From Candidatus Lloydbacteria bacterium RIFCSPHIGHO2_02_FULL_50_18 (GTDB taxonomy: Bacteria > Patescibacteriota > Minisyncoccia > Phycocordibacterales > UBA6899): a stretch of 64,000 nt of DNA. Positions 1 to 64,000 of the stretch are shown piece after piece. The translations under genes were made by a program, and so were the position numbers. Location of the stretch: positions 64,001 through 128,000 of the forward strand of contig MHLM01000004.1 of the NCBI GenBank assembly GCA_001821395.1. The letters run 5' to 3'. Below the pieces are notes generated by a model that worked only from the letters and a program-made list of their open reading frames with translations, was not told the DNA's origin and ran no database searches. How positions within the stretch are numbered: position 1 is the stretch's first letter; every line of letters starts with the position of its first letter.

Positions 1-582
1 GACAAAAAGCTTGCGACGGAAGCAGTACTCATTGAGTACGCACTTAATCACGAAAGAGCTTTTCGCTACAGCCAGTCGGGAGCGAATGCTATTGGACCCC
101 TGCAGTTCACGGACGGTGGCGGCAACGGAACTTATAGCGCGATGGTAAGGGGGTATCCCGGTGCGAATATTCACCCTCAATTTCAAGAGGGTGCACGTGA
201 CCTGCATAATGTCCTGAAGGCAGCGATTGCCTTGATCGATCATGAGGTCATGCAATTTCCTCAAATTCAGGGATTGTTTCAGGAAAACCCAAGGCTCGGG
301 GGAGCGTTTCCTGTCGCTGCATACAATGGTGGTCCCGCTTCAGCGAAGGCACTTTATGCATGGTTCAAGAGGCGCGGTATCAGCGTCCTTCATGAGGAGG
401 TAGCACTTCCGTCGTCGCTTGCGATGAAGCGTACCCAAAAGTGCCCGTGCAAAAAAGTAATCGTAAAGGGAAAAAAGAAGCGCACCGTCGAGCATATCGT
501 GGTCAACGTGCGAAACTCGGAGACACCGGGGTACGTGATGAAGTATTTTTATCTATTGAACTATCTCGCCGATAGGGAGTGA
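1..582 (+). CDS. Lytic transglycosylase (SLT-like) domain protein, C-terminal fragment; the frame is open from window position 1
   Basis: Frame 1 is open from nt 1. GPLQF and AAYNGGP motifs resemble the SLT catalytic region. The tail is Lys-rich. Confidence 0.4.
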   Translation, partial: DKKLATEAVLIEYALNHERAFRYSQSGANAIGPLQFTDGGGNGTYSAMVRGYPGANIHPQFQEGARDLHNVLKAAIALIDHEVMQFPQIQGLFQENPRLGGAFPVAAYNGGPASAKALYAWFKRRGISVLHEEVALPSSLAMKRTQKCPCKKVIVKGKKKRTVEHIVVNVRNSETPGYVMKYFYLLNYLADRE

Positions 583-587
583 GCATA

Positions 588-615
588 ACAAAACCCGCAA
601 GGAAACTTGCGGGTT
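588..615. terminator. Bidirectional rho-independent terminator between convergent genes
   Basis: Hairpin ACCCGCAAG-gaaa-CTTGCGGGT with T/A-rich flanks on both strands. Confidence 0.5.
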
Positions 616-619
616 ATTT

Positions 620-1297
620 TCATATAGGAAACAGCTCGGGTCTGTCGGTGAAGATGCGTTCCGCTCCCCAATCGTGAACGCGTCGCGCGACGGAAAGGTC
701 ATTCACGGTAAAGACAAAGACGTGCAGACCGAGTTTCCGGGCTTGCTTCATGAAGAGGGAGCCGTACTGCATATCCATGTCGGCATTCATCCATTCAACG
801 TGGAGATTGTCGATCCCATTCCGGGCGAGCATCGTGATATATCGCGGAAGCGGGATAGCATCCATGATCGCCGCGACGCATATCTCCGGAAAATGTTTTT
901 TGATAAGGACTGCAGTCGGATGGTGAAATGTCGAGAGCATGAACTGTTCCGGCCTCCATCCGTCGTATTCAATGTACCAGCGTACTAGCTCAAGCACTTG
1001 TTTCCAGATGATCGGATCCTTTATCTCGATATTCACGTCGCATCGTGCGTTCACGGCATCGAGCACGTCAACGATCGTTGGAGTCTCCCCGCAAGAGGCG
1101 GCATCATGAGCGATGATGGGGAAATGCGCTTTTCCGAGGGGGTTCCGTCGCGCATCGAACTCGACCATGGTCGCCTTCTCGTCGATCGCACTGCGAAATG
1201 CTTGGAGCGAATTTTCAGAAACAATGACGGAATTGTCATCCCGTGTGACGTTTCCATGACGCCCACGATGATAGATCAGGTTGTCGTGCAGGAACAT
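620..1297 (-). CDS. Glycerophosphodiester phosphodiesterase family protein
   Basis: N-terminal HRG...ENSLQAF and the E/D catalytic residues are typical of GP-PDE. 225 aa. Confidence 0.7.
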   Translation of the reverse strand: MFLHDNLIYHRGRHGNVTRDDNSVIVSENSLQAFRSAIDEKATMVEFDARRNPLGKAHFPIIAHDAASCGETPTIVDVLDAVNARCDVNIEIKDPIIWKQVLELVRWYIEYDGWRPEQFMLSTFHHPTAVLIKKHFPEICVAAIMDAIPLPRYITMLARNGIDNLHVEWMNADMDMQYGSLFMKQARKLGLHVFVFTVNDLSVARRVHDWGAERIFTDRPELFPI

Positions 1298-1338
1298 GCG
1301 TCGCTCCTTTTTCTTGTCTGTGCCTATTCAACCCGTGT

Positions 1339-2280
1339 TTGCGTATTGAGTCAATGAGCGCGGAATTCCTCCGCTTTGCTATACTGTTTATTATGATCGA
1401 ACAAGAAGAACCGAATGCCAAGCGCATTAAAGAATTGGAGGACGCCATGCAAGCGGCTGATTTTTGGGTGAATAAAGAGAAGGCGCAGGCGGAGATCCGT
1501 GAGTTGCAGGAATTGAAGAATGTTGCCGAGGGAGGAGGAAGATATGACAAGGCCAATGCAATCATCACCATCTTCTCCGGTGCCGGAGGAGATGACTCTG
1601 AAGATTTCTCCGCTATGCTTGTGCGGATGTATTTCAAGTATTGTGAGCGGAGAGGGTGGGGCTATGAGGTCCTGCATGAGAACGAGAACGATCATGGCGG
1701 GTATCGCAATATCACCTTTGAGGTGAGGGGGAGCGCCTCATACGGAGAGCTGAAGAACGAGTCCGGCGTGCATCGTCTTGTGCGTATCTCACCGTTCAAC
1801 GCGAATGCGAAGCGTCACACGTCGTTCTCGATGGTTGAGGTGATCCCGAAATTCAAGAAAGGGGAGATCGAGGCACTTCCTGAGGGCGAAGTGCGTTTTG
1901 AATATTCGCGCTCGGGCGGTGCGGGTGGACAGAATGTGAACAAGCGCGAGACCGCGGTGCGCGCGATACATGAGCCGACGGGGCTTGCTGTGCACTGTTC
2001 GACGGGGCGTTCCCAGTTACATAATCGTGAAATGGCTCTTGAATTGCTGACGGCAAAAGTATTTCACTTACGTGAGTCACTCACCAATGCGGAAAAGGAG
2101 AAGATGTATGTCTCGAAAACGACAAAAGTCGAATGGGGAAATCAGATACGTTCGTACGTCCTCCATCCGTACAAAATGGTGAAGGATCATCGTACCGATG
2201 TGGAGACGTCAAAGGTCGACGCCGTCCTCGAAGACGGTGAGATCGACGAGTTCATCAAAGCAGAGAGGGATCTCAAGTAA
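1339..2280 (+). CDS. prfB: Peptide chain release factor 2, N-terminally short form
   Basis: The SPF tripeptide specifies RF2 and the GGQ motif (RSGGAGGQNVNK) is present. The start is ambiguous (TTG 1339, ATG 1354 or ATG 1393). Only about 40 nt separate it from the upstream divergent gene, so there is no room for the usual N-terminal domain or frameshift leader. Confidence 0.85.
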   Translation: MRIESMSAEFLRFAILFIMIEQEEPNAKRIKELEDAMQAADFWVNKEKAQAEIRELQELKNVAEGGGRYDKANAIITIFSGAGGDDSEDFSAMLVRMYFKYCERRGWGYEVLHENENDHGGYRNITFEVRGSASYGELKNESGVHRLVRISPFNANAKRHTSFSMVEVIPKFKKGEIEALPEGEVRFEYSRSGGAGGQNVNKRETAVRAIHEPTGLAVHCSTGRSQLHNREMALELLTAKVFHLRESLTNAEKEKMYVSKTTKVEWGNQIRSYVLHPYKMVKDHRTDVETSKVDAVLEDGEIDEFIKAERDLK

Positions 2281-2377
2281 AAGGTGTTAAACCCCGGGGC
2301 AAGCCCTGGACTCGCAATCTGCTCGCAAAGCCTCGCGCGAGTCCGCGGCAGAGCCGCGGGGTATTAAACCTTTTTAG

Positions 2378-2445
2378 CTCTCCTCGGCACCACGGAGAGT
2401 ACTTCCATTTTTCTAAGTGGATGACCACTAAGAAAAATTGGTCGC
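2378..2445 (+). repeat. Repeat family R1, copy 1 (about 68 bp, contains a 14-bp hairpin ATTTTTCTAAGTGG/CCACTAAGAAAAAT)
   Basis: About 85% identical to 61781..61843, and in reverse orientation to 13304..13373. Confidence 0.7.
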
Positions 2446-2638
2446 TCGGAAATGAAAAAGAAGATTTTTTCATTTCGCTCGCTCTACGTCGGCAATAAAA
2501 AAGCGCTATCGTCTCTTCCGTTGTTTGAGTTATTTTGTCTACCTAGGAACTTTTTCGTGAGTGTTCTTCTTCGGCAAATTCATTTATCGGTGAAGCAGGA
2601 TCCGGGACTCCTAGAAACTCGAATGGCATTACTGTATA

Positions 2639-3325
2639 ATGTCGCTAATGATCTATTTCGATAATGTGACGAAACTATACTCTGACCACGCCGCGGTGTC
2701 GGACGTTACCTTTGGCATTGAGTCGGGGGAATTCCTCTCGATTGTAGGGCATTCGGGTGCCGGGAAAACGTCGCTGTTGCGCCTTCTTTTGGTAGAAGAT
2801 AGGCCGACGTCAGGTGCCGTTTTTTTTGAAAAAACCGATATCCATCGTATCAAGGCCGCTCATGTGCCGGAATATCGCAGACGCATCGGTACTGTTTTTC
2901 AGGATTTTCGGCTGTTTCCCAATAAGACTGCGTATGAGAATATTGCGTTCGCACTTGAGGCTGCCGGACGTACCGATGAGGAGATCCGCTCCGATGTTCC
3001 GCAGGTGCTCGAGCTTGTCGATCTTGCGTCAAAAGCGCTGCATTTTCCGCACGAGCTCTCCGGAGGGGAGAAGCAACGTGTCGCCATCGCGCGTGCTATC
3101 ATTTCGCAACCCGATGTACTGATCGCCGACGAGCCGACGGGAAATCTCGACCCGGTGAATACCTACGACATCATTCAGATATTGAAGAAGATCAATGACA
3201 TGGGAACAACGATCATTTTGACGACGCACAACAAGGGGATCATCGACGCGCTGAAGAAGCGGGTGGTGACGATGGAGAATGGGAAGGTTATACGTGACGA
3301 TGCTCACGGCAAATATATTCTCTAA
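2639..3325 (+). CDS. ftsE: Cell division ATP-binding protein FtsE
   Basis: Walker A GHSGAGKT, LSGGEKQR signature and Walker B IADEPTGNLD. Lies immediately upstream of an FtsX-like permease. Confidence 0.85.
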   Translation: MSLMIYFDNVTKLYSDHAAVSDVTFGIESGEFLSIVGHSGAGKTSLLRLLLVEDRPTSGAVFFEKTDIHRIKAAHVPEYRRRIGTVFQDFRLFPNKTAYENIAFALEAAGRTDEEIRSDVPQVLELVDLASKALHFPHELSGGEKQRVAIARAIISQPDVLIADEPTGNLDPVNTYDIIQILKKINDMGTTIILTTHNKGIIDALKKRVVTMENGKVIRDDAHGKYIL

Positions 3326-3444
3326 TATTTTCGCGCCTCACTTTGTTGTAAGGCAGCGCACTTATGCCCCAGCGACTCGGTCAACATATATGAATATGTC
3401 TTCCTTGTCGCTTTCCCCGCGCCTCGTGATGCATCGAAAATATT
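3324..3444. repeat. Repeat family R2 copy 1 (core 3366..3428) bounded by a perfect 10-bp inverted repeat AATATTTTCG/CGAAAATATT
   Basis: The core is about 85% identical to 37514..37580. The flanking inverted repeat is specific to this locus. Confidence 0.6.
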
Positions 3445-3695
3445 CGAGAATATTTCCTGCATGGCTTCGCTCTTTATCCAAAATCTTAAAGAATGATACA
3501 TAGAACTTCAACCAACACTGACACTAGAGGACGCGTTGCGCCTCGTGATGTGACCAATTTTTCTCAGCGGTACTCCGCTTTAGAAAAATGAAATGCCCTC
3601 TGTGGTACATCAAAAATATTTCGGCCGGCATATTGACATAATCAGTTATTTTCATAGGATGAGTATTGGAAGAGTTTGAAAAGGAGAATTGACCA

Positions 3696-3895
3696 TGAAA
3701 CTGAAGCAGGGTTCGGTAAGGCGTGCATGCGCTCTTTTTGCGACTTTTTGTGCCGCAGTGGCAATGACCGGACTTATCATTTGGGGTTTAGACTTGCTGG
3801 TGGTGAAGGCCGTCGAGATCGCTCCGACATTCATTCCGGTCGAGCTCTATCCTCCGCATCATGCTTGTGTTGACATCATTCCTCTATGCCCTTAG
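3696..3895 (+). CDS. Small hydrophobic hypothetical protein (66 aa)
   Basis: An AAGGAGA ribosome-binding site lies 7 nt upstream of ATG 3696. One predicted TM segment. No homology recognised. Confidence 0.3.
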
Positions 3896-4307
3896 ACTCG
3901 TTAAAGGAACTGTTCTCGGACCGAACCAGAAGGGGAGGATAATCCTCGACAGGGTAAACCGACAGAGGGAAACGAAAAGATCTCAAGCGGCATGCTCGCG
4001 TGGATGCACGCGTAATGCCAAGGGCTTAGCCGTAACGGGGCGCGCCAGCACCTGACATCCCGTAGGGGACGAGGGTTTGAGAGATCAGCCATAAAACGGG
4101 TGCCTTATCATCCGTGGCAAATCGCCGGAGAATAGTTCTGCCATTTCAAACGTCGCATACTCGTGCGGCGTTTTTTCTTTTCCGAGGACCACCCAAACAT
4201 GGTGAATTTCTTTATTTCGGGATTCTCGTGATTCGGTCGCCATGCATGAGTGAATGGCCTCACCTGTCCACTTCGCTTTTCTGGTCAATTCATGCGAAAA
4301 TACCCTC

Positions 4308-5240
4308 ATGGGAATGTTCACTAGTACGCGCCGCATCGTGAGAGCGGGATTCATTAATTTCTGGAGGAATGCTGTTGTCTCCTTATCGGCCATCTTTGTC
4401 ATGAGCATCGCGCTCTTTGTGGTTGGTTCCACGATCCTTTTTTCAAACTTTCTTGATTCAACCCTAGAGGAGATCAAGAACAAGGTTGATGTGAACGTAT
4501 ATTTTAATCCTGACGCGCAGGAATCCGATATCTTTTTGATGAAGCGCTCTCTCGAAGAGCTTCCGGAGGTCAAGTCGATAGAATATATTTCTCGCGATCA
4601 GGCAATCGCGAATTTCAAAGCACGTCACAGTAATGACTACCTTATGACTCAGGCACTCGATGAGCTGATCGATAATCCACTCGGGGCAATTTTGAACATC
4701 AAGGCGAAAGACACGTCTCAATATGAAGCGATCGCCAAGCGCATCAAGAGCGATCAGGAGACGGCCGGTCCCGGAGGGAATCTGATCTATAGTGTTAATT
4801 TCAGCAAGAACAAAGTGGTCATCGACAAATTGACCGATATCACGAATGGGGTTGAAAAAGTATCTTTTGCCATACTGCTCGTACTGATCGCAATCGCGAT
4901 CGTGATCACCTTCAATACAATCCGCTTGGCGATCTATGTTTCCCGCGAAGAGATCGCTATCATGCGTCTCGTCGGGGCCAATAATTCGTTCGTGCGAGGA
5001 CCGTTCATCGTCGAGGGCATCATGTACGGCATGGTTGCGGCGATCGTTGCGACCGCACTGCTTTATCCGGTGACACATTGGCTTCGTGATGCGACACAGA
5101 ATTTCTATGGCGGAGTCGACTTCTTCTTCTCCTATTACATCAATCATCTCAATCAGATCTTCGCCATTTTGCTGGTTGGCGGAGTGTTCCTAGGCGCAGT
5201 TTCATCGTTCCTTGCGGTGCGGAGATACTTAAAAGTTTAA
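4308..5240 (+). CDS. ftsX: Cell division protein FtsX (permease-like)
   Basis: TM1, an extracellular loop of about 130 aa, then three C-terminal TMs with an MRLVGA...PFIVEG motif. The start is ambiguous (4254, 4308 or 4314). Confidence 0.8.
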   Translation: MGMFTSTRRIVRAGFINFWRNAVVSLSAIFVMSIALFVVGSTILFSNFLDSTLEEIKNKVDVNVYFNPDAQESDIFLMKRSLEELPEVKSIEYISRDQAIANFKARHSNDYLMTQALDELIDNPLGAILNIKAKDTSQYEAIAKRIKSDQETAGPGGNLIYSVNFSKNKVVIDKLTDITNGVEKVSFAILLVLIAIAIVITFNTIRLAIYVSREEIAIMRLVGANNSFVRGPFIVEGIMYGMVAAIVATALLYPVTHWLRDATQNFYGGVDFFFSYYINHLNQIFAILLVGGVFLGAVSSFLAVRRYLKV

Positions 5241-5243
5241 TCA

Positions 5244-5268
5244 AAGCGGGACCTCCCGCTTTTTTAAT
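5244..5268 (+). terminator. Rho-independent terminator after ftsX
   Basis: Hairpin AAGCGGGA-cctc-CCGCTT followed by TTTTTT. Confidence 0.6.
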
Positions 5269-6933
5269 ATGGCAAAAGCGCACAAGTACATTTTCGTTGC
5301 AGGTGGGGTCATGAGCGGGGTGGGAAAGGGTGTCGCAACGTCTTCGATCGCACTTTTGCTTCAGGCGCGCGGGTTCAAGATCTCGCCCATAAAGATCGAT
5401 CCGTATCTGAACGTCGACGCGGGCACGATGAATCCCACTGAACACGGCGAAGTATTTGTCCTCAAGAGCGGACTCGAGACCGATCAAGACATGGGTTCCT
5501 ACGAACGTTTCTTGGGCAGAGACCTGAATACCGAGAACTATATGACGGGAGGACTCATTTACAAAACCGTTATCGACCGCGAGCGTGCACTCGGCTATGG
5601 AGGCCGCTGCGTTGAGCCGGTGCCGCACATCCCCGAAGAGGTGATCCGTCGTATTAAGGACGCAGGGGAGAAGGATAAGTCGGATATTACGATCGTTGAG
5701 ATCGGCGGCACGCTTGGAGAATATCAGAGCGTCATGTTCATCGAGGCGGCACGCACCTTGAAAATGGCGAATCCCGATGATGTGCTCTTTGTGCTTGTAA
5801 CCTATCTTCCTGTACCCGGCAAGCTGGGTGAAATGAAGACGAAGCCGACGCAGTATGCGGTACGCACAATGAATTCATACGGGGTGCAGCCGGATATCAT
5901 CATTGCCCGCGGTGAGGTGCCCGTTGATATGAAGCGTAAAGAGAAGATCGCGTCATCGTCGGGGATGCGCGTCGAGCAGGTCATTTCCGCGCCGGATGTC
6001 GATAGTGTGTATGATGTGCCGCTCAATTTTGAGGCGGATAATATCGCGACGATCGTCATGAAATTACTCAAGCTGAAGTCAAAGAAACCCGTCGATCTCG
6101 CTCCGTGGAAAGGCTTTGTGCGGAAGACAAAGAACACGAAGGGCGAAGTGCGTATCGGGATGGTGGGGAAATATTTTGCAACAGGCGATTTCGTTCTTGC
6201 CGACTCTTACCTCTCGGTCATTGAAGCGCTCAAGTATGCGGCATTTCATGCGGGAAAGAGGCCGGTCATCGACTGGATCGCTGCAACGGATTTTGAGGGA
6301 ACAAACGCGGCGAAGAATTGTGCAAAGCTTGCGCAGTATGACGGCATCGTTGTACCGGGAGGATTCGGCGCACGCGGTATTGAGGGTAAATTGAACGTCA
6401 TAAAATACGTGCGCACGCACAAGATCCCGTATTTCGGGCTTTGCTACGGTATGCAGCTTATGGTCGCAGAGTATGCGAGGAATGTCCTCGGACTGAAGGG
6501 GGCCATCACTACCGAGATCGATCCGAAGACGAAGTACCCCGTGGTCGCGGTCATGCCGGATCAGCAGGTGAAGCTCGATGCAGGTGACTATGGCGGCTCC
6601 ATGCGTCTCGGCTCGTACCCCGCTTATCTCAAGGAAGGAACCGTTGCACGCGGTGCATACAAAGCGGAGATGGTTCACGAGCGTCATCGTCATCGCTATG
6701 AAGTGAATCCGGAATACGTTGCTGCAATCGAAAAAGCAGGACTTGTTTTCTCGGGTATTTCGCCTGATGAAAAGTTGATGGAGATCGCCGAGCTTCCGAA
6801 GTTGAAGCATCCGTTCTTCCTTGGTACGCAATTCCACCCCGAGTTCACCGCACGACCGCTCACGTCACATCCGCTTTTTGATGCATTCATCAAGGCCTGC
6901 GTAAGCAGTCGGGCGACAAGCAAGAAGAAATAA
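5269..6933 (+). CDS. pyrG: CTP synthase
   Basis: N-terminal synthetase domain KYIFVAGGVMSGVGKG and C-terminal glutamine amidotransferase with GLCYGMQ. 554 aa. Confidence 0.95.
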   Translation: MAKAHKYIFVAGGVMSGVGKGVATSSIALLLQARGFKISPIKIDPYLNVDAGTMNPTEHGEVFVLKSGLETDQDMGSYERFLGRDLNTENYMTGGLIYKTVIDRERALGYGGRCVEPVPHIPEEVIRRIKDAGEKDKSDITIVEIGGTLGEYQSVMFIEAARTLKMANPDDVLFVLVTYLPVPGKLGEMKTKPTQYAVRTMNSYGVQPDIIIARGEVPVDMKRKEKIASSSGMRVEQVISAPDVDSVYDVPLNFEADNIATIVMKLLKLKSKKPVDLAPWKGFVRKTKNTKGEVRIGMVGKYFATGDFVLADSYLSVIEALKYAAFHAGKRPVIDWIAATDFEGTNAAKNCAKLAQYDGIVVPGGFGARGIEGKLNVIKYVRTHKIPYFGLCYGMQLMVAEYARNVLGLKGAITTEIDPKTKYPVVAVMPDQQVKLDAGDYGGSMRLGSYPAYLKEGTVARGAYKAEMVHERHRHRYEVNPEYVAAIEKAGLVFSGISPDEKLMEIAELPKLKHPFFLGTQFHPEFTARPLTSHPLFDAFIKACVSSRATSKKK

Positions 6934-6934
6934 T

Positions 6935-7207
6935 ATGGCGCAAATAGTAAAAAAAATTCTCACTGAACATTTTGATCTCGTCGCAAATGGGAAGAAGAGA
7001 TACGAATTACGTTTGGGTGATTTTATCGCAAATGAAGGAGATGAATTGGTGCTGCAAGAATGGGATTCGAAGAGCGGGTCATATACGGGACGCGCAGTGA
7101 CGAAAAAAATAAATTTCGTTCGCAAGTTCTCACTTGAGGAGCTCTATCAGTTTTGGCCAAAAAAAGAGATCGAACAATACGGCATACAGATCCTTCAGCT
7201 TGATTGA
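6935..7207 (+). CDS. DUF3850 (ASCH/PUA-like) domain protein
   Basis: 90 aa with FDLVANGKKRYELRLGDF...LVLQEWD, typical of DUF3850. Confidence 0.55.
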   Translation: MAQIVKKILTEHFDLVANGKKRYELRLGDFIANEGDELVLQEWDSKSGSYTGRAVTKKINFVRKFSLEELYQFWPKKEIEQYGIQILQLD

Positions 7208-7234
7208 GTCCGCGAAAGCAGGTACGCTTGTGCA

Positions 7235-9130
7235 ATGATTCAAGAGACCGCTCTTACTATTATGAAAACGGGGGCGAATGTATTCCTCACGGGGGAGCCC
7301 GGGAGCGGTAAAACGCATACCGTAAACGCATATATCCGCTACCTCCGCGAGCACAACGTCAATCCTTCGATCACTGCTTCAACGGGTATCGCCGCGACGC
7401 ACGTCGGCGGGATGACCATTCATTCATGGAGCGGTATCGGCATCAAGCGTGCGCTCACCGAATATGACCTCGATGCGCTGTCCTCGAACGAAGGACTTGT
7501 GAAGCGTATCGCCAATGCAAAGGTGCTTATCATCGATGAGATATCGATGCTCGACGGCAACACGCTGGTCATGGTGGAGGCGGTCACGCGAACGCTTCGT
7601 CGCAAGCACGAGCCTTTCGGCGGACTGCAGATAATTTTCGTCGGCGATTTCTTTCAGCTGCCTCCCATCGCGGACCGGGCAAGCGGTGTTCGTGCGCAGT
7701 TTTGTTTCGAATCAACAGCATGGCGAGTGGCGAATCCCATAGTGTGCTATCTCTCCGAGCAGCACCGTCAGGAAGACACCGCGTTTCTCTCTACGCTTGG
7801 CGCCATTCGCCGCGGAGAGCTCGAGGATAGCGTCTTTGAATATATCGGCGAGAGGCACGTGCTCCCAGGTGAGCATCCACACGACATTCCGCAGCTCTAT
7901 ACGCACAACATTGATGTCGACAAAAAGAATACGGAAGAGCTCGCAAAACTTGAAACGGAAGAAAAGGTCTTTCTCATGAGCACGAAGGGGACGAGCAATC
8001 GCGTGGAGCAGCTGATCAAGGGCTGTCTTTCACCCGAGGAACTGGTGTTGAAAGAAGGCGCATCGGTGATGTTCACCAAAAATAATTTTGAAAACGGCTA
8101 TGTGAACGGCACATTGGGGACGGTGGTGGGATTCGACGAGGACAATGGTTTTCCAATTGTTGAAACATCGGGCGGAGAAAATATTACCGCGCTTCCTTCC
8201 GAATGGGCCGTTGATGATTCTGGGAAAGTGCTCGCCACCATCACTCAGGTACCGCTCCGACTCGCGTGGGCTATTACCGTGCACAAGAGCCAGGGGATGA
8301 GCCTTGATGCCGCGACGATGGATCTCTCGCGCGCATTTGAATACGGGCAAGGGTATGTGGCACTCTCTCGTGTACGCGCATTCTCGGGATTGCACATCCT
8401 CGGCATCAATCAGCGCGCATTCGAGGTGCACCCTCTTGTGCTTGAGCGCGACCTCGCGTTTCACGAGCGTTCGGATGAAGCGGAGGCGGGGTTTCTCGAC
8501 ATGTCGGACGCCGACCTCCGGAAGTTACACGAGAACTTTTTACTCGCCATTGGAGGGAATCTGGCGAAAAAAGAAATCATTGCCAAGGCATTCGGTGTTC
8601 CAAAACTGAGTACGTATGAAGAAACGCTCGCGCTCCTCAGCCCCGGGATGACGCTCGCCGCGATTGCCAAGCGTCGGGACGTGACCGAGGGGACGATCGT
8701 GGGCCATATCGAAGAACTCGCGCTACTCGGAAAGCTCCCGTCGATAGACATCGCCGCCTTTGCCGAGCTTCCTGCGTCGGTGGTGAAGGAGATAACGCAA
8801 ACGATCGAGACGATCGGAGGAGAATTTCTCAAGCCGCTCTACCTTGAATTGGATGAACGTTATTCTTATGAAACGATCCGTCTTGTTCGATTCGGAGCGG
8901 GCATTGCTCCGAAGCAAAAAGACGCCGTCGTTGCGAAAAAAGAAAAGGTAAAAAAGGTGTCACATGAAAAACCCGCAAAGCTCGGAGCGAAGTGGGGAAA
9001 GGAAGAGGAAGAACGACTCACAAAAATGTTCAAAGAGGGAAAGAAGACGAAGGACATCGCACAGACACTTGAACGGCAGTCGGGGGGTATCCGTGCTCGT
9101 TTGAAGAAGCTGGGGCTGATAAAAAAATAG
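7235..9130 (+). CDS. PIF1/RecD-family ATP-dependent DNA helicase with C-terminal HTH-like domains
   Basis: Walker A GEPGSGKT, Walker B LIIDEISM, the QLPPI motif and VHKSQG. The C-terminal roughly 190 aa carry HTH-like segments. Confidence 0.75.
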   Translation: MIQETALTIMKTGANVFLTGEPGSGKTHTVNAYIRYLREHNVNPSITASTGIAATHVGGMTIHSWSGIGIKRALTEYDLDALSSNEGLVKRIANAKVLIIDEISMLDGNTLVMVEAVTRTLRRKHEPFGGLQIIFVGDFFQLPPIADRASGVRAQFCFESTAWRVANPIVCYLSEQHRQEDTAFLSTLGAIRRGELEDSVFEYIGERHVLPGEHPHDIPQLYTHNIDVDKKNTEELAKLETEEKVFLMSTKGTSNRVEQLIKGCLSPEELVLKEGASVMFTKNNFENGYVNGTLGTVVGFDEDNGFPIVETSGGENITALPSEWAVDDSGKVLATITQVPLRLAWAITVHKSQGMSLDAATMDLSRAFEYGQGYVALSRVRAFSGLHILGINQRAFEVHPLVLERDLAFHERSDEAEAGFLDMSDADLRKLHENFLLAIGGNLAKKEIIAKAFGVPKLSTYEETLALLSPGMTLAAIAKRRDVTEGTIVGHIEELALLGKLPSIDIAAFAELPASVVKEITQTIETIGGEFLKPLYLELDERYSYETIRLVRFGAGIAPKQKDAVVAKKEKVKKVSHEKPAKLGAKWGKEEEERLTKMFKEGKKTKDIAQTLERQSGGIRARLKKLGLIKK

Positions 9131-9184
9131 ACAAAAATTTGAAAGCGAGAGGTATTTGACAAGTGCGATAAACTACTGCAGGAT
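9070..9184 (+). repeat. 115-bp direct repeat, copy A (last 61 nt of the helicase CDS plus the downstream TTGACA-containing region)
   Basis: About 90% identical to 10906..11020. Contains TTGACA at 9156..9161. Confidence 0.8.
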
Positions 9185-9205
9185 TGACGGTAGACATACA
9201 TTTCA

Positions 9206-10831
9206 TTGAAAGAAAATATCATGAGAACAATCGGTTTTCTCAGAGCTTTCTTCTCCATCTTCAAGGAGATGCGCACCTCGTATCTCCCTCCGCTCATGGT
9301 ATACATGGCTGCGGGTGTTTCCGGGATTACTGCCATCGTTGGCACGTTCTACGTGAAGGAGCGACTCGGGCTTTCTGCGGAATTTCTGAGTGCGCTCGGT
9401 TTTTGGATTGGTTTGCCGTGGGTACTCAAGATGCCTATTGGTCACCTTGTCGATCTTCTGTGGCGGTGGAAAAGCGCATTCGTAATTCTCGGAGCAGGAT
9501 TGATTGCGTCGAGCCTCGGCATTATGGTCGGACTTCTTGGTTATACCGATGCGATGCGCGAAGTTGCCAGAGTGGAAGCGTGGTATGTCATCGCGGTTCT
9601 GCTTGCGCCGATCGGGTATGTGCTCCAAGATATCGTTGCGGATGCGATGACGGTCGAAGCAGTTCCGCGCATGAATCTTGACGGCACCGCGGTGAGCGAC
9701 GCCGATCTCAAGCTGATGCACACGACCATGCAGACACTTGGTCGCATTGCGATCATCGGCGGTGGTATCCTGGTATCTCTCGTAAATATCTTTCTGCTCA
9801 CTGGTGTTGGAGATCTTCCGCCGGCGGAAAAAGCGGCTACGTATCTTTTTGTATACCAGCTTGCCCTCGCCATCCCGATGATCTCAGTGCTCGGTGTCTT
9901 GCTTGCATCGGTGTTTCGTTGGAGTGACGTACGGACGCTCGTTGCGCAAGGAAAAACGAAAGCTGAGGCCCGGGCATTTCTCGATCGAGCATGTAAGGCT
10001 CCCGCGATAAACTGGGTGTTACTTGGTGGCGGGCTTGCGTTCGCAATTGCTGCCATTACGATCGGATTGAGCAAGATCGATGGAGGCCAGGAGATTGTTT
10101 TTGGTATCTCACTTCTTATCATTCTCTTCCTCATGAATCAACTCATGAAGGAGATCAGCAAGGAGGGTCGCAGGACGCTCATTGTCACGGCGCTCCTCAT
10201 TTTCGTCTATCGCGCGATGCCGGGAGTTGGACCGGGGATAGAGTGGTGGCAGATTGATGAATTGCACTTCGATCAGGAATTCTTTGCGAAGCTGTCATTC
10301 ATCGGCAGCACGCTCGTCCTCCTCGGGATGCTCGGTTTTCGTCGTTTTATTGCTGAGCGGTCTATGGCATATGTGCTCGGATTCCTGACGGTTGCGGGAA
10401 CGTTGCTGTCGCTTCCGACAATTGGCATGTATTACGGATTGCATGAGTGGACGGCCGCTATGACCGGAGGAGTCGTCGACGCACGCTTTATTGCGATCGT
10501 CGATACGGCAATTTCATCTCCTCTAGGGCAGGTCGCAATGATTCCCATGCTTGCGTGGATCGCAAACTCGGCACCGGAGCAGCTCAAGGCGACATTCTTT
10601 GCGGTCATGGCATCGTTTACGAACCTTGCACTCTCCGCGTCCAGCCTCGGAACGAAGTATTTGAATCAGGTCTTCGTGGTGACTCGTGAAGTGAGAGACG
10701 AAGCGACGAATGCCATCATTACACAGGCGAACTACGCTGAATTGGGAACCTTGCTCATCGTGGCAACCGCACTCGGATTCGTTGTGCCAATGCTTGCCGT
10801 TTGGCTTTTGCGAAAAAAGACCAGTTACTAA
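9206..10831 (+). CDS. Polytopic membrane transporter, possibly of the BT1/folate-biopterin (MFS-like) family
   Basis: About 12 predicted TMs. The family assignment is tentative. The start is ambiguous (TTG 9206 or ATG 9221). Confidence 0.45.
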   Translation: MKENIMRTIGFLRAFFSIFKEMRTSYLPPLMVYMAAGVSGITAIVGTFYVKERLGLSAEFLSALGFWIGLPWVLKMPIGHLVDLLWRWKSAFVILGAGLIASSLGIMVGLLGYTDAMREVARVEAWYVIAVLLAPIGYVLQDIVADAMTVEAVPRMNLDGTAVSDADLKLMHTTMQTLGRIAIIGGGILVSLVNIFLLTGVGDLPPAEKAATYLFVYQLALAIPMISVLGVLLASVFRWSDVRTLVAQGKTKAEARAFLDRACKAPAINWVLLGGGLAFAIAAITIGLSKIDGGQEIVFGISLLIILFLMNQLMKEISKEGRRTLIVTALLIFVYRAMPGVGPGIEWWQIDELHFDQEFFAKLSFIGSTLVLLGMLGFRRFIAERSMAYVLGFLTVAGTLLSLPTIGMYYGLHEWTAAMTGGVVDARFIAIVDTAISSPLGQVAMIPMLAWIANSAPEQLKATFFAVMASFTNLALSASSLGTKYLNQVFVVTREVRDEATNAIITQANYAELGTLLIVATALGFVVPMLAVWLLRKKTSY

Positions 10832-10850
10832 GAAGTAACAAACCCGCGTT

Positions 10851-10876
10851 CGCGCGGGTTTTTTTGCGCTATTTTT
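10851..10876 (+). terminator. Rho-independent terminator
   Basis: Hairpin CCCGCG-ttcg-CGCGGG followed by TTTTTTT. Confidence 0.7.
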
Positions 10877-10905
10877 CTCTTCCAATGGGTACCCTCGGAT
10901 TGCAA

Positions 10906-11020
10906 TGAACGCCAGTCGGGAGGTATTCGCTCTCGTTTGAAAAAGCTGGGGCTGATAAAAAAAAGACATACATTTGAAGGCAAGGAGGTATTTGACAAGT
11001 GCGATAAACTACTGCAGGAT
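10906..11020 (+). repeat. 115-bp direct repeat, copy B (contains an out-of-context fragment of the helicase C-terminal coding sequence)
   Basis: Translates to QSGGIRSRLKKLGLIKK, which matches the helicase tail. TTGACA at 10992..10997. Confidence 0.8.
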
Positions 11021-11060
11021 GAAACAAGATCGTTTTCTTTGACGAAACTCTAAGGAGTCT

Positions 11061-12053
11061 GTGATGATCAAAGCATTTTTTGGAGACAAGAAGTGGTTCT
11101 GGTGGGCGTACGGCGGACTTGTGTTCTTGCTCTGTTCGCTCTATGCGCAGGTGCACATGACGGTGCTTTTGAATGACTGGTATGGACGCTTCTACGACAT
11201 GATGGGCGATGTGTCAGCGCACAATCTCGACCAATTCTGGAAAGAGTTGATGAATTTCTTTTACATTGCGATCCCATATTCAATCCTTGCCAGTATTACT
11301 GGGTATTTTACAAGGCACTATGGGTTTGCGTGGAGGGAGGCAATCACTATGAGCTACCTTCCTAAATGGCGGAATGTGAAAATTGAGATCGAGGGAGCAA
11401 GCCAGCGTATCCAAGAGGACGCATCGCGTTTTGCAAAGATCGTCGAGTCACTCGGACTTCAGGTTGCTCGTGCCGTCATGGTACTCATTGCATTCCTTCC
11501 TGTGCTTTGGACATTGAGTTCACATATTCCGCTTCCATATTTCGGGCCCGTAGCTGGTTCGCTGGTGTGGGTGGCGCTGTGCACAAGCTTGGGTGGCATG
11601 ACGATTTCTTGGTTCGTCGGATATTATCTTCCGAAGCTGCAGTATAACAATGACGTTGTCGAGGCGCGCTTTCGCAAGGAGCTCGTGTATGGCGAAGATG
11701 ATAAGCAAAATCACGCGTCGATTCCGACACTACTCGAGATGTTCACCAGCGTGCGACTCAACTATCGGCGACTGTTCCTGCATTACGGGTATTTTGATCT
11801 CTGGTCTAATTTGTACGGTCAGATTATGGTACTTGTGCCGTTCATGATCGCAGGGCCGAACCTCTTTCTCCCCGCAGGTACCACAGGATTGATCACACTT
11901 GGAGTGCTGATGAAGGTCAGTAATGCCTTTGATAAGGTGCATTCGAGCTTTTCGCTTTTCATCGACAATTGGACGACGGTGACGGAACTCAGGAGTATCT
12001 GGAGGCGCCTGCATGAGTTTGAGCGAAACATCGACAAGCATCAGATGACATAA
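11061..12053 (+). CDS. SbmA/BacA-family inner-membrane peptide transporter (short form)
   Basis: Family-typical motifs NDWYGRFYD, RWREAI, GASQRIQEDASRFA, IAFLPVLWTLSSHIP, KELVYGEDD and NWTTVTELRSIWRRL. Confidence 0.75.
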   Translation: MMIKAFFGDKKWFWWAYGGLVFLLCSLYAQVHMTVLLNDWYGRFYDMMGDVSAHNLDQFWKELMNFFYIAIPYSILASITGYFTRHYGFAWREAITMSYLPKWRNVKIEIEGASQRIQEDASRFAKIVESLGLQVARAVMVLIAFLPVLWTLSSHIPLPYFGPVAGSLVWVALCTSLGGMTISWFVGYYLPKLQYNNDVVEARFRKELVYGEDDKQNHASIPTLLEMFTSVRLNYRRLFLHYGYFDLWSNLYGQIMVLVPFMIAGPNLFLPAGTTGLITLGVLMKVSNAFDKVHSSFSLFIDNWTTVTELRSIWRRLHEFERNIDKHQMT

Positions 12054-12096
12054 GAAAAACACCGAAGACACAATTCCCGCTTCACGGCGGGGATTT

Positions 12097-12444
12097 TTAT
12101 TTGCACTTTGGTTTTTTGGCCAGCAGACTCGCGTCGACTGCGTCTTCAATCCAGATCGAAAGGAGGTCGGGGTTTTCCATAATTTCTTCAGGAAGCGTGA
12201 AATAGCTCAGCGTTACCTTTTTTCCTTTTGCTTTGTACACAAAAGGCGTGCTCCCATATTTTTCGTATTGCGATTGATTAACCCCATCAACTTTGAAATA
12301 GAGTACGCCATTTAGAACCAGCGCAAAGATGACCCCGTCTAAGTAAACACCATAGCCGCCAAACATGGCACACGAGGTAATGCCGGGAATATGACCCATC
12401 AGGTCATGCACGATAAAATCATGGAATTCACTATTGCGCTTCAT
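12097..12444 (-). CDS. TfoX/Sxy N-terminal domain protein
   Basis: MFGGYGVYLDGVIFALV...LYFKVD pattern of TfoX_N. 115 aa. Confidence 0.55.
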   Translation of the reverse strand: MKRNSEFHDFIVHDLMGHIPGITSCAMFGGYGVYLDGVIFALVLNGVLYFKVDGVNQSQYEKYGSTPFVYKAKGKKVTLSYFTLPEEIMENPDLLSIWIEDAVDASLLAKKPKCK

Positions 12445-12445
12445 G

Positions 12446-12841
12446 TCACCGGTTCATCCACGTGATGGTGAGTTGAAGTATCGTTGCGAAGGAGACCCAG
12501 AGAAAATAGGGTATATTCACATACGCGACCCATCGTGCGATCGGGAATATCGCCCACATCGCCCATGCGAGGGTGATGAGCACGAGGATGATGTCGAGCG
12601 AAGCTAGGGGAAGGTTTTTGATCCCGAATTGGATCGGCGTGAAGGCGAGATTGAAGATGATGTTCAAAATAAACGGAAGCAGCACCGCAAAGGGGATGCG
12701 CTTTAAGTAAAAAAGATAGCCGACGTATCCGAATGAGCCGGCGATGATGAGGTAGAGCACACTCCACACGGGTCCGAATATCCAGGCGGGGGGCGCAAAG
12801 AAGGGCTTCACGAGGGCAGCATATGATTCGTATGTTTTCAT
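12446..12841 (-). CDS. TspO/MBR (tryptophan-rich sensory protein) family membrane protein
   Basis: PPAWIFGPVWSVLY motif. Trp-rich. Five TMs. One nt from the TfoX-like gene. Confidence 0.7.
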   Translation of the reverse strand: MKTYESYAALVKPFFAPPAWIFGPVWSVLYLIIAGSFGYVGYLFYLKRIPFAVLLPFILNIIFNLAFTPIQFGIKNLPLASLDIILVLITLAWAMWAIFPIARWVAYVNIPYFLWVSFATILQLTITWMNR

Positions 12842-12941
12842 GATGATCTCATTATAATCCCATGATGACTTGAAAAATAGGGCGAATTGGCTATACTGAG
12901 CCGACTGTTCTAAGACGGTTTTGTTTTAGGCTTTATATCAT

Positions 12942-13012
12942 TGCGGGTTCGTCTAATGGTAGGACATCGCCCTCTGGAGGCGAGTATTGGGGTTCGAGTC
13001 CCTGACCCGCAG
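12942..13012 (+). tRNA. tRNA-Gln (anticodon CTG)
   Basis: U1:A72 acceptor stem TGCGGGT/ACCCGCA, D-arm GTCT..GGAC, anticodon stem TCGCC/GGCGA with loop CTCTGGA, T-loop TTCGAGT, and discriminator G. CCA is not encoded. Confidence 0.8.
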
Positions 13013-13018
13013 CAAATG

Positions 13019-13046
13019 AAAACACCCCTTTTAATGGGGGTGTTTT
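13019..13046 (+). terminator. Hairpin terminator after tRNA-Gln
   Basis: AAAACACCCC-ttttaa-TGGGGGTGTTTT. Confidence 0.6.
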
Positions 13047-13060
13047 CATTTGCGAGGAGA

Positions 13061-13082
13061 GGAAGCCATCTGCATGGCTTCC
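13061..13082. repeat. 22-bp perfect palindrome GGAAGCCATCTGCATGGCTTCC, copy 1, embedded in an inverted copy of the tRNA-Gln 3' half
   Basis: Identical 22-mer at 61685..61706. Flanked by TTTGCG and GGCAGGGACTCGAA, which match the reverse complement of the tRNA-Gln T-arm and acceptor 3' strand. Confidence 0.8.
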
Positions 13083-13165
13083 GGCAGGGACTCGAAGCCG
13101 TTCTCCCATATTTTCGAGACATTCTTATGTTGAGAAAATAGGAAACGGGTACTGACGCAGTAGGC

Positions 13166-13189
13166 GTCGAGATTCCCTGACCCGCAGCA
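13166..13189 (+). repeat. Direct repeat of the tRNA-Gln 3' end (16 nt exact: TCCCTGACCCGCAGCA), att-like
   Basis: Identical to 12999..13014. Located 160 bp downstream of the tRNA. Confidence 0.8.
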
Positions 13190-13236
13190 GCCGCACAAAA
13201 CCACTCTGTATGGAGTGGTTTTGTTTTGCGGTTGCT

Positions 13237-13255
13237 CGCGGGTCAGGGACTCGAA
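13237..13255 (-). repeat. Inverted copy of the tRNA-Gln 3' end (CGCGGGTCAGGGACTCGAA), forming a roughly 35-bp imperfect hairpin with 13174..13209
   Basis: Reverse complement of TTCGAGTCCCTGACCCGCG. Confidence 0.75.
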
Positions 13256-13303
13256 AGACGGAGGCGGTCTACGCCGCCACTTTCCTAAGTGCGGTGTCGC
13301 CGA

Positions 13304-13373
13304 GCGACATTGTTTTCTTATGAGTAAGCGAGTTAGAAAACAAGAAGTACTCTTGTGGTGCCGGGGTCGAGAG
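13304..13373 (-). repeat. Repeat family R1, copy 3 (reverse orientation), flanked by a 9-bp inverted repeat CCTAAGTGC/GCACTTAGG
   Basis: The reverse complement aligns with 2378..2445: TTTTCTTA..TTAGAAAA..AAGTACTCT..GTGGTGCCG. Confidence 0.65.
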
Positions 13374-13547
13374 CACTTAGGCTTTTGGCTGCCTTGCGCC
13401 AAAATATTTAGTGACTCGTGATCAAGTTTGACCCGTAGACATGTCGTGCTCTTATGATGCGCGTTCTTTTTTAAAAAATATTTTGAGAACAAAAAGAAGC
13501 CTATTTTGTGGTTAAAAAAACCGCAAGCCTTTACTTGCGGTGATATT

Positions 13548-13824
13548 TCAGGGAACACTAATGGTATTGCGGCCGAATGGCCACGACGTGCAGACATAAA
13601 GGGTTATACTTTTTCCTTGCGGCGAAGTTGCCGAGACAGTTAGGCGCGCCGAGTCGCCTCGTACACAACCAGACATGATAAGTATTGATTTGTCGATGAC
13701 TTTTATGTTCGTATAGCCGAACGGCTCGAGTGTCTGGTTGGCGATGTCATCATTTACAAAATAGCCCCGGGTGCCAAGCGCAAGTATCATCAACAATGTG
13801 AATGCTACGCCGATTTTGTGTAAC
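13548..13824 (-). CDS. Small secreted hypothetical protein (about 92 aa)
   Basis: A GAGGAGGG ribosome-binding site lies 8 nt upstream of ATG 13824. Signal peptide MLHKIGVAFTLLMILALG. A hairpin terminator is at 13521..13548. Confidence 0.4.
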
Positions 13825-14040
13825 ATAGACAAAACCCTCCTCGTGAACAAACCGCCATAAATAGTACACCAGTAGCTTTGAGAGTCAAGAATGATCAGAA
13901 AATGTAGCAAGTGCACCTAGTGCTCTTCGTATCAGATATATCGACACCAAGTCATCCGACCAAGGTGGGCTTGACTGACCACGGTTTTATCTAGGGTCGG
14001 CCAGCTTTTAAAAACAGAAAAGCGGTATAATTCAGAGTAT

Positions 14041-14394
14041 ATGAATATTTCTAAGAAAAAATTTGTTGCCCTCTTCCTCATTTCTGCGTTTGCCTTTCAA
14101 TTCATCTCCAACTCACTTTTTGGGTCAGACGTTCGACTCTTTCCTCAGAAAGGGGAGTCTTTGTTGGGGACGGATCCACAAATAGGCTGGAAGAGTGCCG
14201 GATACAAAATTCAATTGCCTATCAAAATTGTTTTGATGGGACCCATGCTGCTTTCTACTGATTTTTTGCGAGATGATCCACCACCTCCATTTGTTGCCGC
14301 TGTATTTGCTCTCTACTGGTCGATCCTTGCCTTATTTATTTACTATCTTATCGGTATTATAAGTAGAAGACATCCTCTATGTGTTTCTGCTTGA
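14041..14394 (+). CDS. Hypothetical membrane or secreted protein
   Basis: N-terminal hydrophobic segment plus a C-terminal TM. AT-rich. No homology recognised. Confidence 0.3.
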
Positions 14395-14548
14395 GTGCTT
14401 GGGTAATTTTGTGAGCAAGGAGGAGAGATGGGTTATATCTGTTTTGTTCAAGCGAAATAATTGTTTGTCTGGTTACTCCTGCAAGTTCAGCAAGTTTTTC
14501 TTGCGTAAGGTTTAATTTATTTCGATAAAGAGCAATGTTTGTTTCCAT
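14357..14548 (-). CDS. XRE-family helix-turn-helix transcriptional regulator (63 aa)
   Basis: [35 protein letters not shown] is a classic Cro/C1 HTH. Confidence 0.8.
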
Positions 14549-14550
14549 TT

Positions 14551-14979
14551 TTAATTTTTCTTATCTAAATAGAAATTTGAAGCGGCTTTAACGATAGTAC
14601 CAACGATGAGAGCTAATAAGATCACCGGATCAACTCTCGTGATCTCGTTTACAACAATGCCTGCGGCAATCTGATAACCGATGCCTGCGGTGAGCACTAC
14701 TAAGATAGCCCAAAGGGCATTTCGCTCAGAGATCGCTTCGTGTATTATATCCCGCTCGTCTTTCGGCACATGAACCATCATAGCTATGAAATCGATACCA
14801 AAAACGATCGCCCACAATGAGAGCAATACTACTTGCGTTGACCCAATGACATTCATTTCAGTTATGACAATTATCGGCAGTATCATAACGACAATATATG
14901 CCCAGCCTTGCCAAGTAGAAGGTGTCAGCCCCCAGCCCGTATACTTTCTTCTTTTGAACCACTCCGGTTTTGCGATCAT
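14551..14979 (-). CDS. DUF2178-like membrane protein, partner of the XRE regulator
   Basis: Four TMs. Abuts the small HTH gene, a common HTH plus DUF2178 pairing. The start is taken at the internal Met MIAKPEWF. Confidence 0.45.
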
Positions 14980-15278
14980 ATAATTATGTTTATTACTAAT
15001 GTAATATATACTATACGTAAAATATATATTACACAAGCGCTATTGCGGATAACTTGCATTACGGGTAAAAGTTTCACTGCGGATATTGAATGCTAAGTCA
15101 GGAGATCGTTTTGGGCGGTCTTCCGGGGTGCCTCTTCGTGAGACCCTGAAAGGTAGTTTGTAGGGCAATGCGTCGTCTTCACTCCATCTTTTTCGCCTCT
15201 AATATTTATGCTTCTTCTAACTTAAATAGGTTCCAGTTTGTTCCTGACGCGCAGTATTTTTTTTGGTATGCTCATTTT

Positions 15279-15605
15279 ATGAAGATAGTAAATCCAAGAG
15301 TCGTCCCTGATGTAGCTCAAAAATATATCATCGCCAAGATTTTCAATAGCGATGAACTTCTGCTTTGGGGCGATCCAGAAATCGAATGGCATAAGGACAT
15401 TGCAGAAGAAATGGGTGACGCAGGCCTCGTTGTTGAATGGGTAAGGGGAGGAGGAAGATTGAAATTCGTGACTGATTCGAAAACTATTTATGTCTGGGGT
15501 AAAAGTAGTATGTATGGAGCCGCGTCATTTCGGGAAGCGAAGAACATTTTGAGGATCGCTTATTCTGACTATGACATTCTTAATGAGATCCCTCCAGAAG
15601 AATAG
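15279..15605 (+). CDS. Hypothetical protein
   Basis: ORF only. The start is ambiguous (15168 or 15279). Confidence 0.3.
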   Translation: MKIVNPRVVPDVAQKYIIAKIFNSDELLLWGDPEIEWHKDIAEEMGDAGLVVEWVRGGGRLKFVTDSKTIYVWGKSSMYGAASFREAKNILRIAYSDYDILNEIPPEE

Positions 15606-15684
15606 TTCCAACGTCGTCCCCTGCATCTAATTTGATAAATGCGCTAATCTTGCTGATTGGCATTTTTTAAAGCCAATGTCTGTT

Positions 15685-15990
15685 TTATGAAAAATCTCGT
15701 TTCCCTTCCCAGGGGATACCCCCGTAGTCCAATAATAGTTCTTCACCAGATCGAATATCTCTTGAGGAGATAAAATAAAATTTATCTCCATTTTGTAACA
15801 GCCCTATGTTGGGATCTTGTGAATGATTTATTTTCTCTCCGAGGCTCGTTCTCGCATAATCCACATCAGGATTTCCCGTGGTGCTAATTCTTTTGAATCC
15901 TAACCCGATATTCTCACCGCAGACGATATTATCTCTAGTGAAAACTCCATGCCCCGCAATATTTGATCCCTTTATTTCGAGGTTGACCAT
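15685..15990 (-). CDS. SET-domain protein (putative protein lysine methyltransferase), 101 aa
   Basis: NHSQDPN (an NHSCxPN-like motif) and ELLLDYG (an ELxxDY motif). Confidence 0.65.
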   Translation of the reverse strand: MVNLEIKGSNIAGHGVFTRDNIVCGENIGLGFKRISTTGNPDVDYARTSLGEKINHSQDPNIGLLQNGDKFYFISSRDIRSGEELLLDYGGIPWEGKRDFS

Positions 15991-16020
15991 TGCTTTGATT
16001 ATAGCTTTTTGTTAATTTCC

Positions 16021-16506
16021 TCATCGTCTCCATCCCGCATCATCGAATCGTGCGCCATCTCCGTTGAGGTATTTTTGCATCATTTCCTTTGCTGGCCCTC
16101 GGCGCACCCATGCATCATTGACTCCCGTCATGTCGACAAGAATACCTGCAGTGATGATTGCAACAATGAATCCCGCGATGATGATCTTGAAATCTATCTT
16201 GTAGGAAAAATCATAGCGTCGGAGCAACCATATTCCGAGAACGAGTCCGAGTATCGCAAATACGGGCGCCCACCACGGGAAACTCGAAAGAAATTGCTCA
16301 AGGCGATATTCTCCCATTGGTCCGTGCGACCGAGAAAGAAAACGCAGTAATCCAAAAAGGAAAACTGAGACAACTATTGAAGAGACCAACCCCAAGAAGG
16401 TGAGTAGTGATCCGAGAATAAAGTATATCTTTGGGCGGGGTTTTATCTGCTCACCATGGATCTTTCCCATGATGGTGTCGGTGATGTTGTTTAATTCTTT
16501 TGACAT
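16021..16506 (-). CDS. Putative anti-sigma factor or membrane protein cotranscribed with the ECF sigma
   Basis: Overlaps the sigma gene by 16 nt. Has a cytoplasmic N-terminus followed by 3-4 TMs. Confidence 0.4.
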   Translation of the reverse strand: MSKELNNITDTIMGKIHGEQIKPRPKIYFILGSLLTFLGLVSSIVVSVFLFGLLRFLSRSHGPMGEYRLEQFLSSFPWWAPVFAILGLVLGIWLLRRYDFSYKIDFKIIIAGFIVAIITAGILVDMTGVNDAWVRRGPAKEMMQKYLNGDGARFDDAGWRR

Positions 16507-17033
16507 AAGTGTTTCATTAAGGCTTTTGCGCGACTTACGCGCGTCGCAACGGTACCCATTGGTATGCGCAGGATGTCGCTGATCTCTGCATACGACTTCT
16601 CTTCTATATAATACAACGTGAGCGGTTCAGCGTAGAGGAGGGGTATCTGTTCGAGGCACTTCGTCACCATCTCCACTGTTTCTTTTTGCTCGAATTCCTT
16701 TTCGATGTCTTCATCACTTACAAAATCCGCAGTATCCAAGAGAGGGACTTCACTCGGATATTTTTTGATGATGTTGAGTGCCACATTATGTGCAATACGA
16801 TATATCCAGCTCGAAAATTTCTTTTTTACGTCAAAACCGTTGAGATTGATGTACGCGTTAATGAAGGCTTCCTGGACGACGTCGGTCGCCATGTGTTCAT
16901 CCTTGATGAGGTGAGTGACGTAGCGGAGTAGTTTGTGTTGATATCGCTCAATGAGTATAGCGTAAAGATCCCGATCAGTTGATCGAACTTTTTCAACTAT
17001 TGCTTCATCTGAAAGTTTTTCGTTCTCGTCCAT
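16491..17033 (-). CDS. RNA polymerase sigma-70 factor, ECF subfamily
   Basis: Region 2 (DVVQEAFINAY) and a region 4 HTH (SYAEISDILRIPMGTVATRVSRA). Confidence 0.85.
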   Translation of the reverse strand: MDENEKLSDEAIVEKVRSTDRDLYAILIERYQHKLLRYVTHLIKDEHMATDVVQEAFINAYINLNGFDVKKKFSSWIYRIAHNVALNIIKKYPSEVPLLDTADFVSDEDIEKEFEQKETVEMVTKCLEQIPLLYAEPLTLYYIEEKSYAEISDILRIPMGTVATRVSRAKALMKHLCQKN

Positions 17034-17120
17034 ATAAAAATTCTACTCAGTATTATTGATCATGTACACTAAATCCCCGATCGTGACTCGGGGTAGTGTG
17101 CTTGGGGGTTGTGCTTTTGC

Positions 17121-17492
17121 TTAACGATTCATGTGCCTGCCCATCCCTTTTCCTCGTCCTTCTCCACCTCCAACACCGAGGCCAAGTTCTTGGCGGATCT
17201 TTTGTGCTTCAGCGATCTTTCCTTGCTCTGCCAATTCATGAGCCTCAGCAAATTTTGCAAAGTTCCCCTGATTGATGACTTCCGTTGCTCGTCCTCGTCC
17301 TTGCATCAGCTCTTTCCATGCATTGTAATCCTTCTGCTCAAATACCTTCTCCATTGCCTCATGGCGCTCTGTGCTGTAGTTTGGACCTTTAACGCTAGGG
17401 TCTCCTCTATATGCAAGCGCAGCGCTCGCGGATACCCCGAGTCCTCCAAGGACAAGTGCTGCAACTCCTAAGCCGAATAGTTTTTTGTTCAT
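17121..17492 (-). CDS. Small secreted protein with a Gly-rich C-terminus
   Basis: Signal peptide MNKKLFGLGVAALVLGGLGVSASA. Confidence 0.45.
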   Translation of the reverse strand: MNKKLFGLGVAALVLGGLGVSASAALAYRGDPSVKGPNYSTERHEAMEKVFEQKDYNAWKELMQGRGRATEVINQGNFAKFAEAHELAEQGKIAEAQKIRQELGLGVGGGEGRGKGMGRHMNR

Positions 17493-17741
17493 ATGTGTTT
17501 CTCTTTAGATCAATGATTAATTTCAACCCCCTCCACTATTAATACAAGCTCAGGGAGTATTTTCTTTCATCGGTGAAAATTGCCCGAATTTCAACGTTTA
17601 TTCTCGGTCTTTACGATGGTCTTTTCCGTTGCGAGGGAGGAATGACCCGTGTGAGCTACGATCAGCGGATCGAATGACGCCTGTTGACAGTCGTTGTCTT
17701 CTTTTGACACACTTACTGAGTGAGAAGCAGGTAAAGAAATC

Positions 17742-18815
17742 ATGCATAAAGGGTACAAGCCGATAAAATTCCCGGAAGATGAATCAATCCACGATTATAT
17801 CGTTGAGTGGTGGTATTTTAACGGCCACCTGAAAGATGCAGATGGCAATGAATATCCTTTTATGGACTGTCTGTTCAAGGTGGATATGAAGAAGGTGAAA
17901 AGACCTTTTTTGAGTCGGCTGCGGATCAAAACAGCCTACTTCTCTCATTTCTCTCTTTCGGACCTAACGAATAAAAGTTTTAATCAGCGGATAGCTCCTC
18001 TTTCGCTTGTTTCCGACGATAGCTTTTCTAAACCGCTCCTCTACATTAGTTATATCAATCCCACCGTCAAAAATAGTTACACGAACTGTGTCATTGAAAA
18101 AATAGGTGAGTCAGTTTATCATCTAAAAAATGAGGACATTGATCTCCAGTTAACGTCAGTGAAGGAGCCGCTGCTCGAAGGGGGAAACGGATTTCTCGAT
18201 TTCCATTCTCGGACAACCTATTATTACTCCTTAACGAATCTCAGAACGGTAGGAAAAATAAAGGTCAATGACAAATGGATAACTGTTACCGGCAAGTCCT
18301 GGATGGATCACCAATGGGCGGATGCGAGTTATTCCGTGAATAGGTGGGATTGGTTCTCGGTGCAATTCGATGATGATACGGAAATGGTCTGCTGTGTATA
18401 TGACGATGGCAAGGTCAAGACTTTTTTTGCCGACATTTCGTATCCGGATGGTACAGAGGGGCATTACACTGAGATCGAGATCATTCCTTTGGATAAGCAT
18501 TGGACAAGTCCAAAAAGCAAGGCGGTCTATCCAGTCTCATGGAGCATTACGATACCGGAAAAAAACATAGAGGTGAATCTGACTGCAGTGATCGAAGGTC
18601 AGGAAATGCTTTTTGGGTCAATTAATTATTGGGAGGGTCCGCTTAAGGTGGAGGGTTCATTCGGGGATAAGAGGGTAATCGGTGTCGGCTTCATGGAATT
18701 GGTCGGCTATCCATCAGAGTACAGTAATGTGAGATATCTCAAGGATGAGATCGGTAAGGTCGCAAGTTGGTTTATGTTAGCAATAAGGAAAAGGGCCCCC
18801 ACCCGTGGCTCGTAG
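17742..18815 (+). CDS. AttH/CrtC-like lipocalin-fold protein (COG5621-type predicted secreted hydrolase/hydratase)
   Basis: FPEDESIHDYIVEWWYFNGHL signature of the CrtC/AttH family. Confidence 0.6.
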   Translation: MHKGYKPIKFPEDESIHDYIVEWWYFNGHLKDADGNEYPFMDCLFKVDMKKVKRPFLSRLRIKTAYFSHFSLSDLTNKSFNQRIAPLSLVSDDSFSKPLLYISYINPTVKNSYTNCVIEKIGESVYHLKNEDIDLQLTSVKEPLLEGGNGFLDFHSRTTYYYSLTNLRTVGKIKVNDKWITVTGKSWMDHQWADASYSVNRWDWFSVQFDDDTEMVCCVYDDGKVKTFFADISYPDGTEGHYTEIEIIPLDKHWTSPKSKAVYPVSWSITIPEKNIEVNLTAVIEGQEMLFGSINYWEGPLKVEGSFGDKRVIGVGFMELVGYPSEYSNVRYLKDEIGKVASWFMLAIRKRAPTRGS

Positions 18816-18829
18816 TATAATGGTAGGTA

Positions 18830-20032
18830 ATGAAAAAAGGACCGTTGAATGTTCATCCTGACGTCATAAAATTGGGTATCGTCAGCTTTTTGACCGACCT
18901 CAGTTCCGAGGCGATCTTTTCGGTCTTCTCCCTATTTTTTACCGTCGTGGCGGGTGCTTCAACCTCTCTCCTCGGTTTGATCGAGGGTCTTGCTGACCTG
19001 TCTGCATCTTCGCTCAACTATTTTTCCGGTTGGTTGTCAGATCGCTACGGGAAGAGAAAGCCCCTTGCCGTAGCGGGGTATGGGTTTTCAACGGTGGCAA
19101 AGACGATACTTCTTTTTGGCACATCCGTCCTCGCTCTCGGTTCTTTCAGGGTAATTGAACGTTTGGGAAAAAGCTTTCGAGGTCCGCCCAAAGATGCATG
19201 GCTCGCAGAAATGACGGATGAGTCAACGAAAGGGTATGTTTTTGGTCTGCACAAGGCGATGGACAAAGCGGGCGCCGTGCTCGGTCCGCTTGTCGCATAT
19301 TTTTTACTTCGCGTGCTCGGAGAGAGCACGGGTACGTTCCATGTGATCTTTTTTTTGGCCGTGATAACGGCTGCACTATCGGTCGTTGTGCTTTTGTTCA
19401 TAAAAGATCGTCCGGGTATTTCTCATGAACGCGAAAATATGTTTAAGGCGTGGGGAACATTAAGTCCGCAATTTCGATCGTATCTTATTCCTGCGGGAAT
19501 TTTTTCTTTAGCATATTTCAGTTTCGGGTTTCTTCTGTTGCGGGCTTATTCCATAGGTTTTTCAATGGGTGACGTGGTACTGCTTTACGCACTTTTCAAC
19601 GTTTCGTTCGTCATAATTTCCATCCCGATAGGAAAACTCGGTGACATATTCGGGCGAAAGTACATTGTTGCTTTAGGATATGTTACATATATCATCATGT
19701 CTTTAGGCTTTGTCTTTGCCACTGAAAAATGGGAGGTGGTCATCTTGTTCCTGTTGTTTGGTATTTTTTACAGTATTGATGACGCCCAAAGCAAGGCATT
19801 TATTATGGATATAGAAAAAGACAGACGGGCCACTGCCATCGGCGTGTATAACTTCGTCACCGGCTTGATCTATCTTCCCGCTTCTGTTATTGCAGGCGTT
19901 CTTTGGGTCATGAATCCCGCATATGCATTCATTTTTGCAGCTATCGTCACGAGTATCGCCATGGGCGTTTTTATCGTGTTGCGTCCCTGGAATCAAAATT
20001 TATCACAACAAGATATCACCGAGAACTACTGA
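18830..20032 (+). CDS. MFS transporter
   Basis: 12 TMs, with a GWLSDRYGKRKP loop motif between TM2 and TM3. Confidence 0.8.
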   Translation: MKKGPLNVHPDVIKLGIVSFLTDLSSEAIFSVFSLFFTVVAGASTSLLGLIEGLADLSASSLNYFSGWLSDRYGKRKPLAVAGYGFSTVAKTILLFGTSVLALGSFRVIERLGKSFRGPPKDAWLAEMTDESTKGYVFGLHKAMDKAGAVLGPLVAYFLLRVLGESTGTFHVIFFLAVITAALSVVVLLFIKDRPGISHERENMFKAWGTLSPQFRSYLIPAGIFSLAYFSFGFLLLRAYSIGFSMGDVVLLYALFNVSFVIISIPIGKLGDIFGRKYIVALGYVTYIIMSLGFVFATEKWEVVILFLLFGIFYSIDDAQSKAFIMDIEKDRRATAIGVYNFVTGLIYLPASVIAGVLWVMNPAYAFIFAAIVTSIAMGVFIVLRPWNQNLSQQDITENY

Positions 20033-20041
20033 CGTCGCAGG

Positions 20042-20932
20042 TCACTGTTCCGCCCGCCCCATTTTGTCCAGTGTCTTTTTGAAACCCTCAATGCGACCCA
20101 TCAGCACCATGTGGAGTAGCTCTACGGGGTCAAGGTCGGCATGTTTTTCAAAAGCATCATGTGACGTGAAAACCTCCGTCGCGGGAGCGGCGCTTGCGGC
20201 AATGATCGAGCGAAAAAATTCTTTCCCCTCCTCACCTGCAAATCGCTCATGAAGTTCGGATAATTTTTCTTTCAGATGCGCGATCGTTTCAGGACTCATG
20301 AACTGCAATCGTGCGATGAGCGAATCACGATTCGTGGGAGCTCGAAGAAAATTATCCGCATCCTCGCCAAAGTCAAAGTGGACCATTTTTCCATCTTTAT
20401 ATGTGGCATTGTTCGCCCAATTACTCTGCGGATTGAAAAGGTGATCCTTGCTGTTGAAGAGATACTCGAGGAGTAATTGCTCAGACGCGAGCTCTTCTTT
20501 TGAAGTGTCGTTCTCGATCTTTTGGAGCGGCATTTTTCGTGAATAGTATCGTTCTTTTCCTTCTTCATCCGGAACGGTCACGACGTCGGCTACGTTAAGT
20601 ACGCCTTTCAGCATACGTGCGACCACCTGCTGCCCTCGTGGGTCATTTTTATTCGAAAGTTCATAATATGTTTCCCCATCGGCTGTTCGGACGGGAAGGC
20701 TGTATTCATTGAGCGGACGAATGAGTTTGACGCGCATCTCATCGGGGGGGAGCATGGAATATGTCGTTGGGTCGGCCTCGTTGGTGGCTTCATTCACCCC
20801 CGTTTTCACCTCGTCGTCTTGTGCATTGAATGATTCATTTCTCATTGCTTCAGCGTACGAGAGAAAAGAGAAATACTCAAGCGCAAAAGCAGTTCCGGGG
20901 TCGCCGAAGGCACTCGCAAAACTCTTTCCCAC
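20042..20932 (-). CDS. Hypothetical protein (296 aa)
   Basis: Long ORF with no recognisable motifs. Confidence 0.4.
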   Translation of the reverse strand: MGKSFASAFGDPGTAFALEYFSFLSYAEAMRNESFNAQDDEVKTGVNEATNEADPTTYSMLPPDEMRVKLIRPLNEYSLPVRTADGETYYELSNKNDPRGQQVVARMLKGVLNVADVVTVPDEEGKERYYSRKMPLQKIENDTSKEELASEQLLLEYLFNSKDHLFNPQSNWANNATYKDGKMVHFDFGEDADNFLRAPTNRDSLIARLQFMSPETIAHLKEKLSELHERFAGEEGKEFFRSIIAASAAPATEVFTSHDAFEKHADLDPVELLHMVLMGRIEGFKKTLDKMGRAEQ

Positions 20933-20994
20933 GTATCGACACCTATGTCGCGATTATGTAGTATGACCGACGGATTCATTCAAGGGGGATACTC

Positions 20995-21672
20995 ATGATC
21001 TTTCCAACACTGAAGGGGCAAATGCCCGGTTACGTCGATCTCGATGAGTACGCGCGCGGATGGTTGTTGCGGAATGGCTATTGTCGCATCCGCTCAGGGG
21101 CGGTCGGGTACCCGAAGATCAGCCCGCTGCTTGATCCCACCATCTGTCAATTCATGGTCCTCGAGTGTCATGCGAAACTCGGCCTCGACTTTTCCTACGG
21201 CGGATGGCTCGAAGATCGTTCCGTTCTGTGGAGCGGCAGTTATCTTGATCTGGGCAGCAAGTACATTCACTTGGGACTCGACATCAATACGAAAGCCGGC
21301 ACGCCGATCGCGCTCGATATGCCGGGCGAGATCGTGCTCGTCGACAATGACCATCCGCTTGTCGGAGGCTGGGGGACCCGGGTCATGGTCAAGCTCGATG
21401 ATGCGCCGATCGTGCTTATCTACGGTCACTTGGCTCATGTGAGGCATGTGGTGGGTGCGACACTCAAGCGCGGTGATATCTTTGCCGCGGTCGGTCCTTC
21501 TTCTTCGAATGGTGCTTGGTACACGCACGCACACGTGCAGGCAATGACCTTGCAAGCGTATGAATGTTTCCTCGATAAGTCGCTCGAGCTCGACGGGTAC
21601 GGAAGGCATGATGACATTTCGCGGCTAGCGAGGTTGTTTCCCGATCCTATGCAATTCATCGAGCTAGGGTAG
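20995..21672 (+). CDS. M23 family metallopeptidase (LytM-like)
   Basis: HLGLDI (HxxxD) and YTHAHVQ (HxH) motifs. Confidence 0.7.
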   Translation: MIFPTLKGQMPGYVDLDEYARGWLLRNGYCRIRSGAVGYPKISPLLDPTICQFMVLECHAKLGLDFSYGGWLEDRSVLWSGSYLDLGSKYIHLGLDINTKAGTPIALDMPGEIVLVDNDHPLVGGWGTRVMVKLDDAPIVLIYGHLAHVRHVVGATLKRGDIFAAVGPSSSNGAWYTHAHVQAMTLQAYECFLDKSLELDGYGRHDDISRLARLFPDPMQFIELG

Positions 21673-21776
21673 TGATGGCGGCGGACACAATGGTGTCCGC
21701 TTTTTCATGTCGACATCAAAAAAACCGCCTCATTTCCTGAGGCGGTTTATTATATTTCCGAGCGTCTCGGACAAAC

Positions 21777-22091
21777 TCACGTGACGATGGTAGCCGATGC
21801 GAGCATTTGCATGGCGATATGTTTCGTCTGCGGATCGAGAAAATCCAAAGAGAATTCGCCATTTTGCGCGGTCTTCCAAACGAAGTCGGTGCCGTACTCG
21901 AGGCCGAATTTTCCGAGGACGTTTGCGGCGCGCGCAACTGCCTCAACAGTCCGATAGTTCGCATTCAGTCCGCCGCCCCCGCCGAACGATTGGTTGATCT
22001 CACGTGAGAATTCTTCGCGTCGGGAGAAGTTACCGGTCTTAAGCGTCGCGGAGCAACCAGGCTGTTTCCAGTTTTTCAGTTCAAATGCCAT
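21777..22091 (-). CDS. Hypothetical protein (104 aa)
   Basis: A GGAGG ribosome-binding site lies 5 nt before ATG 22091. Confidence 0.35.
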   Translation of the reverse strand: MAFELKNWKQPGCSATLKTGNFSRREEFSREINQSFGGGGGLNANYRTVEAVARAANVLGKFGLEYGTDFVWKTAQNGEFSLDFLDPQTKHIAMQMLASATIVT

Positions 22092-22286
22092 GTGGCCTCC
22101 ATGTGCTGTTGTTTCCTTCATTAGAATACTGGCGCGCGTTGCTTTGTCAAACGGGCCAAGTGTAAAGCGGCATGAGAGGGAAACATGAGCTACTGCAGTT
22201 CGGGATCGAACCTCTCCGGAACGCGGAGTAAAATGAGTTGACGCTGGTGATCTATTCGTGATTTACGGTATAATCACTATACATTT

Positions 22287-23264
22287 ATGAACAACACATT
22301 GAAGATCGGCGGGTTAACGTTATTACTCATTCTCATAAGCGTGCTTTCATACGCGTTCTTTTCGCAACCCGAAACAATTACCCTTGCTCGGGAGGAAGCG
22401 ATAGATACGATCATCGGTGCGTATCCTGAATTAGCCGCGTACAAAGTAGTTTCGCTTCCACCAAGTTTCATAGAAGCAAAAAGGGCAGATGCGGGATGGG
22501 ATGTGGGATTTATTGAACTAGGAAGCGGAGTCCCCGGGGTACTGAGTGCAACGTGTTATCATGTTACAGACGCAAAAGCTGTTGTCTTGATCGGTGTATA
22601 TGCACAATTGAACGATAAGACTGCGGAGCGTATCGAGCTCACGACGTGCGAGCCGGTGTTCGCGGAGCAGACAGCCCCGGCGGCACCTATCACAGCCCCC
22701 GTGATTCCGCCAGTAACGCAAGATACTGTTTTGCCTTATGGCGATGTAACGCTTCGTCTGGGTCAGATCGCGACATTTAAGGATCTCTCCATGCGCCCGA
22801 TTGCTATCGAGGAAGATAGCCGTTGTCCCAATGATGTGCAGTGTATCCAGGCGGGGACGGTGCGCGTGAAGGTATCCGTCACCACAGGGGGAAGATCACG
22901 AGTGAGTATTCTTAAGCTCGGTGAGATCGTTGCGGCAGACAACGAAACAATATTGCTTGCCCACGTCCTGCCCGAGCAGAATTCCAAGATCACGGAAACC
23001 GATGCAGATTATCAGCTTCAGTTCACCGTGTTGCCGCAAGAACCCAAAGTTACCCCCTCCGTATTGGGTAAATGCTTCATCGGTGGTTGTTCGGGGCAAC
23101 TATGTACCGAGAGACCCGATGCCATCTCAACGTGCGAATACAACGCCGCATATGCATGTTATCAATCCGGGGTCTGCGAGCGACAGCCAAGCGGCACCTG
23201 TGGCTGGACGGAGACTCCGGAACTTGCCGCCTGCCTTCTGAATTCAGCGTCGGCGACATTATAA
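22287..23264 (+). CDS. Secreted protein with a C-terminal 8-Cys domain
   Basis: N-terminal signal anchor. C-terminal CFIGGCSGQLCTERPDAISTCEYNAAYACYQSGVCERQPSGTCGW. Confidence 0.45.
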   Translation: MNNTLKIGGLTLLLILISVLSYAFFSQPETITLAREEAIDTIIGAYPELAAYKVVSLPPSFIEAKRADAGWDVGFIELGSGVPGVLSATCYHVTDAKAVVLIGVYAQLNDKTAERIELTTCEPVFAEQTAPAAPITAPVIPPVTQDTVLPYGDVTLRLGQIATFKDLSMRPIAIEEDSRCPNDVQCIQAGTVRVKVSVTTGGRSRVSILKLGEIVAADNETILLAHVLPEQNSKITETDADYQLQFTVLPQEPKVTPSVLGKCFIGGCSGQLCTERPDAISTCEYNAAYACYQSGVCERQPSGTCGWTETPELAACLLNSASATL

Positions 23265-23379
23265 GTCAGCATGCGAGAGTTGGAGCGGGGTGCATGAGTG
23301 TTTCGTCGCTGCCCCGAGTTTCATGCGGCATTTCACTGTCATTTTTATTAATCTTACCCATAGACCTCAAATAACCTAC

Positions 23380-23859
23380 ATGAATACCACGGAAGAACAC
23401 ATGAATTTTATGCGCGTCGCAGTCGAGCATTCAAAAGCATCGGTCAGAACGGGTGGTGGTCCATTCGGCGCCGTCATCATGCAAAACGGCGTCATCGTGG
23501 GTGAGGGGAATAACATGGTTACGATAATGAATGACCCGACCGCACACGCTGAGGTTGTGGCGATCAGGAACGCCTGCGCGAAACTCAATACGTTTCAGCT
23601 GACGGACTGTACGCTCTACACGAGCTGCGAGCCCTGCCCGATGTGTCTCGGAGCTATCTACTGGGCTCGTCTCGGAAAAGTCTACTTCGGATGCGGAAGG
23701 ACCGATGCAGAGCAGATCGGGTTTGACGATGCGTTCATCTATACGGAGATAAATCGCGAACATGGCGAACGAGCAATAGCATTCGAGCAGTTGCTGCGCG
23801 ATGAAGCACTGGAGGCATTCGCGTTGTGGACCAAGAAGGAAGACAAGACGTCCTACTAA
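23380..23859 (+). CDS. CMP/dCMP-type zinc deaminase (guanine deaminase or TadA-like nucleoside deaminase)
   Basis: HAEVVAI and CEPCPMCLGAI zinc-binding motifs. Confidence 0.7.
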   Translation: MNTTEEHMNFMRVAVEHSKASVRTGGGPFGAVIMQNGVIVGEGNNMVTIMNDPTAHAEVVAIRNACAKLNTFQLTDCTLYTSCEPCPMCLGAIYWARLGKVYFGCGRTDAEQIGFDDAFIYTEINREHGERAIAFEQLLRDEALEAFALWTKKEDKTSY

Positions 23860-23959
23860 AGTGCAAAATAGATAAAGTCCGCCATGATCAAAGTTTGTTT
23901 TGATCGACCTATCGCGAAGGTGTCTCGTGTCTTCCGCTCAGGTAGTTTATACTTACTTC

Positions 23960-24856
23960 ATGCCCGTGTCCGTTAAGCATCATTTGATCGTCGTCGGTAT
24001 TTTGATGACGGTGGTCATCGCACTTTTGGGCGTGCTTGTCGTACTCACCAAGCAGCTCGGCTTACTAGAAAAAGAACCGTTGTTTCCTGCCATGGAATAC
24101 ATCAACGAAGAAGAGATCGTTGTCATTTCGCCAAGTGACGGTCAAAAAGAAGAGGTCGTCCTCCCCGTATCAAAGGTACTTTTTGAATACATCGAAGTTA
24201 CCGACGGATGCGGGCCGCATTTCGCAGGAACGTGTTTGAACGTCCGCTCCGGACCCGGAGAGGATTATCCTGTGGTGACGCAGCTTCGGACCGGCGTCGT
24301 GCTAAAAGTTGGGGGGAAGGTGGAGCGTGACGGACGCGTGTGGTATAAGATCGCGTTCAATGAATGGATCCGCTACCCTCTGCGTGTGGTGGGGGATTGG
24401 TATGTCTCTGCTGATTACGTGAACGCGCTCATGAATGAGGGTGATCGTGACCATTCGGACGGGCAAAATGGAACAAGTACGAAGCGCATCATCGTAGAGC
24501 GTTGGACGCAAAAACTGTACGCATACGAGGGTGAGGAATTATTCATGGAAGCAAAGATCTCTACTGGCGTTGAGCTCACGCCCACACCGCGGGGAACATT
24601 CACTGTTTTCAAAAAAACACCGAGCCGCTACATGCAGGGTCCTATTCCCGGTATTGCGGAAGAATACTACGATCTTCCCGGAGTGCCATGGAATCTCTAT
24701 TTCACCCATGATGGCGCGGTCATCCATGGGGCGTACTGGCATGACAATTTTGGACGCAGGTCGTCGCATGGTTGTGTAAATCTGCCGCCCGATCTGGCAA
24801 AAAAACTTTATCTTTGGGCTGATGTGGGGATGCAGGTGATTGTCCGAGATAAATAA
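23960..24856 (+). CDS. L,D-transpeptidase (YkuD domain) protein
   Basis: HGCVNL catalytic motif and a GTFTV segment. The start is ambiguous (23900 or 23960). Confidence 0.75.
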   Translation: MPVSVKHHLIVVGILMTVVIALLGVLVVLTKQLGLLEKEPLFPAMEYINEEEIVVISPSDGQKEEVVLPVSKVLFEYIEVTDGCGPHFAGTCLNVRSGPGEDYPVVTQLRTGVVLKVGGKVERDGRVWYKIAFNEWIRYPLRVVGDWYVSADYVNALMNEGDRDHSDGQNGTSTKRIIVERWTQKLYAYEGEELFMEAKISTGVELTPTPRGTFTVFKKTPSRYMQGPIPGIAEEYYDLPGVPWNLYFTHDGAVIHGAYWHDNFGRRSSHGCVNLPPDLAKKLYLWADVGMQVIVRDK

Positions 24857-24883
24857 CGTCGACACAGAAAAGGGTCGCTATTA

Positions 24884-25579
24884 TTGCGTTTGTGTGGTAG
24901 AACTCTCCGCATGATAATCAGTACCACCCTTTTCCTGAATTTTCTCATTGGCGCCTCCGTTTTGGCTTCCGGTGTTGAAGCAGAGCCATTTTTCGATATT
25001 TCTGGCCCGTCCTTCGTCGTTCCGACCGCGATGAGTTTCTCTGCTGTTCCTCTTGCTCCGCTTAATTTGAGCATTTCGGCGACGGTGCCGACCGTTCCAT
25101 TCTATTCCCAATTCGCGGACATTCATGAGGCGAAATGGCAGAAGGTTGGCTGCGGAGTGACTAGTCTTGCGATGATTATTGAATATTATCGCCCCGGGAC
25201 GGTCTCGGTGGATACATTGCTCCGAGAGGGTATCGCATCAGGTGCATATCTTTCGAATGCCGGATGGAAACATCGCGAGCTTGCCCTCTTAAGCGAGCGG
25301 TACGGTTTGGAAGGCAGGAGCTACGACTTTGCTCGTGAGACAAGAGTTGATGCATTTGCTCATCTTCAGGAATCATTGGACGTAGGCCCGGTCATTGCAT
25401 CGGTGCATTATAAGTTCGATCCGAAAAGCACGATCCCGCATCTCGTTGTCATCACAGGAATTGAGCGTGACCGCGTATACTACAATGATCCGGCCGGGCA
25501 CACTCCCGGTCAGTCGGTTGCTACCGATGATTTTCTTAAGAGTTGGAAAAAGAGATTTATTACCATACGGCCGGCATAA
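24884..25579 (+). CDS. Peptidase C39-like (papain-fold) domain protein, secreted
   Basis: VPFYSQ...KVGCGVTSLAMII Cys motif and a downstream His region. Confidence 0.55.
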   Translation: MRLCGRTLRMIISTTLFLNFLIGASVLASGVEAEPFFDISGPSFVVPTAMSFSAVPLAPLNLSISATVPTVPFYSQFADIHEAKWQKVGCGVTSLAMIIEYYRPGTVSVDTLLREGIASGAYLSNAGWKHRELALLSERYGLEGRSYDFARETRVDAFAHLQESLDVGPVIASVHYKFDPKSTIPHLVVITGIERDRVYYNDPAGHTPGQSVATDDFLKSWKKRFITIRPA

Positions 25580-25605
25580 GAAACACGGTTTGTGTCTATC
25601 AACGA

Positions 25606-26496
25606 TCACCGCACGGCATCAGTGAATACGACCAACCTCTCTGAATAGCTTAATTGTCCCGGATTCCAGGTGCCTTCACAGGTAATGATATTTAGATGTG
25701 CACCGCCATCTGCCGATACAAAAACAGTAGTAGCATCGGAATTTGGATCATAGAGACGACTCTCACGAACTGCGTATGTGAACGACTCTCCTCTGTCGTT
25801 AGTCACCGATAATCTGTCTCCCGCACGCAGCTCCCTTAGGTTCATGAAGACGCCCGGCTTCGTCAGCACTCCTCCGCGTATCTGGGCAACATGACCGGTC
25901 ATGACGGCGGTACCTATTTCTCCCGGTTGCGCACTTCCGGTGAACCATCCCACGTCGACAATGTTGTTTGGTATTTCCATTGCCCCGGCTTGTGTGAGAC
26001 CGTTGTGTTGAACATTTGCATCGACATTGAGCTTGGGGATATTGAGACGAATCGGTAATCCGCTATTGGTGTCGACCATCGGGATGGTTGTCGTTCCTGC
26101 AGTCGGTGCTGTTGTCGTCCCGACGATGATGTCCGGTATACGAATCACACTGATCGGAACTGCAGTGGTAGTGATATATAATTTTGCTCTCGAAATTGGG
26201 CCAAAAAAACCGACTGAAGGAGCAATGTCCATTGACGCCTGCCATTTCCCGAGCGCGGTCCTTGTGAGTGCTCCAAAGTAGCCAGTTGGGGTAGCAATGT
26301 TGAGAAATCCACCCGCAATCAAAAATTGTTGCAGTGCTGACACGTCACTCCCTCGAGCTCCCACCGTAAGGTTGCGCGTGAAGGTAAGTTCAGCAGCTGA
26401 GAAGGCAGAAGGTGCACTTTCCGCACTTGCATTACTTCCCAGCATTGAAGCAGCAAGCAGTAACGCGATAAGGTGTATTTTAGTTGATTGTCTCAT
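25606..26496 (-). CDS. Sortase-family transpeptidase with an N-terminal peptidoglycan-binding (PG_binding_1) domain
   Basis: LNIITCEG (TLxTC-like) plus the conserved His region. N-terminal RGSDVSALQQFL...GYFGALTRTAL. The start is ambiguous (26496 or 26568). Confidence 0.6.
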   Translation of the reverse strand: MRQSTKIHLIALLLAASMLGSNASAESAPSAFSAAELTFTRNLTVGARGSDVSALQQFLIAGGFLNIATPTGYFGALTRTALGKWQASMDIAPSVGFFGPISRAKLYITTTAVPISVIRIPDIIVGTTTAPTAGTTTIPMVDTNSGLPIRLNIPKLNVDANVQHNGLTQAGAMEIPNNIVDVGWFTGSAQPGEIGTAVMTGHVAQIRGGVLTKPGVFMNLRELRAGDRLSVTNDRGESFTYAVRESRLYDPNSDATTVFVSADGGAHLNIITCEGTWNPGQLSYSERLVVFTDAVR

Positions 26497-26512
26497 TGGG
26501 GTAGTATGCCAT

Positions 26513-26881
26513 TTATTCGCATGGAGCGAAATTGCAATCTGGAGGCAGGCGCAATGAGAATGAGCCATCCGGGCAACTTCTCGCGTCTGCGGTACACGTG
26601 ACGACGAGTCCTTCCGCCGTCGATGCCTTGGGCACGTCGGACACTCCGTTTGTTATCGCAAACGTAATCTGCTCATTGGGGCATCGATCAAATGTACAAT
26701 CGGGACCGGTGCGACCCACCGCGGATCCGTCAGGGCATATCTTTGCTTCAGCAGTGCAGGAACCAGCAGTTACACCAGTGCTGGGATACCATGGTAGTAT
26801 GAACGCGAAGATGAGGATGATGAGCGATACAATGATACCGACCTTACCGAGCACGATGACCTTCTTTTTCTCTAACTTCAT
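26513..26881 (-). CDS. Small membrane-anchored protein with two CxxxxxxCPDGS...PDCxFxxC repeats
   Basis: Internal duplication CTAEAKICPDGSAVGRTGPDCTFDRCP and CTADARSCPDGSFSLRLPPDCNFAPCE. Lies directly upstream of the sortase gene on the same strand. Confidence 0.45.
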   Translation of the reverse strand: MKLEKKKVIVLGKVGIIVSLIILIFAFILPWYPSTGVTAGSCTAEAKICPDGSAVGRTGPDCTFDRCPNEQITFAITNGVSDVPKASTAEGLVVTCTADARSCPDGSFSLRLPPDCNFAPCE

Positions 26882-26951
26882 TAGTATAGTATATGCCTCA
26901 CAAGCGAAAAATGCATCTTGAGAAGGTGCACCGCTTGCTCCATGAGAACCC

Positions 26952-27455
26952 ATGCGAGATGATATTTATTCCGCGTTAATGATCCTGCGACCCATGATAA
27001 TAAAAGAAAAATGGCGAGAGCATCCTTTGTATAAGCAGGGGAAAATAGAATTAGTGCCGACCGATTGGGTCTGGCAATACTTCGGGCGCGACGTCTCACC
27101 GGAGGCGGATCTGATGGACGGTACGCTCGTCTCCATGGATACGCTATGGGAAAATATTTGCGAAGAGGGATTGTATGATCCGCTCATCATGCGCATCGGG
27201 CTAGGGAATAAGAAGTTTCGTCTCGAGTCCGGTAATCACCGCATCCAAGTCTTTCATGAGCACGGAGTAGCGATGGTGCCCCTCACGGTTGAAGTGAGAG
27301 AAGCGTGCGGACCGGAGCTCCCCGATGTGATGACTGACGCGACGCACAATTTTGATGCTCCGGACGGATTTCTTATTTCAGTGATCACGGATGCACACAT
27401 GAAGCCAAGTGAAGTTTTTCAAGATATTAAAGATATGCAGAACAATAACTCATGA
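26952..27455 (+). CDS. ParB/Srx-fold nuclease-like domain protein
   Basis: LESGNHRIQV...GVAMVPLTV matches the DGHHR core of the ParB N-terminal domain. Confidence 0.5.
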   Translation: MRDDIYSALMILRPMIIKEKWREHPLYKQGKIELVPTDWVWQYFGRDVSPEADLMDGTLVSMDTLWENICEEGLYDPLIMRIGLGNKKFRLESGNHRIQVFHEHGVAMVPLTVEVREACGPELPDVMTDATHNFDAPDGFLISVITDAHMKPSEVFQDIKDMQNNNS

Positions 27456-27856
27456 ATATCGTTGAACGAGTAAAAAAACTGGATCTTCCCGCGGGGGAAT
27501 ATGTCGTCGTTGGGAGTGGTATTCTTGATGCCCTTCACATACGAGAGGCACAAGATATTGATATTGCAGTAGTGCCGGCATTGCTGGCACGACTCCGTGC
27601 TAAAGGAGGATGGGAAGAGGAGGAGCGCTATGGAAAAGTATTTCTTAAAAAGGGTGATATTGAGATCATTCCTCAGCTTTCTTGGGAAGATTATCCTACA
27701 ACCACTGAAGAAGCTATTGATTCAGCAATGATCATTGAGGGAGTGCCGTTCATGAACTTAGCGGAGTTGTGCAAATTTAAAAAGGCCCTTGGGCGAGAAA
27801 AGGACCAAACGGATATTGCGTTGATCAATGCATATAAAGAAGCGCACGCTTTGTAG
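27452..27856 (+). CDS. Minimal nucleotidyltransferase (MNT/Pol-beta-like)
   Basis: GSG-x12-DIDIAV motif. Overlaps the upstream gene by 4 nt (ATGA). Confidence 0.55.
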   Translation: MNIVERVKKLDLPAGEYVVVGSGILDALHIREAQDIDIAVVPALLARLRAKGGWEEEERYGKVFLKKGDIEIIPQLSWEDYPTTTEEAIDSAMIIEGVPFMNLAELCKFKKALGREKDQTDIALINAYKEAHAL

Positions 27857-27912
27857 GATGGATAGATCCCGCGCGCCCATACAAAAAATTCGAAACTCGC
27901 TATACTGCATTC

Positions 27913-28518
27913 ATGGTGAATATTTTTATTGCGCGGCACGGGCAAGACGTCGACAATCGTAATGGTATCCTGAATGGTCATCGCGACCTGCCGCTCACTG
28001 AAAAGGGAATCGCAGAAGCGCACCAGGTTGCTGATCTCATCAGTGCGGCAAAGTTGCATTTTGATGCAGTCTACACCTCGCCGCTTTTGCGTGCGTCTGA
28101 AACGGCAGCGATCATCACAACGGTACAGGGAGGCCCAATGCCCATAAAAGAAGACCTGCTCATCGAGCGCGACTTTGGCATTATGACCGGGAAAAAGGTC
28201 GCCGATATCTCCATGCTCTGTGCATCGGACATACTCATCACGGATATGGCCACGTACTTTCTCGAGCCGTTCGGTGCGGAAACATTTCCCGATCTCTTAA
28301 AGCGATCACGGCTTCTGCTCGACAAGCTCGAAAAGCTTCATCCGTCCGGGAATATTCTCCTCGTTGCTCATGGTGATATTGGAAAGATGCTTTACGCGGA
28401 ATATTATCATTTGCATTGGGAAGAAGTGCTCATGCAGTTTCATTTCGGCAATTGCGATCTACTCCTTCTCTCCGCAGATTCGCCGGCGAGCGCATCTCAC
28501 GTTTTTCAGATCCGTTAA
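27913..28518 (+). CDS. Histidine phosphatase (phosphoglycerate mutase-like) family protein
   Basis: RHGQ catalytic motif and SPLLRASETA. Confidence 0.75.
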   Translation: MVNIFIARHGQDVDNRNGILNGHRDLPLTEKGIAEAHQVADLISAAKLHFDAVYTSPLLRASETAAIITTVQGGPMPIKEDLLIERDFGIMTGKKVADISMLCASDILITDMATYFLEPFGAETFPDLLKRSRLLLDKLEKLHPSGNILLVAHGDIGKMLYAEYYHLHWEEVLMQFHFGNCDLLLLSADSPASASHVFQIR

Positions 28519-28621
28519 CACGATCATTGATCTCATGCGTTATCTCACGTCCCCCAGTACCCTCGGGGTTCCCTGCGCGACAGAGGTTTTTGGAGTACAG
28601 TGAATTCAAAAAAGGTAATTA

Positions 28622-28647
28622 AAAACCCCGCAGAGAATGCGGGGTGA
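28622..28647 (-). terminator. Terminator for the minus-strand gene 28663..29181
   Basis: CCCCGCA-gagaat-GCGGGG with a T-run on the minus strand. Confidence 0.55.
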
Positions 28648-28662
28648 AATGAACGAGAACGA

Positions 28663-29181
28663 TCACTTGGGAACTACGGCGAAACGCACCTGCTCATGCC
28701 ATCCGAGTACTCCCGCTCCGATGGGGTAGATCATCCGAATGCTGGTCTCTGCTTTGGTTGCCGTGCGCATGAGGATGACCGCAATGTGTCCGTTCTTGTT
28801 AAGCCAAGGAGAGCCGAGTGCGATGATCGGAGGACCACTCTTATTAAGCAATGTCGGATCTGCCGCGATCATTGCAAGTGTCTCATGGAGTGTTGCCGGA
28901 CGGTAACCCATTAGTGCGATCTTCTTCAACGCTTCGTCACCGACCACGTACTGGTCAATCGAAATGAGTTCGACCGCAACCACGATCTTCCCTTTTTCCA
29001 TCCTCGGGAAGTTCTCTTCCTTGACGGCCGGTCCGACATCATCAAACCTTGCGTTCGTGATCATCTGTCGAAGTGACTGGCTGTAGTCAACAGTGACCGT
29101 GTATCTTTCTGCGAATGCCGGGGATATCGGCAAGAAGCAGAGCAAAGATACGAATACGCTGGCAAGCATACGCTGGAACAT
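28663..29181 (-). CDS. Secreted hypothetical protein
   Basis: Signal peptide MFQRMLASVFVSLLCFLPISPAFA. Confidence 0.45.
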   Translation of the reverse strand: MFQRMLASVFVSLLCFLPISPAFAERYTVTVDYSQSLRQMITNARFDDVGPAVKEENFPRMEKGKIVVAVELISIDQYVVGDEALKKIALMGYRPATLHETLAMIAADPTLLNKSGPPIIALGSPWLNKNGHIAVILMRTATKAETSIRMIYPIGAGVLGWHEQVRFAVVPK

Positions 29182-29644
29182 AACAGATCTCCTTAATGGT
29201 GAACAACGTTGAACTCTGCCCCATTGTTTATCACCTCTCTATTCCCGTGTCAAACGTTATGGCAAAATAAGCCGTACGATGTCCGGATAAATGAATGACG
29301 CTTTACGAGTAAATTATTGGCGCGTACCATTGTCTCTATGTTATCATCATTTTTGTCGTGGGGGGGGGCTCGATGGCGACGCAAAGATCGCTCAGTGGAA
29401 AAAACAGGTGGAAGGATTTATGCCTATCATTTCCGGCGCACGCATGGAAGAGGATTATCTCAATTTTGCTTTTCTGCAAAAAATCAGCACTCCCGCATCG
29501 GGAAAAGCATCTGCATAGCGGTTTCGGTCGGTATGTACTCGGTCATTTTAGTTGCATAATGAGTGCGCGCAAGTGCCTTCTTGCTTGGAATTGGCCGAAT
29601 GGGGTGGTACAGTTAACCCGTAGTTAATTACATAATAAAAAGAT

Positions 29645-29980
29645 ATGGCAGCAAAAAAAGTAGCAGCAAAAAAGGCAGTCGCTAAAAAAGCAGTAGCAAA
29701 AAAGGCGGTCGCAAAGAAACCTGCAGCAAAAAAGGTCAATTCCGCATTTATGAAACCAATGACGATCAGCGCCGAGCTTGCTCTTGTCGTCGGAAAAGGT
29801 CCGATGCCTCGTTCAGAGGTCGTGAAGAAGCTCTGGGTTTATATCAAGAAGCATGATCTTCAGGATGCAAAAAATAAGCGCAATATCAACGGCGATGCGG
29901 CATTGGTTGCGGTATTCGGCGGAAAGAAGACCGTCAACATGTTTGAAATGACGAAGCTTGTGTCGAAACATCTTTCATAA
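29645..29980 (+). CDS. SWIB/MDM2-domain protein with an N-terminal Lys/Ala-rich histone-H1-like tail
   Basis: AAKKAVAKK repeats followed by ...ELALVVGKGPMPRSEVVKKLWVYIKKHDLQDAKNKRNINGD...MFEMTKLVSKHL. Confidence 0.75.
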   Translation: MAAKKVAAKKAVAKKAVAKKAVAKKPAAKKVNSAFMKPMTISAELALVVGKGPMPRSEVVKKLWVYIKKHDLQDAKNKRNINGDAALVAVFGGKKTVNMFEMTKLVSKHLS

Positions 29981-30002
29981 GACAAACTTAAGTATGAGCA
30001 AA

Positions 30003-30040
30003 AGCCCGCAATGTCTGCCTCTGCAGACAGGCGGGCTTTT
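30003..30040 (+). terminator. Compound hairpin terminator after the SWIB gene
   Basis: GCCCGC..GTCTGCctcTGCAGAC..GCGGGC followed by TTTTGTGTTT. Confidence 0.55.
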
Positions 30041-30080
30041 GTGTTTCTTGTGCGCAGTTCTGTTATAATTTGCGCATTCT

Positions 30081-30398
30081 ATGACTATATTTACTGAGCG
30101 CGTGATAAGGGCGGCACTTTCGATACCGAGGGGGAGGGTGACCACGTATGGCCGTATTGCCCGTGCTGCGGGAGGTGGCGGCATGTCGGCGCGTAGTGTG
30201 ACGGGGATACTCGGAAAAGCCTATGATGCGGGTGAGACACGAATACCTTTCCACCGTATTATTTACGCCGACGGAAAGGTCTGGGTGGATGATGCGCATC
30301 GGGCAAAACGCATGAAACTTTATAAAGAGGAGGGGGTCATGCTCGACAAGGGTGACCGAGTGAAAAATTTCGCCGACATTGTCTTTGATTTTAAATAA
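30081..30398 (+). CDS. Alkyltransferase-like protein (MGMT DNA-binding fold; the active-site Cys is replaced)
   Basis: VTTYGRIA...IPFHRII. PFHR replaces the catalytic PCHR. Confidence 0.65.
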   Translation: MTIFTERVIRAALSIPRGRVTTYGRIARAAGGGGMSARSVTGILGKAYDAGETRIPFHRIIYADGKVWVDDAHRAKRMKLYKEEGVMLDKGDRVKNFADIVFDFK

Positions 30399-30407
30399 CA
30401 GAAGCAG

Positions 30408-31112
30408 ATGCAAACAGCGTTACATATTGAACGTGCATTGAAGAAGGTGGGCACCGCAAAGAGGGCCGCTTCTTCTGCGAGGTTTTTTAAAACAGGAAAA
30501 GGAGAGTATGGTCAGGGTGACATATTTGTCGGGGTCACCGTACCCGAACAGCGCAAGCTCGCGAAGGAGTACGCAACGCTTCCGCAGGGTGAGATCGCCA
30601 AACTCCTGAAGCGTCGCATCCATGAATGCCGATTGACCGCACTCATCTTATTGATCGGACAGTACAAGAGTGGGGATGAGGCTGCGCGCACGAAGATCGC
30701 GAGGTTTTATCTCGCCCGCACGAAGTACGTCAACAGCTGGGATCTGGTCGATGTATCTGCGGGTGCAATTCTTGGTACGCACTTACTCACGCGTGATCGC
30801 AGGATCCTTTATCGTCTTGCGCGTTCAAAGAACATCTGGGAACGTCGGATCGCCATCATCGCAACACTCGCGTTCATCAAAGCGGGTGACGTTCATGACA
30901 CACTCCTGCTTGCTGAACTCTTACTCGCGGATACGCACGACCTCATGCACAAGGCGGTCGGCTGGATGCTCCGTGAGGTGGGCAAGCAGGCTCGTCCCGC
31001 GTTGGTCTGTTTCTTGAAAATCAATGCGGCGCATATGCCTCGCACCGCTTTGCGCTACGCAATCGAGCATTTCGGTGAAGCGGAGCGTAAGAAATTTTTA
31101 CGTGCAACATAA
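30408..31112 (+). CDS. DNA alkylation repair enzyme (AlkD/AlkC-like HEAT-repeat glycosylase family)
   Basis: Length and pattern typical of PF08713 (ARFFKTG...NSWDLVD...WMLRE). Confidence 0.7.
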   Translation: MQTALHIERALKKVGTAKRAASSARFFKTGKGEYGQGDIFVGVTVPEQRKLAKEYATLPQGEIAKLLKRRIHECRLTALILLIGQYKSGDEAARTKIARFYLARTKYVNSWDLVDVSAGAILGTHLLTRDRRILYRLARSKNIWERRIAIIATLAFIKAGDVHDTLLLAELLLADTHDLMHKAVGWMLREVGKQARPALVCFLKINAAHMPRTALRYAIEHFGEAERKKFLRAT

Positions 31113-31252
31113 AGCTTTGAAAGTGGTCGCTATCGTTGGGGTTTGCCTTTGTGGTGTGGGTTACGTTATTATGTGATGGCTCGGCTACGACGTAGCCTGA
31201 TCAAAGAGCTACGATAAGAGATTGTCTCTATTTAATAATTTCATTTGCATAT

Positions 31253-31942
31253 ATGGAGCAGCAGCACGAACACGAGGTTGAGGAGAGAATAGAAGCAGAG
31301 GTACCCGCATCTGTTTCGGACAATGAGCCGAAGGAGGCTGTATCGAAAGGAAAAGGAGAGTTTATGATTAGCAAGAAGATGATTCTCATGGTTGCGGTCG
31401 TCGTCCTCATCGCGTTGGTTGCATATTACTATCGCGGAGTGTTCGTCGCGGCGACGGTGAATGGTAGTCCGATCAGTCGTCTCGAAGTCATCCGTGCGCT
31501 TGAAAAGGCTTCCGGAAAACAGGTGCTTGAATCGCTCATTGTTCAGAGGGTACTTGTTGCTGAGGCAAAGTCGCTTGGCGTCACGGTGACGAGTGATGAA
31601 ATACAGGCGGAAATTGCGCGGATCGAAAAACAGGTCGGCGCGCAAGGTGGAACACTTGAAGACGCGCTTGCCGCACAAGGGCTCTCGCTTGCTGATTTTA
31701 CCAAGCAGGTGGTCATGCAGATCCAGGTGGAAAAGATGCTCGGCGAGAAGGTTGCCGTCACCCCGGCTGAAGTTGATGCGTATATTGAGACAAGTAAACT
31801 GAAGATCCCCGAGGAGCAGATGGAGCTCGCACGAACATCCATTGCCGACCAGTTAAAGCGGGACAAGATGAACAAAGAAGGACAGGCATTTGTCGATTCA
31901 TTGCGCACAAAAGCGAAGGTTTCTCTATTTGTCCAGTACTAA
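31253..31942 (+). CDS. SurA N-terminal domain chaperone-like protein
   Basis: TM anchor followed by a SurA_N-like helical domain. An alternative start is at 31364 (AAAGGAGAG ribosome-binding site). Confidence 0.45.
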   Translation: MEQQHEHEVEERIEAEVPASVSDNEPKEAVSKGKGEFMISKKMILMVAVVVLIALVAYYYRGVFVAATVNGSPISRLEVIRALEKASGKQVLESLIVQRVLVAEAKSLGVTVTSDEIQAEIARIEKQVGAQGGTLEDALAAQGLSLADFTKQVVMQIQVEKMLGEKVAVTPAEVDAYIETSKLKIPEEQMELARTSIADQLKRDKMNKEGQAFVDSLRTKAKVSLFVQY

Positions 31943-31974
31943 ACAGCTCGTGCCGCTTCTGTCGGCACAATGCA

Positions 31975-32250
31975 ATGCAATATTCTGTCTATATCCTTCG
32001 CTGTGTCGACGATACGCTCTATACGGGGATAACAAATGATCTTCCCCGGCGCCTGCTCGACCATCAAAGTGGAAAGGGCGGAAAATACACTCGTGCGCAC
32101 CCCGGTCTCGCCATGGTCTATCATGAAATGGCGGGGAAAAGGGGTAGCGCGTTACGTCGTGAGGCGGCCATCAAGAAGATGACAAGACGAGAAAAGCTTC
32201 TCTTGATCGCTGCCTCAGTCGATGTTTCTTCAAAACACTTATTAACATAA
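31975..32250 (+). CDS. GIY-YIG nuclease family protein
   Basis: VYILRC..LYTGIT.DL.RRL..H motif. 91 aa. Confidence 0.8.
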   Translation: MQYSVYILRCVDDTLYTGITNDLPRRLLDHQSGKGGKYTRAHPGLAMVYHEMAGKRGSALRREAAIKKMTRREKLLLIAASVDVSSKHLLT

Positions 32251-32368
32251 GTGTTTTGTTTGTCTTGTGACGATGCATCATGTACTTCCGGTCTAGGCGA
32301 GCAATCATAGCAGTCGTGAGTTTGCTTGCGGTATCTTTTTTTGCATATTTTTGCTAAGCTCCCATTCT

Positions 32369-33820
32369 ATGGCAGCCAATGATGTGATCATCCGTTTTGA
32401 GGATGTGTCGTTCGAATACGGCCACAATAAACCCATTCTAAAAGAGGTGAGTTTTTCGGTGCGTACCGGAGCGAAAGTTGCGATCATGGGTCAGAATGGA
32501 GCCGGGAAAAGTACGCTGTTTAGCCTTTTAACGGGAGAACGGAAGCCCGATGATGGTGCTATCCATGTCACGCGAGGCGCTTCTATCGCTATTGGAAAGC
32601 AGGTGATACCCCGCGATGAGCTTGAACTCACCGTGAAGGCATTTTTTGAGCACTGCTTCAAACAGAAAGTATATGATATTGATCCGAAGATCGTGAAAGT
32701 GCTTGAAGTGGTGCACTTGAATGCTCCGTTTGATCGTATCGTGAAGTCATTTTCAGGCGGTCAGCAGGCAAGACTGCTTTTGGCTGCGGCGCTTATTCAG
32801 GATCCCGACATCCTGCTCCTCGATGAACCGACGAATAATCTCGACAAAGCGGGTATCGCGCATCTTACCGAATTTCTTGTCGCATCGCATAAGACATGCA
32901 TCGTTATCTCCCACGATGCGGAGTTCCTTAATGCGTTTACCGATGGCGTCCTCTATTTGGATGTGCATACGCACGTGATCGAGCAGTATGCGGGGAATTA
33001 TAATGACGTGTTGAAGGATATTACCGCGCGCATTGAGCGAGAGAACAGAAAGAACGCGCAGCTCGCAAAGTCGATCCAAGAGAATAAAGACAAGGTGAAC
33101 TTTTTTGCTCAGAAGGGTTCGAAGATGCGTCTCGTAGCAAAGCGTTTCCGCGATAAGATCGAAGAAATGGAGGAGGAAAAGGTCGATGTGCGCCGCGAGG
33201 ATAAAGCAATTCGACCTTTTGTGATCCCGGTCCAAGAAGAAATTTCCAGTGACATACTCACGCTCTCATCGGTGAAGGTGATTATGAATCACAAGCCAAA
33301 AGACAAAAGCGTCCATATCGCCGTGCGGAAAGGTAAGCATCTCTTACTTACGGGTCCGAACGGCATCGGGAAGTCGACGCTCCTTGAGTCGATCGCGCAT
33401 GGGACAGCGAAGGGGATGACGCTGCAAAAAGGAGTGCATATCGGGTACTATCGCCAGGATTTTTCGACGCTCAATTTTGATCACACCGTCTACGACGAAT
33501 TGAAGGCGGTGCTTCCGCGCGAGGATGAGGAGAAGATTCGTTCGACCGCAGCCTCCTTCATGATTACTGGGGCGATGGTGTATACGAAGATTGGTAATCT
33601 TTCCGAGGGGCAAAAAGGACTCGTAGCATTCGCTCGACTTGTGCTTGAGCGCCCCGGACTCCTCATTCTTGATGAGCCAACCAATCACATCAATTTTCGT
33701 CATATTCCTGTTATCGCAAAGGCACTCGACCAATATCAGGGTGCAATGATCCTTGTCTCGCACGTTCCTGAATTCGTGAAACAGATACGCATCGATGAGA
33801 CGCTCGAGCTTGATAAATAG
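32369..33820 (+). CDS. ABC-F family ATPase (two fused NBDs, no TM domain)
   Basis: Two Walker A motifs (GQNGAGKST and GPNGIGKST) and two LSGGQ-type signatures. The start is ambiguous (32351 or 32369). Confidence 0.8.
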   Translation: MAANDVIIRFEDVSFEYGHNKPILKEVSFSVRTGAKVAIMGQNGAGKSTLFSLLTGERKPDDGAIHVTRGASIAIGKQVIPRDELELTVKAFFEHCFKQKVYDIDPKIVKVLEVVHLNAPFDRIVKSFSGGQQARLLLAAALIQDPDILLLDEPTNNLDKAGIAHLTEFLVASHKTCIVISHDAEFLNAFTDGVLYLDVHTHVIEQYAGNYNDVLKDITARIERENRKNAQLAKSIQENKDKVNFFAQKGSKMRLVAKRFRDKIEEMEEEKVDVRREDKAIRPFVIPVQEEISSDILTLSSVKVIMNHKPKDKSVHIAVRKGKHLLLTGPNGIGKSTLLESIAHGTAKGMTLQKGVHIGYYRQDFSTLNFDHTVYDELKAVLPREDEEKIRSTAASFMITGAMVYTKIGNLSEGQKGLVAFARLVLERPGLLILDEPTNHINFRHIPVIAKALDQYQGAMILVSHVPEFVKQIRIDETLELDK

Positions 33821-33827
33821 GCCGCTC

Positions 33828-33921
33828 GGCATTGCCTTTTGAGGGCACGCATAAAATTCTGCTGAATTTTTGCTCAGACTCCGCGCCGTCGCGCTCCGTA
33901 GCCCCTCAAAAAGCAATGCCT
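33828..33921. repeat. 19-bp perfect inverted repeat GGCATTGCCTTTTGAGGGC/GCCCTCAAAAGGCAATGCC separated by 56 nt
   Basis: Seen directly in the sequence, downstream of the ABC-F stop codon. Confidence 0.6.
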
Positions 33922-34056
33922 CGCTACAGAGGGGTCACGTTTGGGTCTCCTGAGTTTTTTCAAAAGAAGAAGATCCTCGACAGAGAGGGAAAAGGCTCTA
34001 AATATAGCAAAAGAATACGTTCTTTGCTGTGCGGCAAAAAATGATAAAATAACGTT

Positions 34057-34785
34057 ATGCTTACGGTAACACATATAGTAAAGAAGTTTGACGACATTGC
34101 AGCCGTCAATGATGTGAGTTTCAGTATCGCGCCGGGTGAGATCTTCTCGTTGATCGGTCCCAATAGTTCCGGAAAGACCACGATCGTGAAATCGATCGCA
34201 GGACTTTTGCAGGTGAATGGAGGAACGATCTGGGTTGACGGACATGACGTCGCAGTAAGTCCGAAAGAGGCAAAAGCAGTGATCGGTTACATCCCCGATG
34301 AACCGTCGGTCTGGGGGAGTATGACCGGAGAAGAATTTCTTCATTTTGTCGGAGCGCTCTACGGCATGAGTCCGTCGCAGCGCGTGGCAAAGATTAACGA
34401 GCTTCTCCCGCTCTTCAGCGTTACGGGTACCGAGAAGGATCAATTCCAAAATTATTCACGCGGTAACAAACAAAAATTCAGCATCCTCGCCGCACTTCTC
34501 CATGAGCCGAAACTTCTTTTGGTTGATGAACCCATCGTCGGTCTTGATCCCGAGAGTGCTGCGATTGCAAAGAAATTGTTCCGTGAGTTCGCGAAGCGAG
34601 GCGGTGCGGTCCTTTTGGTGACCCATACCCTTCCGGTGGCAGAGGAAATATCGACACGGATCGGAGTTCTGAAAGACGGGGCGCTTCTCTCGGTGGGCAC
34701 CTTCGACGAACTACGTGAGCGCGCACAGGGAGAGGTCGGCGCGACGCTTGAACAAGTCTACACTGCGCTTACCAAAGTCCGCTGA
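34057..34785 (+). CDS. ABC transporter ATP-binding protein
   Basis: GPNSSGKTT Walker A, LSRGNKQK signature and LLLVDEP Walker B. Confidence 0.85.
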   Translation: MLTVTHIVKKFDDIAAVNDVSFSIAPGEIFSLIGPNSSGKTTIVKSIAGLLQVNGGTIWVDGHDVAVSPKEAKAVIGYIPDEPSVWGSMTGEEFLHFVGALYGMSPSQRVAKINELLPLFSVTGTEKDQFQNYSRGNKQKFSILAALLHEPKLLLVDEPIVGLDPESAAIAKKLFREFAKRGGAVLLVTHTLPVAEEISTRIGVLKDGALLSVGTFDELRERAQGEVGATLEQVYTALTKVR

Positions 34786-34788
34786 TCT

Positions 34789-36432
34789 ATGTTTTCTTTT
34801 CTTGCTACATACTATCGCAAAGGCATCATTCGTTATTTTGAGCGCAATACGCTGGCTAAATCGCTGACGCTCACCGCATTCCTTGTTGTGCTTGGCGCGT
34901 TTGCCGCTCTTGTGCATGAAGGGTTCTATTACGGTTTTCTCTATATCACTCGTGATGCGTTCTTTGGTGAGGCGGTCTCCATCTACATCATCGAACTGTT
35001 CTTGCTTATTTCTTCCTTCCTTACATTTTCCAGTGCACTTGTCTCGGGAGTTGTATCACTCTACCGTGATGACGACGCCGGACTGGTGCTGTCTTCGCCC
35101 TCATATACGCTTAAGCCGAAGATCGTGCTTGTGCGGATGTTCTTCTCCTCGCTTTGGCCGCTCCTGGTGGTTATCGTCCCGGCACTCCTTGCGATCATGA
35201 GGGTATTTCCTCTTGGCGTGATGGGATTCGTTGCCGCACTTTTTGCCGCGGTATTTCTCGTTTTCATTGCCGTGCAGGCCGCCTTGCTGGTCATTTATTT
35301 TATTGCAGCGATACTTGCATCGCTTGCCATCTTTTCTCGTTTGAGCGTGATGCTTTCTACCACTCTGCTTTTTCTCTGTTCAACACTACTTATTGCCAAC
35401 CAATTCCGCTCTATCGACCTTGTCGATTTTTTTCAGGCTCGACTCTTGTCCAAAGACGTTCCCGATCTCGCTCCGATTCTGGAACAGTTCAATCTTTTTC
35501 CTTCACATGCGGTAACGATGATCGTCTATTATTCGGAACAGGGAATGGTCGCATCAGTGCTCTTGTCGCTTGGCGCGCTCGCATTGCTTTCGGCATTTCT
35601 TTTTACCGTGTTCATGTTCACCATCAAGCGTCATCTTCCGTATTGGCAGATCGCTCAGGAGCACGAGGGGGCGGGAAAGCATACGCGAAGCGGATTCCGC
35701 GGTGCAACGCTGCTTATGAATGCTGATCGTCCCCTACGCGCATTGCTTGCTAAAGAATTCATTCTTTTCGTTCGTAACGTTCGAGGAATGCTTTGGCTCG
35801 CTTTCATCCTCGTTGTGTGGGGGATCCAGAGTGCTTCGAGCTTTTTGCTGACGCATGGACTGGGGGATGAGCGGGTGAGCGGCGTTGCGCTACCGGGAAT
35901 GGCGATGGCGTTTCAGTTCGCGCTCATCACCTACTTTGTCTCAATGTTTGCGTTGCGCTTCGCCTTCCCGTCGTTCTCTGAAGAAAGAAAGTCCGGTTGG
36001 GTAGTAGCAAGCACCCCGCTCCGTCGAACGTCGGTCTTTCGTTCAAAATTGTATTTTTTCAGCGTGCTATTTTCTGCGCTCGCAATACTTTTTACACTGC
36101 TGAATGCATCTATCGTCGGCATAACCGGAGCGATGTTGCTGTTCCTTCTCTTGTTCGTGACCATCACCGTGGTGACGATCACGACCTATGCGCTCGCTCT
36201 TGGTGCGCTCTTTCCAAATACGGAAACTGACGACCCTGAGGTGCTTTCCACGACGCTGCCGGGACTTATGTTCATTGCCGTGTCGGTCTTTTACGGCATT
36301 GCAGGAGCCCTGGCATTTCGCGGTTATTTTGCAAGTGGAGCGATCGCATCCGTTCTCCTGTACGTGACATTTTCTATTGTGACGGTTCTCTTGTTTTTCT
36401 TGGTTACAAAAAAGAGTTTGGAGCGGAAGTAG
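34789..36432 (+). CDS. ABC transporter permease (large polytopic membrane protein)
   Basis: 547 aa and highly hydrophobic. Lies directly downstream of the ABC ATPase. Confidence 0.55.
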   Translation: MFSFLATYYRKGIIRYFERNTLAKSLTLTAFLVVLGAFAALVHEGFYYGFLYITRDAFFGEAVSIYIIELFLLISSFLTFSSALVSGVVSLYRDDDAGLVLSSPSYTLKPKIVLVRMFFSSLWPLLVVIVPALLAIMRVFPLGVMGFVAALFAAVFLVFIAVQAALLVIYFIAAILASLAIFSRLSVMLSTTLLFLCSTLLIANQFRSIDLVDFFQARLLSKDVPDLAPILEQFNLFPSHAVTMIVYYSEQGMVASVLLSLGALALLSAFLFTVFMFTIKRHLPYWQIAQEHEGAGKHTRSGFRGATLLMNADRPLRALLAKEFILFVRNVRGMLWLAFILVVWGIQSASSFLLTHGLGDERVSGVALPGMAMAFQFALITYFVSMFALRFAFPSFSEERKSGWVVASTPLRRTSVFRSKLYFFSVLFSALAILFTLLNASIVGITGAMLLFLLLFVTITVVTITTYALALGALFPNTETDDPEVLSTTLPGLMFIAVSVFYGIAGALAFRGYFASGAIASVLLYVTFSIVTVLLFFLVTKKSLERK

Positions 36433-36438
36433 TGAGCA

Positions 36439-37470
36439 CTATGGGGTGCGCTGAAATAGTCGCAGTAGAAAAGCAAAAAGGATGTCGTACCACCTTGGTA
36501 TGTACGTTTGAGCGGGAAATGGTAGCGCCTCGTTCATCCAGAGCGCTATGATCTTTCTGAGTTCGGCCACCATGTGCTTGTTGTCAAAAAAGATGCCCGA
36601 TTCGACATTCCAGTCAAATGACAGCGTGTCGAGGTTTTGAGAGCCCATTGTTCCTATTCGGTCATCAACAAGCATGACCTTTGCATGGTTCATCCCGACG
36701 CCCAAGAGGCAGTGCACGCCGATCTTTTCGAAGCGGCTTGCATAATAATAATTGATTCGATCAAGGTATGCATGGTCTGTGGTTTTCGGGATGATGATGG
36801 TCACCACGACCCCACGCATGACGACGCGATGGAGGTGCGCCACCATCCAAGGATGGGGTATGAGATAGGGTGTAACGAGCACGATGCTGTGCTGTGCGCC
36901 ATCAATGTGTTCCTCATAGTGTGCGCGTAATCCGCGAAATTTTTTCTGCACTCCGTTTTCAATGAACCATGTGCGTGCACGACTCCAAAGTTTGGGTTCG
37001 TTCGCAAAGATGAGCGCAGGGTTCTTCCCACCGCATTCACGATAGACACGCGCAAAAGAGCGAACGGCTATTTTTGCAACACGACCGGAGACACGCACTT
37101 GCAGGTCCTTCCAGCGAGCGAATTGTCCGGAGATGTTCACCCCGCCAAGGAAGACGGACCACTCGTCGATGATGAGCATTTTCCGATGTGTGCGACGGAG
37201 CCAATAGCTGAAGAGTCGCACTTCTGCGCCTGCGCTCTTGAGTCGCTCGATCGCTTCATTGGCCAGCCCAAAGCTCCCGAATGCGTCGAGAATAACCACG
37301 ACACGAATACCGGCACGCGCCTTGACCTCAAGTTCTGAAAGAAAATCATACCCCGTTGTATCACCGTCAAAGACATACATTTCGAGATAAATACTCTCCT
37401 TCGCGCCAATGATCGCTTGGAGCATTGCATCCCAGGCATGCTCTGATGTGGTGTAGAATTTACCGCGCAT
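36439..37470 (-). CDS. Phospholipase D family protein / cardiolipin synthase-like
   Basis: Two HKD motifs: HRKMLIIDEWSVFLGGVN and HAKVMLVDDRIGTMGSQNLD. Confidence 0.75.
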   Translation of the reverse strand: MRGKFYTTSEHAWDAMLQAIIGAKESIYLEMYVFDGDTTGYDFLSELEVKARAGIRVVVILDAFGSFGLANEAIERLKSAGAEVRLFSYWLRRTHRKMLIIDEWSVFLGGVNISGQFARWKDLQVRVSGRVAKIAVRSFARVYRECGGKNPALIFANEPKLWSRARTWFIENGVQKKFRGLRAHYEEHIDGAQHSIVLVTPYLIPHPWMVAHLHRVVMRGVVVTIIIPKTTDHAYLDRINYYYASRFEKIGVHCLLGVGMNHAKVMLVDDRIGTMGSQNLDTLSFDWNVESGIFFDNKHMVAELRKIIALWMNEALPFPAQTYIPRWYDILFAFLLRLFQRTP

Positions 37471-37475
37471 AATTT

Positions 37476-37599
37476 AAATTCAGTTCACTACCCCTATCTG
37501 CTTTGTTGCGGGGGCCCCTGCGACGCGGTCACCATATAAGAATATGTTTTCCTTGCCGCTTTCCCCGCGCCTCGCGTATAGGGGCATTGAACTGAATTT
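37476..37599. repeat. Repeat family R2 copy 2 (core 37514..37580) enclosed by a 22-bp inverted repeat AAATTCAGTTCACTACCCCTAT/ATAGGGGCATTGAACTGAATTT
   Basis: The core is about 85% identical to 3366..3428. The flanking inverted repeat (20 of 22 bp) differs in sequence from the one at copy 1. Confidence 0.6.
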
Positions 37600-37671
37600 A
37601 TGATAGATTATAGCGTATTTTTTAGTATTCCACTTCTCCATCGGGTAAAAATCCATGTATAATGCCATCCT

Positions 37672-38724
37672 ATGGATATTGTATTCCCGTCTTTCCTATT
37701 CTATTTGGTATTTCTTTATTTTGCCGACAAGTGGCTTGCTGCACGTCCATACAAGGGTCCGCATTCTGACCACTTCAATGGAAAAAAATTCTACAGCTGG
37801 GGAATGCGTCCCGGGAATGGTTTGGAGGAGCACAATGACTGGAAATTATTTTTCAGATGGGTCAAGCATCGTATGACGAGTAAGTGGCACTATGAAAAGA
37901 ATCGCTTTCATGCAAAGCCTAGAGCACGCGTTCTGGGCGGCGAGATGGTTGTCACCTTCGTGAATCATTCGACGGTGCTCATCCAAACTGAGGGATTGAA
38001 TATCATCACCGATCCGGTGTGGTCGAAACGCGTGAGTCCGTTCATCGGCATCGGACCAAAACGTTATCGTTCCGCCGGCGTCGACTTCAATGATCTCCCT
38101 CCGATCGATATCGTGCTCATTTCGCACAACCATTATGACCATATGGATATTCCGACGTTGAAGCGTATCAACAAGCAATGGAAGCCAAAGATATATGCGG
38201 GACTTGGTAACGCAAAATACTTGCGTCAGCATGGTGTGCGCGGTGCCTTGGATATGGATTGGTGGGATAAGGATGTCGCGAGCAAGGACGTTTCGATTGT
38301 CTGCGCACCCAGCCAGCACTTTTCATCGCGCGCGTTTTCCGACCGCAATAGAACGCTGTGGTGCGGATATGTCATTGAGACGCCACATGGTGATATCTAT
38401 TTCGCAGGGGACACCGGGTACGGTCCATTCATAGAGAAGTTGCATGAACGGTACAAAAAGTTTCGTCTCGCATTTCTGCCTATCGGCGCATTTCGTCCGG
38501 AGTGGTTCATGGGGCCGGTGCACGCATCTCCCGATAAGGCACTCCAGATGCACCACGACCTCAAGGCACAGATGTCAATCGCCATTCATTTCGGAACGTT
38601 TCATCTTGCGGATGATCATCAGGATGAACCGCTTCTGCGTATCCGCCATTTGCTGGCGGTCGCCCCGGAGCCCAAGCCGAATTTCATTCTGCTCGAGAAT
38701 GGCGAGCCGACGACGGTCGATTGA
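37672..38724 (+). CDS. MBL-fold metallo-hydrolase, NAPE-PLD-like
   Basis: ISHNHYDHMD zinc-binding motif and the overall pattern of the NAPE-PLD family. Confidence 0.65.
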   Translation: MDIVFPSFLFYLVFLYFADKWLAARPYKGPHSDHFNGKKFYSWGMRPGNGLEEHNDWKLFFRWVKHRMTSKWHYEKNRFHAKPRARVLGGEMVVTFVNHSTVLIQTEGLNIITDPVWSKRVSPFIGIGPKRYRSAGVDFNDLPPIDIVLISHNHYDHMDIPTLKRINKQWKPKIYAGLGNAKYLRQHGVRGALDMDWWDKDVASKDVSIVCAPSQHFSSRAFSDRNRTLWCGYVIETPHGDIYFAGDTGYGPFIEKLHERYKKFRLAFLPIGAFRPEWFMGPVHASPDKALQMHHDLKAQMSIAIHFGTFHLADDHQDEPLLRIRHLLAVAPEPKPNFILLENGEPTTVD

Positions 38725-38744
38725 TCAGACCAGAGAAGGCACTC

Positions 38745-40007
38745 TTATCCTATGTCTGCGGCGTGTGTTCCCGCGACCCAGCCCGAGGTCCAGCAGAGTT
38801 GGAGGGAGTAGCCTCCGGAGGGGCGGTCGATATCAAGGGCGTCACCGACGACGTAGACCCCTTTGCATTTCTTTGATTCCATCGTACGCATATCGAGCTC
38901 GGCGAGGTCGATGCCGCCCGAAGTTACGATAGCCTTGTCACGCCCCATGAGTTTCGTCGGTGTGAGCGTTATCGCTTTGAGCCATCCGCATAGACGGGTG
39001 CGATCGTCGCGCCGAAGAGCATTCACCTCAATGTCGCCGATGATCTTGTTTTGTTCCAGTGCTACTTCGACGAGCGATGCCGGCAGGAATTCCTTCAGTA
39101 CATTCTTCAGCTTTTTATTGAGATTTTGTCGCAAGAGTACTTGGAGCCTATCATCGAGCATCCCTCTGTCTTCCTTTGGGAACAGGTCTATCGCAAGCGT
39201 GACGATCCCTTCTTCCATCGCTTCGCCGACCGACTTGCTCATGTTGAGGATCAGGGGTCCGGAGAGTCCCGTATGGGTAAAAAGGATCTTCCCGATCTTT
39301 TTTTCAACTATTTTTCCGTCGACTACGAGCGATACCTTTACATCAGTGAACGCAAGTCCCGAAAGTTTGTGACCCCATGTTTCACGGGTTCGTACGGGAA
39401 CAAGAGCGGCATTGCTTTTGTTGATCGAAACGCCAAGTTTTTCTAACCAGCAGAATCCGTCTCCCGTAGACCCTGTTTCGGGATGGGACGTTCCTCCTGT
39501 GCTCACGATGATCTTCCGCGAATGATACGTGGCGCCGTCTTTCTGGGTTATCGTGTATCCGTCGTCGCAAGGAATGATCTCTCGTACTTCACAGTCTGAT
39601 TTGATGACGACATGCCCATCCTGCATGAAGCGTAAAAGTGCGGCAAGTACGGAGCGTGACGAGTCGCTTTTTGGGAATGCGCGCTTTTCAGCCTCGATCT
39701 TTGTTTCCATGCCATGTGATTCAAAAAATTCAAATGTCTCTTTCACGCCGAACTGGGAAAATGGCGAATGGAGAAATTTAGCGCGCGTTCCGTATTTTTG
39801 GAGCAGCGTGCGCGTATCGAATTCCGCATTCGTGAAGTTCGATCGCCCTCCACCCGAGATAAGGAGTTTTCTACCAAGTTCAGGATTTTTCTCAAGCAGA
39901 AGTACGGAGGCGCCAAGGGTACCTGCACGACCCGCAGCGATCATCCCCGCGGGACCTCCGCCGATGACAATGACGTCATACTCGATTGTGTTGTGGATCT
40001 TTTTCAT
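38745..40007 (-). CDS. HI0933/BaiN-family FAD-dependent oxidoreductase (aminoacetone oxidase-like)
   Basis: N-terminal DVIVIGGGPAGMIAA FAD-binding fold. 420 aa. Confidence 0.8.
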   Translation of the reverse strand: MKKIHNTIEYDVIVIGGGPAGMIAAGRAGTLGASVLLLEKNPELGRKLLISGGGRSNFTNAEFDTRTLLQKYGTRAKFLHSPFSQFGVKETFEFFESHGMETKIEAEKRAFPKSDSSRSVLAALLRFMQDGHVVIKSDCEVREIIPCDDGYTITQKDGATYHSRKIIVSTGGTSHPETGSTGDGFCWLEKLGVSINKSNAALVPVRTRETWGHKLSGLAFTDVKVSLVVDGKIVEKKIGKILFTHTGLSGPLILNMSKSVGEAMEEGIVTLAIDLFPKEDRGMLDDRLQVLLRQNLNKKLKNVLKEFLPASLVEVALEQNKIIGDIEVNALRRDDRTRLCGWLKAITLTPTKLMGRDKAIVTSGGIDLAELDMRTMESKKCKGVYVVGDALDIDRPSGGYSLQLCWTSGWVAGTHAADIG

Positions 40008-40113
40008 GTGAGGCTCTTACTATACAGCGCACAATTCTGACGACAAGGGGCGCTTGCTCCGGCGGATTGCACGGCGGTAAAGTGGTGCGCTACAATGTGC
40101 TCACGGTATCTTT

Positions 40114-40674
40114 ATGAAAAAACTCGTCGACAATCGGCATATCGTTATTGCGATCATCGCGTGCATCGTTATTTTCGGCGCATTGTACCGTTCCCGGGAA
40201 GAGCAATTCGGACGCTCTGGAGAGTCGCTGTCGATGAAAGAACTGATCGATTCTCGCACGACACAGAAGTGTATCTTCACCTCATTTTCTCCCGACGTTG
40301 ACACAAGAGGCATGGTCTATGTTTCCGGCGGGGTACTCCGGGGGGATTTTGAGAGTACGAGGAGGTCTGCATCCGGCGGAAGGGTCGTGATGAGTCACAT
40401 GATCGTCGATCATGCATATTCCTACATTTGGTCCCAAGAGATGTCCGGCGCAGGGATGAAGCTTGCACGTTCGGCACAGAAGGGAGCTCTTGAAGTACGT
40501 GAGGGAGAACGTGACCCTGCGCTCTTTGATATCGACCGAAAACTTGATGTTTATTGTGAGCCATGGATGAAGAATAGCTCATTGTTCACGCCCCCTAATG
40601 ACGTCACTTTTCAGGATATGAGCACGGCGGAAACGCCGCGAACTGCCCCCACTGCGATCCTTTTGGGGAGATAA
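40114..40674 (+). CDS. Membrane-anchored hypothetical protein
   Basis: One N-terminal TM. No motifs recognised. Confidence 0.4.
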   Translation: MKKLVDNRHIVIAIIACIVIFGALYRSREEQFGRSGESLSMKELIDSRTTQKCIFTSFSPDVDTRGMVYVSGGVLRGDFESTRRSASGGRVVMSHMIVDHAYSYIWSQEMSGAGMKLARSAQKGALEVREGERDPALFDIDRKLDVYCEPWMKNSSLFTPPNDVTFQDMSTAETPRTAPTAILLGR

Positions 40675-40706
40675 CTACTTCATTCGCGTGGTATTATTGA
40701 CCCAAC

Positions 40707-42557
40707 GTGAACCATAAGATGATCCTGCGGGCAGTTACCGTTTCTCCACGGAGGGAATTCATTGTCGCGCTCCTGTTGCTTGCGGGGCTTTTTGACGCAT
40801 ACGTATTATCGGGTGCACTGCATCTACTCCTGCCTACCGCGATCCTGGGGGCTATCATTCCGTTTCAGAAAGCATGGGCGGGGGTCCGGAGAAAGACGAT
40901 AACGATCGAAGCATTCAATTTTCTTGCGGTCATTGCTTCGTTCGTGACCGGAGAGATCACCTCCGCATCATTCATCGGACTGATGCTCACCTCCGCCGCA
41001 TATCTTGATTGGTACACGGAGTCGCGCGCCACGAATGCGGTCGAGGAGTTGCTCAAATTGAAACCCAACAAAGCATTTCGCGTGAACGGGGACCTCATCG
41101 AAGAAGTTCCCTCGGAGCGTGTCGTTGTCGGCGATGTGCTTGTCGTCAAGAACGGAGAACGTATTCCCGTTGACGGAGTGATCATTTTCGGCGAGGCACT
41201 CGTGAATGAGTCATCACTCTCGGGAGAGTCCCGTCCAATCGAGAAAGCAATAGGTGACGAGGTTTTCTCGGGTACGCTTTCAGAGACGGGCGTGATCAAG
41301 ATGCGTGCCACGAAGGTGGGGAGTGATTCAACGATCGAGCGTATGGTAAAGCTGATCGAAGGCGCCGCAAAACAAAAATCAAAAGCGCAGCGGTTAGCTG
41401 ATCGCTTCGCAGGGATGTTCCTTCCGGTTGTCCTCGTGGCCGGTATCGCCACCTATTTTTTGACACACAATATCTCTATGGTAGTCGCATTCTTCCTTGT
41501 CGTTTGCGCCGACGACATCGCTGTTTCGATCCCGCTTGCCGTCACCGCAAGTCTTGGGCGCGCGGCAAAGCACGGGGTGATTGTGAAAGGGGGAGAATGG
41601 CTCGACGCGCTTGCGAAAGTAAAGATCATCGTGTTCGACAAGACCGGAACACTCACGTACGGAGATTTTCGTCTTGCGGAGTCGCATATTGCGGAAGGTG
41701 TCGCTTCGCCCAATTTTTGGAGATTTGTCGGGATAACGGAAAAATTCTCTGAGCATCCCGTTGGACGAGCTATTTTCAAAGAAGCAAAAAAGTATGCGGA
41801 AGTCATTTCCGATCCGGATGAAGTAATCGTGTATAAGGGTAGCGGCGTGCGCGCGAGGGTAGACGGGCATGATGTCGTCATTGGAAACGAAAAAGTGGTC
41901 AGTGAGGCGGGATTATCGCTCACTTCGGCCGTTGAGCAGCGTTTCGCCGAATATCGCACGTCCGGGAATACCGCAATGATCGTCTTCGTCGATCGTGTCT
42001 ATTGGGGCATACTGGCAATCACTGATACGCCACGTGAGGGCGCACGGGGGAATATCGCCAAATTGAATGCAATGGGTATCCGCACGATCATGCTGACGGG
42101 AGACAATGAAACGGTTGCTAGGGAGGTGTCGAGCAAACTTGGAATCACTGAATTCCGAGCCGGGGTAAGTCCGGAAGGAAAACTGTTTGAGATAGAGACC
42201 CTCTCTAAGGAAGGAGTGCTCGCAATGGTCGGTGATGGGATCAATGATGCTCCGGCACTTGCGCGTGCGAACGTGGGGATCGCGATGGGGGCTGGTGGTA
42301 CTGCGGTCGCCGTTGAGGCTGCCAATGTGGTCATCCTGACCGATGAGTTGGATCGCATACCCGAGATGATCTTGCTTGCGCGGCGTACCGTCTCGGTCGT
42401 CAATTACAATATGGGAATTTGGTTCATCACGAATGCGATCGGCATCACGCTCGTCTTTGCCGGTATCTTGGGACCCGCACTTGCCGCATTCTACAACTTT
42501 GCAACCGATTTCCTTCCGCTTATCAATTCACTCCGCCTGTTCCGTCGCAGCCGGTAA
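40707..42557 (+). CDS. P-type cation-transporting ATPase (no N-terminal metal-binding domain; CPx replaced by CAD)
   Basis: DKTGTLT phosphorylation motif, GDGINDAP and TGES-like SGES motifs. Confidence 0.85.
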   Translation: MNHKMILRAVTVSPRREFIVALLLLAGLFDAYVLSGALHLLLPTAILGAIIPFQKAWAGVRRKTITIEAFNFLAVIASFVTGEITSASFIGLMLTSAAYLDWYTESRATNAVEELLKLKPNKAFRVNGDLIEEVPSERVVVGDVLVVKNGERIPVDGVIIFGEALVNESSLSGESRPIEKAIGDEVFSGTLSETGVIKMRATKVGSDSTIERMVKLIEGAAKQKSKAQRLADRFAGMFLPVVLVAGIATYFLTHNISMVVAFFLVVCADDIAVSIPLAVTASLGRAAKHGVIVKGGEWLDALAKVKIIVFDKTGTLTYGDFRLAESHIAEGVASPNFWRFVGITEKFSEHPVGRAIFKEAKKYAEVISDPDEVIVYKGSGVRARVDGHDVVIGNEKVVSEAGLSLTSAVEQRFAEYRTSGNTAMIVFVDRVYWGILAITDTPREGARGNIAKLNAMGIRTIMLTGDNETVAREVSSKLGITEFRAGVSPEGKLFEIETLSKEGVLAMVGDGINDAPALARANVGIAMGAGGTAVAVEAANVVILTDELDRIPEMILLARRTVSVVNYNMGIWFITNAIGITLVFAGILGPALAAFYNFATDFLPLINSLRLFRRSR

Positions 42558-42567
42558 TCATTCAGTT

Positions 42568-43350
42568 ATGAACCAAATGGATACACCGATACCCGATATG
42601 ACCGAGATGCGCAAGAGGCGTAGCGGAGCGCGCTCATATCCGATCGATCTTGCGGCACCGGAAAATAGAGAACGTGCCGTAGATGTTCGCTTACATGGTA
42701 TCGCGGGCGCAAATTATTACTATCGAAAAGATAATCCGCCTTACAACCATCGCGCGCCGGCAGCTATTCCCGAACTGTTCGTACGCGAGGGGGTCCTCTC
42801 GCGTTTAGAGGAGGTGAATGCTGCTCTTGCACTAGATGATCTCGAAGTATATCTCTTTGATGCGTATCGTCCCGTCCAGTTGCAAAACTATTTTCATGAC
42901 GAATGGGTGCCGAGCTATTTACGAAAAAAGAATCCTGACTGGACTGATGAAGAGATTCTGCAGGAGGTCGGCAACTATTGGGCAAGGGGAGCAGCCGATC
43001 ATACTAAGATCGACCCGTTATCCCCACCGCCACATGCGACGGGTGGTGTTGTTGACCTCACGCTCCGCTCTCGTACAACAAAGGAAGAACTTCCTATGGG
43101 TGGTGTATTCGATGACGTGTCCCGGATCTCGTTTGTGGATCATTTTGAAAAAGAAGGAAACCTGCGTGCATTGACCAAGCATGAACATGAAGCACGAAAG
43201 AATCGTCGTATGCTCTATGCGGTCATGATCAGGGCGGGATTTACGGTAAATCCGAATGAATGGTGGCACTACGGTTTTGGTGATCAGCTTTCCTCGTCGC
43301 TCCTTCGTGCTCCTCATGCGGTATATTCCGTGATGCAGGTCGACCAATAA
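42568..43350 (+). CDS. D-Ala-D-Ala dipeptidase (VanX/DdpX, peptidase M15D)
   Basis: PPHATGGVVDL (an SxHxxGxAxD-like motif) and EWWHYGFGD (an EWWHF-like motif). Confidence 0.7.
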   Translation: MNQMDTPIPDMTEMRKRRSGARSYPIDLAAPENRERAVDVRLHGIAGANYYYRKDNPPYNHRAPAAIPELFVREGVLSRLEEVNAALALDDLEVYLFDAYRPVQLQNYFHDEWVPSYLRKKNPDWTDEEILQEVGNYWARGAADHTKIDPLSPPPHATGGVVDLTLRSRTTKEELPMGGVFDDVSRISFVDHFEKEGNLRALTKHEHEARKNRRMLYAVMIRAGFTVNPNEWWHYGFGDQLSSSLLRAPHAVYSVMQVDQ

Positions 43351-43352
43351 AA

Positions 43353-43380
43353 AACCGCCTGACGTGTGTCAGGGCGGCTG
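43353..43380. terminator. Hairpin terminator between convergent genes
   Basis: CCGCCTGAC-gtgtg-TCAGGGCGG with a T-run on the minus strand. Confidence 0.55.
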
Positions 43381-43395
43381 TAGTGTGAGATTGAT

Positions 43396-44208
43396 CTAGA
43401 AGAGTAGATACAACCTTCGAACGTCTCCGAGTAGTGCGATCACCGTGAGGGTGATCACGCAATACAGTCCTGTTTTATCAAACACCTTTGACGCACGTGG
43501 AGTATATTTATCCACGAGATACTTGATCGTTTGACCGCCGTCGAGCGGGTAAAGCGGGATCAGATTGGTGAGCGCAAGGAGATAGGAAACGAGCATTCCG
43601 AAAAAGAGCACATCAATGAGATTTTTCGTGTATTGACCCGCCATTTGACCAAGTACAATCATTCCTCCGGAATTTTCCACGAATTGTTGCCCGGTGATTT
43701 TGTAAAATGCCATGATCACGAGTCCGAAGATGACGAGCGAGAGGGGTGGGAAGAGATATCGCGTGATCGGCTTCGCGAGCACAACAAGACCGAGTGCTCC
43801 TGCGAGTCCGCACACGATCATTCGGAGCGGTGTGATGGTTCCGAACGCTGTTGTTATGACCTTATCGTCGGGTAGCAGTGCGCCGATGAGCGCGATGCTG
43901 AGTGCGATGTAGACGAGATTGCCGATGATCCCCGCACCGCAGACGAATGCATTCGTCTTGTAGGATTTTCTCATTTCGCTTTCTTCAGAGCGCACGAACG
44001 CGCCGAGCAAAAGAGGGTAGATCGATATCCGAAAGGTCTTTTTTTGATCGACCTTGCTTTTCCATGTCATGCCGAGGCTAGGTCCGAAGGGGAGCCCGAT
44101 GCCAAGCTCACTTACCCAAATGCCGCTCATGCGCATCGCGATTAGGTGCCCCAGTTCATGGAATAGCACCGTGACCAAGATCAAGAAAAGCGCGAGGGAA
44201 TAGTACAT
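43396..44208 (-). CDS. Site-2 protease family (M50) membrane metallopeptidase
   Basis: HELGH within a TM segment and an LYPLDGGQ motif. The start is ambiguous (44208 or 44298). Confidence 0.65.
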   Translation of the reverse strand: MYYSLALFLILVTVLFHELGHLIAMRMSGIWVSELGIGLPFGPSLGMTWKSKVDQKKTFRISIYPLLLGAFVRSEESEMRKSYKTNAFVCGAGIIGNLVYIALSIALIGALLPDDKVITTAFGTITPLRMIVCGLAGALGLVVLAKPITRYLFPPLSLVIFGLVIMAFYKITGQQFVENSGGMIVLGQMAGQYTKNLIDVLFFGMLVSYLLALTNLIPLYPLDGGQTIKYLVDKYTPRASKVFDKTGLYCVITLTVIALLGDVRRLYLLF

Positions 44209-44334
44209 TGAGATCCTCCCTTTCAGTATATTGAGAACATCTGCTGACCACAGTAACATGCTTTCGTTTTTCGTCAACAGACGCATGTCTATATACAAAA
44301 TGCCTGCAAGGGAATTTTGAGGTATAACTAATGC

Positions 44335-45456
44335 ATGGAACCGCTTGCCTCACGATTGCGCCCCGATACGCTTGATGGTTTTGTCGGGCAGGAGCATCTT
44401 GTTGGCGCCGGGAAGCCGATCCGTGCGGCGATGGAGGAACTCCACCTTTTCTCATTCATCCTTTGGGGTCCGCCCGGAGTCGGGAAGACCACGCTCGCAC
44501 GTATCTATGCGGATGCGATCGACGCGAAATTCTATGAACTTTCTGCGGTCTCCGCGGGAAAGTCGGACGTGAAGGCGATCCTCGACGAATCATATGACGG
44601 GCATAAGATCCTTTTTCTCGATGAGATCCATCGTTTCAATAAGGCGCAGCAGGACTATCTCTTGCCCTTCGTAGAAAGCGGCAAGCTCACCCTGATCGGA
44701 GCTACGACGGAGAACCCGAGCTTTGAGGTCATCCCTGCGCTCCTCTCGCGTTGCCGGGTGTTCGTGCTCAAAGAGCTTTCCGAAGAAGACATGAGACGTA
44801 TCATCGCGCGCGCACCTGTCGTGATCGATGATTCCGCCCGCGATTGGCTCATTGCGCTTGCGAGCGGAGATGCAAGGCAGGCGCTCACCGTTATTGATGC
44901 CACACTCGCACTCTATAAGAGTGTAACGGTAGAGCACCTAACACAGACGATACAGTCAAAGCATCTCCGTTATGATAAGGCGGGAGAAGAACATTACAAT
45001 ACCGTCTCCGCATTCATCAAGTCGATGCGCGCTTCGCAGCCCGATGCGGCGATGTATTATCTTGCGCGTATGGTCGAGGCGGGTGAGGACCCGCTCTTCA
45101 TCGCGCGCCGCATGGTGATATTCGCGAGCGAAGATATCGGACTCGCACAGCCTACCGCGCTCGTTGTTGCGAACGCCGTCTTTCGTGCATGCGAAACGGT
45201 CGGGTATCCGGAGTGCGCCATCAATCTCGCTCAGGGGGTTGCATACCTTGCGCACAGTAAGAAGGACCGCAGTGCGCACGATGCACTTCGGGCCGCACAG
45301 TCCGACGTGCGCACGCACGGCAATTTAGCGATCCCATTGGTTATTCGCAATGCACCCACAAAACTGATGAAGGAATTGAACTACGGTAAGGGTTATGAAA
45401 TGTACGGAGACGCCAGTTTTTTGCCGGAAGAGCTCAAGGGAAAACACTACTTCTAG
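44335..45456 (+). CDS. rarA: Replication-associated recombination protein A (AAA+ ATPase), short form
   Basis: GPPGVGKTT Walker A, LFLDEIHR Walker B/sensor region and a C-terminal MgsA helical domain. Confidence 0.85.
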
Positions 45457-45639
45457 TCTTCGGTCATTTGTTTTCTGCACGCTAATGCGGTGCATGATGC
45501 ATGTTTGTGAATCCTTTTTTATTGCATAAACATTATTTCCGCCGACATGATGCGTTATCGAGTTGCAAGTTTTATATAGTTGGTGCAAAATAGTAGGATG
45601 ATAGAGTCAGGTGATCACGAACAGAAGGAGGTCAAAAAG

Positions 45640-45915
45640 TTGCTTGATCGTCTGTGTGGCGATAGGGAAGAGGGTCGCTTCGTTTCGCGATCGATGATCC
45701 TTATGACATGCGCAGTACTGCTCATCGTGACCGCTGGGCTGTTCTTTTCAACGCACAAGATGACGCAAGCGCGATTAATGAATCCGCCACTCGCCACAGA
45801 AAAGACCCCCCCCATCAGTCCACAGGAATGGAATACTCGCCTTAATGATGTTGGGATGATCCTTCACCCCGAATTGGCATCTTCCACCCAGAAAGTGGAT
45901 TCGTCGGATATTTAA
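45640..45915 (+). CDS. Small hypothetical membrane-anchored protein containing a C9 homopolymer
   Basis: An AGAAGGAGG ribosome-binding site lies upstream of TTG 45640. One TM. C9 tract at 45805..45813. Confidence 0.3.
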   Translation: MLDRLCGDREEGRFVSRSMILMTCAVLLIVTAGLFFSTHKMTQARLMNPPLATEKTPPISPQEWNTRLNDVGMILHPELASSTQKVDSSDI

Positions 45916-45937
45916 AATAGTCGCTCATTCATATTTA

Positions 45938-48900
45938 ATGAATTATTTTTATTCCCTGATCTTTGCTGTTCTATTCGTCATCACACCCCTTGTTTCCTCC
46001 GCGTACGACGGAGCATTTCTTGTCCCGAGTTGGACAAATCCGCTTCCAACGGCAGTGTACGCATTTAGTACTAGCGTTATCGTCACGGGGAGTTGGCAAT
46101 TGCCGGCGGATTGGATCGGAAAAATTTATGTGTATCAGGATGCATTATTGGGTCCGGATGATTCACTGCTTACGCAGGGGACGCAAATGACCGACGTGGG
46201 CGGAAATAACGGTTATACAATAGATAATACGGGAGGGGCCACAACGAAGACCGGCACTTTCAGTTTTGATGTCGGAGCACAGCTGCCCGGTCTGCACAAC
46301 ATCCATCTCGAATTTTGGGGGGGTGAAGTCTGTGCTATCAATAAGGCGCTGAACGATTTGAACGGTACAAATTTCATTCCGTCATGTCCGATCACTGCGG
46401 ACAATGCGGCTTTTAATATTGTTTGGCCAGCTCGAAAATATACGGTTGGTAACCCCTTATTTCCAAGTATGACGGTTACTCCGAGTAGTGATCCCGCACT
46501 CAATTTTCTTAATGTCGAATTTGGTTCACCGCAGACCCTCACCTTTACTATTGGAAACACGGGGGGACAAACGCTCTCTGGGTCTATCTCAGGGATCACA
46601 AGTCCTTTTTCCTGTTCTCCATCGTGTAATTATGCCGTGAACCCTAATACGTCGCAGAATATCACTATTCAATACGTGCCACCTCCGGCACCGGATTCAT
46701 CCGATCAAACATTCGTCTTTAGTTGTGTCGGAGCATCCTTGGGGTGCGCGAAGGTTTCTGCCTCACTGCCCGTCGTCATTGTCGCTCAACCATCTGAATC
46801 GAGACACGTTATCGCAAATTCCGTCACGAATAGCGTTTCGCCAAACATTATTGTGACCCCTGCTTTGGTGAATTACGGTAGCCTCAACCTCGGCGTCCCG
46901 GTTGCTGACCGGCCATTTGTCGTGAAGAATACGGGCGGAGGATATCTCAATGGTGTGGTGTCCTTTAGCACACCTGAATATTCTTGCACCGGTCCATGTA
47001 GTTATAGCGTTTCGGCTGGCGGGCAAACGACCATTTGGGTTCATTATATTCCGTCCGTTGCCGGTACGTTCAATGATACTGCCACTTTTGGCGGTGGTCT
47101 GGGGCAGGTAGTAGCACTGAGTTCGGTGGTCAATGATAAACCGATTATTTTGGTCGGAACTACTCTTATAGATTTTTATGCAATTAACGGCAATAAACCG
47201 GTCAATGTCGGTTCTTGCAAGTCATATTCCTCGTGGGTGAAAAATATTGGCGCGAGTACACTCTCAGGGTCCGTCACGAATGTACCGCTCGCGACGCCAC
47301 CGATGAGTGATCCAACTGTTAATCCTCTTTTTACGTGCACGGCGGGGTGTACCTATAATAATTTGACGAACGGTCAATGGCAATGGTTCACGATCCAGTA
47401 TTGCCCTACCATTAATGGAACGGAAGCGGGGACAGCGATACTCACAAATGCATTGAACGCACCAAATACTGCAACAATTAATCTCACAGGCAGAGGGAAC
47501 ACACAGCCAATAGGAACACTTAGTTCGTCGCTCATTTTTGGAAATGTGCTCATCAATACCACTAAACAAATCACGTTTACTATCATGAATACCGGCGTTG
47601 GTGTGTTGAGCGGGTCCGTTGGTGCTTTGCCGGTTCAATTTGCTTGTGATTTGGGTTGCACCTACAATATTCCCGCCGGGGGAAGCGCATCCGTAACGCT
47701 TTCATTTAATCCGCTCCTCGTTCAATCCTATGGGGGGACCGTTAATTTTTCGGGGATTGGAGATTTTTCAGTGAGTGGGTCCGGAGTACAACCCATCTTT
47801 CAGGCGAGCTGGGATAATTGGCCTTATTACCATTCAAATAAGTGCCCCGGAGCAACATGTCTCGATCCGGAGATCAAGGATTATGACATTGGGGCAACTA
47901 CATTCACCGGGAATCTGAATTTAGCTGTTCAGTATAAAAACTTTTATCTTTATGCAATGAATAAGGGTACCGGGGCAAATATTACCTATTCATTTCCGAA
48001 TACGGCGCATTTTAAATGTATCGCCGTATATTACACCGGTACGGTTGGTGCCGGTGGTTGCAGTGGTACGCTGTTACCGTTCTTGTCAGCAAGTTATCAG
48101 TACCTATTCCGCCCAACCTATCAGTTCCAACCGGATGCGGCAGGGGACTTCAGCGAACCGCTTACGATTACCTATGATTACGGATTTGGACCGCAGACAA
48201 AGACCGTGAACCTCGTCGGACATTCCATCAGCGCCCCATTCCTTGATGTTTCTCCGACTGGGATACGCACGATCGTTCCGAATACGCCCGTGGGAACAAA
48301 CCCCTCACCGAAGGCAGTCTACACCGTGACAAATCTCGGAGTCGGTCCAATGGATTATAGTGTAACGGGGATCCCCGTTGGAAGTCCTTTTTCCTGCATC
48401 ACGAATTGTAGTATGGTCGGTCTAATGCCGAACACCCCTGTTACTGTTGAGTTTGAGTTCACTCCGACAGATGCCCTGACGACCATTATCTCACCGTGGT
48501 TCAACTCCACCGGCGGAAATCTGCAAAGAACCATCAAGGGAACGGGAAGCGTCAGTCCGGTTACTGGCTTGGTTCCACCTTCAATTTTTTATCCTGATAC
48601 AAACATGGGGCAGTTCACCAATCGCACGGTCAGAGTCACAAACTCCGGACTCGGAACACTCTCCGGCGTTGTTACTCCCGTTGCCCCATCAGGTCTCGAT
48701 TTTTTCTGTATCACGAATTGCGGCTATTCACTCACTGCGGGTCAAAGCACCGATAGTGTGAGCGATCCCGTTATCCAGTTTCGTCCGATGCAAACGGGTC
48801 CGTTGAATGCAACGATAGATTTTTCCGGAGGATCAAACGGTGTTCAGTCGGTCTCGGTATTTGGCACTGCTATCTTTGCGCCCATCATTGACATTCGCGG

Positions 48901-49222
48901 AGCAGACACAAATTTTGGCACGGTCGTGATCACCAAGTATAAAGATCGCGTTTTCACGGTAAAAAATTCAGGAACCTCAGATCTCGGAAGTGGAACATTC
49001 TCTGTCACGGGTCCTTTTTCCTGCGTCGACCCCGTCGACCCAATCGATGGTCTTTGTCACTATTCCCTAAATGGAGGCACGGAGGTGACTATCACCATTC
49101 GGTTTAGCCCTATGACGGTCGGTCCGGCGAGTGGCGCCGTATCCCTTTCGGGAGTACCGATCGCTCGATTTTTCGTGAATGGTCAAGGTGGTCAACCTGT
49201 GTTCATTTTCAGAGAGATCTGA
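45938..49222 (+). CDS. Giant secreted protein (1094 aa) of about 8 tandem Ig-like repeats (choice-of-anchor-D/ASH-like)
   Basis: Signal peptide. A recurring unit of about 100 aa: V.N.G...L.G.V....F.C...C.Y.L..G.S..V...F.P...G. Confidence 0.7.
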   Translation: MNYFYSLIFAVLFVITPLVSSAYDGAFLVPSWTNPLPTAVYAFSTSVIVTGSWQLPADWIGKIYVYQDALLGPDDSLLTQGTQMTDVGGNNGYTIDNTGGATTKTGTFSFDVGAQLPGLHNIHLEFWGGEVCAINKALNDLNGTNFIPSCPITADNAAFNIVWPARKYTVGNPLFPSMTVTPSSDPALNFLNVEFGSPQTLTFTIGNTGGQTLSGSISGITSPFSCSPSCNYAVNPNTSQNITIQYVPPPAPDSSDQTFVFSCVGASLGCAKVSASLPVVIVAQPSESRHVIANSVTNSVSPNIIVTPALVNYGSLNLGVPVADRPFVVKNTGGGYLNGVVSFSTPEYSCTGPCSYSVSAGGQTTIWVHYIPSVAGTFNDTATFGGGLGQVVALSSVVNDKPIILVGTTLIDFYAINGNKPVNVGSCKSYSSWVKNIGASTLSGSVTNVPLATPPMSDPTVNPLFTCTAGCTYNNLTNGQWQWFTIQYCPTINGTEAGTAILTNALNAPNTATINLTGRGNTQPIGTLSSSLIFGNVLINTTKQITFTIMNTGVGVLSGSVGALPVQFACDLGCTYNIPAGGSASVTLSFNPLLVQSYGGTVNFSGIGDFSVSGSGVQPIFQASWDNWPYYHSNKCPGATCLDPEIKDYDIGATTFTGNLNLAVQYKNFYLYAMNKGTGANITYSFPNTAHFKCIAVYYTGTVGAGGCSGTLLPFLSASYQYLFRPTYQFQPDAAGDFSEPLTITYDYGFGPQTKTVNLVGHSISAPFLDVSPTGIRTIVPNTPVGTNPSPKAVYTVTNLGVGPMDYSVTGIPVGSPFSCITNCSMVGLMPNTPVTVEFEFTPTDALTTIISPWFNSTGGNLQRTIKGTGSVSPVTGLVPPSIFYPDTNMGQFTNRTVRVTNSGLGTLSGVVTPVAPSGLDFFCITNCGYSLTAGQSTDSVSDPVIQFRPMQTGPLNATIDFSGGSNGVQSVSVFGTAIFAPIIDIRGADTNFGTVVITKYKDRVFTVKNSGTSDLGSGTFSVTGPFSCVDPVDPIDGLCHYSLNGGTEVTITIRFSPMTVGPASGAVSLSGVPIARFFVNGQGGQPVFIFREI

Positions 49223-49329
49223 TCCTCGGACTGAGCATCGCTTATTTCAGCGCAAGAAGCAGTCTGACGATCGAATTATGGGGATAACTTTCTTGCATCA
49301 CTTTTTGGTAAGAGTATAGTTAGTGAGTT

Positions 49330-49360
49330 GGAGGGCCTAGCGCCCTCCTTTTGTTTTTTC
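49330..49360 (+). terminator. Rho-independent terminator
   Basis: GGAGGGC-ctagc-GCCCTCC followed by TTTTGTTTTTT. Confidence 0.65.
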
Positions 49361-49708
49361 AAAAAACTCACAGAGCTCTTTGAAAGAACGTGCGATTATT
49401 GGTTAGCATCAGTATTATGTACAAAGCGCTTGCGAATGACTTAGGTGCAGTCGCGATGGTTGTTTCAACCTCAGCGACCATCTTTATGTGGAGTGTGGTT
49501 TCGACCGCCTACCCATTGCTTGGCTAGTAGAAAGAGATGTCTATCCAAATATGGCGCATCATGAATGGTGCGCCTTTTTGTTTGCCGCCGCGCAAAAGTG
49601 TACTGCGTTTCCTTTTGTGAAGACCGTGTGCATGCAGTATTTATCAACAAGAGGCAATTTCCCGTCCGTGTTATACTGTCGACGCAATAGCTTCGCCTAT
49701 CAACAAAC

Positions 49709-50878
49709 ATGGATTACAACAAACGTTCGCTCGCACAGCATAAAAAATATCAGGGAAAGATCGAAGTCCGTTCTTTGGTCTCGATCAAGAATAAAGACGA
49801 CCTCTCTCTTGCGTATACTCCCGGTGTGGCGGCGGTTTGTCTTGCTATCGCGAAAGATAAACGCATCGCGCGTACGCACACCCTGAAGGGCCGCACCGTA
49901 GCGGTGGTCTCCGACGGCTCTGCGATACTCGGTCTCGGGAATTTGGGGGCCCTTGCCGCACTGCCGGTCATGGAAGGGAAGGCCGCGCTATTCAAGACCT
50001 TTGCAGATGTTGATGCATTCCCGATCGTGCTCGACACGCAGGACACCGAGGAAATCATCGCGACAGTGAAGGCGATCGCCCCGACTTTTGGGGGTATCAA
50101 TCTTGAGGATATTGCTGCGCCGCGCTGCTTTGAGATCGAAGAGCGTTTGAAACAAGCGCTCGATATTCCCGTTTTCCATGATGACCAGCATGGTACTGCT
50201 ATCGTGGTTGCTGCCGCATTTCTGAACGCGCTGCGTGTAGTAAAGAAGGACATTCGTCGTGTCCGCATCGTCATAAATGGTGCCGGTGCCGCCGCGGTCG
50301 CCGTCTATCGCATGCTCGTACGGGCGGGAGTGATGCGCGGAAACATCATCATGCTTGATAGCAAGGGGATACTCCATGCCGATCGAGGCGGTATTCGCGG
50401 TTACAAACAAGCGATCGCACACGAGACAAATCGTGAGGGACGTCGTGGAGGGCTGGACGTGGCGATCGAAGGGGTCGATGTTTTTATCGGCGTATCCGCT
50501 CCCAATGTACTGACTTCTGCAATGGTTGAGACCATGGCGGATGTCCCCGTCGTTTTTGCCATGGCAAATCCTGATCCGGAGATTGCTTTTGAAGTTGCAC
50601 AGAAGACCAAGATCGCGGTATTGGGCACCGGACGTTCCGACCATCCGAATCAGATCAATAATGTCCTTATCTTTCCGGGTATTTTTCGCGGTGCGCTTGA
50701 TGTTGGTGCTCGGGAGATCACCGAAGATATGAAGCTTGCCGCGGCACTTGCGATCGCCAAGTTGGTCACCAAGAGTGAGCTTTCTGCAACATATATCATC
50801 CCAAAGCCGTTTGATAAACGTGTCGTGCTTGCGGTCGCAAATGCGGTCAAAAAGGCCTGGCGAGACGGAGGGCGCTGA
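49709..50878 (+). CDS. NAD(P)-dependent malic enzyme (short bacterial form)
   Basis: LAYTPGVA, DLENISAP-like GGINLEDIAAP and GAGAAA dinucleotide fold. Confidence 0.85.
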   Translation: MDYNKRSLAQHKKYQGKIEVRSLVSIKNKDDLSLAYTPGVAAVCLAIAKDKRIARTHTLKGRTVAVVSDGSAILGLGNLGALAALPVMEGKAALFKTFADVDAFPIVLDTQDTEEIIATVKAIAPTFGGINLEDIAAPRCFEIEERLKQALDIPVFHDDQHGTAIVVAAAFLNALRVVKKDIRRVRIVINGAGAAAVAVYRMLVRAGVMRGNIIMLDSKGILHADRGGIRGYKQAIAHETNREGRRGGLDVAIEGVDVFIGVSAPNVLTSAMVETMADVPVVFAMANPDPEIAFEVAQKTKIAVLGTGRSDHPNQINNVLIFPGIFRGALDVGAREITEDMKLAAALAIAKLVTKSELSATYIIPKPFDKRVVLAVANAVKKAWRDGGR

Positions 50879-51133
50879 TCGCCCCGCTTCCTTCCGTTGT
50901 GTTATAATGCGCATATGCAGAATGAGGAATGGCAAAAAGTTGCACGACTTGCAGGGTATGTTTACATTCCGCTCGGCCTCTTCATTCTTTTTGTCTATCT
51001 CCTTATTCAGTATCAGTCGCTGAAGATCGAACGGGCAACAATCAAGAATGTGCAGGAAACCATTGCGACAACGACGGAGTACCATATCGCTCCTGAAAAT
51101 TAAACTATTTACCCGATACATCATACAACGATC

Positions 51134-51871
51134 ATGGTCATACTTATCGCATTGGCAACATTTGTTTCAAAGTTTCTTGGTGGATTGTTCGCACTCCATT
51201 TTAAGGACAAGCTGCATCTCGTGCTCGGATTCAGCGCCGGAGCGGTCATCGGCGTTGCGTTCTTTGACCTCATGCCCGAGGCAGTAGAACTTGGAGGGGC
51301 ATTCTACGAACCTTCCACGATCTTGCAATTTACCGCGATTGGTTTTTTGTGCTATTTGATACTCGATCGTCTCGTCTTTTATCGTACACATCAGGGCGGG
51401 CATGAGGAATCAGACAATGTCCACGAAGCCCATGCAAGCCGCGGAATATTGGGGGCCAGCAGCTTCACGCTCCATAGTTTTTTGGACGGCATCATCATGG
51501 GTCTCGCATTCCAGGTGTCGCCATCGGTGGGATTTATTGTTGCCATTGCGATCTTCGTTCACGGTTTTTCTGACGGCATCAACACCATCAATATGGTGTT
51601 GAAGAATGCGGGGGGTGCGCGTTTTGCGTTCAAATGGCTCCTTGCGGTCGCGCTTGCTCCGGTCCTCGGTGCTTTCTGCACGTTTTTCTTCACGCTCCCA
51701 GGTGAAGTCCTCGCACTCATGCTGGCAAGCTTTTCCGGATTCTTCCTTTATATCGGTGCGACAGACCTCATTCCTGAGAGTCATCATGCGCACCCCAAGT
51801 TCATCACGACGGCGATGACAATCGTAGGTGTGGTTGTTATCTACGGTACGGTGTGGCTCACGAGGGGATAA
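51134..51871 (+). CDS. ZIP family metal transporter (ZupT-like)
   Basis: TM His motifs HSFLDGIIMG and HGFSDG. Confidence 0.8.
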   Translation: MVILIALATFVSKFLGGLFALHFKDKLHLVLGFSAGAVIGVAFFDLMPEAVELGGAFYEPSTILQFTAIGFLCYLILDRLVFYRTHQGGHEESDNVHEAHASRGILGASSFTLHSFLDGIIMGLAFQVSPSVGFIVAIAIFVHGFSDGINTINMVLKNAGGARFAFKWLLAVALAPVLGAFCTFFFTLPGEVLALMLASFSGFFLYIGATDLIPESHHAHPKFITTAMTIVGVVVIYGTVWLTRG

Positions 51872-51939
51872 TATCCTTATATCGTCGCTGCTCAGTACCG
51901 CTCGCTGTGTTTTTTTATTACGTTAGCTATAATGGTTAC

Positions 51940-52810
51940 ATGGAAATACCATCACCTGTCAATTTAGATAGTACCCAAACACCGATACAAGAAAAATGTC
52001 CGGAGAGAAAATGTTCTCTTTATGTGGGTATGTTCAGCGCCTCGTTCGTTAAAACATTCGGTGTGGGGATCGGACTAGCTGCACTTCTCCTTATTGTCGG
52101 GATGGTCTCTGACATGTCGGAGAAGAGTTCATGCAACGTTTCCGTCCGTGCGCTTCATGGTGAGCTTACTACATACCAGCTTGGCAGCGGCGATGAGACT
52201 GACTCACAGTCTCTCGTAAGCGAACTCGCTCGTGACGACGCGGATGACAGTATCAAGGGCATCATTTTGGATATTGATTCTCCCGGTGGATATCCGGTCG
52301 CAGGTGAAGAGGTTGCAAGCACCCTTTCGCGTCTTGTAAAACCGAATGTGGCCGTTATCAGGAGTATGGGGGCGTCAGCTGCGTACTGGGCAGCAACAGG
52401 AGCCGATCAGATATATGCATCAAAGAGTTCCGACGTGGGCAGTATCGGAGTCATTGTGACAGTCAGAAAAGAACAAAATGGAAGGCGTTGCATATAATGA
52501 GTTCACCACTGGGACATTCAAAAATCTCGGTACTCCGACGCGACCCGTGACAAAGGACGAAAAGGCCTTACTTGAGCGGGATATCAACGAGGTATTCGAG
52601 AATTTCATCACGGCAGTCTCTTTGGGGCGGCAGATGACGATCGAGCGGGTGCGCTCGCTCGCTGACGGTTCATCGATGACGGGAATTCGCGCAAAACAAG
52701 AGGGGCTGATCGATGCGATCGGTGGCATCGAAGAAGCGAGAATATACATTGAAAATAAGATCGGCGTCCCTGCCGTGCTCTGTGAGTTCGATACTGAGTC
52801 TTTCTTTTAA
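51940..52810 (+). pseudogene. sppA: Signal peptide peptidase SppA (S49), interrupted by a frameshift near 52457..52478
   Basis: ORF 51853..52497 (frame 1) carries IILDIDSPGG...GSIGVI. ORF 52460..52810 (frame 2) carries the S49 C-terminal region. The two overlap by about 40 nt. Confidence 0.6.
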
Positions 52811-52873
52811 ATCTGCGCAAGCGTGTCAGCATCGCCACTTCTTCGGCTTTGTGGCAAGCGCCATGTCTCCGGT

Positions 52874-53803
52874 CTAAGTGATCGTGATGTGAATGGCGCG
52901 TTTTGATTTTGCAAAAAAGTAACCGATGACGACGAAAGTGATGATCGGAGAAACATATTGAGGAACAGCAATGTGGAATCCGTCGGCGATCATCACGAGT
53001 CCAAGGAATAACAGGGAATACATCGCGCCATGCTTGAGGAAGATATATTTTTTGATGTTTTCGATATTCGCGATGGTGATCCATCGGACAACAAGTGCTC
53101 CGATGCCGTTTCCGATCAAAATGAGCGGCACTGAAAGTGTGAACGCGAACGCACCGAGGACGCCGTCGACGGAAAACGCAGAATCGATGAGTTGGAGATA
53201 GACGATCTTTGACATATCGCTGCGATTGTCGTTTTTGAGAGACCGCTCTGCACGTTCCGCATTTTCCTTGAAGCCGTTCACGATAAAGAATGCCGAGGAG
53301 CCGACAACGGCACCGAAGGCAAGAAAGGGGTTTTCATTCACGGAGTACCACACGATCGTTGCAAGAATGATAGAAATGGTCGCGTAGAACCATAGTCCGT
53401 TCTCGAGAAAGAATCGCTCGATGTGAAGGCCGAACTCCTTGGTTTCAAGGAATAGCCAGTGCAGAAATAGAAAGAGTAAAAAAACACCGGCGCCCATAAG
53501 GAGGATGGGTGAAGAACGCTCAACAGCCTCTGCGACTGAGTTGTCGGAAGAGAATGTCGCAGTAAATGCACCCCAGAGCGATAGTCCCGGAATTGCGACC
53601 CATACGATAAAAAGAGGAAGAAGGCCGCGCACGAGAAAGACCGAATAGAACATTCCCCACGTGAGAAACCACTTCTTTGCCTTTGGTCCTACGGTGCCCA
53701 GCACTTCCGCATTGATGACCGCATTGTCGACGGAATTGATCGATTCGAAAACAACCAGTCCGGCAATGATAAGCAGTGCATTAAAGATTTCCATGATCGG
53801 CAT
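52874..53803 (-). CDS. TerC/DUF475-family integral membrane protein
   Basis: Repeated SVDNAV/SVDGVLG motifs within TM helices. Confidence 0.5.
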   Translation of the reverse strand: MPIMEIFNALLIIAGLVVFESINSVDNAVINAEVLGTVGPKAKKWFLTWGMFYSVFLVRGLLPLFIVWVAIPGLSLWGAFTATFSSDNSVAEAVERSSPILLMGAGVFLLFLFLHWLFLETKEFGLHIERFFLENGLWFYATISIILATIVWYSVNENPFLAFGAVVGSSAFFIVNGFKENAERAERSLKNDNRSDMSKIVYLQLIDSAFSVDGVLGAFAFTLSVPLILIGNGIGALVVRWITIANIENIKKYIFLKHGAMYSLLFLGLVMIADGFHIAVPQYVSPIITFVVIGYFFAKSKRAIHITIT

Positions 53804-53882
53804 TATACCTCATCGTCGGCTCCTCATACAAAGACACACGACGAATACAACTGGGGGTGAAGCAGAGTCATCCGGGTAATAA

Positions 53883-53903
53883 AAAACCCCCGATGAGGGG
53901 GTA
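53883..53903 (-). terminator. Terminator for the minus-strand gene 53934..55037
   Basis: CCCCC-gatga-GGGGG with a T-run on the minus strand. Confidence 0.55.
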
Positions 53904-53933
53904 CCGAATTAAAGAACAGTTATTTCCAAATGT

Positions 53934-55037
53934 TTACTTCTTCAAGGAGCCATAGTCGATAGTGCTTTGTCCCGTTGCGGTTTCACGGATGACCTTCGTC
54001 GCCCCGTAAGAACCGTTCGTCGGGCCGCGGCACATGTGCACCACGTTTCCTTTCGTATCTACGAATTCTTCAGTCTTGCATGGAACACGTTCCGTGATGA
54101 CCCGATCGGTCGGTATGGTGACGGTGAGTGCTAGGCGCGCTTTCATGAGTGCATCAGCAAGAGATTGCGCCTGTGCGACTGCGACAACTCGGGCTGCGGC
54201 AACTTGGTTCACCTGAGATTCCACCGGCAGTGTTGCCACCTTCGGTTGAATAGGGGGTATCACCATATCGATCGAGAAGGGTATCCCATTTGGATCCCGC
54301 TCGAGCACGATATATTGCTGCGACCACGTACCCGTCGGCATCGTTGTGCCGTTTTGGGACGACCAACTTGGGCCAACTCCAAGAAAGAGCGAGGTGATCT
54401 TGGCCAGGCTGGAAGATATCCCTCCAGCACTGCCTTCGCTCGTGACGCCGACATTGACGCCATAGCCGTGAGGCACCGGCACAATAACGACCTCCGTGAG
54501 CGTCGGACCTGACGCTGCCTCAAGTGCATCTCGTACCACCTGCATGCCTGCGCTCGGGATGAGCACTATTCCGTTCTTGCTTGAAAGTAGAACCGTACCG
54601 AGCCACTTTACCGTATCACTGAATCGGAAAGAGAACGTTGCGGAGAGGGCTTTTTGTCCCCCGAATGCGCTAGACTCTTTCTTGTGCCTTATGAACTGCG
54701 GACTCGGTGCGAATGTGACGGTGAAGTTGTTTCCCTCTGTCGTTTGCTGGGTCAGCTGACCTTTGCCGGTGATGACAATGTCACCGAACTGCGAAGTGAG
54801 CTCAAGCAATCTGCTGTAGAGTACGTACGGTGGTGGTTGCTGCTGATTCAAGAGTTGAGGAGGCAGCGAGCCGGGTAGTCCGGGAAATCCGATCGTCGGT
54901 GACGGCTGTGTCCCCATGATGATGGTTGAGCTGTTGCTTACCGCCCCTGCTTCGTTTGCGATATCCGTGGTGGTCGTGTTGTCGCCGGCGAACGCACTCC
55001 CGGAAAGTAAGAGGAGCAGTGTGACGAGTTTCTTCAT
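53934..55037 (-). CDS. Secreted hypothetical protein (about 367 aa)
   Basis: An AAGGAGAA ribosome-binding site and signal peptide MKKLVTLLLLLSGSAFA. Confidence 0.5.
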   Translation of the reverse strand: MKKLVTLLLLLSGSAFAGDNTTTTDIANEAGAVSNSSTIIMGTQPSPTIGFPGLPGSLPPQLLNQQQPPPYVLYSRLLELTSQFGDIVITGKGQLTQQTTEGNNFTVTFAPSPQFIRHKKESSAFGGQKALSATFSFRFSDTVKWLGTVLLSSKNGIVLIPSAGMQVVRDALEAASGPTLTEVVIVPVPHGYGVNVGVTSEGSAGGISSSLAKITSLFLGVGPSWSSQNGTTMPTGTWSQQYIVLERDPNGIPFSIDMVIPPIQPKVATLPVESQVNQVAAARVVAVAQAQSLADALMKARLALTVTIPTDRVITERVPCKTEEFVDTKGNVVHMCRGPTNGSYGATKVIRETATGQSTIDYGSLKK

Positions 55038-55041
55038 GAAT

Positions 55042-55067
55042 TCTCCTTGTTCCATGCATGAGTTTCC
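55042..55067. promoter_or_regulatory. Perfect 11-4-11 palindrome CCATGCATGAG-tttc-CTCATGCATGG immediately upstream of a ribosome-binding site; candidate operator
   Basis: Seen in sequence. Overlaps the -20 to -50 region of gene 53934..55037. Confidence 0.35.
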
Positions 55068-55121
55068 TCATGCATGGACATTGTTAGTGGAAGGCGTTTA
55101 CTTTTTTATGCGGCAACGATA

Positions 55122-55700
55122 TCAGTTCAGAATATCTTCATGCGTATGGTGGTGCCGAGTTCCAACGGTAGCGTTGTACTCCGCATTCAGGTTGTGATGT
55201 GAATTGCCGAGTGCACTTCCGCCGTCGATCGCGTCATAACCATGGGCCTGAGTGAAGTTCGTTGAACTTCCGTGGGGACCATCGAGATTACCATTGGTCC
55301 TCATGTCGCCCCAAGCTTCTGTTCTTTCTGCGGTGTCTGCGACTGAACGGCTCGTCATGCTTCCGAAGTTGTGGACGGAGGGAGCATTTGCGCTGCCTTC
55401 ACGCATCTCACCAAAGATGAGTTTTGTGGCGGACTGCGCATTAGTGCTTCCGTTTCCTTGCGCACCGGTATCCCCGTAGAAATTCGTCGTACCGTTCGGT
55501 GCAACGTGCGTTCCCTGCACGGTCGTCTGACCATAGGTCATGACGGTGTTGCCGGTGGCCGATGCGTGCGTTACGCCGCTCACGTCGACGGTCGATGTTG
55601 CACTCCCTTGATGGGAATTTCCGACAGAATGGTCGGAGGCCATTGCGGACAGTGCAACGGTGCAAAGGATCGCGATCGTGAGTTTGTTAAGTTTGTTCAT
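55122..55700 (-). CDS. Secreted Gly/Thr/Ser/Asn-rich hypothetical protein
   Basis: Signal peptide MNKLNKLTIAILCTVALSAMA. Low-complexity mature region. Confidence 0.45.
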   Translation of the reverse strand: MNKLNKLTIAILCTVALSAMASDHSVGNSHQGSATSTVDVSGVTHASATGNTVMTYGQTTVQGTHVAPNGTTNFYGDTGAQGNGSTNAQSATKLIFGEMREGSANAPSVHNFGSMTSRSVADTAERTEAWGDMRTNGNLDGPHGSSTNFTQAHGYDAIDGGSALGNSHHNLNAEYNATVGTRHHHTHEDILN

Positions 55701-55832
55701 GTAGCTCTTTCATTGAATGATGGGGATGGTTGAGTGGTGCGTGTGTTTATGCGATCTGGTAGGTCACATCCTTTCATTTTTGGGTTGAACAATTGAGCAT
55801 CTCGTTTGTACGCCATGCTTCGTTATATATGT

Positions 55833-57029
55833 TCAGCGTGTTTTGGATCTCTCTCTGTGTTTGCAGGAAGTGTTTTCTTGGTCGCGCGGGGAAAATATCT
55901 CCGCATACCAGTTTCCTCCTCGACGCTCGCGAATAAGCCGATAGTCGCGCTCGCTCGTTTCATCTTTAAGGACGTAACAGCGTGCGGCGAGACCCGTGTC
56001 ACTCATCTGTGCTTCTAGTACGTCGTGAAATACGACTCCTTCTGCAGTGAGCATGAGCGGCAGGCGGTCGCCCACCTCAAGTATCATTTCAACATACTGA
56101 TCATCCTCTATCATTGCGAGAAGCGCACCCCGCACATGTGCGGGCGCCTCTTTGAACAGTTGTGCTATTGCATCGCGAGGTGTGATCTTGTTCGTGTTGA
56201 GTCCGTCAATGACGTGCGCCGGACCGAATTCGGTGACGACGACCTCACTCATGAAAAACAGCGGCAGGTCTGTTGCTTTGTCACGTTCAACGTATCCCGG
56301 GGTAGTCCCCGGTGGCGTGATGACCATTTGGGTCGTCATGCGGTTGTTCGTAACGGCACCAGTCTCTGTGGTGCTCGTGGCCTTTCGTCTCGGCGGTGTC
56401 TTCCGCGTGCGGTAGTGATACCCTTCCGTTGTCGGTGCTTCAATAATAAAGACCGCAACGTGTGCGGTCCCCGAATGAATGAAGTCGAGCATCTGTGCAA
56501 TTTCTTGCGATACATTGATGATACGGCGGCCTTCCTGTTCAGGTCCGCGATCGTTCACACGTGCAGTGACGGATCTTCCGTTTTGCGAGTTCCGTATACA
56601 TACGGTCGTTCCGAACGGGAGCGATGAGTGTGCCACGGTGTGTGCGTACATGTCGTAGGTCTCATTGTTCGCGGTTGTTTTGCCGTGAAAATGAGCTCCG
56701 TACCACGACGCGATTCCGTCCTCGGCATGCGTGCCGTTTGCTGCACAGGTGTTTGTCATCGGTGCTACCGTTTTCACCTTGGTCGTCATGACGAAGGGGA
56801 GAGCAAGTATCTGTCCGGGATAGATAAGGTCAGGGTTACTGATCTTATTTATTGCTGCAATAGCAAGGTAGTCGTTCGTTCCGAATTGGCGAGCAATCGT
56901 TGCGAGTCTGTCGCCACGTTTTACCGTGTACGCGACTTCGGTGCTCGCAGCCTCTTCCGCATGGGTCTCCCCGACGAGAAAGAGGGCAAGGGTCATCATC
57001 ACGATGCACATTTTGGTGAACATGTTCAT
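55833..57029 (-). CDS. LysM domain plus RlpA-like double-psi beta-barrel protein with a C-terminal extension
   Basis: LysM: YTVKRGDRLATIARQF...IYPGQILALP. DPBB: GIASWYGAHFHGKTTANNETYD...VNDRGP. Confidence 0.7.
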   Translation of the reverse strand: MNMFTKMCIVMMTLALFLVGETHAEEAASTEVAYTVKRGDRLATIARQFGTNDYLAIAAINKISNPDLIYPGQILALPFVMTTKVKTVAPMTNTCAANGTHAEDGIASWYGAHFHGKTTANNETYDMYAHTVAHSSLPFGTTVCIRNSQNGRSVTARVNDRGPEQEGRRIINVSQEIAQMLDFIHSGTAHVAVFIIEAPTTEGYHYRTRKTPPRRKATSTTETGAVTNNRMTTQMVITPPGTTPGYVERDKATDLPLFFMSEVVVTEFGPAHVIDGLNTNKITPRDAIAQLFKEAPAHVRGALLAMIEDDQYVEMILEVGDRLPLMLTAEGVVFHDVLEAQMSDTGLAARCYVLKDETSERDYRLIRERRGGNWYAEIFSPRDQENTSCKHRERSKTR

Positions 57030-57168
57030 GTCTGTGCTCCTTTGAAGTAAATTGGCAATGAGCGTTGCGGTCACAAAAATAAGGCCCTTTCGGGTCTTAA
57101 GCGAGTGACTGCATATGTCTGGAAGGCATACTAAACCATCCTTGTCAGAATGTCAAATGTATGTCTAT

Positions 57169-58038
57169 TTACTGCGCTTCTTCGGGTTCGGGGGTGGCCT
57201 CGATGAAGTTCATATTTGCCAGCCGCATTGCTTCCTCCATGCGCGGTTTCAGTCGATCCCCCAGTGATGATAGCGGAATGTGTACCTCTTGGCTCCCGCG
57301 TGCATATGGCGCCACCTGATAGGGGTTAAAGATGACGATAAGCCCATCGCTAACGATGGCAACATTCGCAAAATTCTCATTCGTGGGTGCGGTCCCAGGC
57401 AGCAGCATGTCGGCATATTCACTCGTGGGGACGTCGACGAACCGTCGCGTAAGTTCATCGCGCGTAAAGGATGAGAGAAAAGGGAATGCCTCCGTCGATG
57501 ACGCAAAGAGGTCGCTTGTCGCAAGCTTCGTGCGCTCCTCGATATCATAATTTATGATCGTACTCTGGCTATTCGGGTGTGCGGAGCCTGCGATGTATTC
57601 CGAGCGGTCAAAGCGTATCGAAATGATGGTCGGAGAAAGCAGTTGCGGACTCCAGCGCATCGTGAGGTCGCTTGAGAAGCTGCTTGGGACTTCCGGTGAA
57701 TACATTTCGACGATGTGTGTTCGAAAATCGCGGATCACTTGATCGGCGAACGTAAACAGTACCGCATTCACCTCATTTGCCAGTTCGGGGTGGTCCATGA
57801 GCGCGATCTTCGGAAAATGCACATTATATGCATAACGCTCTTTGGAGTTAGACTCTTTTTGTTCCGTGTCGCTCGCGAGCGGGACCTCGATGAATTTTTC
57901 AGAGGGAGGTATCGCTACACCGGCATCATTTTCGCCGCGCAGGGCGATAAACTTTTTATCAGGGACCATGAGGTAAGCCCCCAAGAGGAGCAGTATGATC
58001 AGTATAAAAAAAGCGAACGGACGTACGATGCTTTTCAT
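57169..58038 (-). CDS. DUF3298/DUF4163 (RsiV C-terminal-like) domain protein, membrane-anchored
   Basis: N-terminal TM, then an FNPYQVAPYARGSQEV motif typical of DUF3298. Confidence 0.5.
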   Translation of the reverse strand: MKSIVRPFAFFILIILLLLGAYLMVPDKKFIALRGENDAGVAIPPSEKFIEVPLASDTEQKESNSKERYAYNVHFPKIALMDHPELANEVNAVLFTFADQVIRDFRTHIVEMYSPEVPSSFSSDLTMRWSPQLLSPTIISIRFDRSEYIAGSAHPNSQSTIINYDIEERTKLATSDLFASSTEAFPFLSSFTRDELTRRFVDVPTSEYADMLLPGTAPTNENFANVAIVSDGLIVIFNPYQVAPYARGSQEVHIPLSSLGDRLKPRMEEAMRLANMNFIEATPEPEEAQ

Positions 58039-58147
58039 CTGTTTATTGTATCAAGAATGTCGGGTGCCGTATCGTCGGGGCGTCGCTTGACGTATCACAG
58101 AGATATGACAGTCTGAACTGAGTCTCATTCTTTGAAAGGAGGCCTTC

Positions 58148-59056
58148 ATGTATGCACGCATGTTTCTCCTCGCGTTGGGGTGGAGAACTCATGACCCTTA
58201 TGAGCGGCAGTCCGCTCGGGCAGTCCGCTTGTATCTCATCTGGTTGTTGGTACCTGTTTCCATGTCACTACTTGCGTTCATGGGCGTCGGCTATGCGCTC
58301 ACGAGGGATATCCGGTTCGCCGTTGCGCTTACTCTTTGCATAGTGTGTGCTGCGGTACTTGCTTCGCTTTTCGGGATATTGAGACAGCGAATGCCGAGAA
58401 AGATCGTGAAAACGCTTGTACCCCATGCCTTTCAGTCAGGGGTCGTCCGACGTCTTTCAAAAAAGTACGGCATCAAAAAGATGATCCCGGTCTTTATTGC
58501 AGACCTGAAAGAGCTGCAGGCATGTTATTTTACCTGCGCACCGACTCCAGTCATTCTCGTCGACAAGGTACTCGCGCGCAGATGCGATCATCGAAGCCTG
58601 AGCGGTATCGTTTGCCATGAGGTCGGTCATGCCGTGCTTCCGCTCGGTTTCGACTTCTTCTCGTTCGTGACGATATTTCAGGAGGCATTCATCGACAGAT
58701 TGGTCTATCACGTGCAAGTGAAGCTGTTGAAAAGGAAGCTGCTCGTCGAACACTACAAGCAAATATTCGGATGGAGCAAGGAGCAAAGCGAGACGATCCT
58801 TCCTCCGCATTTGTGGATGCTGGTGTTTCGGGTCTGCTGGGTCTTCTCGTCATATCCGGGCCATCATCGCCGTGAATATGCATGTGATGCGATCTCGGCG
58901 CTTCTCCTTCGCGACGTAGTCCCGCTTATCGTTGGACTCGGGATAGCCATCAAGGGTGAAGCCGAGTCATTGAGTGATCTCTCGACTCATCCCTCGCTGC
59001 AAAAGCGTATCACCGCATTGCTCGCTATCAATGCTGCGGTCGCCAACACACACTGA
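58148..59056 (+). CDS. M48-like zinc metallopeptidase
   Basis: HEVGH within a membrane protein. Confidence 0.5.
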   Translation: MYARMFLLALGWRTHDPYERQSARAVRLYLIWLLVPVSMSLLAFMGVGYALTRDIRFAVALTLCIVCAAVLASLFGILRQRMPRKIVKTLVPHAFQSGVVRRLSKKYGIKKMIPVFIADLKELQACYFTCAPTPVILVDKVLARRCDHRSLSGIVCHEVGHAVLPLGFDFFSFVTIFQEAFIDRLVYHVQVKLLKRKLLVEHYKQIFGWSKEQSETILPPHLWMLVFRVCWVFSSYPGHHRREYACDAISALLLRDVVPLIVGLGIAIKGEAESLSDLSTHPSLQKRITALLAINAAVANTH

Positions 59057-59638
59057 AAAGTGTGTGTTTTTCATTCCGCAGAATAAAAAACAGCATCGTG
59101 AGATGCTGTGTGTGGTGGTTTGCGGAGAAAGGAATATATCAACGGAGCCAAGCCCCGCGCGCGTGATACCGAGGTCGTCCGCGACGCGTTTTGAGAGGTC
59201 AATAATCCGCTTGCCTGTATAGGGTCCGCGATCGGTCACGGTAGCCTCGACGCTTTGGCCATTTGCGCGGTTGGTGATACAGACATGCGTACCGAGTGGG
59301 AGCGTTTTGTGCGCTACGGTGTAACGCTCCATATCGTAACGCTTTCCGTTTGCCATCAGCTTTCCGTGAAAGCCCGGTCCATACCACGAGGCGATACCGC
59401 GCGCATACGGGCGGTCTCCACGGTCGCAGGAGGGTTCCGATTGCGTAACCAGCGTGACGATCGCGGACGATTGCGTCGGGGAGACATTCTTGGACCCGTC
59501 TTCCGGTGTGGCACCGAAGAGAGACCCAAAAATACCTGTGAGCATAAGGAATGCGAATACGAGAAAATGATAATTCAAAACGAATGACTCCGATAGCGAT
59601 GAGCGAAAAAGAACGACGAACTCTTGAGAGTCTAGCAA
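58967..59638 (-). CDS. RlpA-like DPBB domain protein (second paralog)
   Basis: GIASWYGPGFHGKLMANGKRYD...VTDRGP. The 3' end overlaps the convergent M48 gene by about 90 nt, so the C-terminal extent is uncertain. Confidence 0.55.
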   Translation of the reverse strand: MLDSQEFVVLFRSSLSESFVLNYHFLVFAFLMLTGIFGSLFGATPEDGSKNVSPTQSSAIVTLVTQSEPSCDRGDRPYARGIASWYGPGFHGKLMANGKRYDMERYTVAHKTLPLGTHVCITNRANGQSVEATVTDRGPYTGKRIIDLSKRVADDLGITRAGLGSVDIFLSPQTTTHSISRCCFLFCGMKNTHFSVCVGDRSIDSEQCGDTLLQRGMSREITQ

Positions 59639-59777
59639 GTGATACTTAGCATGTCAAGTATTCGTATACTAAGCATCTTCTGCACCGTCGCCGCATCATG
59701 ATGCTCTTGCAATCCCACTTCACCTTGCGTATCATGGCCAGACCGATCACGCGCATGCGCGATCCTCATTATTTCAT

Positions 59778-60224
59778 ATGATCGAACTACGCAAAGAAAC
59801 GAATGCACAGTATAAGCTGAAAGTCGGCCGCTCAAAGACGGGCTTGGGTCTCTATGCATTGGAGCCGATCCCAAAGGGGAAAAAGATCATCGAATATGTC
59901 GGCAAGATCATGACCGATGAATCCGACGACGACAAGAACAGTTTATATATTTTCAATATCAATAAGAAAGTCGACATTGACGGAGCGCCCCGCTTTAATA
60001 TCGCACGTTATATCAACCATTCATGCCGACCAAATGCCGAAAGCGACACCTACAAGGATCATGTATGGATAAAGTCGAAGCGGAACATCATGCTCGGCGA
60101 AGAGATCACCTATGACTACGGCAAGGAGTACTGGAATGAATACATCAAGCCGAAGGGCTGCCGTTGTGAGAAGTGCACCGAAAAGAAGCTGAAACCCTTG
60201 TCCACCAAAGAAAAACGTCAGTAG
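59778..60224 (+). CDS. SET-domain protein with a post-SET Cys cluster
   Basis: NHSCRPN, EEITYDYG and a C-terminal CRCEKC. Confidence 0.75.
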   Translation: MIELRKETNAQYKLKVGRSKTGLGLYALEPIPKGKKIIEYVGKIMTDESDDDKNSLYIFNINKKVDIDGAPRFNIARYINHSCRPNAESDTYKDHVWIKSKRNIMLGEEITYDYGKEYWNEYIKPKGCRCEKCTEKKLKPLSTKEKRQ

Positions 60225-60231
60225 TGCGAAT

Positions 60232-61383
60232 TCAGCTCTGTTTCGCGGATGCCCCCTGCATATTCTTTTGCAGGGATTCTTTTTCCGTCAGGATCTGGTG
60301 AATAAGACTACGGTCATCCATCACCTGAAGGAATAGCTCTCCGCCTTCACGTGGGCCGGTCTTCTGGTGTCCGGCATTTTTGTCGATGCGCACGACATAG
60401 CGATCGACGTATTGCGTTAACGGGTCTTCTCCGAGGGCCGCTTCAACGTCTTCTTTTGTAAAAATGTGATCGTTGTTCGAATTGATGAGAATGATCTCGG
60501 GTCCTTTGCCTCCTTTTTGCTTCGACTTTTTTATGTGTTCCAGGATCGGTCGGATGTCGGTATCAGCGATCGCCGGAATATCTTTCCAGAAGGGGAATTG
60601 AATGAGTCCCTTTGCATATTTCCACATTGTCTCTAGGGATGGTGCTTCCATCTTTCGTTCATCCGCGACGCGATGAAGCAGTTCGCGCGTCGTGTCTTCA
60701 CCGATCATTCCGGCCGGATTATCCAGCAAGAGCCGCTTGGCAAGTTGCGGGCGCATTCCCGAGAGTGCCGCCGCCACCGCACCCCCCTCCGAGTGTCCGA
60801 TGATGTTTGCATCGGTGACCCCGAGATGTTCCAGAAGTTTCGCTACCGCTCCGGCCTTGTTGCGTATCGGGTCGGGAAGTGCACCCGCCCATGCGTTGAA
60901 GTAGTCAGTATCCTCGCTTTCCGGCAGAACGCCCTTGCTGGGGGCAACAAAGACCGTGCGCTTGCCGGAGAGAGCGAGGTCGATCATCTCGGTTTTATAT
61001 GTTTCTTTTCCTGCGCCCAGTCCGCCAATGAAGACCGCCCATTCTGCATTGGCGTTCTCACCCGACTCGTTCTTGGGGTTCACCACCGCGTACTCCAAGA
61101 CCTTCTTCCCCAATTGCAGCTGATGTGACTCGTCAAACTGCGCTTCGAGCGCTGACCCCCGCACGTCCTCTATGTGCTCTTTGATATCCTTCGACTGATC
61201 CATGATGAGCGTCTTATCGCTCTCCTTGGGAATATCGCTCGATATTTCTTCGAAGACCTGAATTTCTGCTTTGGTTCTCGCCGGAGCGATCGCGCTTGGT
61301 ATGGCCTCCATCTGTCGCGGTCCCACCTCCGCCCCCGGAGTCTTTTCGATGTGTGCTTCGGTGTATTGTTCAGGATTGCTCAT
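60232..61383 (-). CDS. Alpha/beta hydrolase fold protein
   Basis: GHSEGG nucleophile elbow. Confidence 0.55.
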   Translation of the reverse strand: MSNPEQYTEAHIEKTPGAEVGPRQMEAIPSAIAPARTKAEIQVFEEISSDIPKESDKTLIMDQSKDIKEHIEDVRGSALEAQFDESHQLQLGKKVLEYAVVNPKNESGENANAEWAVFIGGLGAGKETYKTEMIDLALSGKRTVFVAPSKGVLPESEDTDYFNAWAGALPDPIRNKAGAVAKLLEHLGVTDANIIGHSEGGAVAAALSGMRPQLAKRLLLDNPAGMIGEDTTRELLHRVADERKMEAPSLETMWKYAKGLIQFPFWKDIPAIADTDIRPILEHIKKSKQKGGKGPEIILINSNNDHIFTKEDVEAALGEDPLTQYVDRYVVRIDKNAGHQKTGPREGGELFLQVMDDRSLIHQILTEKESLQKNMQGASAKQS

Positions 61384-61551
61384 GTACTCTATTCAACAAG
61401 AAATCGTGCACATAGACAAGGCCATGACCGCCCGTTCGCATAAAGTGCACGCATCAGGGAACCCCTTTGCTTTTTGTGGGGTTTTTGTTATATTCTTCAG
61501 GTACGCTTCTCGGTGAAACGTACAAGGTATTCTTAGTTAGAATATTTTTAT

Positions 61552-61626
61552 TCCGGTGTAGCTCAGTGGTAGAGCAGTGCGCTGTTAACGCATTGGTCGC
61601 AGGTTCGAATCCTGCCGCCGGAGCCA
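61552..61626 (+). tRNA. tRNA-Asn (anticodon GTT), CCA encoded
   Basis: U1:A72 acceptor stem TCCGGTG/CGCCGGA, anticodon loop CTGTTAA, T-loop TTCGAAT and a 3' CCA. Confidence 0.85.
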
Positions 61627-61639
61627 ACAAATTTCGTGG

Positions 61640-61668
61640 AAAAGACCCGTATGGGGTCTTTTTCTTTT
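61640..61668 (+). terminator. Hairpin terminator after tRNA-Asn
   Basis: GACCC-gtat-GGGGTC followed by TTTTTCTTTT. Confidence 0.65.
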
Positions 61669-61669
61669 G

Positions 61670-61719
61670 TTGGCTCCGGGCGGAGGAAGCCATCTGCATG
61701 GCTTCCGAAAGGATTCGAA
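61670..61719. repeat. Inverted copy of the tRNA-Asn 3' half interrupted by palindrome GGAAGCCATCTGCATGGCTTCC (61685..61706)
   Basis: TTGGCTCCGGGCGG and AGGATTCGAA match the reverse complement of the tRNA 3' strand. The insert is flanked by AGGA on both sides. Confidence 0.8.
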
Positions 61720-61780
61720 AAGCTTGGTGTTGTTTTGTCTTCAAAACCACCAAGGTGTACCGTCCATGTAATGGAAGAAA

Positions 61781-61843
61781 CTCCTGCACCACAAGAGTAC
61801 TTCATTTTTCTAAGACGGAGTACCATTAAGAAAAATTGGTCGC
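61781..61843 (+). repeat. Repeat family R1, copy 2
   Basis: About 85% identical to 2378..2445. Confidence 0.7.
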
Positions 61844-61854
61844 CGCCGGAGCCA
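61842..61854 (+). repeat. Direct repeat of the tRNA-Asn 3' end (GCCGCCGGAGCCA, 13 nt exact), att-like, abutting R1
   Basis: Identical to 61614..61626. Confidence 0.75.
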
Positions 61855-61958
61855 GAGAATGACCACTATAAATAGTGGTCATTGTTGTGTGTGGAGGATT
61901 CAAACTTTCAGAATATTTGATATAATTTGATAGTTACTATTCTCAATTTTTTAATGAC

Positions 61959-63557
61959 ATGAAAAAATACATATCCATAGCTTTCATTATTGTTGTGGTT
62001 ATTGGTGTTTTTTTATTTTTTCTTGGTAGTTCTACCAACAATAATCTCATTGGAGATAGCGTTAGGATGACCCGCTTACTCGTCAATGGGGTACCTTCGA
62101 GCGGTGGTTTTGTGAATGTGACTTATTTGGAAAGTGAGGAAAAATATCCTGTGATAAATATTGCGGTGGACTTAAACAAAGACGGTGTTATCAAGTCTTA
62201 CGAGGTTGATGGGGGTATTCAGGAAGAATGGCTTGTCACGAATATGTATGCCCAAGTGGTTGGTGGGTCAAAAAATAATTACTCTATTTCTATAAAAGAC
62301 ACAAAACTTGATAGTAAAACTGACCTGCCGGTGTATGTAGTCTTAAGTGAAAATGAGATAAAAGACTGGTCTGGTGAAAAAGTTTCCGGAGGTATATATA
62401 AAGAAATTTTATTATCCAAAATAGATACAATGGATTATGGATCACTGTATGCTCCGGATCCGGAAGGTGAGCGGGCCGGTGGGTCACCATTGGGTTCTGT
62501 TCTGTCCAATAAGGTTTTTGCATATGATGCCGTTAATGAATACAGGACAGATGTTCCTGACATTGATCAGGGGTACAACGAGTGTGTCCCCACGTCCATC
62601 GCCAATTCACTTTTATGGTTAGCTGATAAATATAAGTTTCTCGATAAATTGCCAAAGGGGGGTGATAAAGATTTAATCGCTGAGCTTAAGAGTGACTTAA
62701 AATGGACAAAGTATGGTGTTTTGCATAAAGACATTGTTCCCGGAATAAAAACTTTTATTAAGAGACATAAACTCTTGTTGGAAGCGCATCAAATAGGAGA
62801 AATTAGAGACGACGAAATCATGGCTAAAATAGCGGGGGAGCTTAAAAGGGGACAGGATGTTGAGGGTTGGCTGGAATATCGAGGATATTTTAAAAATGAT
62901 TCCTATCTGCGTAAGGGTGCTCACGTGGTTACGGTGGTTGGTGTTTGGACAAGTCCTCAAGGCACAAAATTTATCGGGTTAAATGATCCTCTGTCTCAAG
63001 GGGGTCATGCGACAGATATTTATGAACTCAGTGGAGTGCAGGTTCTCGATTATGCTTTTCAGGGTGATTATGAGACATATCTCATTTCCGCTTTTGCTGA
63101 GTCACCCATTTCTGAAGAGGAGGTTATGCCGTCTGTTACCATAGATAATTCAAGTATTAAATTAATAAAAGAAACTCATCCTTCCGGTGGAACCACGCGC
63201 ACTTGTTTGGTCACATTGTCAGGAACAGCTACCGGACCGGAGTGCAGTTATGTAACGCTTCAGGGTGGCAAACCTGGCACTGGGTCTACGATGGATATGA
63301 ATGGGGCGGAAAGTTGCCCAGATTGGTCATATTGGGGTACGAGTGGATTTTGTGTTCGTCATCTTAAGCAAAATAATACTACAGCATGGAGTGTTACTTT
63401 TGAGGCTTCTACGTATTGGGGTAAAACTGATTTAGATTTTAGTATAATGTTGGGGGCACCAAAACTGCCTCTCGAAGATCTTTATGGAGGAAATGTTTGT
63501 GCCTCAACTGAAACAGATCAAAAAATATACGATACAATATCTTTGGAGTGTAAGTAA
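61959..63557 (+). CDS. Secreted protein with a predicted papain-like (C39-like) cysteine peptidase domain, in an AT-rich island-like context
   Basis: Signal anchor. YNECVPTSIANSLLWL Cys motif and a GAHVVTVVGV His motif. Visibly lower G+C than the neighbouring genes. Confidence 0.45.
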   Translation: MKKYISIAFIIVVVIGVFLFFLGSSTNNNLIGDSVRMTRLLVNGVPSSGGFVNVTYLESEEKYPVINIAVDLNKDGVIKSYEVDGGIQEEWLVTNMYAQVVGGSKNNYSISIKDTKLDSKTDLPVYVVLSENEIKDWSGEKVSGGIYKEILLSKIDTMDYGSLYAPDPEGERAGGSPLGSVLSNKVFAYDAVNEYRTDVPDIDQGYNECVPTSIANSLLWLADKYKFLDKLPKGGDKDLIAELKSDLKWTKYGVLHKDIVPGIKTFIKRHKLLLEAHQIGEIRDDEIMAKIAGELKRGQDVEGWLEYRGYFKNDSYLRKGAHVVTVVGVWTSPQGTKFIGLNDPLSQGGHATDIYELSGVQVLDYAFQGDYETYLISAFAESPISEEEVMPSVTIDNSSIKLIKETHPSGGTTRTCLVTLSGTATGPECSYVTLQGGKPGTGSTMDMNGAESCPDWSYWGTSGFCVRHLKQNNTTAWSVTFEASTYWGKTDLDFSIMLGAPKLPLEDLYGGNVCASTETDQKIYDTISLECK

Positions 63558-63799
63558 TGTATAGCGGATAGAATTCCTTGAAGAACCGGACCTATTTGAA
63601 TAAAAGCAAAAGAAAAACACCGCGTTGAGGATGTTTTTCTTTTGTTGATGCTTCGTGCAGCGAGCGGAGCTCGCTGGCTGGAACCGAACACCGGAGTATA
63701 AATTTTCAGCAGAAAATATTACGAGGCGGTGCGCAGACCAAAATGTTGCGACGGCAATATTTTGCGTCGCAGGAGAAATTCCTGCCGCCGGAGTCTTTC

Positions 63800-63994
63800 T
63801 TACGGACTGCACCGTAACTTATCACGGTAGATAATGGAGACGAGAGCAAAGCTCAAAATAAGCAGAAGGAACCACGAACCGATCTTATGAAGTGAGACAA
63901 GGTGCCAGTACTCCAACTGATTTGGGTAGAGCCAAATGTGGGTAAGAGTACCGATATTTTCCGCTATCCAAACAAATAGCGCTGTCAAAAACAC
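63800..63994 (-). CDS. Hypothetical membrane protein, possibly truncated by the window end
   Basis: Hydrophobic ORF at the window edge. Confidence 0.2.
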   Translation of the reverse strand: MFLTALFVWIAENIGTLTHIWLYPNQLEYWHLVSLHKIGSWFLLLILSFALVSIIYRDKLRCSP

Positions 63995-64000
63995 TGTTAA

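What the first reader, a model, noticed from the sequence alone, without database searches (positions are those of the whole stretch)
26952..27856. Overlapping ParB/Srx-fold nuclease-like gene and minimal nucleotidyltransferase gene: candidate toxin-antitoxin or defence pair
Two small genes overlap by ATGA, so they are translationally coupled. The first has the GNHR core of the ParB N-terminal or sulfiredoxin fold. The second has the GSG...DIDIA signature of MNT/Pol-beta nucleotidyltransferases, which usually pair with HEPN toxins or act as AbiEii-like toxins. A pairing of ParB-like with MNT is not a combination I recognise as a described system.
Basis: partly seen in the sequence, partly recalled or inferred. 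Interest (0 to 1): 0.55.

Follow-up and report, generated by a model that had tools for sequence, protein, structure and literature searches.

The report
Two unrelated small enzyme genes, adjacent
Two small genes in a Candidatus Lloydbacteria genome do overlap by four bases and do have the predicted folds (ParB/sulfiredoxin-like and MenT/AbiEii-like nucleotidyltransferase), but they sit together only in very close relatives, so they are neighbours by descent and not a toxin-antitoxin or defence system.

Summary
ORF A (26952..27455; real start most likely 26994, 153 aa) and ORF B (27452..27856, 134 aa) overlap by ATGA. A carries an invariant G-N-H-R motif. B carries GSG...DIDIA.

The pair is adjacent only in relatives at least 87% identical. 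In a relative with A at 78% and B at 67%, a histidine-kinase gene sits between them. None of 22 more distant A loci has an adjacent B, and none of 85 B loci has any A-like gene, even with profile HMMs.

B's TGA lies inside its own conserved start (ATG AAY). The same 4-nt overlap occurs with NUDIX, alpha/beta-hydrolase and ASCH genes elsewhere. B's only recurrent association is with NUDIX, by fusion and adjacency.

There are no PADLOC hits, no viral relatives and no GC anomaly, and the neighbours are housekeeping genes. Both genes are uncharacterised members of known superfamilies. Interest is low.

The parts
26994..27455 (+). Gene A: 153-aa single-domain ParB/Srx (ParB-CTPase) fold protein. 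The longest ORF starts at 26952, but M15 at 26994 is the likely start.
27144..27194 (+). ParB Box I-like segment of A (LWENICEEGLYDPLIMR; residues 65-81 of the long ORF).
   Evidence: W66, G73, P77 and R81 are invariant and L65 and L74 are at least 90% conserved. The segment lies inside the stretch matched by the ParB_N profile, residues 62-113. The equivalence to ParB Box I is my inference from the pattern.
27231..27242 (+). GxxR P-motif (Box II) of A: G94-N95-H96-R97, within FRLESGNHRIQ.
   Evidence: Read directly from the sequence. G94, N95 and H96 are invariant and R97 is at least 90% conserved in the family. GxxR is the NTP-phosphate-binding P motif of the fold (PMC12704722).
27452..27455 (+). 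ATGA overlap: the start codon of B overlaps the stop codon of A.
   Evidence: The TGA is formed by B's own conserved start ATG AAY/ACN/AGY, present in 50 of 79 B loci.
27452..27856 (+). Gene B: 134-aa minimal Pol-beta-fold nucleotidyltransferase of the TM1012 / MenT / LnuA structural group.
27512..27562 (+). NTase motif I of B: G21-S22-G23 ... D35-I-D37 (GSGILDALHIREAQDID).
   Evidence: D35 is invariant and D37 and R31 are at least 90% conserved across 60 broad-family members.
27662..27664 (+). E71 of B, the probable third metal-binding carboxylate (motif II, h[DE]h).
   Evidence: The column is D or E in nearly all of 38 homologues and the majority residue is E in the broad family. The catalytic role is inferred from the general Pol-beta NTase pattern.
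27779..27814 (+). C-terminal helix motif of B: K110 ... R115-x-K117-D118 ... D121 (KALGREKDQTD).
   Evidence: K110 is invariant and K117, D118 and D121 are at least 90% conserved across the broad family. The resemblance to motif III of AbiEii/MenT-type NTases is an inference from pattern and fold.
27913..28518 (+). Histidine phosphatase gene 56 nt downstream of B. It probably belongs to the same transcription unit and to the same lineage-specific syntenic block.
   Evidence: PF00300 at E 5e-36. B-HisPhos order is kept in L103, L104 and L101. No terminator-like site lies between B and this gene.

Best explanation
A and B are two independent, separately inherited genes of Patescibacteria (Paceibacteria-type CPR bacteria). 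They lie next to each other in this Candidatus Lloydbacteria lineage by local gene-order history, not because they form a two-component system.

A is a stand-alone, acidic (pI 4.8) ParB-CTPase/sulfiredoxin-fold protein with an intact Box I-like segment and GxxR P-motif. It has no DNA-binding domain. It most likely binds an NTP and acts as a small nucleotide-dependent switch or phosphotransferase, not as a partition protein or a nuclease.

B is a stand-alone, acidic (pI 4.9) minimal nucleotidyltransferase with a complete catalytic set: GSG, D35/D37, E71, and K110/K117/D118/D121. It most likely transfers an NMP to a small phosphorylated or nucleotide-derived substrate, or to an RNA 3' end, as a housekeeping activity. 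I consider it non-toxic because it nearly always occurs without any conserved partner gene.

The 4-nt overlap arose because B's conserved start (ATG AAY) contains a TGA. A's variable C-terminal tail runs on until it reaches that TGA. The overlap probably does couple translation of B to A in this lineage.

Shown: the folds, the motifs, the lack of pair conservation, and the variety of B's partners. Inferred: the biochemical activities, the non-toxicity, and the translational coupling.
For: Pair conservation:
- Adjacency with the same overlap is found only in identical contigs (L109-L112) and in relatives at A 88-93% / B 87% (L103, L104).
- In L101 (A 78%, B 67%) a PAS histidine-kinase gene separates the two. 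HisPhos and SWIB are still downstream, so this is the same syntenic region with the pair uncoupled.
- Of 20 GTDB-representative A loci, only L013 has a B-like gene, at 37% identity and 2.7 kb away, with several unrelated ORFs (NADAR-like, ferritin-like/DUF2202-like, SDR-like, named by eye) between.
- A relatives at 77% (L105/L106) and B relatives at 70% (L107/L108) lack the partner.
- 0 of 80 metagenomic B loci have A, and 63 of them have room upstream for it.
- Profile HMMs run with --max find no A-like ORF in 85 B loci (best E 0.7), and find B-like only in L013 among 22 A loci.

Origin of the overlap:
- 50 of 79 B genes start with ATGA. Upstream genes ending on that TGA include NUDIX (L102, L060, L055), alpha/beta hydrolase (L025, L071) and ASCH (L056).
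- A's tail after the conserved KPSEVF is 11 aa in the window lineage, against roughly 4-7 aa in most homologues.

B's real associations:
- Fusions to NUDIX (P0253, P0265, P0273), NUDIX-B-pyrophosphatase (P0254), shikimate kinase, glyoxalase and cupin. None is a fusion to ParB.
- A Nudix box lies within 1 kb in 10 of 82 loci, 2.5 times the density found farther away in the same loci.

Context:
- Neighbours are a YkuD transpeptidase, a C39 peptidase, a sortase, HisPhos, SWIB, an MGMT-like gene and an AlkD-like gene.
- There is no GC anomaly, no PADLOC hit and no relative in viral contigs.

Folds.
Against: - B's closest characterised structural relatives are growth-inhibiting tRNA nucleotidyltransferase toxins (MenT1, MenT3, MenT4), so toxicity cannot be excluded from sequence alone.
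- This is the only 4-nt overlap among 38 same-strand pairs in the window, and it is kept in the 87-93% relatives.
- A and a B-like gene lie within 3 kb in two lineages that are otherwise distant (L101, L013). That is slightly more than a random placement would give. Shared flanking genes (a sortase/PG-binding gene in L013, SWIB in L101 and L002) point to residual synteny as the cause.
- Genome-wide co-occurrence (phyletic profiles) could not be tested.
Confidence: 0.8

Rival explanations
1. Lineage-specific metabolic operon. In Lloydbacteria, A (NTP-binding/phosphotransferase), B (nucleotidyltransferase) and the downstream histidine phosphatase act on the same nucleotide-derived small molecule. 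They are co-transcribed for that reason, although the genes are dispersed in other lineages.
For: All three genes are on the same strand with a 4-nt overlap and then a 56-nt gap, and no terminator-like site lies between them. The A-B-HisPhos order is retained in L103 and L104. Elsewhere B associates with other phosphate- and nucleotide-handling enzymes: NUDIX, pyrophosphatase, P-loop kinases, and B-NUDIX-HisPhos in L094.
Against: A shows no association with B, NUDIX or HisPhos in 22 other loci. In L101 a kinase gene is inserted between A and B, and HisPhos looks frameshifted. Retention of the order in relatives at least 87% identical is what descent alone would give.
Confidence: 0.13
2. A new type of toxin-antitoxin or abortive-infection pair. 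B is a MenT/AbiEii-like toxin that nucleotidylates tRNA 3' ends. A is a ParB/Srx-fold antitoxin that binds B, or triggers its phosphorylation at the GSG serine. The pair was assembled recently in the Lloydbacteria lineage.
Against: The pair is not conserved beyond relatives at least 87% identical and is split in L101. B occurs as a solo gene in about 80 loci with no conserved neighbour, which is incompatible with an unneutralised toxin. Both families are highly conserved in sequence (55-75% identity across candidate phyla), unlike fast-evolving, patchy TA modules. There are no PADLOC hits, no PF08843 (AbiEii) hit in any of 38 members, no mobile-element or defence context, no GC anomaly and no viral relatives. 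B is acidic and lacks the basic residues that flank the phosphoacceptor in MenT3 (R76, K79), as read from the sequence.
Confidence: 0.05
3. HEPN-MNT-type module. B is an MNT antitoxin whose HEPN toxin partner is nearby.
For: B has the GSx(n)DxD signature and a size (134 aa) typical of MNT antitoxins.
Against: Neither flanking gene is HEPN: A is ParB/Srx fold and the downstream gene is a histidine phosphatase. PF01909 and PF18765 match only 2-3 of 38 members, at E around 0.03. No conserved partner is found in 82 loci. Structurally B groups with TM1012/MenT/LnuA, which carry the C-terminal K...KD..D helices.
Confidence: 0.01

Closest known systems
TM1012 (PDB 2ewr), putative nucleotidyltransferase from Thermotoga maritima
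   Different: Identity is only 15%. There is no detectable sequence match in the PDB profile search. TM1012 has no known function, so the match gives a fold group and not an activity.
MenT / AbiEii (DUF1814) nucleotidyltransferase toxins (MenT1 8an4, MenT3/TglT 6j7n, MenT4 6y56)
   Different: B is about half the size of AbiEii/MenT3 and shorter than MenT1 (195 aa). No member hits PF08843. There is no cognate AbiEi/MenA-type gene and no other conserved partner. B is acidic. It is found as a solo gene next to housekeeping genes.
Small-molecule nucleotidyltransferases LnuA (4wh5) and ANT(2'')-Ia (4xje)
   Different: Identity is 15-18%. No evidence was obtained for an antibiotic-binding pocket. 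B's most frequent associations are with NUDIX and pyrophosphatase, not with resistance genes.
ParB N-terminal CTPase domain (ParB/Noc/KorB/PadC) and sulfiredoxin / free serine kinase / SbnI
   Different: A has no HTH or dimerisation domain, so it is not a partition or nucleoid-occlusion protein. Its motif is GNHR, not ParB's GERR or sulfiredoxin's GCHR. It carries family-specific conserved elements: an N-terminal W/H-rich segment, ECGPH, and MTDATHNF. Structural scores are modest (TM about 0.3). A published survey of the fold (PMC12704722) reports that proteins annotated as single-domain are mostly long (>=300 aa) in bacteria, with very short (~100 aa) ones seen in phages and some archaea.

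Membership tests
ParB/Srx (ParB-CTPase fold) superfamily, for protein A | Significant match to the ParB_N profile (PF02195) | tested here: inconclusive
   The window protein scores 13.5 bits (E 0.077), below the gathering score of 26.3. However, 35 of 39 family members match at E<=1, best 3e-5. About a dozen homologues carry a precomputed PF02195 hit. NCBI names one homologue 'ParB N-terminal domain-containing protein'.
ParB/Srx (ParB-CTPase fold) superfamily, for protein A | The three-dimensional fold | tested here: met
ParB/Srx (ParB-CTPase fold) superfamily, for protein A | Conserved GxxR P-motif (Box II) for NTP phosphate binding | tested here: met
   G94-N95-H96-R97: the first three are invariant and R97 is at least 90% conserved. 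Motif definition from PMC12704722. NTP binding itself was not tested.
Canonical ParB partition/Noc proteins, for protein A | HTH DNA-binding domain, C-terminal dimerisation domain and a parA partner | tested here: not met
   A is 153 aa with only the N-domain fold plus short extensions. Its net charge is -12. No parA-like neighbour is present.
AbiE / MenAT (DUF1814) toxin-antitoxin systems, for protein B and the pair | Toxin matches the AbiEii/DUF1814 profile (PF08843) with four signature motifs | tested here: not met
AbiE / MenAT (DUF1814) toxin-antitoxin systems, for protein B and the pair | A conserved cognate antitoxin gene adjacent to the toxin gene | tested here: not met
   No conserved neighbour family is found around B in 82 loci. 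A is absent from all 85 B loci outside the close lineage.
AbiE / MenAT (DUF1814) toxin-antitoxin systems, for protein B and the pair | Toxicity of the NTase and rescue by the partner | not testable with these tools
   This needs expression assays.
HEPN-MNT modules, for protein B | MNT profile match (PF01909 / PF18765) and an adjacent HEPN (Rx4-6H) gene | tested here: not met
   PF01909 matches 2 of 38 members and PF18765 matches 3 of 38, with best E 0.03-0.04. The flanking genes are a ParB/Srx-fold gene and a histidine phosphatase gene.
Pol-beta-type nucleotidyltransferase fold, for protein B | hG[GS]x9-13Dh[DE]h motif plus a third carboxylate, on the NTase alpha/beta core | tested here: met
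Known anti-phage defence systems (PADLOC-DB) | Profile match of either protein to a defence-system component | tested here: not met
   A has no hit. B has only a spurious Type II methyltransferase hit at E 0.012.

The most novel reading that the evidence does not exclude
In the Lloydbacteria lineage the two genes have been recruited into a new kind of NTase regulatory pair. The single-domain ParB/Srx-fold protein A would use a bound NTP to control the MenT-like nucleotidyltransferase B, by binding it or by driving phosphorylation of its GSG serine. This would be a toxin-antitoxin-like module with a ParB-fold antitoxin, which has not been described.
Probability: 0.04. Interest if true: 0.6.

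Novelty: new member of a known kind. Interest (0 to 1): 0.15.

Why it matters
As a candidate new defence or toxin-antitoxin system it does not hold up, so it should not be carried forward as one.

Two things of modest value remain. First, B belongs to a large family with no Pfam model: 2170 clusters at 50% identity. Its members are minimal, MenT-like nucleotidyltransferases that live as solo genes and are repeatedly fused to NUDIX and pyrophosphatase domains. This suggests that a non-toxic, metabolic branch of the MenT/AbiEii structural group exists. Second, A is a bacterial example of a short single-domain ParB-CTPase-fold protein. A recent survey of the fold observed very short (~100 aa) single-domain proteins in phages and some archaea, whereas bacterial proteins annotated as single-domain were mostly long (>=300 aa).

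The case also carries a practical caution. A 4-nt ATGA overlap next to a toxin-like fold is not evidence of a TA module when the TGA is built into the downstream gene's own conserved start.

Tried and rejected
1. NHL-repeat reading of A. A PDB profile search gave an NHL-repeat protein (6d69) at E 1e-4. That score is the sum of six weak matches of the short 'nHRiQvf' strand motif, each with an individual E of 25 or more. A has a single copy of the motif, and its model is ParB/Srx and not a propeller blade. Rejected.
2. Sequence search of B against the PDB found nothing. Only fold comparison placed it.
3. Both families were searched for in viral contigs. No relatives were found, despite a PHROG hit of B to an unannotated family (phrog_12854, 1e-8).
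4. I looked for a 'Rosetta stone' fusion of B with a ParB domain among the 20 longest B-family representatives. There was none.
5. I looked for any conserved neighbour of A in 20 loci. There was none.
6. The profile search with the A alignment returned only the same tight family (274 clusters), and the 120 hits listed included no distant annotated relatives.
7. Foldseek against AFDB50 was unavailable.
8. P0099 and P0193 share a contig length of 4330 and looked like a possible third co-occurrence. The B contig L102 carries no A gene.
9. The promoter/terminator scan was uninformative: counts were at or below the shuffle expectation.

Full report
**What is there.** On the + strand the window has ORF A at 26952..27455 and ORF B at 27452..27856. 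They share the four bases ATGA. Homologues of A begin at the position of M15 (consensus MxIKExWK). Gene callers on identical contigs call a 153-aa product. The real gene is therefore most likely 26994..27455.

B is 100% identical to a protein of Candidatus Lloydbacteria bacterium RIFCSPHIGHO2_01_FULL, so the window comes from a Patescibacteria/CPR genome.

A is transcribed divergently from a small membrane-protein gene (26513..26953, - strand). B is followed after 56 nt by a histidine phosphatase gene (27913..28518; PF00300 at E 5e-36). No terminator-like site lies between them.

**Are the motifs real?** Yes. Among 39 A homologues, G94, N95 and H96 are invariant and R97 is at least 90% conserved, within FRLE[AS]GNHRIQ. 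A ParB Box I-like segment (LWxNIxxEGLxxPLIMR) lies upstream of it. Among 38 B homologues, G21-S22-G23 and D35-I-D37 are at least 90% conserved. Across 60 members of a much broader set, D35 and K110 are invariant, and R31, D37, F100, K117, D118 and D121 are at least 90% conserved.

**What the proteins are.**

*Protein A.*
- The window protein is below threshold for PF02195 (13.5 bits against 26.3), but 35 of 39 family members match that model (best 3e-5).
- The AlphaFold2 model is confident (pLDDT 87.9).
- All 50 best Foldseek PDB hits are too, although none reaches E<=1e-3.
- An NHL-repeat hit in the PDB sequence search is the sum of weak matches to a short strand motif, and I rejected it.
- A has no further domain and is strongly acidic (pI 4.8, net charge -12). 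It is not a partition protein, and nothing indicates nuclease activity.
- The GxxR motif is the NTP-phosphate-binding P motif of this fold. The fold is known to bind ATP, CTP or GTP in different families (PMC12704722).

*Protein B.*
- It has no Pfam hit. The family gives only scattered weak hits to DUF6036, Polbeta and NTP_transf_2.
- Its model is very confident (pLDDT 95.8).

- Identical contigs (L109-L112) and two relatives at A 88-93% / B 87% (L103, L104) keep A-B-HisPhos with the same overlap.
- The next relative is L101 (A 78%, B 67%). It has a PAS histidine-kinase gene of about 1.5 kb between A and B, while HisPhos and SWIB are still downstream. This is the same chromosomal region with the pair uncoupled.
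- Of 20 loci from GTDB representative genomes that carry A (51-77% identity), none has an adjacent B. Only L013 has a B-like gene, at 37% identity and 2.7 kb away, with several unrelated genes between.
- A relatives at 77% (L105/L106) and B relatives at 70% (L107/L108) lack the partner.
- Of 80 metagenomic loci carrying B (54-70% identity; 63 with room upstream), none has A.
- Divergent partners could escape tblastn, so I also searched all ORFs of these loci with profile HMMs at maximum sensitivity. No A-like ORF appeared in 85 B loci (best E 0.7). B-like ORFs appeared only in L013 among 22 A loci.
- Neither family has any conserved neighbour.

**The overlap.** In this window it is the only 4-nt overlap among 38 same-strand pairs by my rough gene call, so it deserved an explanation. 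B's conserved N-terminus (M-N/T/S-I) makes the start ATGA in 50 of 79 loci. Any upstream gene in the right frame then stops there at the latest. Elsewhere the gene ending on that TGA is a NUDIX hydrolase (L102, L060, L055), an alpha/beta hydrolase (L025, L071) or an ASCH protein (L056). A's tail after the conserved KPSEVF is not conserved, and is longest in the window lineage (11 aa against about 4-7). The overlap is therefore explained by juxtaposition plus read-on of a free tail. It probably still couples translation here, but that is an inference.

**What B really associates with.** A profile search of 1.84 billion representatives finds 2170 clusters (1011 at E<=1e-10). Most are solo proteins of 130-145 aa. 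Among the longer ones, the fusion partners are NUDIX (three cases), NUDIX plus inorganic pyrophosphatase, shikimate kinase, glyoxalase/bleomycin-resistance, cupin and TFIIB. None is ParB. A Nudix box lies within 1 kb of B in 10 of 82 loci, 2.5 times the density found farther out in the same loci. Other repeated neighbours are P-loop kinases, alpha/beta hydrolases and GIY-YIG proteins. This is a housekeeping, nucleotide- and phosphate-handling context, not a conflict context.

**Context in the window.** The neighbours are a YkuD L,D-transpeptidase, a C39-like peptidase, a sortase, the histidine phosphatase, a SWIB protein, an MGMT-type DNA-binding protein and an AlkD-type alkylation repair enzyme. 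GC content across the pair (0.47-0.50) is like that of the flanks. PADLOC gives nothing, and neither family occurs in viral contigs.

**Mechanism I commit to.** A and B are independent genes (confidence 0.8).
- A is a single-domain NTP-binding ParB-CTPase/Srx-fold protein, acting as a small nucleotide-dependent switch or phosphotransferase.
- B is a stand-alone minimal nucleotidyltransferase with a full catalytic set. It most likely nucleotidylates a small phosphorylated or nucleotide-derived substrate, or an RNA end, in a non-toxic, housekeeping role. NUDIX and pyrophosphatase are its occasional functional companions.

Rivals:
- A lineage-specific A-B-HisPhos metabolic operon (0.13).
- A recently assembled MenT-like TA pair with a ParB-fold antitoxin (0.05).
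- A HEPN-MNT module (0.01).

The TA reading keeps a small probability for three reasons. MenT toxins are B's nearest characterised structures. MenA antitoxins are diverse and act by inducing toxin phosphorylation (PMC11375011). A's fold includes kinases. Against it, a toxin that lives without a partner in about 80 loci is hard to reconcile with that reading.

**Comparison with the known.** B works like, and folds like, the TM1012/MenT/LnuA group of minimal NTases. It fails the membership tests for AbiE/MenAT (no PF08843 match, no cognate antitoxin) and for HEPN-MNT (no HEPN partner, no MNT profile match). A is a member of the ParB/Srx superfamily at fold and motif level, but it is not a canonical ParB.

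**Novelty and score.** Both genes are uncharacterised members of known superfamilies. The proposed ParB-MNT 'system' is not a real unit. Interest is 0.15.

Noticed in passing
P0253, P0254, P0265, P0273; L102 3233..4134, L060, L055, L094 6001..6812: B-family nucleotidyltransferases are repeatedly fused to, or 4-nt-overlapped with, NUDIX hydrolases. One protein (P0254) is NUDIX-B-inorganic pyrophosphatase. This may mark a nucleotidylation/hydrolysis module in CPR bacteria.
   Followed up: partly
P0259: A 3540-aa protein contains three stretches matching the B profile (best at residues 677-805) and has no Pfam hit at E<=1e-3. Its origin and architecture are unknown.
   Followed up: no
L101 5461..6061: In the relative where A and B are split by a kinase gene, the histidine phosphatase downstream of B aligns in two segments in different frames. 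It may be a pseudogene or an assembly error.
   Followed up: no
window 29645..29980 (+): This small protein has a lysine/alanine-rich histone-H1/HC2-like N-terminus (AAKK repeats) fused to a SWIB/MDM2 domain. It is conserved near A in L101 and L002.
   Followed up: partly
window 26513..26953 (-): This 146-aa predicted membrane protein has no Pfam hit. It carries two copies of a Cys-rich motif (CPDGS...PDC.F..C), seen by eye in the translation.
   Followed up: no
window 27219..27251 (A residues 90-100): A's RLESGNHRIQVF segment mimics the NHL-repeat consensus strongly enough to give a misleading PDB sequence hit (6d69, E 1e-4). This is a trap for sequence-only annotation.
   Followed up: yes
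P0366: A 312-aa protein joins TFIIB repeats (an archaeal-type transcription factor) to a C-terminal B-family domain. This suggests the family also occurs in archaea, or that two genes were merged by a gene-calling error.
   Followed up: no

Follow-up and report, generated by a model that had tools for sequence, protein, structure and literature searches.

A lysine/alanine-tailed SWIB protein of a Lloydbacteria genome: a probable nucleoid-associated member of a widespread bacterial family

A small gene in the genome of Candidatus Lloydbacteria bacterium RIFCSPHIGHO2_02_FULL_50_18 joins a tail of lysine- and alanine-rich repeats to a SWIB/MDM2 domain. The gene lies in a 64,000-nucleotide stretch of DNA, here called the window, which also holds two genes for SET proteins, and a preliminary description had combined the three into a eukaryote-like toolkit for organising and modifying the nucleoid. 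The locus therefore raises the question of what kind of protein this is, whether its tail and its domain are related to eukaryotic or chlamydial chromatin proteins, and what it is likely to do in the cell. The features on which our answer rests are collected in Table 1.

Table 1. Features of the SWIB locus and of the two SET genes, in window coordinates.
Feature	Coordinates	Strand	Basis
SWIB protein CDS, 111 aa, ATG to TAA	29645..29980	+	ORF list and sequence
Lys/Ala-rich tail, residues 1-31, predicted disordered	29645..29737	+	Composition, pLDDT
Tandem DNA repeat encoding the tail	29648..29735	+	Tandem Repeats Finder
SWIB/MDM2 globular core, residues 32-111	29738..29977	+	PF02201, AlphaFold2, Foldseek
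Intrinsic-terminator hairpin	30000..30047	+	Terminator scan and RNA fold
SET protein, 148 aa, complete SET domain	59778..60224	+	SET 82.7 bits
SET protein, 101 aa	15685..15990	-	SET 36.8 bits, C-terminal part of model only

The reading frame proposed for the SWIB protein is a real gene, and its boundaries, from the ATG to the TAA, are exactly those given in the preliminary description. From the sequence we computed for the whole product a mass of 12.0 kDa, a pI of 10.5 and a net charge of +20. It is 100% identical to the hypothetical protein A2845_01635 of Candidatus Lloydbacteria bacterium RIFCSPHIGHO2_01_FULL, a groundwater Parcubacteria/Patescibacteria metagenome-assembled genome. The deposited Lloydbacteria copy is found on at least 11 contigs, and the locus recurs on one 176-kb contig and on several shorter contigs from other samples. 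An antisense frame at 29548..29739 (- strand), encoding FFA(T/A)A repeats, was rejected as a gene, being the mirror image of the tail repeat.

The upstream neighbour of the SWIB gene (28663..29181) lies on the opposite strand, 463 nt away, and the intervening gap (29182..29644, 463 nt) contains no convincing gene; a 75-aa frame at 29291..29518 that public annotations call there has no family match. An Rfam scan of the window returned two tRNAs only and no match in this gap. Nor was any sigma-70-like promoter found on the + strand between 29182 and 29644, by a sigma-70-like search that is uninformative for a Patescibacteria genome. On the other side, a terminator hairpin (AAAAGCCCGC ... GCGGGCTTTT, followed by the T-run GTGTTTC) starts 20 nt past the stop codon; its RNA fold reaches -35.7 kcal/mol (z = -5.4), and 0 of 200 shuffled sequences were as stable. 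The SWIB gene looks monocistronic, with a terminator of its own, and this terminator separates it from the pair of genes that lies downstream.

That pair consists of an MGMT-like gene (30081..30398) and an AlkD-like gene (30408..31112), followed in turn by genes for a SurA-N-like protein and a GIY-YIG protein. The first gene, on the + strand, encodes 105 aa with the MGMT DNA-binding domain (PF01035, 53 bits), in which P-F-H-R stands in place of the active-site PCHR. Because the acceptor cysteine is thus missing and the ogt score lies below its cut-off (29.3 versus 46.4), the product appears to be an alkyltransferase-like (ATL) protein without catalytic activity, the phenylalanine being unusual. 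The AlkD-like DNA-alkylation repair gene (PF08713, 194 bits), also on the + strand, begins ten nucleotides after it, and the two probably form a small alkylation-damage operon. We rejected a functional link between the SWIB gene and this pair on account of the strong terminator between them. Such a link is also not conserved, since among 170 related SWIB loci homologs of the MGMT-like protein occur in three and of the AlkD-like protein in one.

Indeed, the gene neighbourhood of SWIB is mostly not conserved among relatives. Four of the 170 loci (L103, L111, L055 and L038) have a GIY-YIG gene directly before SWIB, on its strand and at a distance of 67-999 nt, which encodes a small protein homologous to that of 31975..32250 in the window; L103 keeps the order GIY-YIG, SWIB, ATL-like, echoing the gene content of the window. 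An unannotated frame of about 150-160 aa located 3' of SWIB in L007, L008 and L009 was rejected as a conserved partner, its products being 20-23% identical and poorly alignable.

The tail (MAAKKVAAKKAVAKKAVAKKAVAKKPAAKKV) is built of six (A/V/P)AKK(A/V) pentads and contains 12 lysines among its 31 residues and no Asp or Glu, with a charge of +12 and a pI of 11.0. The AKK/VAKK repeats of the preliminary description are thus present, over about 31 residues rather than 35, the core starting at N32. Since pLDDT stays below 50 for residues 1-24 of the AlphaFold2 model, the tail is predicted to be disordered. In the DNA it corresponds to a tandem array which Tandem Repeats Finder resolves into 5.7 copies of a 15-nt period or 2.8 copies of a 30-nt period (the latter with a score of 121 and 83% matches).

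A repeat of this kind might be untranslated low-complexity DNA that annotation has attached to a gene whose real start lies downstream. The DNA before 29645 shows neither a clear Shine-Dalgarno sequence nor a promoter, and in-frame methionines exist at positions 36 and 39. However, a start at either of these would delete the conserved N32-x-A-F-M36-K-P38 motif, and in relatives belonging to several phyla the core is directly preceded, in frame, by an M-A-(A)-K-K tail. The tails of these relatives vary in length and repeat unit, so that what is conserved is the protein and not the DNA. Because the internal starts lose the motif and Lys-rich tails are conserved as protein across phyla, we consider a wrong start highly improbable.

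How general the tail is can be judged from 167 related loci with an identifiable start. An N-terminal stub of at most 10 residues, typically MAKK- or MPKA-, precedes the core in 139 of them (83%), an extension of 11-19 residues in eight, and a tail of at least 20 residues in 20 (about 12%), these belonging to several lineages and the longest counting 115. Tail length in the family thus ranges from about 2 to about 115 residues. A short basic stub is almost universal among stand-alone bacterial SWIB proteins, and the long Lys/Ala/Pro-rich tails sit on both Patescibacteria-type and proteobacterial/Bacteroidota-type cores, with repeat units (AKKAV, PAKKPVAKKA, KKATKKKTA) that vary from one relative to another. 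With 83% of the related loci essentially without a tail, the tail cannot be the core function of the family. Among very close relatives of the window protein tail length is the main difference, which fits expansion and contraction of the repeat. From these comparisons the tail looks like an add-on of variable length, growing and shrinking by repeat slippage on an almost invariant core: a histone-tail-like Lys/Ala extension that appears to have been repeatedly gained or resized by way of a slippage-prone repeat.

The preliminary description had called this tail histone-H1-like and Hc2-like. When scored against the relevant models it fell below every cut-off: 25.1 bits versus 40 for Pfam HC2 (PF07382), a low-complexity match only; 16.3 versus 135 for NCBIfam Hc2 (NF038052); 12.6 versus 80 for the Burkholderia H1-like model (NF038053); and 22.2 versus 100 for the Rv3852 family (NF050153). 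A Pfam scan with E values up to 1 returned only SWIB and HC2, and no linker-histone globular domain. With all scores sub-threshold, we rejected homology of the tail to H1, Hc1 or Hc2. Judged by these models, its resemblance to H1 and Hc2 is compositional, and the epithet holds for composition but not for descent.

The domain that follows the tail gave a very different result. The preliminary description had seen a clean SWIB domain and staked its reading on an HMM search, and Pfam SWIB (PF02201) indeed matches residues 37-110 over the full length of the model (positions 1-74 of 74) with a score of 97.8 bits, the cut-off being 25 (E 2.9e-28). The conserved part begins somewhat earlier than the HMM match, at N32. 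The core is itself basic, with a net charge of +8 over 80 aa and a pI of 10.1. An AlphaFold2 model built on 35 homologs has a pLDDT of about 90-95 across the core, and Foldseek, run with it against the PDB, returned SWIB and MDM2 domains only. The first was 1v31, with a TM score of 0.73 on the target and an rmsd of 1.4 A across 75 columns; BAF60 and MDM2 came next, and the probability was 1.00 throughout. The predicted structure thereby confirms the SWIB/MDM2 fold of the core. Among solved structures, yeast UAF30 comes closest by sequence, through its SWIB domain (E 9.6e-14).

Across 167 distinct homologs about half of the core positions are at least 95% conserved, and this degree of conservation is reached by the basic positions K37, R56, K61, K68, K78, R79, K94 and K104. 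Within the N-x-A-F-M-K-P motif that opens the core, N32, F35, M36 and P38 are conserved at 97-98%. When the window protein is compared with L011-L090, identities over the 80-aa core are 72-88% even between phyla, among them Patescibacteria, Proteobacteria, Bacteroidota, Gemmatimonadota and the PVC group (Verrucomicrobia, Chlamydiae). Such identity between phyla matches that of the most conserved housekeeping proteins and is unusually high for a small protein that does not look essential; it may reflect either extreme constraint or frequent horizontal transfer. For the SWIB/MDM2 genes of Patescibacteria, frequent horizontal transfer has been inferred (PMC12455944).

In bacteria, the preliminary description noted, Chlamydiae are the best-known source of SWIB domains. 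Is the family then a chlamydial one? Its distribution says otherwise. In a word-indexed search 7999 of 8000 scored candidates reached E <= 1e-3, so that the number of matches is at least 7999, the best 120 of which are 72-100% identical. When the core alone was searched against all of 1.84 billion cluster representatives, 4269 clusters passed E <= 1e-3, and 1564 of them also E <= 1e-10. With two narrow peptide patterns applied to the contigs of one genome per species, we confirmed a close relative, 70-88% identical to the window core, in at least 587 species-representative genomes from more than 10 phyla. According to the genome labels, these relatives occur in many Patescibacteria lineages, Omnitrophota, Bdellovibrionales, Elusimicrobia, Sphingobacteriales and Gemmatimonadaceae, and also in Burkholderiales, Verrucomicrobia, Parachlamydiales, Nitrospirales and Raymondbacteria.

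The phylogeny proposed in the preliminary description was run as a rough neighbour-joining tree, of low resolution given a core of about 80 aa. In it the window protein falls into a Patescibacteria-type cluster, while the Parachlamydiales/Verrucomicrobia, the proteobacterial and the Sphingobacteriales/Gemmatimonadaceae sequences branch apart; yeast UAF30 is 40% identical over the core. A recent acquisition from a eukaryote or from Chlamydiae finds no support in this rough tree. Because of its spread and of the tree, we regard the SWIB family as bacterial and widespread; it is not peculiar to Chlamydiae, nor is it obviously a recent arrival from eukaryotes. The SWIB domain has been called rare in prokaryotes (PMC12445093), and a 2025 study has already listed the SWIB/MDM2 genes of Patescibacteria among horizontally transferred 'chromatin' genes and asked what their role might be (PMC12455944). 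Bacterial SWIB proteins are common in databases and almost unstudied outside Chlamydiae.

Six SWIB homologs come from IMG/VR contigs classed as viral (L091-L096). They are 56-63% identical to the window core and branch deeper in the neighbour-joining tree, and that of L091 bears a Lys/Pro/Ala-rich tail of 50 aa; carriage by phages or viruses could add to the horizontal spread of SWIB genes. Other proteins contain two or six tandem SWIB domains (P0004, 160 aa; P0121, 896 aa), and in P0223 (488 aa) and P0255 (403 aa) bacterial-type SWIB cores, 63-66% identical, form the C-terminus of Ser/Thr protein kinases. The fusion to kinases is of note because DNA binding by the plant protein SWIB-4 is reportedly switched off by phosphorylation.

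The proposed toolkit had a second component, the two SET proteins, and both are recognisable in the window with the scores given in Table 1. The 148-aa protein has the SET domains of eukaryotic KMT2 and EHMT as its closest solved relatives (E about 1e-16) and is weakly similar to the Legionella effector LegAS4; the 101-aa protein may be truncated or divergent. Their genes lie 30 kb (148 aa) and 14 kb (101 aa) from the SWIB gene and are not co-transcribed with it, and at these distances the window gives no evidence of linkage.

The relatives are more informative. Our survey for SET neighbours covered the 170 related SWIB loci with 1.36 Mb of flanking DNA. Six of these loci contain a homolog of the 148-aa protein, and in five of the six it lies no more than 750 nt downstream of SWIB (128-713 nt), with 52-61% identity to the 148-aa protein. 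SET is convergent with SWIB in three Parcubacteria-type loci (L014, 6962-7369; L065, 1203-1583; L127, 6368-6757) and on the SWIB strand in two loci labelled Bdellovibrionales (L080, 6454-6810; L082, 4664-5077). A rough estimate for five of six SET genes lying so close is 3e-5 if placement in the flanks is uniform and the loci are independent, and the five loci represent only two or three independent arrangements. A SET-SWIB operon was rejected as a case of shown co-transcription, since in L082 the two genes share a strand but are separated by a terminator-like hairpin. All five SET-adjacent SWIB proteins are tail-less, with stubs of at most 6 aa, so the association with SET does not depend on a tail.

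Gene adjacency thus lends modest support to a functional link between SWIB and SET, of the kind that co-occurrence had earlier suggested in the chlamydial literature (PMC6426960), and the sometimes direct adjacency of SET methyltransferase and SWIB genes is a point worth recording for the family. For the nucleoid-organising and modifying toolkit this adjacency, at 5 of 170 loci, counts modestly in favour, whereas the 14 and 30 kb that separate the genes in the window count against it. The eukaryote-like character of the machinery did not hold up: nothing points to a remodelling machine, and the protein is a stand-alone one of 12 kDa.

A chlamydial SET protein is said to methylate Hc1/Hc2. It is conceivable, if doubtful, that the SWIB tail, the conserved lysines of the core, or both are the physiological substrate or DNA-targeting partner of the minimal SET lysine methyltransferases encoded in the same genome. 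Equally doubtful is the further notion, part of the same reading, that SET and SWIB form a simple pair of 'writer plus basic chromatin protein' in which lysine methylation adjusts how compact the nucleoid is. In its favour are the two SET genes of the window and the adjacency of SET to SWIB in 5 of the 170 loci, in two arrangements. Were it true, Patescibacteria and some other bacteria would possess a counterpart of histone-tail methylation.

As to its function, we think that the SWIB protein is most likely a small basic nucleoid-associated protein acting on the cell's own DNA. This reading is the best one because of the net charge of +20, the conserved basic core and three DNA-related precedents, and the spread of the family over many phyla makes the protein a probable DNA-associated protein rather than a rarity. 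The tails of histone H1, chlamydial Hc2 and the lysine-repeat tails of mycobacterial proteins bind the DNA backbone non-specifically by charge. The disordered Lys/Ala tail would bind DNA in this manner, raising affinity and allowing charge neutralisation or bridging, and the SWIB core with its eight conserved basic positions would provide a second contact, either to DNA or to a conserved partner such as topoisomerase or RNA polymerase. The tail itself would be an optional extension of the core, which slippage of the 15-nt repeat adds, removes, lengthens or shortens. We also count in favour of a DNA role that SWIB cores of several lineages bear K/A/P-rich tails, and that the recurrent, directly adjacent neighbours of SWIB in relatives are DNA- or chromatin-related (SET in five loci, GIY-YIG in four).

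The three precedents, which point to DNA, come from published work on related proteins. In the topoisomerases whose C-termini the tail and SWIB together match (see below), this module stands where other topoisomerases have DNA-binding C-terminal domains, and in CtTopA an unstructured region precedes the SWIB domain, deletion of which impairs function (PMC12445093). From Waddlia, heparin chromatography yielded Wcw_0377, which gave a ChIP-seq signal all along the genome, its DNA binding being possibly indirect according to the authors (PMC6426960); among stand-alone bacterial SWIB proteins, association with chromosomal DNA is reported for this one only. Plant SWIB-4, which has an H1-like motif beside its SWIB domain, binds DNA, compacts nucleoids and complements an Escherichia coli hns mutant, according to later accounts of the original work (Melonek 2012, via PMC4154389 and PMC4758235).

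Counted against a DNA role must be that eukaryotic SWIB/MDM2 domains are mainly modules for protein-protein interaction; to our knowledge, direct DNA binding by a SWIB core has not been established. The near-total loss of the tail in 83% of related loci, the variable gene neighbourhood and the negative promoter search also weigh against it. The main rival to our reading is accordingly a core that serves mainly as a protein-protein adaptor, its helical cleft holding a topoisomerase, RNA polymerase, kinase or SET partner while the tail tethers the complex to DNA. The fold matches the SWIB domains of MDM2 and BAF60, which are protein-binding modules (PMC12445093), bacterial-type cores are fused to Ser/Thr kinases (P0223, P0255) and topoisomerases as a docking module would be, about half of the core positions hardly vary, as if held by a conserved macromolecular partner, and SET genes adjoin SWIB in 5 of the 170 loci. 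Yet the neighbourhoods are mostly variable, and a strongly basic core with conserved Lys and Arg fits contact with nucleic acid at least as well. We regard a mainly docking core as rather unlikely; a role on RNA or the ribosome, export, and a mis-annotated tail are less likely than that.

Alternatively, the protein might be associated with RNA or the ribosome and have a translation-related role instead of organising DNA. Ribosome-binding proteins are typically small and basic and carry Lys-rich disordered extensions, as does this one with its pI of 10.5. Many homologs show precomputed matches to PF26291 (SWIB_eIF2D, the SWIB domain of a translation factor), but these are weak and lie under a stronger SWIB match. 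Translation genes occur within a few kb of SWIB in two relatives (IF3/L35/L20 in L007; S30AE, def and fmt in L008), a linkage that is neither adjacent nor recurrent. Since the experiments on Waddlia and on plant SWIB-4 speak for DNA, we hold the ribosomal alternative to be improbable.

Patescibacteria are often episymbionts, and the protein might instead be exported to act as an effector on host DNA or chromatin. This would parallel Wcw_0377, which was detected in host nuclei (PMC6426960), and the same question was raised in 2025 for the SWIB genes of Patescibacteria (PMC12455944). However, the Lys/Ala repeats begin at residue 2 and leave no signal-peptide-like hydrophobic stretch, no secretion genes adjoin the SWIB gene, and the family is present in many free-living phyla, all of which makes an effector very unlikely. 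If instead the protein is a major nucleoid protein of ultra-small bacteria, as our preferred nucleoid-associated reading would allow, it would help explain how reduced genomes are packaged, and it would give a tractable test of whether a bacterial SET protein methylates the chromatin proteins of its own cell.

In conclusion, the window gene is a Lys/Ala-tailed variant within a known, widespread and poorly studied bacterial family and adds no new kind of element; what the preliminary description observed is confirmed, and its interpretation is supported in part. Its place is best seen by comparison with known systems. The C-terminal tails of H1, Hc1/Hc2 and the mycobacterial and Burkholderia Lys-repeat proteins share with it AKKA/PAKK-type repeats, a strongly cationic character and disorder, but linker histone H1 has a winged-helix globular domain that is absent from the window protein. 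Eukaryotic SWIB proteins (the UAF30/Tri1 type, BAF60/SMARCD, MDM2) share its fold but are bigger proteins that belong to complexes and combine several domains, such as DEK_C, coiled-coil or RING. Identity to the window core is only 16-25% for BAF60 and MDM2 (24-25% for the SWIB domains of BAF60), and a 111-aa stand-alone protein differs from the BAF60 (SMARCD) subunit of SWI/SNF remodellers, a large multidomain subunit of a complex with an Snf2 ATPase.

Closer likeness is found among bacterial proteins. Residues 3-111, tail and SWIB together, align with the last 105-109 positions, a basic linker and SWIB domain, of topoisomerase models: the C-terminus of TopoIII (PRK14724, 880-988 of 988) and that of chlamydial TopoI/SWI (PRK06319, 754-858 of 862; CT643). 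These fusions differ in carrying topoisomerase domains N-terminal to the linker and SWIB, of which the window protein has none, its scores being 89.5 and 73.5 bits against cut-offs of 1088 and 868. With the stand-alone bacterial SWIB proteins, such as Chlamydia CT460, Waddlia Wcw_0377 and many a 'SWIB/MDM2 domain-containing protein', it shares the plan of a single SWIB domain of about 80 aa that makes up nearly the whole protein, and its 111 aa and similar core place it within this type (about 85-120 aa); the core is 74% identical to its Parachlamydiales (L073) and Verrucomicrobia homologs. From CT460 and Wcw_0377 it differs by the 31-aa Lys/Ala repeat tail and by its Patescibacteria-type grouping. 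Plant plastid SWIB-4, going by its published description, has the same architecture and size (about 12 kDa and pI about 10, against 12.0 kDa and 10.5), with a basic H1-like segment beside the SWIB domain. It differs in being eukaryotic, nuclear-encoded and targeted to an organelle, and the repeat structure of its basic segment probably differs too. By this analogy, plant SWIB-4 would be the best functional analogue of the window protein.

Follow-up and report, generated by a model that had tools for sequence, protein, structure and literature searches.

The DNA analyzed here, referred to below as the window, is a 64,000-nt stretch that forms part of a 176-kb contig from a groundwater population of Candidatus Lloydbacteria (Parcubacteria). 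Two of its intergenic spacers contain closely similar copies of a sequence called R2, each bracketed by the arms of an inverted repeat (all coordinates of R2 features are given on the plus strand). Copy A lies between a PLD-like gene (36439-37470, minus strand) and a divergent gene for an MBL-fold hydrolase (37672-38724, plus strand). Its core, the short form of R2, comprises 74 nt (37501-37574; 97.8 bits with covariance model R1), and its outer stem is formed by inverted repeat I1 (23 nt, 91%), with the left arm at 37475-37497 and the right arm at 37578-37600. The left arm is 4 nt away from the start codon of the PLD/cardiolipin-synthase-like gene (37470, minus strand), and the right arm is 72 nt upstream of the start of the hydrolase gene (37672). 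Both arms are recognized from the repeat itself, from flank shuffles (0 of 2000 reaching the observed score) and from pairs changed on both sides in orthologs, of which four fall in this stem.

Copy B occupies part of the 930-nt spacer between ftsE and ftsX, and begins inside the last codons of ftsE (ORF 2639-3325). The left arm of its inverted repeat (I2; 3315-3333) is made up of the three final ftsE codons, the stop codon (3323-3325) and 8 nt beyond; the right arm (3435-3453) is an inverted copy of the present ftsE end, with 18 of 19 positions matching. These 19-nt arms are 95% complementary, with one bulge, and enclose the long form of the core (86 nt, 3341-3426; 92.5 bits with model R1), in which the 5' module is 12 nt longer than in copy A and which has an extra TAAGGC..ACTTATG module. 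The two cores, which begin with CTTTGTTG and finish with CCTCG, are 90% identical over 61 nt without a gap, while the two pairs of arms have no sequence in common. A 48-nt degenerate pattern of the core has two matches in the window and none in 100 shuffles. The original prediction that two R2 cores sit in different locus-specific inverted repeats is therefore borne out, the arms being unrelated and none of the 2000 flank shuffles in either case reaching the observed score. Its positions were right and its sizes are revised: the 22-bp arm becomes 23 nt, the 10-bp arm becomes 19 nt (only the inner 10 had been seen) and the core of about 65 bp becomes 74 or 86 nt.

A third, decayed copy lies upstream of ftsX (about 4184-4261), as judged from an alignment by eye and blastn of the flanks, and is orthologous to an intact copy in the related locus L013 (1525-1623). 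What survives of it are the outer arms, GAGGACCA / TGGCCTC, together with the 5' part of the core, while some 50 nt are missing from the 3' part; the covariance model hits it at 4210-4282 with 17 bits (E 0.045). No intact R2 beyond copies A and B was found in the window by nhmmer and an unfiltered covariance-model scan. Copy A is not an assembly artefact, because its sequence is identical across six independent assemblies. A 62-aa ORF that runs over copy A (37480-37668, minus strand) was rejected as coding: the differences between A and B in this frame are all nonsynonymous, and the frame has stops in B.

Distribution and neighbors of R2

The core recurs at five more loci in related Lloydbacteria contigs (L010, L011, L013, L023 and L031), and orthologs of copy A that carry R2 are found in L026 and L029/L030. 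A scan of metagenome_contigs with the core pattern uncovered L010 and L011 as two real copies, together with three chance matches; L013, L031, L026 and L029/L030 were reached via the loci of FtsE and PLD homologs, and L023 via a protein-database match to the core translation. The census used below comprises nine copies at seven independent loci, and these seven loci are the only ones known. The covariance model finds one R2 copy in each of the R2-bearing relative loci and none in L015-L017, L027 or L034. The cores of copy B and L011 are 98% identical over 61 nt, and their arms are unrelated; judged by this core identity, copy B appears to have arisen recently. This occurrence of one core at unrelated loci upholds the earlier view of it as a mobile or duplicative module.

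Matches of the core pattern in other collections were rejected as chance, namely a single one in genome_contigs, from a proteobacterial MAG, and all five in viral_contigs; blastn of phage and plasmid collections gave no R2 match. When the four open core translation frames were compared with 5.8 billion proteins, 17 candidates contained one hit (the one that led to L023), and the family must therefore be rare, or seldom called as an ORF. R2 is rare and has come to light in no more than a few contigs of groundwater Lloydbacteria, with a density in the window of about one per 20-30 kb and no copy at all in several relatives.

All R2 locations are intergenic, and the neighboring genes are unrelated in function (ftsE, ftsX, a pilC-like gene, SpoU, transketolase, PLD, and a umuD-like/Y-family-polymerase pair). 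Orientation is likewise mixed: four copies are co-oriented with the gene and follow its stop codon, one is opposite, one lies between divergent genes and one is upstream of ftsX. The copy upstream of ftsX in L013 also adjoins an intrinsic terminator.

Known signals and mobilizing genes were sought around these copies. At the gathering score, Rfam recognizes only two tRNAs in the whole window, and at E values up to 10 it returns nothing relevant around A and B. No site passed a scan for sigma-70-like promoters in or next to either copy. By eye, a weak promoter-like site (8/12) can be seen on the minus strand to the right of copy B; it is not counted as evidence. An intrinsic-terminator scan left A and B unflagged, and neither right arm is followed by a T run; elsewhere in the window, canonical terminators are present, for example at 4148-4173. 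Among 20 window ORFs scanned against Pfam, large unassigned ones included, there was no match of the TnpA, TnpB or IscB type and none to a RAYT-like gene. Nor was a transposase present among the called genes of the relatives' loci, the scope of the search being the 64-kb window plus about 200 kb of relatives.

Palindromic flanks and sites without R2

Tested against shuffled flanks, the sequences on the two sides of the core are complementary in nine of nine copies. The observed score was reached by none of 2000 shuffles for A, B, L026, L011 and L023, by 2-3 for L031 and L010, by 31 for L029 and by 114 for L013, where the repeat is a weak one of 7 nt. A search for copies with non-palindromic flanks had been proposed along with the original prediction, and the case did not occur at any of the seven loci. 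R2 always forms the apex of a hairpin, rod-like in shape and about 105-140 nt in total length. The hairpin is a continuous one, with no distinct left-end and right-end hairpins, and no nucleotide motif is conserved at the inner junctions of R2 or common to the outer boundaries of the seven loci (CATAAT/TTAAAT, CAAAT/ATATTC, TAAGG/CCAATC, TTTG/AATAGG, TTTCGG/GACCGC and others). Since conserved terminal inverted repeats and a target duplication are absent, the earlier statement that R2 is not a classical MITE also stands. Long inverted repeats are only mildly enriched in the window at large: exact repeats of at least 10 nt with interiors of 20-160 nt number 16 against 7.7 expected. Because this excess is only about 2-fold, a palindrome-growing process cannot be pervasive, and genome-wide palindrome growth was rejected.

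The part of the stem that is specific to a locus is the outermost 7-20 nt only; inner layers can recur. Thus, L010 (after the SpoU gene) and L023 (after the transketolase gene) have the layer TAGGRCTTACGSAAATGG in common, and the A locus and L011 have the inner layer CAMTASCC / GGSTATTG in common. Four loci (subfamily 2) share the layers GAAyTTC and AAATGG/CCAT, which are also found around Y, one of two other modules (X and Y) described below; at the junctions of this subfamily the inner inverted layer is shared, but there is no direct repeat. In four loci the R2 core is enclosed by the terminal layer GGCGAAyTTC / CGAAyTTCATCC, which in L037 encloses the unrelated Y center; the R2 family is therefore modular. 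To judge from this terminal layer, exchange of centers within an existing hairpin element seems to occur. R2 also adjoins X, both in L011 and in the window.

What did these sites look like without R2? At the A locus, the PLD gene of the window is 95% identical to that of L026, 83% to L029, 81% to L027 and 76% to the outgroup L031/L033. L026 and L029 carry R2 with arms orthologous to those of copy A. L027, a sister of L029 (88% to each other versus 81-83% to the window), and the outgroup have a short spacer at this locus with neither arm. As both arms are missing from the empty sites, the whole 126-nt hairpin must be the unit of insertion or deletion, and the arms at this locus must have arrived with the element. 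L027 would most simply have lost its hairpin cleanly. Upstream of ftsX, L034 has neither arms nor R2, while the element is intact in L013 and decayed in the window. Presence and absence of R2 are patchy among close relatives, which are strongly diverged in intergenic DNA, and no unambiguous pair of sites before and after insertion was found in near-identical genomes. On the orthologous sites compared, the R2 stem did not predate the module; it probably either came along with it or arose as an inverted copy of the neighboring gene's end.

The ftsE end is the more informative site in this respect. The gene end that makes up the left arm of copy B is also present in relatives without any element: in neither L034-36 (FtsE 92%) nor L015-17 (88-91%) is this gene end followed by an inverted repeat. 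The right arm (3435-3453) is absent from L034-36, L015-17, L013 and L037. Considering that the left arm consists of ftsE coding sequence and stop codon, it is the right arm that must be derived. Two relatives have different elements at this very site. In L013, element X is found instead of R2, with perfect 18-nt arms from the ftsE end, and in L037 (FtsE 99%) a third element, Y, has imperfect arms of about 32 nt, again from the ftsE end. Three different modules (R2, X and Y) therefore occur at the ftsE site, each with a right arm that mirrors the gene end. For all three, one arm is present at the empty site and the other, absent from it, is the reverse complement of the first, as expected from fold-back (arms of 19, 18 and about 32 nt). 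At the A locus this pattern fails, both arms being absent from the empty sites, and local fold-back alone does not account for the A-locus arms.

Downstream of copy B, the window also contains fossils of such elements. The segment 3465-3499 is homologous to L013 984-1016 and corresponds to the 3' end and right arm of an earlier X hairpin; the fossil arm (3481-3499) mirrors the L013/L034-type ftsE end ATTCTTTAAGATTT, with 14 nt exact and 18 of 19 matches overall. Farther out, the segment 3503-3531, which is common to L037 4800-4836, corresponds to the terminal layer GAACTTCAACC and right arm of a still earlier hairpin; here, the fossil arm (3512-3531) mirrors the L037-type ftsE end TCCTCTAGTGTCA, with 13 nt exact and 18 of 20 matches overall. 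The region downstream of ftsE in the window is thus a concentric record of these hairpin elements. One of the fossil arms is common to a 99% relative and another to a 94% relative, which fits no simple tree, and either recombination between strains or repeated hits are therefore needed. As a separate observation, the stem of a plain terminator after tRNA-Asn in the window has the same outward extension, in this case into the 3' end of the tRNA.

Folding and constraint of the core

Both strands of copies A and B fold as one long hairpin with energies below those of shuffles (RNA z of -5.3 to -8.0), as do the single-stranded DNA folds (z of -4.4 to -6.5). The minus-strand RNA gives z of -7.4 and -8.0 for A and B, respectively, versus -5.3 and -5.7 for the plus strand. 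The folding energy is lower on the minus strand in seven of eight copies, and the internal loops on this strand are purine-rich (AA/GA); the stability edge of the minus strand may come solely from these loops.

Changes in the stem tend to preserve pairing. Among the A-locus orthologs, 88% of cells pair, and changes affect both partners in five pairs, four in the outer helix, compared with 0-2 in slid controls; two covarying pairs are also seen in the apical stem when loci are compared. Template switching could be an alternative source of such changes on both sides of a pair. Wobble-type mismatches are balanced (20 G.T versus 23 A.C), and neither strand is therefore indicated.

The core itself is much better conserved than its surroundings. 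Between the window and L026 it is 97% identical, against 69-71% at the fourfold-degenerate sites of two flanking genes, and between the window and L029 it is 83% identical (3' 60 nt), against 40-44% at the fourfold-degenerate sites of two flanking genes. Every locus has the same unpaired bases in the asymmetric internal loops. GGTCA / TTCCTTG are the internal-loop bases that are conserved. Core variants specific to the A locus (GACGCGGTCACC) are kept in all three orthologs, and homogenization by other copies is therefore not the cause of the conservation; concerted evolution can be ruled out on this ground. Identity so far above that of fourfold sites implies that the core is constrained and that the element is also doing something. 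At the PLD/MBL locus the R2 core is under purifying selection, as a constrained sequence and not junk. This selection and the conserved unpaired nucleotides point to a specific function.

Candidate origins and comparison with known systems

The explanation that we favor, tentatively and as a little short of probable, is that R2 is one module (X and Y being others) of a small, lineage-restricted family of non-autonomous intergenic hairpin repeats in a clade of Candidatus Lloydbacteria, REP/BIME-like in character, spread by DNA-templated copying together with fold-back of the flanks, and retained for its structure. A donor hairpin would serve as the DNA template for a new copy, with template switching or templated insertion taking place where a fork has stalled or a break has formed, and a variable amount of the donor stem would be carried along with R2. 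Once copied, R2 would constitute a strong quasi-palindrome on which the nascent strand could snap back, and this snap-back would make an inverted copy of neighboring flank, between a few nt and about 20 nt long, thereby adding a new outer layer to the stem. Pairing would then be upheld by later template switches, by selection or by both, and no dedicated transposase would be required for the spread. Processes of the kind are known: template-switch mutations create and repair perfect stems in a single event (PMC8794818), and breaks gain fold-back inverted duplications of 5-34 bp along with insertions templated from distant fragile loci (PMC11724301).

As to the role of such an element, R2 would most likely act as a long stem-loop in a transcript, whether as an mRNA 3'-end, inter-cistronic or processing element like those suggested for REP, BIME, ERIC and Correia sequences, with its conserved asymmetric internal loops perhaps recognized by some factor. 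By analogy with those families, a transcript-level stem-loop is the most economical guess. A dedicated regulatory RNA is disfavored because of the mixed orientation, the unrelated neighbors and the missing promoter. A more far-reaching version of the templated-copying account holds that R2, X and Y all spread without a transposase by template switching or templated break repair, that each insertion adds an inverted layer of flank so that the hairpins grow like an onion and leave concentric fossil arms, and that the host keeps some as structural elements, paired with the stop codon and 3' end of the gene before them; we regard this version as unlikely.

Perhaps R2 is instead a structured functional RNA, either a cis-regulatory UTR element or a small RNA, in which helix P1 need only pair, as in a riboswitch, and whose copies arose by ordinary duplication and divergence. 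Conservation of the core well above fourfold sites, the conserved unpaired bases of the asymmetric internal loops, and compensatory changes in P1, P2 and the apical stem are all what such an RNA would display, as are the folds of both strands far below shuffles, better on the minus strand, and the position of the minus-strand form at the A locus immediately 5' of the PLD start codon. The orientation to neighboring genes is inconsistent, however, the neighbors are of unrelated function and belong to no single gene class, no sigma-70-like promoter or intrinsic terminator is attached, Rfam has no match at E up to 10, a G.U excess is seen on neither strand and presence is patchy in close relatives. 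Cores that are 98% identical yet have unrelated 14-19-nt stems, with stems drawn from a gene's last codons, also require a templated DNA process and not slow compensatory drift, and a functional RNA of this kind is, on balance, rather unlikely. A related proposal places the function in the DNA: R2 would be a protein-binding or cruciform site for a nucleoid-associated protein, topoisomerase or replication factor, BIME-like and independent of orientation, with transcription irrelevant. The mixed orientation, the lack of strand bias in wobble-type mismatches, the single-stranded DNA folds below shuffles (by the z values above), the asymmetric sequence of the conserved core and the intergenic placement throughout are in keeping with it. 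Nothing identifies a binding protein, though, and 20-bp stems around a 74-nt imperfect core would be unusual for protein binding; the copy number seen so far is low (by the density in the window given above). Considering that this proposal by itself also leaves the formation of the arms unexplained, we judge it decidedly improbable.

The original prediction attributed the flanks to insertion into pre-existing hairpins, with R2 as a core like those of IS200/IS605 elements or a miniature derivative of one. In the model as considered here, which also covers an IS1397-like targeter of REP palindromes, such a core would enter hairpin loops. Every copy does have a conserved tip on a variable base, copy B is nested in what is left of an earlier hairpin element, the L013 copy is beside an intrinsic terminator, and targeting of REP palindromes by IS elements has been documented (PMC1525189). 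The terminal layer GGCGAAyTTC / CGAAyTTCATCC, which encloses either an R2 core or Y, likewise lends some substance to the idea of a core placed in an existing hairpin. Against this, the hairpin is missing from unoccupied orthologous sites at three loci (PLD/MBL, ftsE and ftsX), and the right arm at ftsE is new sequence that mirrors the current flank, the older arm surviving farther downstream. The link to IS200/IS605 fares no better: neither a target tetranucleotide nor any other motif is conserved at the junctions, whether outer or inner, separate pairs of left-end and right-end hairpins are lacking, the window ORFs scanned contain no Y1 transposase, TnpB or IscB (nor did the 20 of them give a TnpA match in Pfam), and there are no phage or plasmid matches. 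Insertion into pre-existing hairpins thus appears highly improbable.

If the templated copying of R2 with fold-back of its flanks is right, R2 provides a natural example of template switching that both makes long perfect stems and moves a sequence module, and a one-step origin for long hairpins that include a gene's stop codon. If the spread is truly transposase-free, it would represent a new mode of repeat propagation, and genomes whose DNA-repair repertoire is reduced would offer in it a natural record of template-switch mutagenesis. Should the mechanism prove wrong, R2 is still a tidy lineage-specific intergenic repeat, of limited reach. To our knowledge, almost no non-coding elements of CPR bacteria have been characterized, and the conservation of the core above synonymous sites suggests an unrecognized structural RNA or DNA element in these organisms.

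R2 resembles REP and BIME sequences as a short imperfect intergenic palindrome, often just after a stop codon, non-coding, found in mosaic combinations and presumed to have a structural role in RNA or DNA. According to PMC3733652 and PMC2817692, REPs are 20-40 bp long, carry a GTAG or CGTC end tag, number in the hundreds and are associated with RAYT transposases. R2, in contrast, has 74-86 nt, no GTAG or CGTC tag and few copies (two plus one remnant in 64 kb), no RAYT was seen among the window ORFs scanned, and its variable part is the base of the stem and not the loop; the combination of a tagged 20-40-bp palindrome, more than 100 copies and a RAYT is therefore not found in R2. ERIC/IRU and Correia (NEMIS) elements are hairpin repeats of 100-170 bp that are transcribed with their neighbors and have a known or proposed effect on mRNA stability or processing. 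They are conserved over their full length, terminal inverted repeats included, and insertion of a Correia element duplicates a TA target. R2 is of similar size (about 105-140 nt) and likewise forms one long imperfect intergenic hairpin, but its copies share only the center, the ends coming from the donor or the new flank. The enterobacterial and neisserial hairpin repeats are described in general terms in PMC2229807.

Template-switch and fold-back duplications are similar in that a reverse-complement copy of adjacent sequence comes to lie beside a hairpin, in that their range of 5-34 bp covers the 7-20-nt layers of R2, in that several stem positions can be fixed at once and in that insertions templated from distant fragile loci can accompany them (PMC8794818, PMC11724301). 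The settings in which they have been described, however, are rRNA genes, quasi-palindromes of E. coli and breaks in yeast, where they are treated as a mutational process and not as the spread of a repeat family with locus-specific stems. With IS200/IS605 elements, R2 has in common a dependence on hairpins and the absence of terminal inverted repeats and target duplication, and its apparently scarless absence from L027 resembles precise excision; insertion into palindromes is also known for some IS elements (PMC1525189). Unlike IS200/IS605, R2 lacks paired hairpins at a left and a right end, a conserved tetranucleotide for targeting or cleavage and a hairpin at the target site, and no TnpA or TnpB was found among the genes scanned. 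It differs from classical MITEs in that the outer arms are unrelated between loci and there is no direct duplication of the target site. Compared with riboswitches, R2 displays the covariation and core constraint, but not the fixed orientation and position or the single class of associated genes.

The attC sites of integrons are also imperfect palindromes right after a stop codon, with a gene-specific sequence and a fold that is kept. Their outer core sites are conserved (RYYYAAC / GTTRRRY) and their center is variable. R2 is the reverse, with variable ends and a conserved center, and its neighbors are housekeeping genes with no integrase or cassette array present. The same reversal sets R2 apart from the small palindromic families described so far, which conserve their ends because an enzyme recognizes them. 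REP, ERIC and Correia sequences and MITEs all conserve the ends, whereas R2 conserves the center, around which the stem is built from local sequences or carried between them; among small palindromic intergenic repeats it is unusual in that the tip is conserved and the stem improvised.

Inverted and direct copies of tRNA 3' ends

Both tRNA genes, for tRNA-Asn (in the region 61552-61720) and tRNA-Gln (in the region 12942-13100), are each followed on the 3' side by a canonical terminator, and beyond each terminator lies the 3' half of the tRNA itself as an inverted copy. A hairpin common to both, GAGGAAGCCATCTGCATGGCTTCC, splits the inverted copy at the same relative position in each case (13059-13088 and 61683-61712). 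At tRNA-Asn the terminator stem continues on its outer side into the tRNA's acceptor end (61610-61631 / 61666-61687, 22 nt, 86%), and the 3' end of tRNA-Gln recurs in additional copies, both direct and inverted (13171-13185, 13238-13252).

Part of the 3' end of tRNA-Asn is repeated in direct orientation 2.17 kb downstream of the gene (63766-63793). If a small element has integrated here, this repeat could be its distal att site. Inside this candidate element is an ORF of 532 aa (61959-63557), which gave no match in Pfam.

Other repeats in the window and the ftsE-ftsX spacer

A third repeat family, with the pattern AGAGTACTTC..TTCTAAG..AAGAAAAATTGGTCGC and an identity of about 80%, has copies at 2396-2445 and 61794-61843 and, on the opposite strand, at 3552-3609; some 100 nt separate one copy of this family from R2 copy B, the intact R2 hairpin in the spacer between ftsE and ftsX, on whose downstream side it is found. 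The region from 3633 to 4173 of that spacer seems to be a small transcription unit of its own. Promoter-like sites occur in it at 3633-3660 and 3870-3898, and a canonical terminator at 4148-4173. Its small ORF, about 66 codons long, starts with the ATG at 3695, has a good ribosome-binding site and codes for a hydrophobic peptide. Four loci in related Lloydbacteria contigs (L034-L037) have a similar pair of small ORF and terminator.

An inverted repeat of 18 nt (94%) at 33828-33920 begins a few bases 3' of a stop codon, and its 57-nt interior includes CTCCGCGCCGTCGCG, a sequence similar to the R2 3' end; this repeat received no score as a member of the R2 family from nhmmer or from the covariance model. 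Direct repetition is seen at two consecutive genes, a 631-aa and a 541-aa ORF of the BT1 family, which have in common their 3' ends and the sequence beyond (9070-9127 / 10906-10963, 58 nt, 90%; 9149-9184 / 10985-11020, 36 nt, 100%), with a spacing of 1836 nt between the copies.

R2 and two further hairpin modules in related contigs

In L023 (575-1168), the gene for a transketolase C-terminal subunit that adjoins the R2 copy stops after the Transket_pyr domain (158 aa), its stop codon falling within the outermost layer of the R2 arms. The gene may have been truncated by the R2 element, or by a rearrangement at that element. The R2 copy of L031 (19245-19375), oriented opposite to most others, is flanked by genes for an S24 peptidase (LexA/UmuD-like) and a Y-family DNA polymerase (IMS), and looks to lie within a umuDC-type operon.

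The genomes of these relatives carry two more hairpin modules, X and Y, at L013 893-1016, L011 991-1089 (minus strand) and L037 4705-4836, the last being Y. Covarying pairs occur in X (GGCAG/CTGCC versus GGTGG/CCACC), and in L011 X lies directly 3' of R2. The arms of both X and Y mirror the end of the upstream gene, the same habit as that of R2.

Follow-up and report, generated by a model that had tools for sequence, protein, structure and literature searches.

Large exported bacterial proteins built of tandem Ig-like modules of approximately 100 aa are well represented by the choice-of-anchor D proteins. The family is named for its alternative C-terminal sorting signals (PEP-CTERM, LPXTG, T9SS CTD and others), a feature of the family as a whole and not of each member. 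Modules with the PapD-like/MSP-type Ig fold are also found in the ASH/HYDIN/Cep192 arrays, which are intracellular scaffolds of eukaryotic cilia and centrosomes. In the fibrillar Ig-repeat adhesins (the Big-domain proteins invasin, intimin and Lig, and the RTX adhesins) an export signal is combined with a beta-sandwich stalk and with ligand-binding inserts or tips. A two-gene arrangement is known from SlaA/SlaB of the Sulfolobales, where the gene for a large beta-sandwich-rich outer protein adjoins that for a smaller single-pass membrane anchor.

The locus described here has something in common with each of these systems. As in the choice-of-anchor D proteins, its large gene product is a tandem array of approximately 100-aa modules, and named members of that family, among them P0014 from Candidatus Eisenbacteria, are detectable homologues. 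The Cys pair of the repeats is, however, placed differently ([FYW]xCxxxCx[YFM]), and instead of an alternative C-terminal sorting signal there is a dedicated gene for a small membrane protein. With the ASH/HYDIN/Cep192 arrays the large protein shares sequence similarity above family thresholds and its best structural matches, but it is bacterial, predicted to be exported and probably disulfide-bonded. The general design of the fibrillar adhesins is also shared; the repeat family is a different one, and the large protein appears to lack an outer-membrane beta-barrel, a T1SS signal and a sortase motif. The resemblance to SlaA/SlaB is a functional analogy: the sequences revealed no relationship, the small protein has only approximately 100 aa, and the partnership is known here from the pairing of the genes. 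What is new is that a gene for a small membrane protein stands directly before the large gene in each homologous locus whose upstream DNA is available.

The locus and its two genes

The window analysed is a stretch of 64,000 nucleotides from contig MHLM01000004.1. Its source is an uncultured ultra-small groundwater bacterium of the Parcubacteria group (Candidatus Lloydbacteria). The features of the gene pair are as follows.

45598..45915, + strand: partner gene, coding for the 105-aa single-pass membrane protein OGZ06115.1 (ORF, deposited match, hydropathy, homologues upstream)
45691..45747, + strand: transmembrane (TM) helix of the small protein, aa 32-50, SMILMTCAVLLIVTAGLFF (Kyte-Doolittle mean 2.39 over 19 aa)
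45784..45885, + strand: conserved post-TM motif of the small protein, consensus PLPPEKxPPVSPxEWNSRIxDLGxLxHPELAST (homologue alignments)
45806..45813, + strand: C8 homopolymer coding for Thr70-Pro71-Pro72 of the conserved motif (sequence)
45938..49222, + strand: large gene, coding for a 1094-aa choice-of-anchor D / ASH repeat protein predicted to be exported
49330..49358, + strand: intrinsic terminator at the end of the two-gene unit (7-bp stem, dG -14.4 kcal/mol, T-run)

An earlier note on this DNA had described ORF 45938-49222 as the largest gene in the window, with a product of 1094 aa and a strong terminator behind it, and all of this held. The terminator is a hairpin with G-C in six of its seven base pairs, followed by a T-run. 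The large protein is already public (OGZ06116.1 / UniRef A0A1G2CXL4, Candidatus Lloydbacteria), labelled hypothetical or ASH domain-containing. Since the small upstream protein matches the deposited OGZ06115.1 exactly, the start of its gene was placed at the ATG at 45598. No Shine-Dalgarno sequence was visible upstream of the start of the large gene, and a search with the repeat HMM found no second copy of this gene within the window.

The earlier note had also reported a small upstream ORF with a C9 tract. The ORF is present and turned out to be a conserved partner gene, but the tract is C8, the only C run of at least 7 in the window, and the homopolymer is not conserved, since the 89%-identical orthologue (L003) has the interrupted CCCCCCTC at this position. 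As the C8 encodes the conserved Thr-Pro-Pro and is interrupted in that orthologue, there is no evidence for a conserved slippage switch, and phase variation via the tract was rejected. A frameshift that would fuse the two ORFs was likewise discarded: the frames differ, and the in-frame upstream extension of the large ORF begins only at 45860, past the C-tract. In L001 and L002 an equivalent extension exists without any overlap with the small ORF.

Modules of the large protein

The large protein is predicted to be a string of about ten Ig-like beta-sandwich modules. Behind the signal peptide, an FN3/Ig-like module is followed by seven clear repeats of approximately 100 aa and one divergent repeat, all encoded on the + strand.

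45938..46003, + strand: Sec-type signal peptide, aa 1-22, cleavage predicted between SSA and YDG (hydropathy, A22, orthologue N-termini)
46004..46456, + strand: N-terminal beta-sandwich module of FN3/Ig-like type, aa 23-173; contains a short helix and the invariant pair C132/C150
46457..46762, + strand: repeat 1, aa 174-275, C226xxxC230, plus C263/C270
46829..47134, + strand: repeat 2, aa 298-399, C350xxxC354
47135..47488, + strand: repeat 3, aa 400-517, HMM core 422-517, C467xxxC471
47489..47776, + strand: repeat 4, aa 518-613, C570xxxC574
47777..48244, + strand: divergent eighth module, aa 614-769, C636/C641 and C694/C708
48245..48544, + strand: repeat 5, aa 770-869, C820xxxC824
48545..48868, + strand: repeat 6, aa 870-977, C924xxxC928
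48869..49153, + strand: repeat 7 (R7), aa 978-1072, C1029x10C1040
49154..49219, + strand: conserved C-terminal tail, consensus ...FFVxGxGVxPSVKFIEQ-COOH, without a known sorting signal

The signal peptide region is the sole strongly hydrophobic window of the protein, and hydropathy gave no second hydrophobic segment. The N-termini of the orthologues have the K/R-hydrophobic-AxA layout, and A22 at the predicted cleavage site is invariant in the aligned homologues. These features agree with the earlier prediction of a secreted protein with a signal peptide, and suggest that it is exported through Sec with cleavage of the signal peptide. At the other end, the last 60 aa contain no LPXTG-like motif, and the NCBIfam search listed no family besides NF012200 at E<=1.

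Pairwise identity between the repeats is 20-34%, and because of this low identity no off-diagonal hits came up in self-BLASTP. Periodicity was therefore tested with HMMs, including leave-one-out runs with shuffles, by which it is real; the "about 8 tandem Ig-like repeats" of the earlier note correspond to the seven clear repeats and the divergent one. In contrast to the fibrillar adhesins, the repeats are fixed in number and old, and have not been recently amplified. The divergent module resembles the repeat model only weakly (E 4e-5, aa 652-740) and is beta-rich in the AlphaFold2 model. Repeat 3, which has a long inserted loop and two additional Cys residues (C427/C489), is among the least conserved modules, whereas R7 is the most conserved one among the paralogues (64% mean identity in P0004-P0011, compared with 33-49% for the other modules).

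The resemblance to choice-of-anchor D and ASH repeats, also proposed earlier, was borne out by the family models. NF012200 (choice-of-anchor D) matched in six stretches with 138.6 bits (E 1.1e-40; curated cut-off 45 bits), and its best stretch, aa 970-1070 in R7, spans profile positions 1-101 of 108. Pfam cut-offs were also passed by PF22544 (HYDIN_VesB_CFA65-like_Ig; 64.4 bits, cut-off 25.5), PF22073 (Cep192_D4; 53.9 bits, cut-off 35.5) and PF15780 (ASH; 51.2 bits, cut-off 27). The AlphaFold2 model is all-beta with a mean pLDDT of 76, and the top Foldseek matches in the PDB are ASH-array chains of the ciliary central pair (7som_D, 9ijj and 7sqc; E 1e-40 to 1e-27), followed by MG-domain arrays; the likeness to the ciliary arrays is at the level of the domain fold only, with 9-16% identity and whole-chain TM-scores of approximately 0.1-0.3. 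The N-terminal module (aa 23-173) has the fold of a generic FN3/Ig sandwich, and both stretches that no Pfam family matched form beta-sandwiches in the model.

There are 24 Cys residues in the large protein. Among the canonical repeats CxxxC is present in six of seven, and R7 has Cx10C. The pairs flank adjacent strands and bracket a beta-hairpin in the AlphaFold2 model (e.g., strands 224-227 and 231-234 around C226/C230), and in the orthologues they are invariant or nearly so, C574 not being among the invariant positions. Probably they are disulfides that staple the hairpins. The conserved Cys pair ascribed earlier to each repeat thus holds for the seven canonical repeats, but the divergent module lacks the canonical hairpin pair. 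The clade motif [FYW]xCxxxCx[YFM] across one hairpin has no copies in the generic relatives (P0012, P0014, P0017, P0018, P0020-P0024), which have 8-44 Cx(6-13)C pairs each, with one or two stray CxxxC in P0012 and P0014. This Cx(6-13)C pair, typical of choice-of-anchor D, is replaced by CxxxC in all canonical repeats except R7, a clade-specific variation and not a curated criterion of family membership.

The small membrane protein and its pairing with the large gene

The small protein consists of an acidic, charged N-terminal region of approximately 30 aa, the TM helix, a Pro-rich spacer, the conserved motif and a Ser/Thr-rich tail, and its topology is probably N-in/C-out. All aligned homologues have a hydrophobic block at the same position. 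Conservation lies mainly after the TM helix, in a region of approximately 55 aa; in an alignment of 11 sequences P64 is invariant and N79 nearly so. The post-TM motif may be considered a candidate docking epitope for the large protein. A membrane-proximal CxxC occurs in nearly all other members and is absent from the window copy, so that part of the function of this copy may differ.

A search among 1.84 billion proteins yielded 72 representatives of the small-protein family, which is thus small, and unnamed. No hits were obtained in Pfam (best E 0.004-0.3, scattered across unrelated families) and no relative in the PDB (E >= 0.9). One member carries the JGI label "FliL", an identity without backing from any Pfam match. 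A zf-HC2 anti-sigma-like reading of the CxxC is also unsupported, given the inconsistent His spacing and the lack of CxxC in the window copy.

Seven loci were found with two peptide patterns. When an HMM of 4 seed sequences was used, a homologue of the small ORF was detected directly upstream of the large gene in L003, L004, L005, L006 and L009 (E 7.5e-27 to 1.3e-11), which are all the loci outside the seed set that have DNA upstream; homologues are next to the large gene also in L012 and L014. Of nine pairs measured, eight have 14-22 nt between the genes (22 nt in the window), and L004 has 63 nt. The pair resides in two neighbourhoods, between MgsA and malic enzyme (window and L003) and between EF-Ts and PheS (L001, L002, L004 and L012).

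A single genome or contig has as many as two or three paralogous copies of the two-gene module, differing in length. In tandem, each of them retains its own small gene, and the pair duplicates together. The Ig-like modules are collinear among homologues (40-89% identity), and their number is fixed per paralogue type. Paralogues of approximately 1520 aa have an insertion of approximately 440-485 alignment columns, located in the loop after aa 810-814 of repeat 5 and containing LamG (PF13385/PF02210, annotated in P0004-P0008). Distance matrices of the small and large proteins are correlated (Mantel r 0.85, 0/5000 permutations), and across contigs each type of large paralogue goes with its own type of small one. 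Adjacency and tree correlation are, however, to be expected in any pair of linked genes and are no proof of physical interaction. Fused small and large proteins were found neither among the large homologues nor among the 72 small-protein representatives, and a physical link thus gains no Rosetta-stone support.

Possible functions of the gene pair

We give a probability of roughly 0.55 to the pair being a two-gene surface module in which an exported Ig-array adhesin or spacer is tethered by its small partner; as far as the sequences allow, a non-enzymatic role of this kind appears to be the most likely function of the large protein. After Sec export and removal of its signal peptide, the large protein would fold extracellularly into one FN3/Ig-like module at the N-terminus and a further eight of the ASH / choice-of-anchor D type. 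Seven of these eight have the conserved, probably disulfide-forming Cys pair around one beta-hairpin. The single-pass protein, presumably co-transcribed, would then anchor the large protein, which itself lacks a sorting signal, on the cell, with the post-TM region EWNxRIxELGxxxHPEL as the candidate docking site. R7 and the C-terminal tail, both highly conserved, would be the most likely base, and the variable modules, in paralogues together with the lectin-like LamG insertion, would project outward and may bind a partner cell, a host surface or a polymer. It is we who infer the tethering, the orientation of the array and the adhesive role.

Cells of Parcubacteria/Paceibacteria attach to methanogens (10.1101/2022.04.20.488981; PMC9763046), and the epibiotic growth of Saccharibacteria requires adhesins (PMC10633639). 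A role of the large protein in attachment to a host or partner, as suggested in the earlier note, would fit these episymbiotic relatives, as well as the predicted export signal, the Ig array and the LamG inserts of the paralogues. A more specific proposal is put forward tentatively: the pair may be an undescribed two-component surface-display system of the Parcubacteria group, in which the post-TM peptide non-covalently captures the conserved C-terminal module in place of sortase, PEP-CTERM or T9SS-type anchors and so builds host-contact fibres or the enigmatic surface layer that has been observed on such ultra-small cells.

The collinear conservation and, in other genomes, the housekeeping neighbourhood look more like those of a structural envelope protein than of a fast-evolving adhesin. 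The main alternative is such a protein: an S-layer-like or sheath-like lattice or canopy, with the small protein as its membrane stalk and host contact secondary at most. We regard it as unlikely, given the up to two or three paralogues per genome or contig, their unequal lengths and the LamG insertion. In addition, 24 Cys residues are unusual in S-layer proteins, and the family is narrow (seven loci with two peptide patterns, 72 representatives of the small protein), whereas envelope layers are widespread in the group. Slightly more doubtful is a binding or matrix protein that is released from the cell. The small protein would then be a dedicated helper in export or folding, or would regulate the large gene, and would not be an anchor. 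The missing anchor signal and the lack of fusions among the 72 representatives would suit such a protein, and the charged N-terminal region, predicted to be cytoplasmic and accompanied by CxxC in most members, makes signalling or assembly possible; but genes that are paired strictly one to one and duplicate together by type more typically encode stoichiometric partners, and the small protein is conserved mainly after its TM helix.

Foldseek also lists chains of complement C5, A2M, CD109 and ECAM (E 1e-13 to 1e-19), which could point to an alpha-2-macroglobulin/complement-like protease trap, or to an enzyme hidden in the unmatched regions. These matches are, however, to generic beta-sandwich (MG) arrays with TM-scores of 0.11-0.16. 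The large protein lacks the thioester motif (CGEQ/CLEQ), its all-beta model has no helical thioester domain, and the regions without Pfam hits are sandwiches as well. No enzymatic family was found in Pfam or NCBIfam at E<=1 and no enzyme among the Foldseek matches listed. With all of these lines against it, the reading as an enzyme or thioester protein was rejected and is close to refuted.

The tethered adhesin or spacer remains our preferred reading. The large protein is ordinary in kind; the small partner is uncharacterised and may act as a tether. If the partner is not an anchor, the large gene would be a routine case of a widespread class of repeat proteins. Knowledge of host recognition and attachment and of surface-layer make-up in Patescibacteria/CPR comes largely from a few cultivated Saccharibacteria, and the locus offers a sequence-testable candidate from one lineage of Parcubacteria. 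If the partner is an anchor, the pair would represent a new mode of display for choice-of-anchor D proteins and would provide a handle for labelling, or for pulling down host ligands from groundwater communities.

The large protein and its repeats

The reading frame described in the earlier note as a secreted, repeat-built protein and likely adhesin was recovered at exactly the same position and length, and as claimed it is the biggest in the window, where the second longest encodes 631 aa. A single terminator lies behind it; no convincing terminator is seen between the large gene and the small one upstream.

Features of the locus (window positions)
45598: ATG of the small gene, 105 aa, start in agreement with deposited OGZ06115.1
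45806-45813: C8 tract in the small ORF, coding for Thr-Pro-Pro
45938..49222, + strand: large gene, 1094 aa, ATG start (ORF call)
3' of the large gene: single terminator, dG -14.4 kcal/mol

Both proteins are already public with exact sequences, the large one as OGZ06116.1 / UniRef A0A1G2CXL4 (labelled "hypothetical protein A2845_01725" and "ASH domain-containing protein") and the small one as OGZ06115.1. The source is a MAG assigned to Candidatus Lloydbacteria (Parcubacteria group, Patescibacteria) and belongs to the RIFCSPHIGHO2 series from groundwater of the Rifle aquifer. The window holds one copy of the large gene among ordinary chromosomal genes. One flank carries genes for a P-type ATPase, M15 and M50 peptidases and MgsA, the other flank genes for malic enzyme, ZIP, an NfeD-like protein and TerC. 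Full-length homologues are few and include three of approximately 1100 aa (61-89% identity) and types of approximately 1025 aa (40% identity) and 1520 aa, the latter with a LamG insertion. Two peptide patterns searched in species-representative genomes gave 7 loci, only in Patescibacteria/Paceibacterota or unclassified MAGs.

In composition the large protein favours Thr, Gly, Ser, Val, Pro and Asn, has few charged residues and contains 24 Cys; the computed values after signal removal are approximately 112 kDa and pI 4.8. Its sole strongly hydrophobic segment (aa 1-22) ends in SSA, followed by YDG, and in the orthologues a K/R-hydrophobic-AxA layout with invariant A22 lies immediately ahead of the conserved mature N-terminus. 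The Sec signal peptide suggested earlier is therefore well supported by sequence, and it is probably cleaved. NCBIfam, hydropathy and motif checks detected no sorting signal of any type at the C-terminus.

Self-BLASTP of the large protein gave no repeat matches because the repeats are old, with 20-34% pairwise identity. An HMM built around the Cys motifs revealed seven strong copies, R1-R7 (aa 174-275, 298-399, 422-517, 520-613, 770-869, 870-977 and 978-1072); a further copy, at about aa 652-740, is weak. As a guard against circularity, each repeat was scored against a model made from the other six, with 200 shuffles per repeat as control; the repeats scored 30-58 bits, the best shuffle at most 16. 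The derived consensus, ftV.N.G.g.LsGsV......FsC...C.Y.l..G.....ti.f.P...g, is the motif that had been read from the sequence. CxxxC occurs in six repeats (226/230, 350/354, 467/471, 570/574, 820/824 and 924/928) and Cx10C in R7 (1029/1040). These Cys are invariant or nearly so in 11 homologues with identities down to 38%, except for C574, which is off the list and possibly misaligned. In the AlphaFold2 model the two Cys of a pair lie on either side of the turn joining two successive strands (e.g., E224-227/E231-234 and E348-351/E355-359), the natural reading being that one disulfide would staple one hairpin per module. Besides the seven canonical repeats, the architecture comprises a signal peptide, an N-terminal module, a single divergent repeat (aa 614-769) and a conserved tail, which is short; the original estimate of about eight tandem repeats was a fair one. 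Among the paralogues, conservation is by far highest in R7 and the tail (64% mean identity vs 33-49% for other modules). The most variable modules are R3 and R5, and the LamG insertion of the long paralogues sits in R5.

By curated criteria the large protein belongs to the choice-of-anchor D/ASH Ig-like repeat families, to which the earlier note had likened it. The family is known, and the deposited record is already auto-labelled accordingly. It is named for alternative anchors, and the large protein is unusual there in having no sorting signal. The generic relatives examined have many Cx(6-13)C pairs and zero copies of the CxxxC hairpin motif, whereas in the Parcubacteria clade the pair has shifted to this putative hairpin staple. 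Tight coupling to a dedicated small membrane protein also sets the clade apart. A role as an enzyme or as an alpha-2-macroglobulin-like protein is all but excluded (Pfam/NCBIfam, AlphaFold2 model, fold matches, motif check).

The small protein and its pairing with the large one

The small protein, whose membrane topology is predicted, has a charged N-terminal region of approximately 30 aa and a single TM helix (aa 32-50); after these come a stretch rich in Pro, a conserved motif and a Ser/Thr tail. Searches of Pfam and PDB gave no relative. The tiny, unnamed family comprises 25 clusters in a set of 5.8 billion proteins; among 1.84 billion there are 72 representatives, nearly all <160 aa and none of the 72 fused to a long protein. 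Directly N-terminal of the TM helix nearly all members carry CxxC (C27 and C30 nearly invariant), which is absent from the window's protein and its 89% orthologue, both having GRFVSRS instead (N-terminus, window 45598-45690). The tract reported as C9 is C8, and it is not a conserved homopolymer, since the site reads CCCCCCTC in the 89% orthologous locus (L003).

A small homologue lies directly upstream of every large homologue with upstream DNA to inspect. An HMM built from four seeds matches the non-seed loci L003, L004, L005, L006 and L009 (E 7.5e-27 to 1.3e-11), and the order is the same in L012 and L014. The two genes are separated by 14-22 nt in 8/9 pairs and by 63 nt in L004. The pair is found in two unrelated neighbourhoods, between MgsA and malic enzyme (window, L003) and between EF-Ts and PheS elsewhere, and therefore moves as a unit. 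Each of the tandem large paralogues in L001 and L014 has its own small gene, and both proteins pair by type across contigs. The distance matrices of 11 pairs give a Mantel r of 0.85, reached in 0/5000 permutations. This shows co-inheritance and co-duplication of the two genes; the correlation alone is no proof of contact.

Two related MAGs have two tandem small genes before one large gene (L005 1901-2697, L006 2197-2981), so the gene ratio is not always 1:1. The EF-Ts..PheS context contains an extra ORF of approximately 124-127 aa between EF-Ts and the first small gene (L001 4907-5281, L004 4976-5359, L012 6504-6878), without Pfam match; no counterpart was seen just ahead of the window's gene pair.

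Other features of the window

Positions 14000-18000, just downstream of tRNA-Gln (12942-13013), have a GC content of 0.405-0.45 vs approximately 0.50 elsewhere, contain small ORFs and may be an acquired island. By eye, ORF 16491-17033 (-) is ECF-type sigma factor-like, the membrane protein after it (16021-16506, -) could be an anti-sigma partner, and the NHS..PN motif of ORF 15685-15990 (-) recalls SET domains. Another low-GC region (0.416 over 62001-64000) follows tRNA-Asn (61552-61626); its 532-aa ORF (61959-63557, +) has no Pfam match at E<=1e-5. Genes seemingly unusual for a reduced Patescibacteria genome encode a CrtC-like lipocalin protein (17742-18815), an SbmA/BacA-like transporter (11061-12053) and a PIF1-like helicase with an HTH_40 domain (7235-9130). 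G/C homopolymers are rare: besides C8, there are one G9 (29360-29368) and two G7 (20744-20750, 46317-46323). By coordinate arithmetic the latter G7, inside the large gene, spans Trp-Gly-Gly codons, both Gly (G128 and G129) being invariant. None of the window's G/C runs shows signs of a phase-variation site.

Possible working of the gene pair

The missing sorting signal, the constancy of R7 and the tail, the variability of R3 and R5 and the single terminator favour an array tethered to the cell, to which we give a probability of roughly 0.55. The two genes would be co-transcribed, and the large protein would be exported as a semi-rigid Ig-array, probably disulfide-stabilised. The small membrane protein would retain it on the cell, probably via the constant C-terminal end, and the variable modules would point outward and bind a partner cell, host envelope or polymer. 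That the coupling turns out to be the anchoring mechanism, making the module distinct, is a tentative and rather doubtful proposition.

In the main rival reading, which we consider unlikely, the pair would serve in envelope structure as a canopy, S-layer-like or sheath-like, on a membrane stalk, in logic analogous to SlaA/SlaB. Points in favour of such a canopy are the housekeeping genes around the pair in other genomes, the conserved collinearity, a composition that is acidic and rich in Thr and Ser, and what appears to be an S-layer on a related lineage (10.1101/2022.04.20.488981). The multiple divergent paralogues, many Cys and narrow distribution count against it. Improbable, and ranked lower still, is a released binding protein with the small neighbour as helper or regulator, not anchor.

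As for the tethered array, related Parcubacteria/Paceibacteria lineages include ectosymbionts in physical attachment to methanogens (10.1101/2022.04.20.488981; PMC9763046), and in the only Patescibacteria system amenable to genetics adhesins are, on genetic evidence, required for epibiotic growth (PMC10633639). Host or partner attachment is therefore a plausible, putative role of the large protein.
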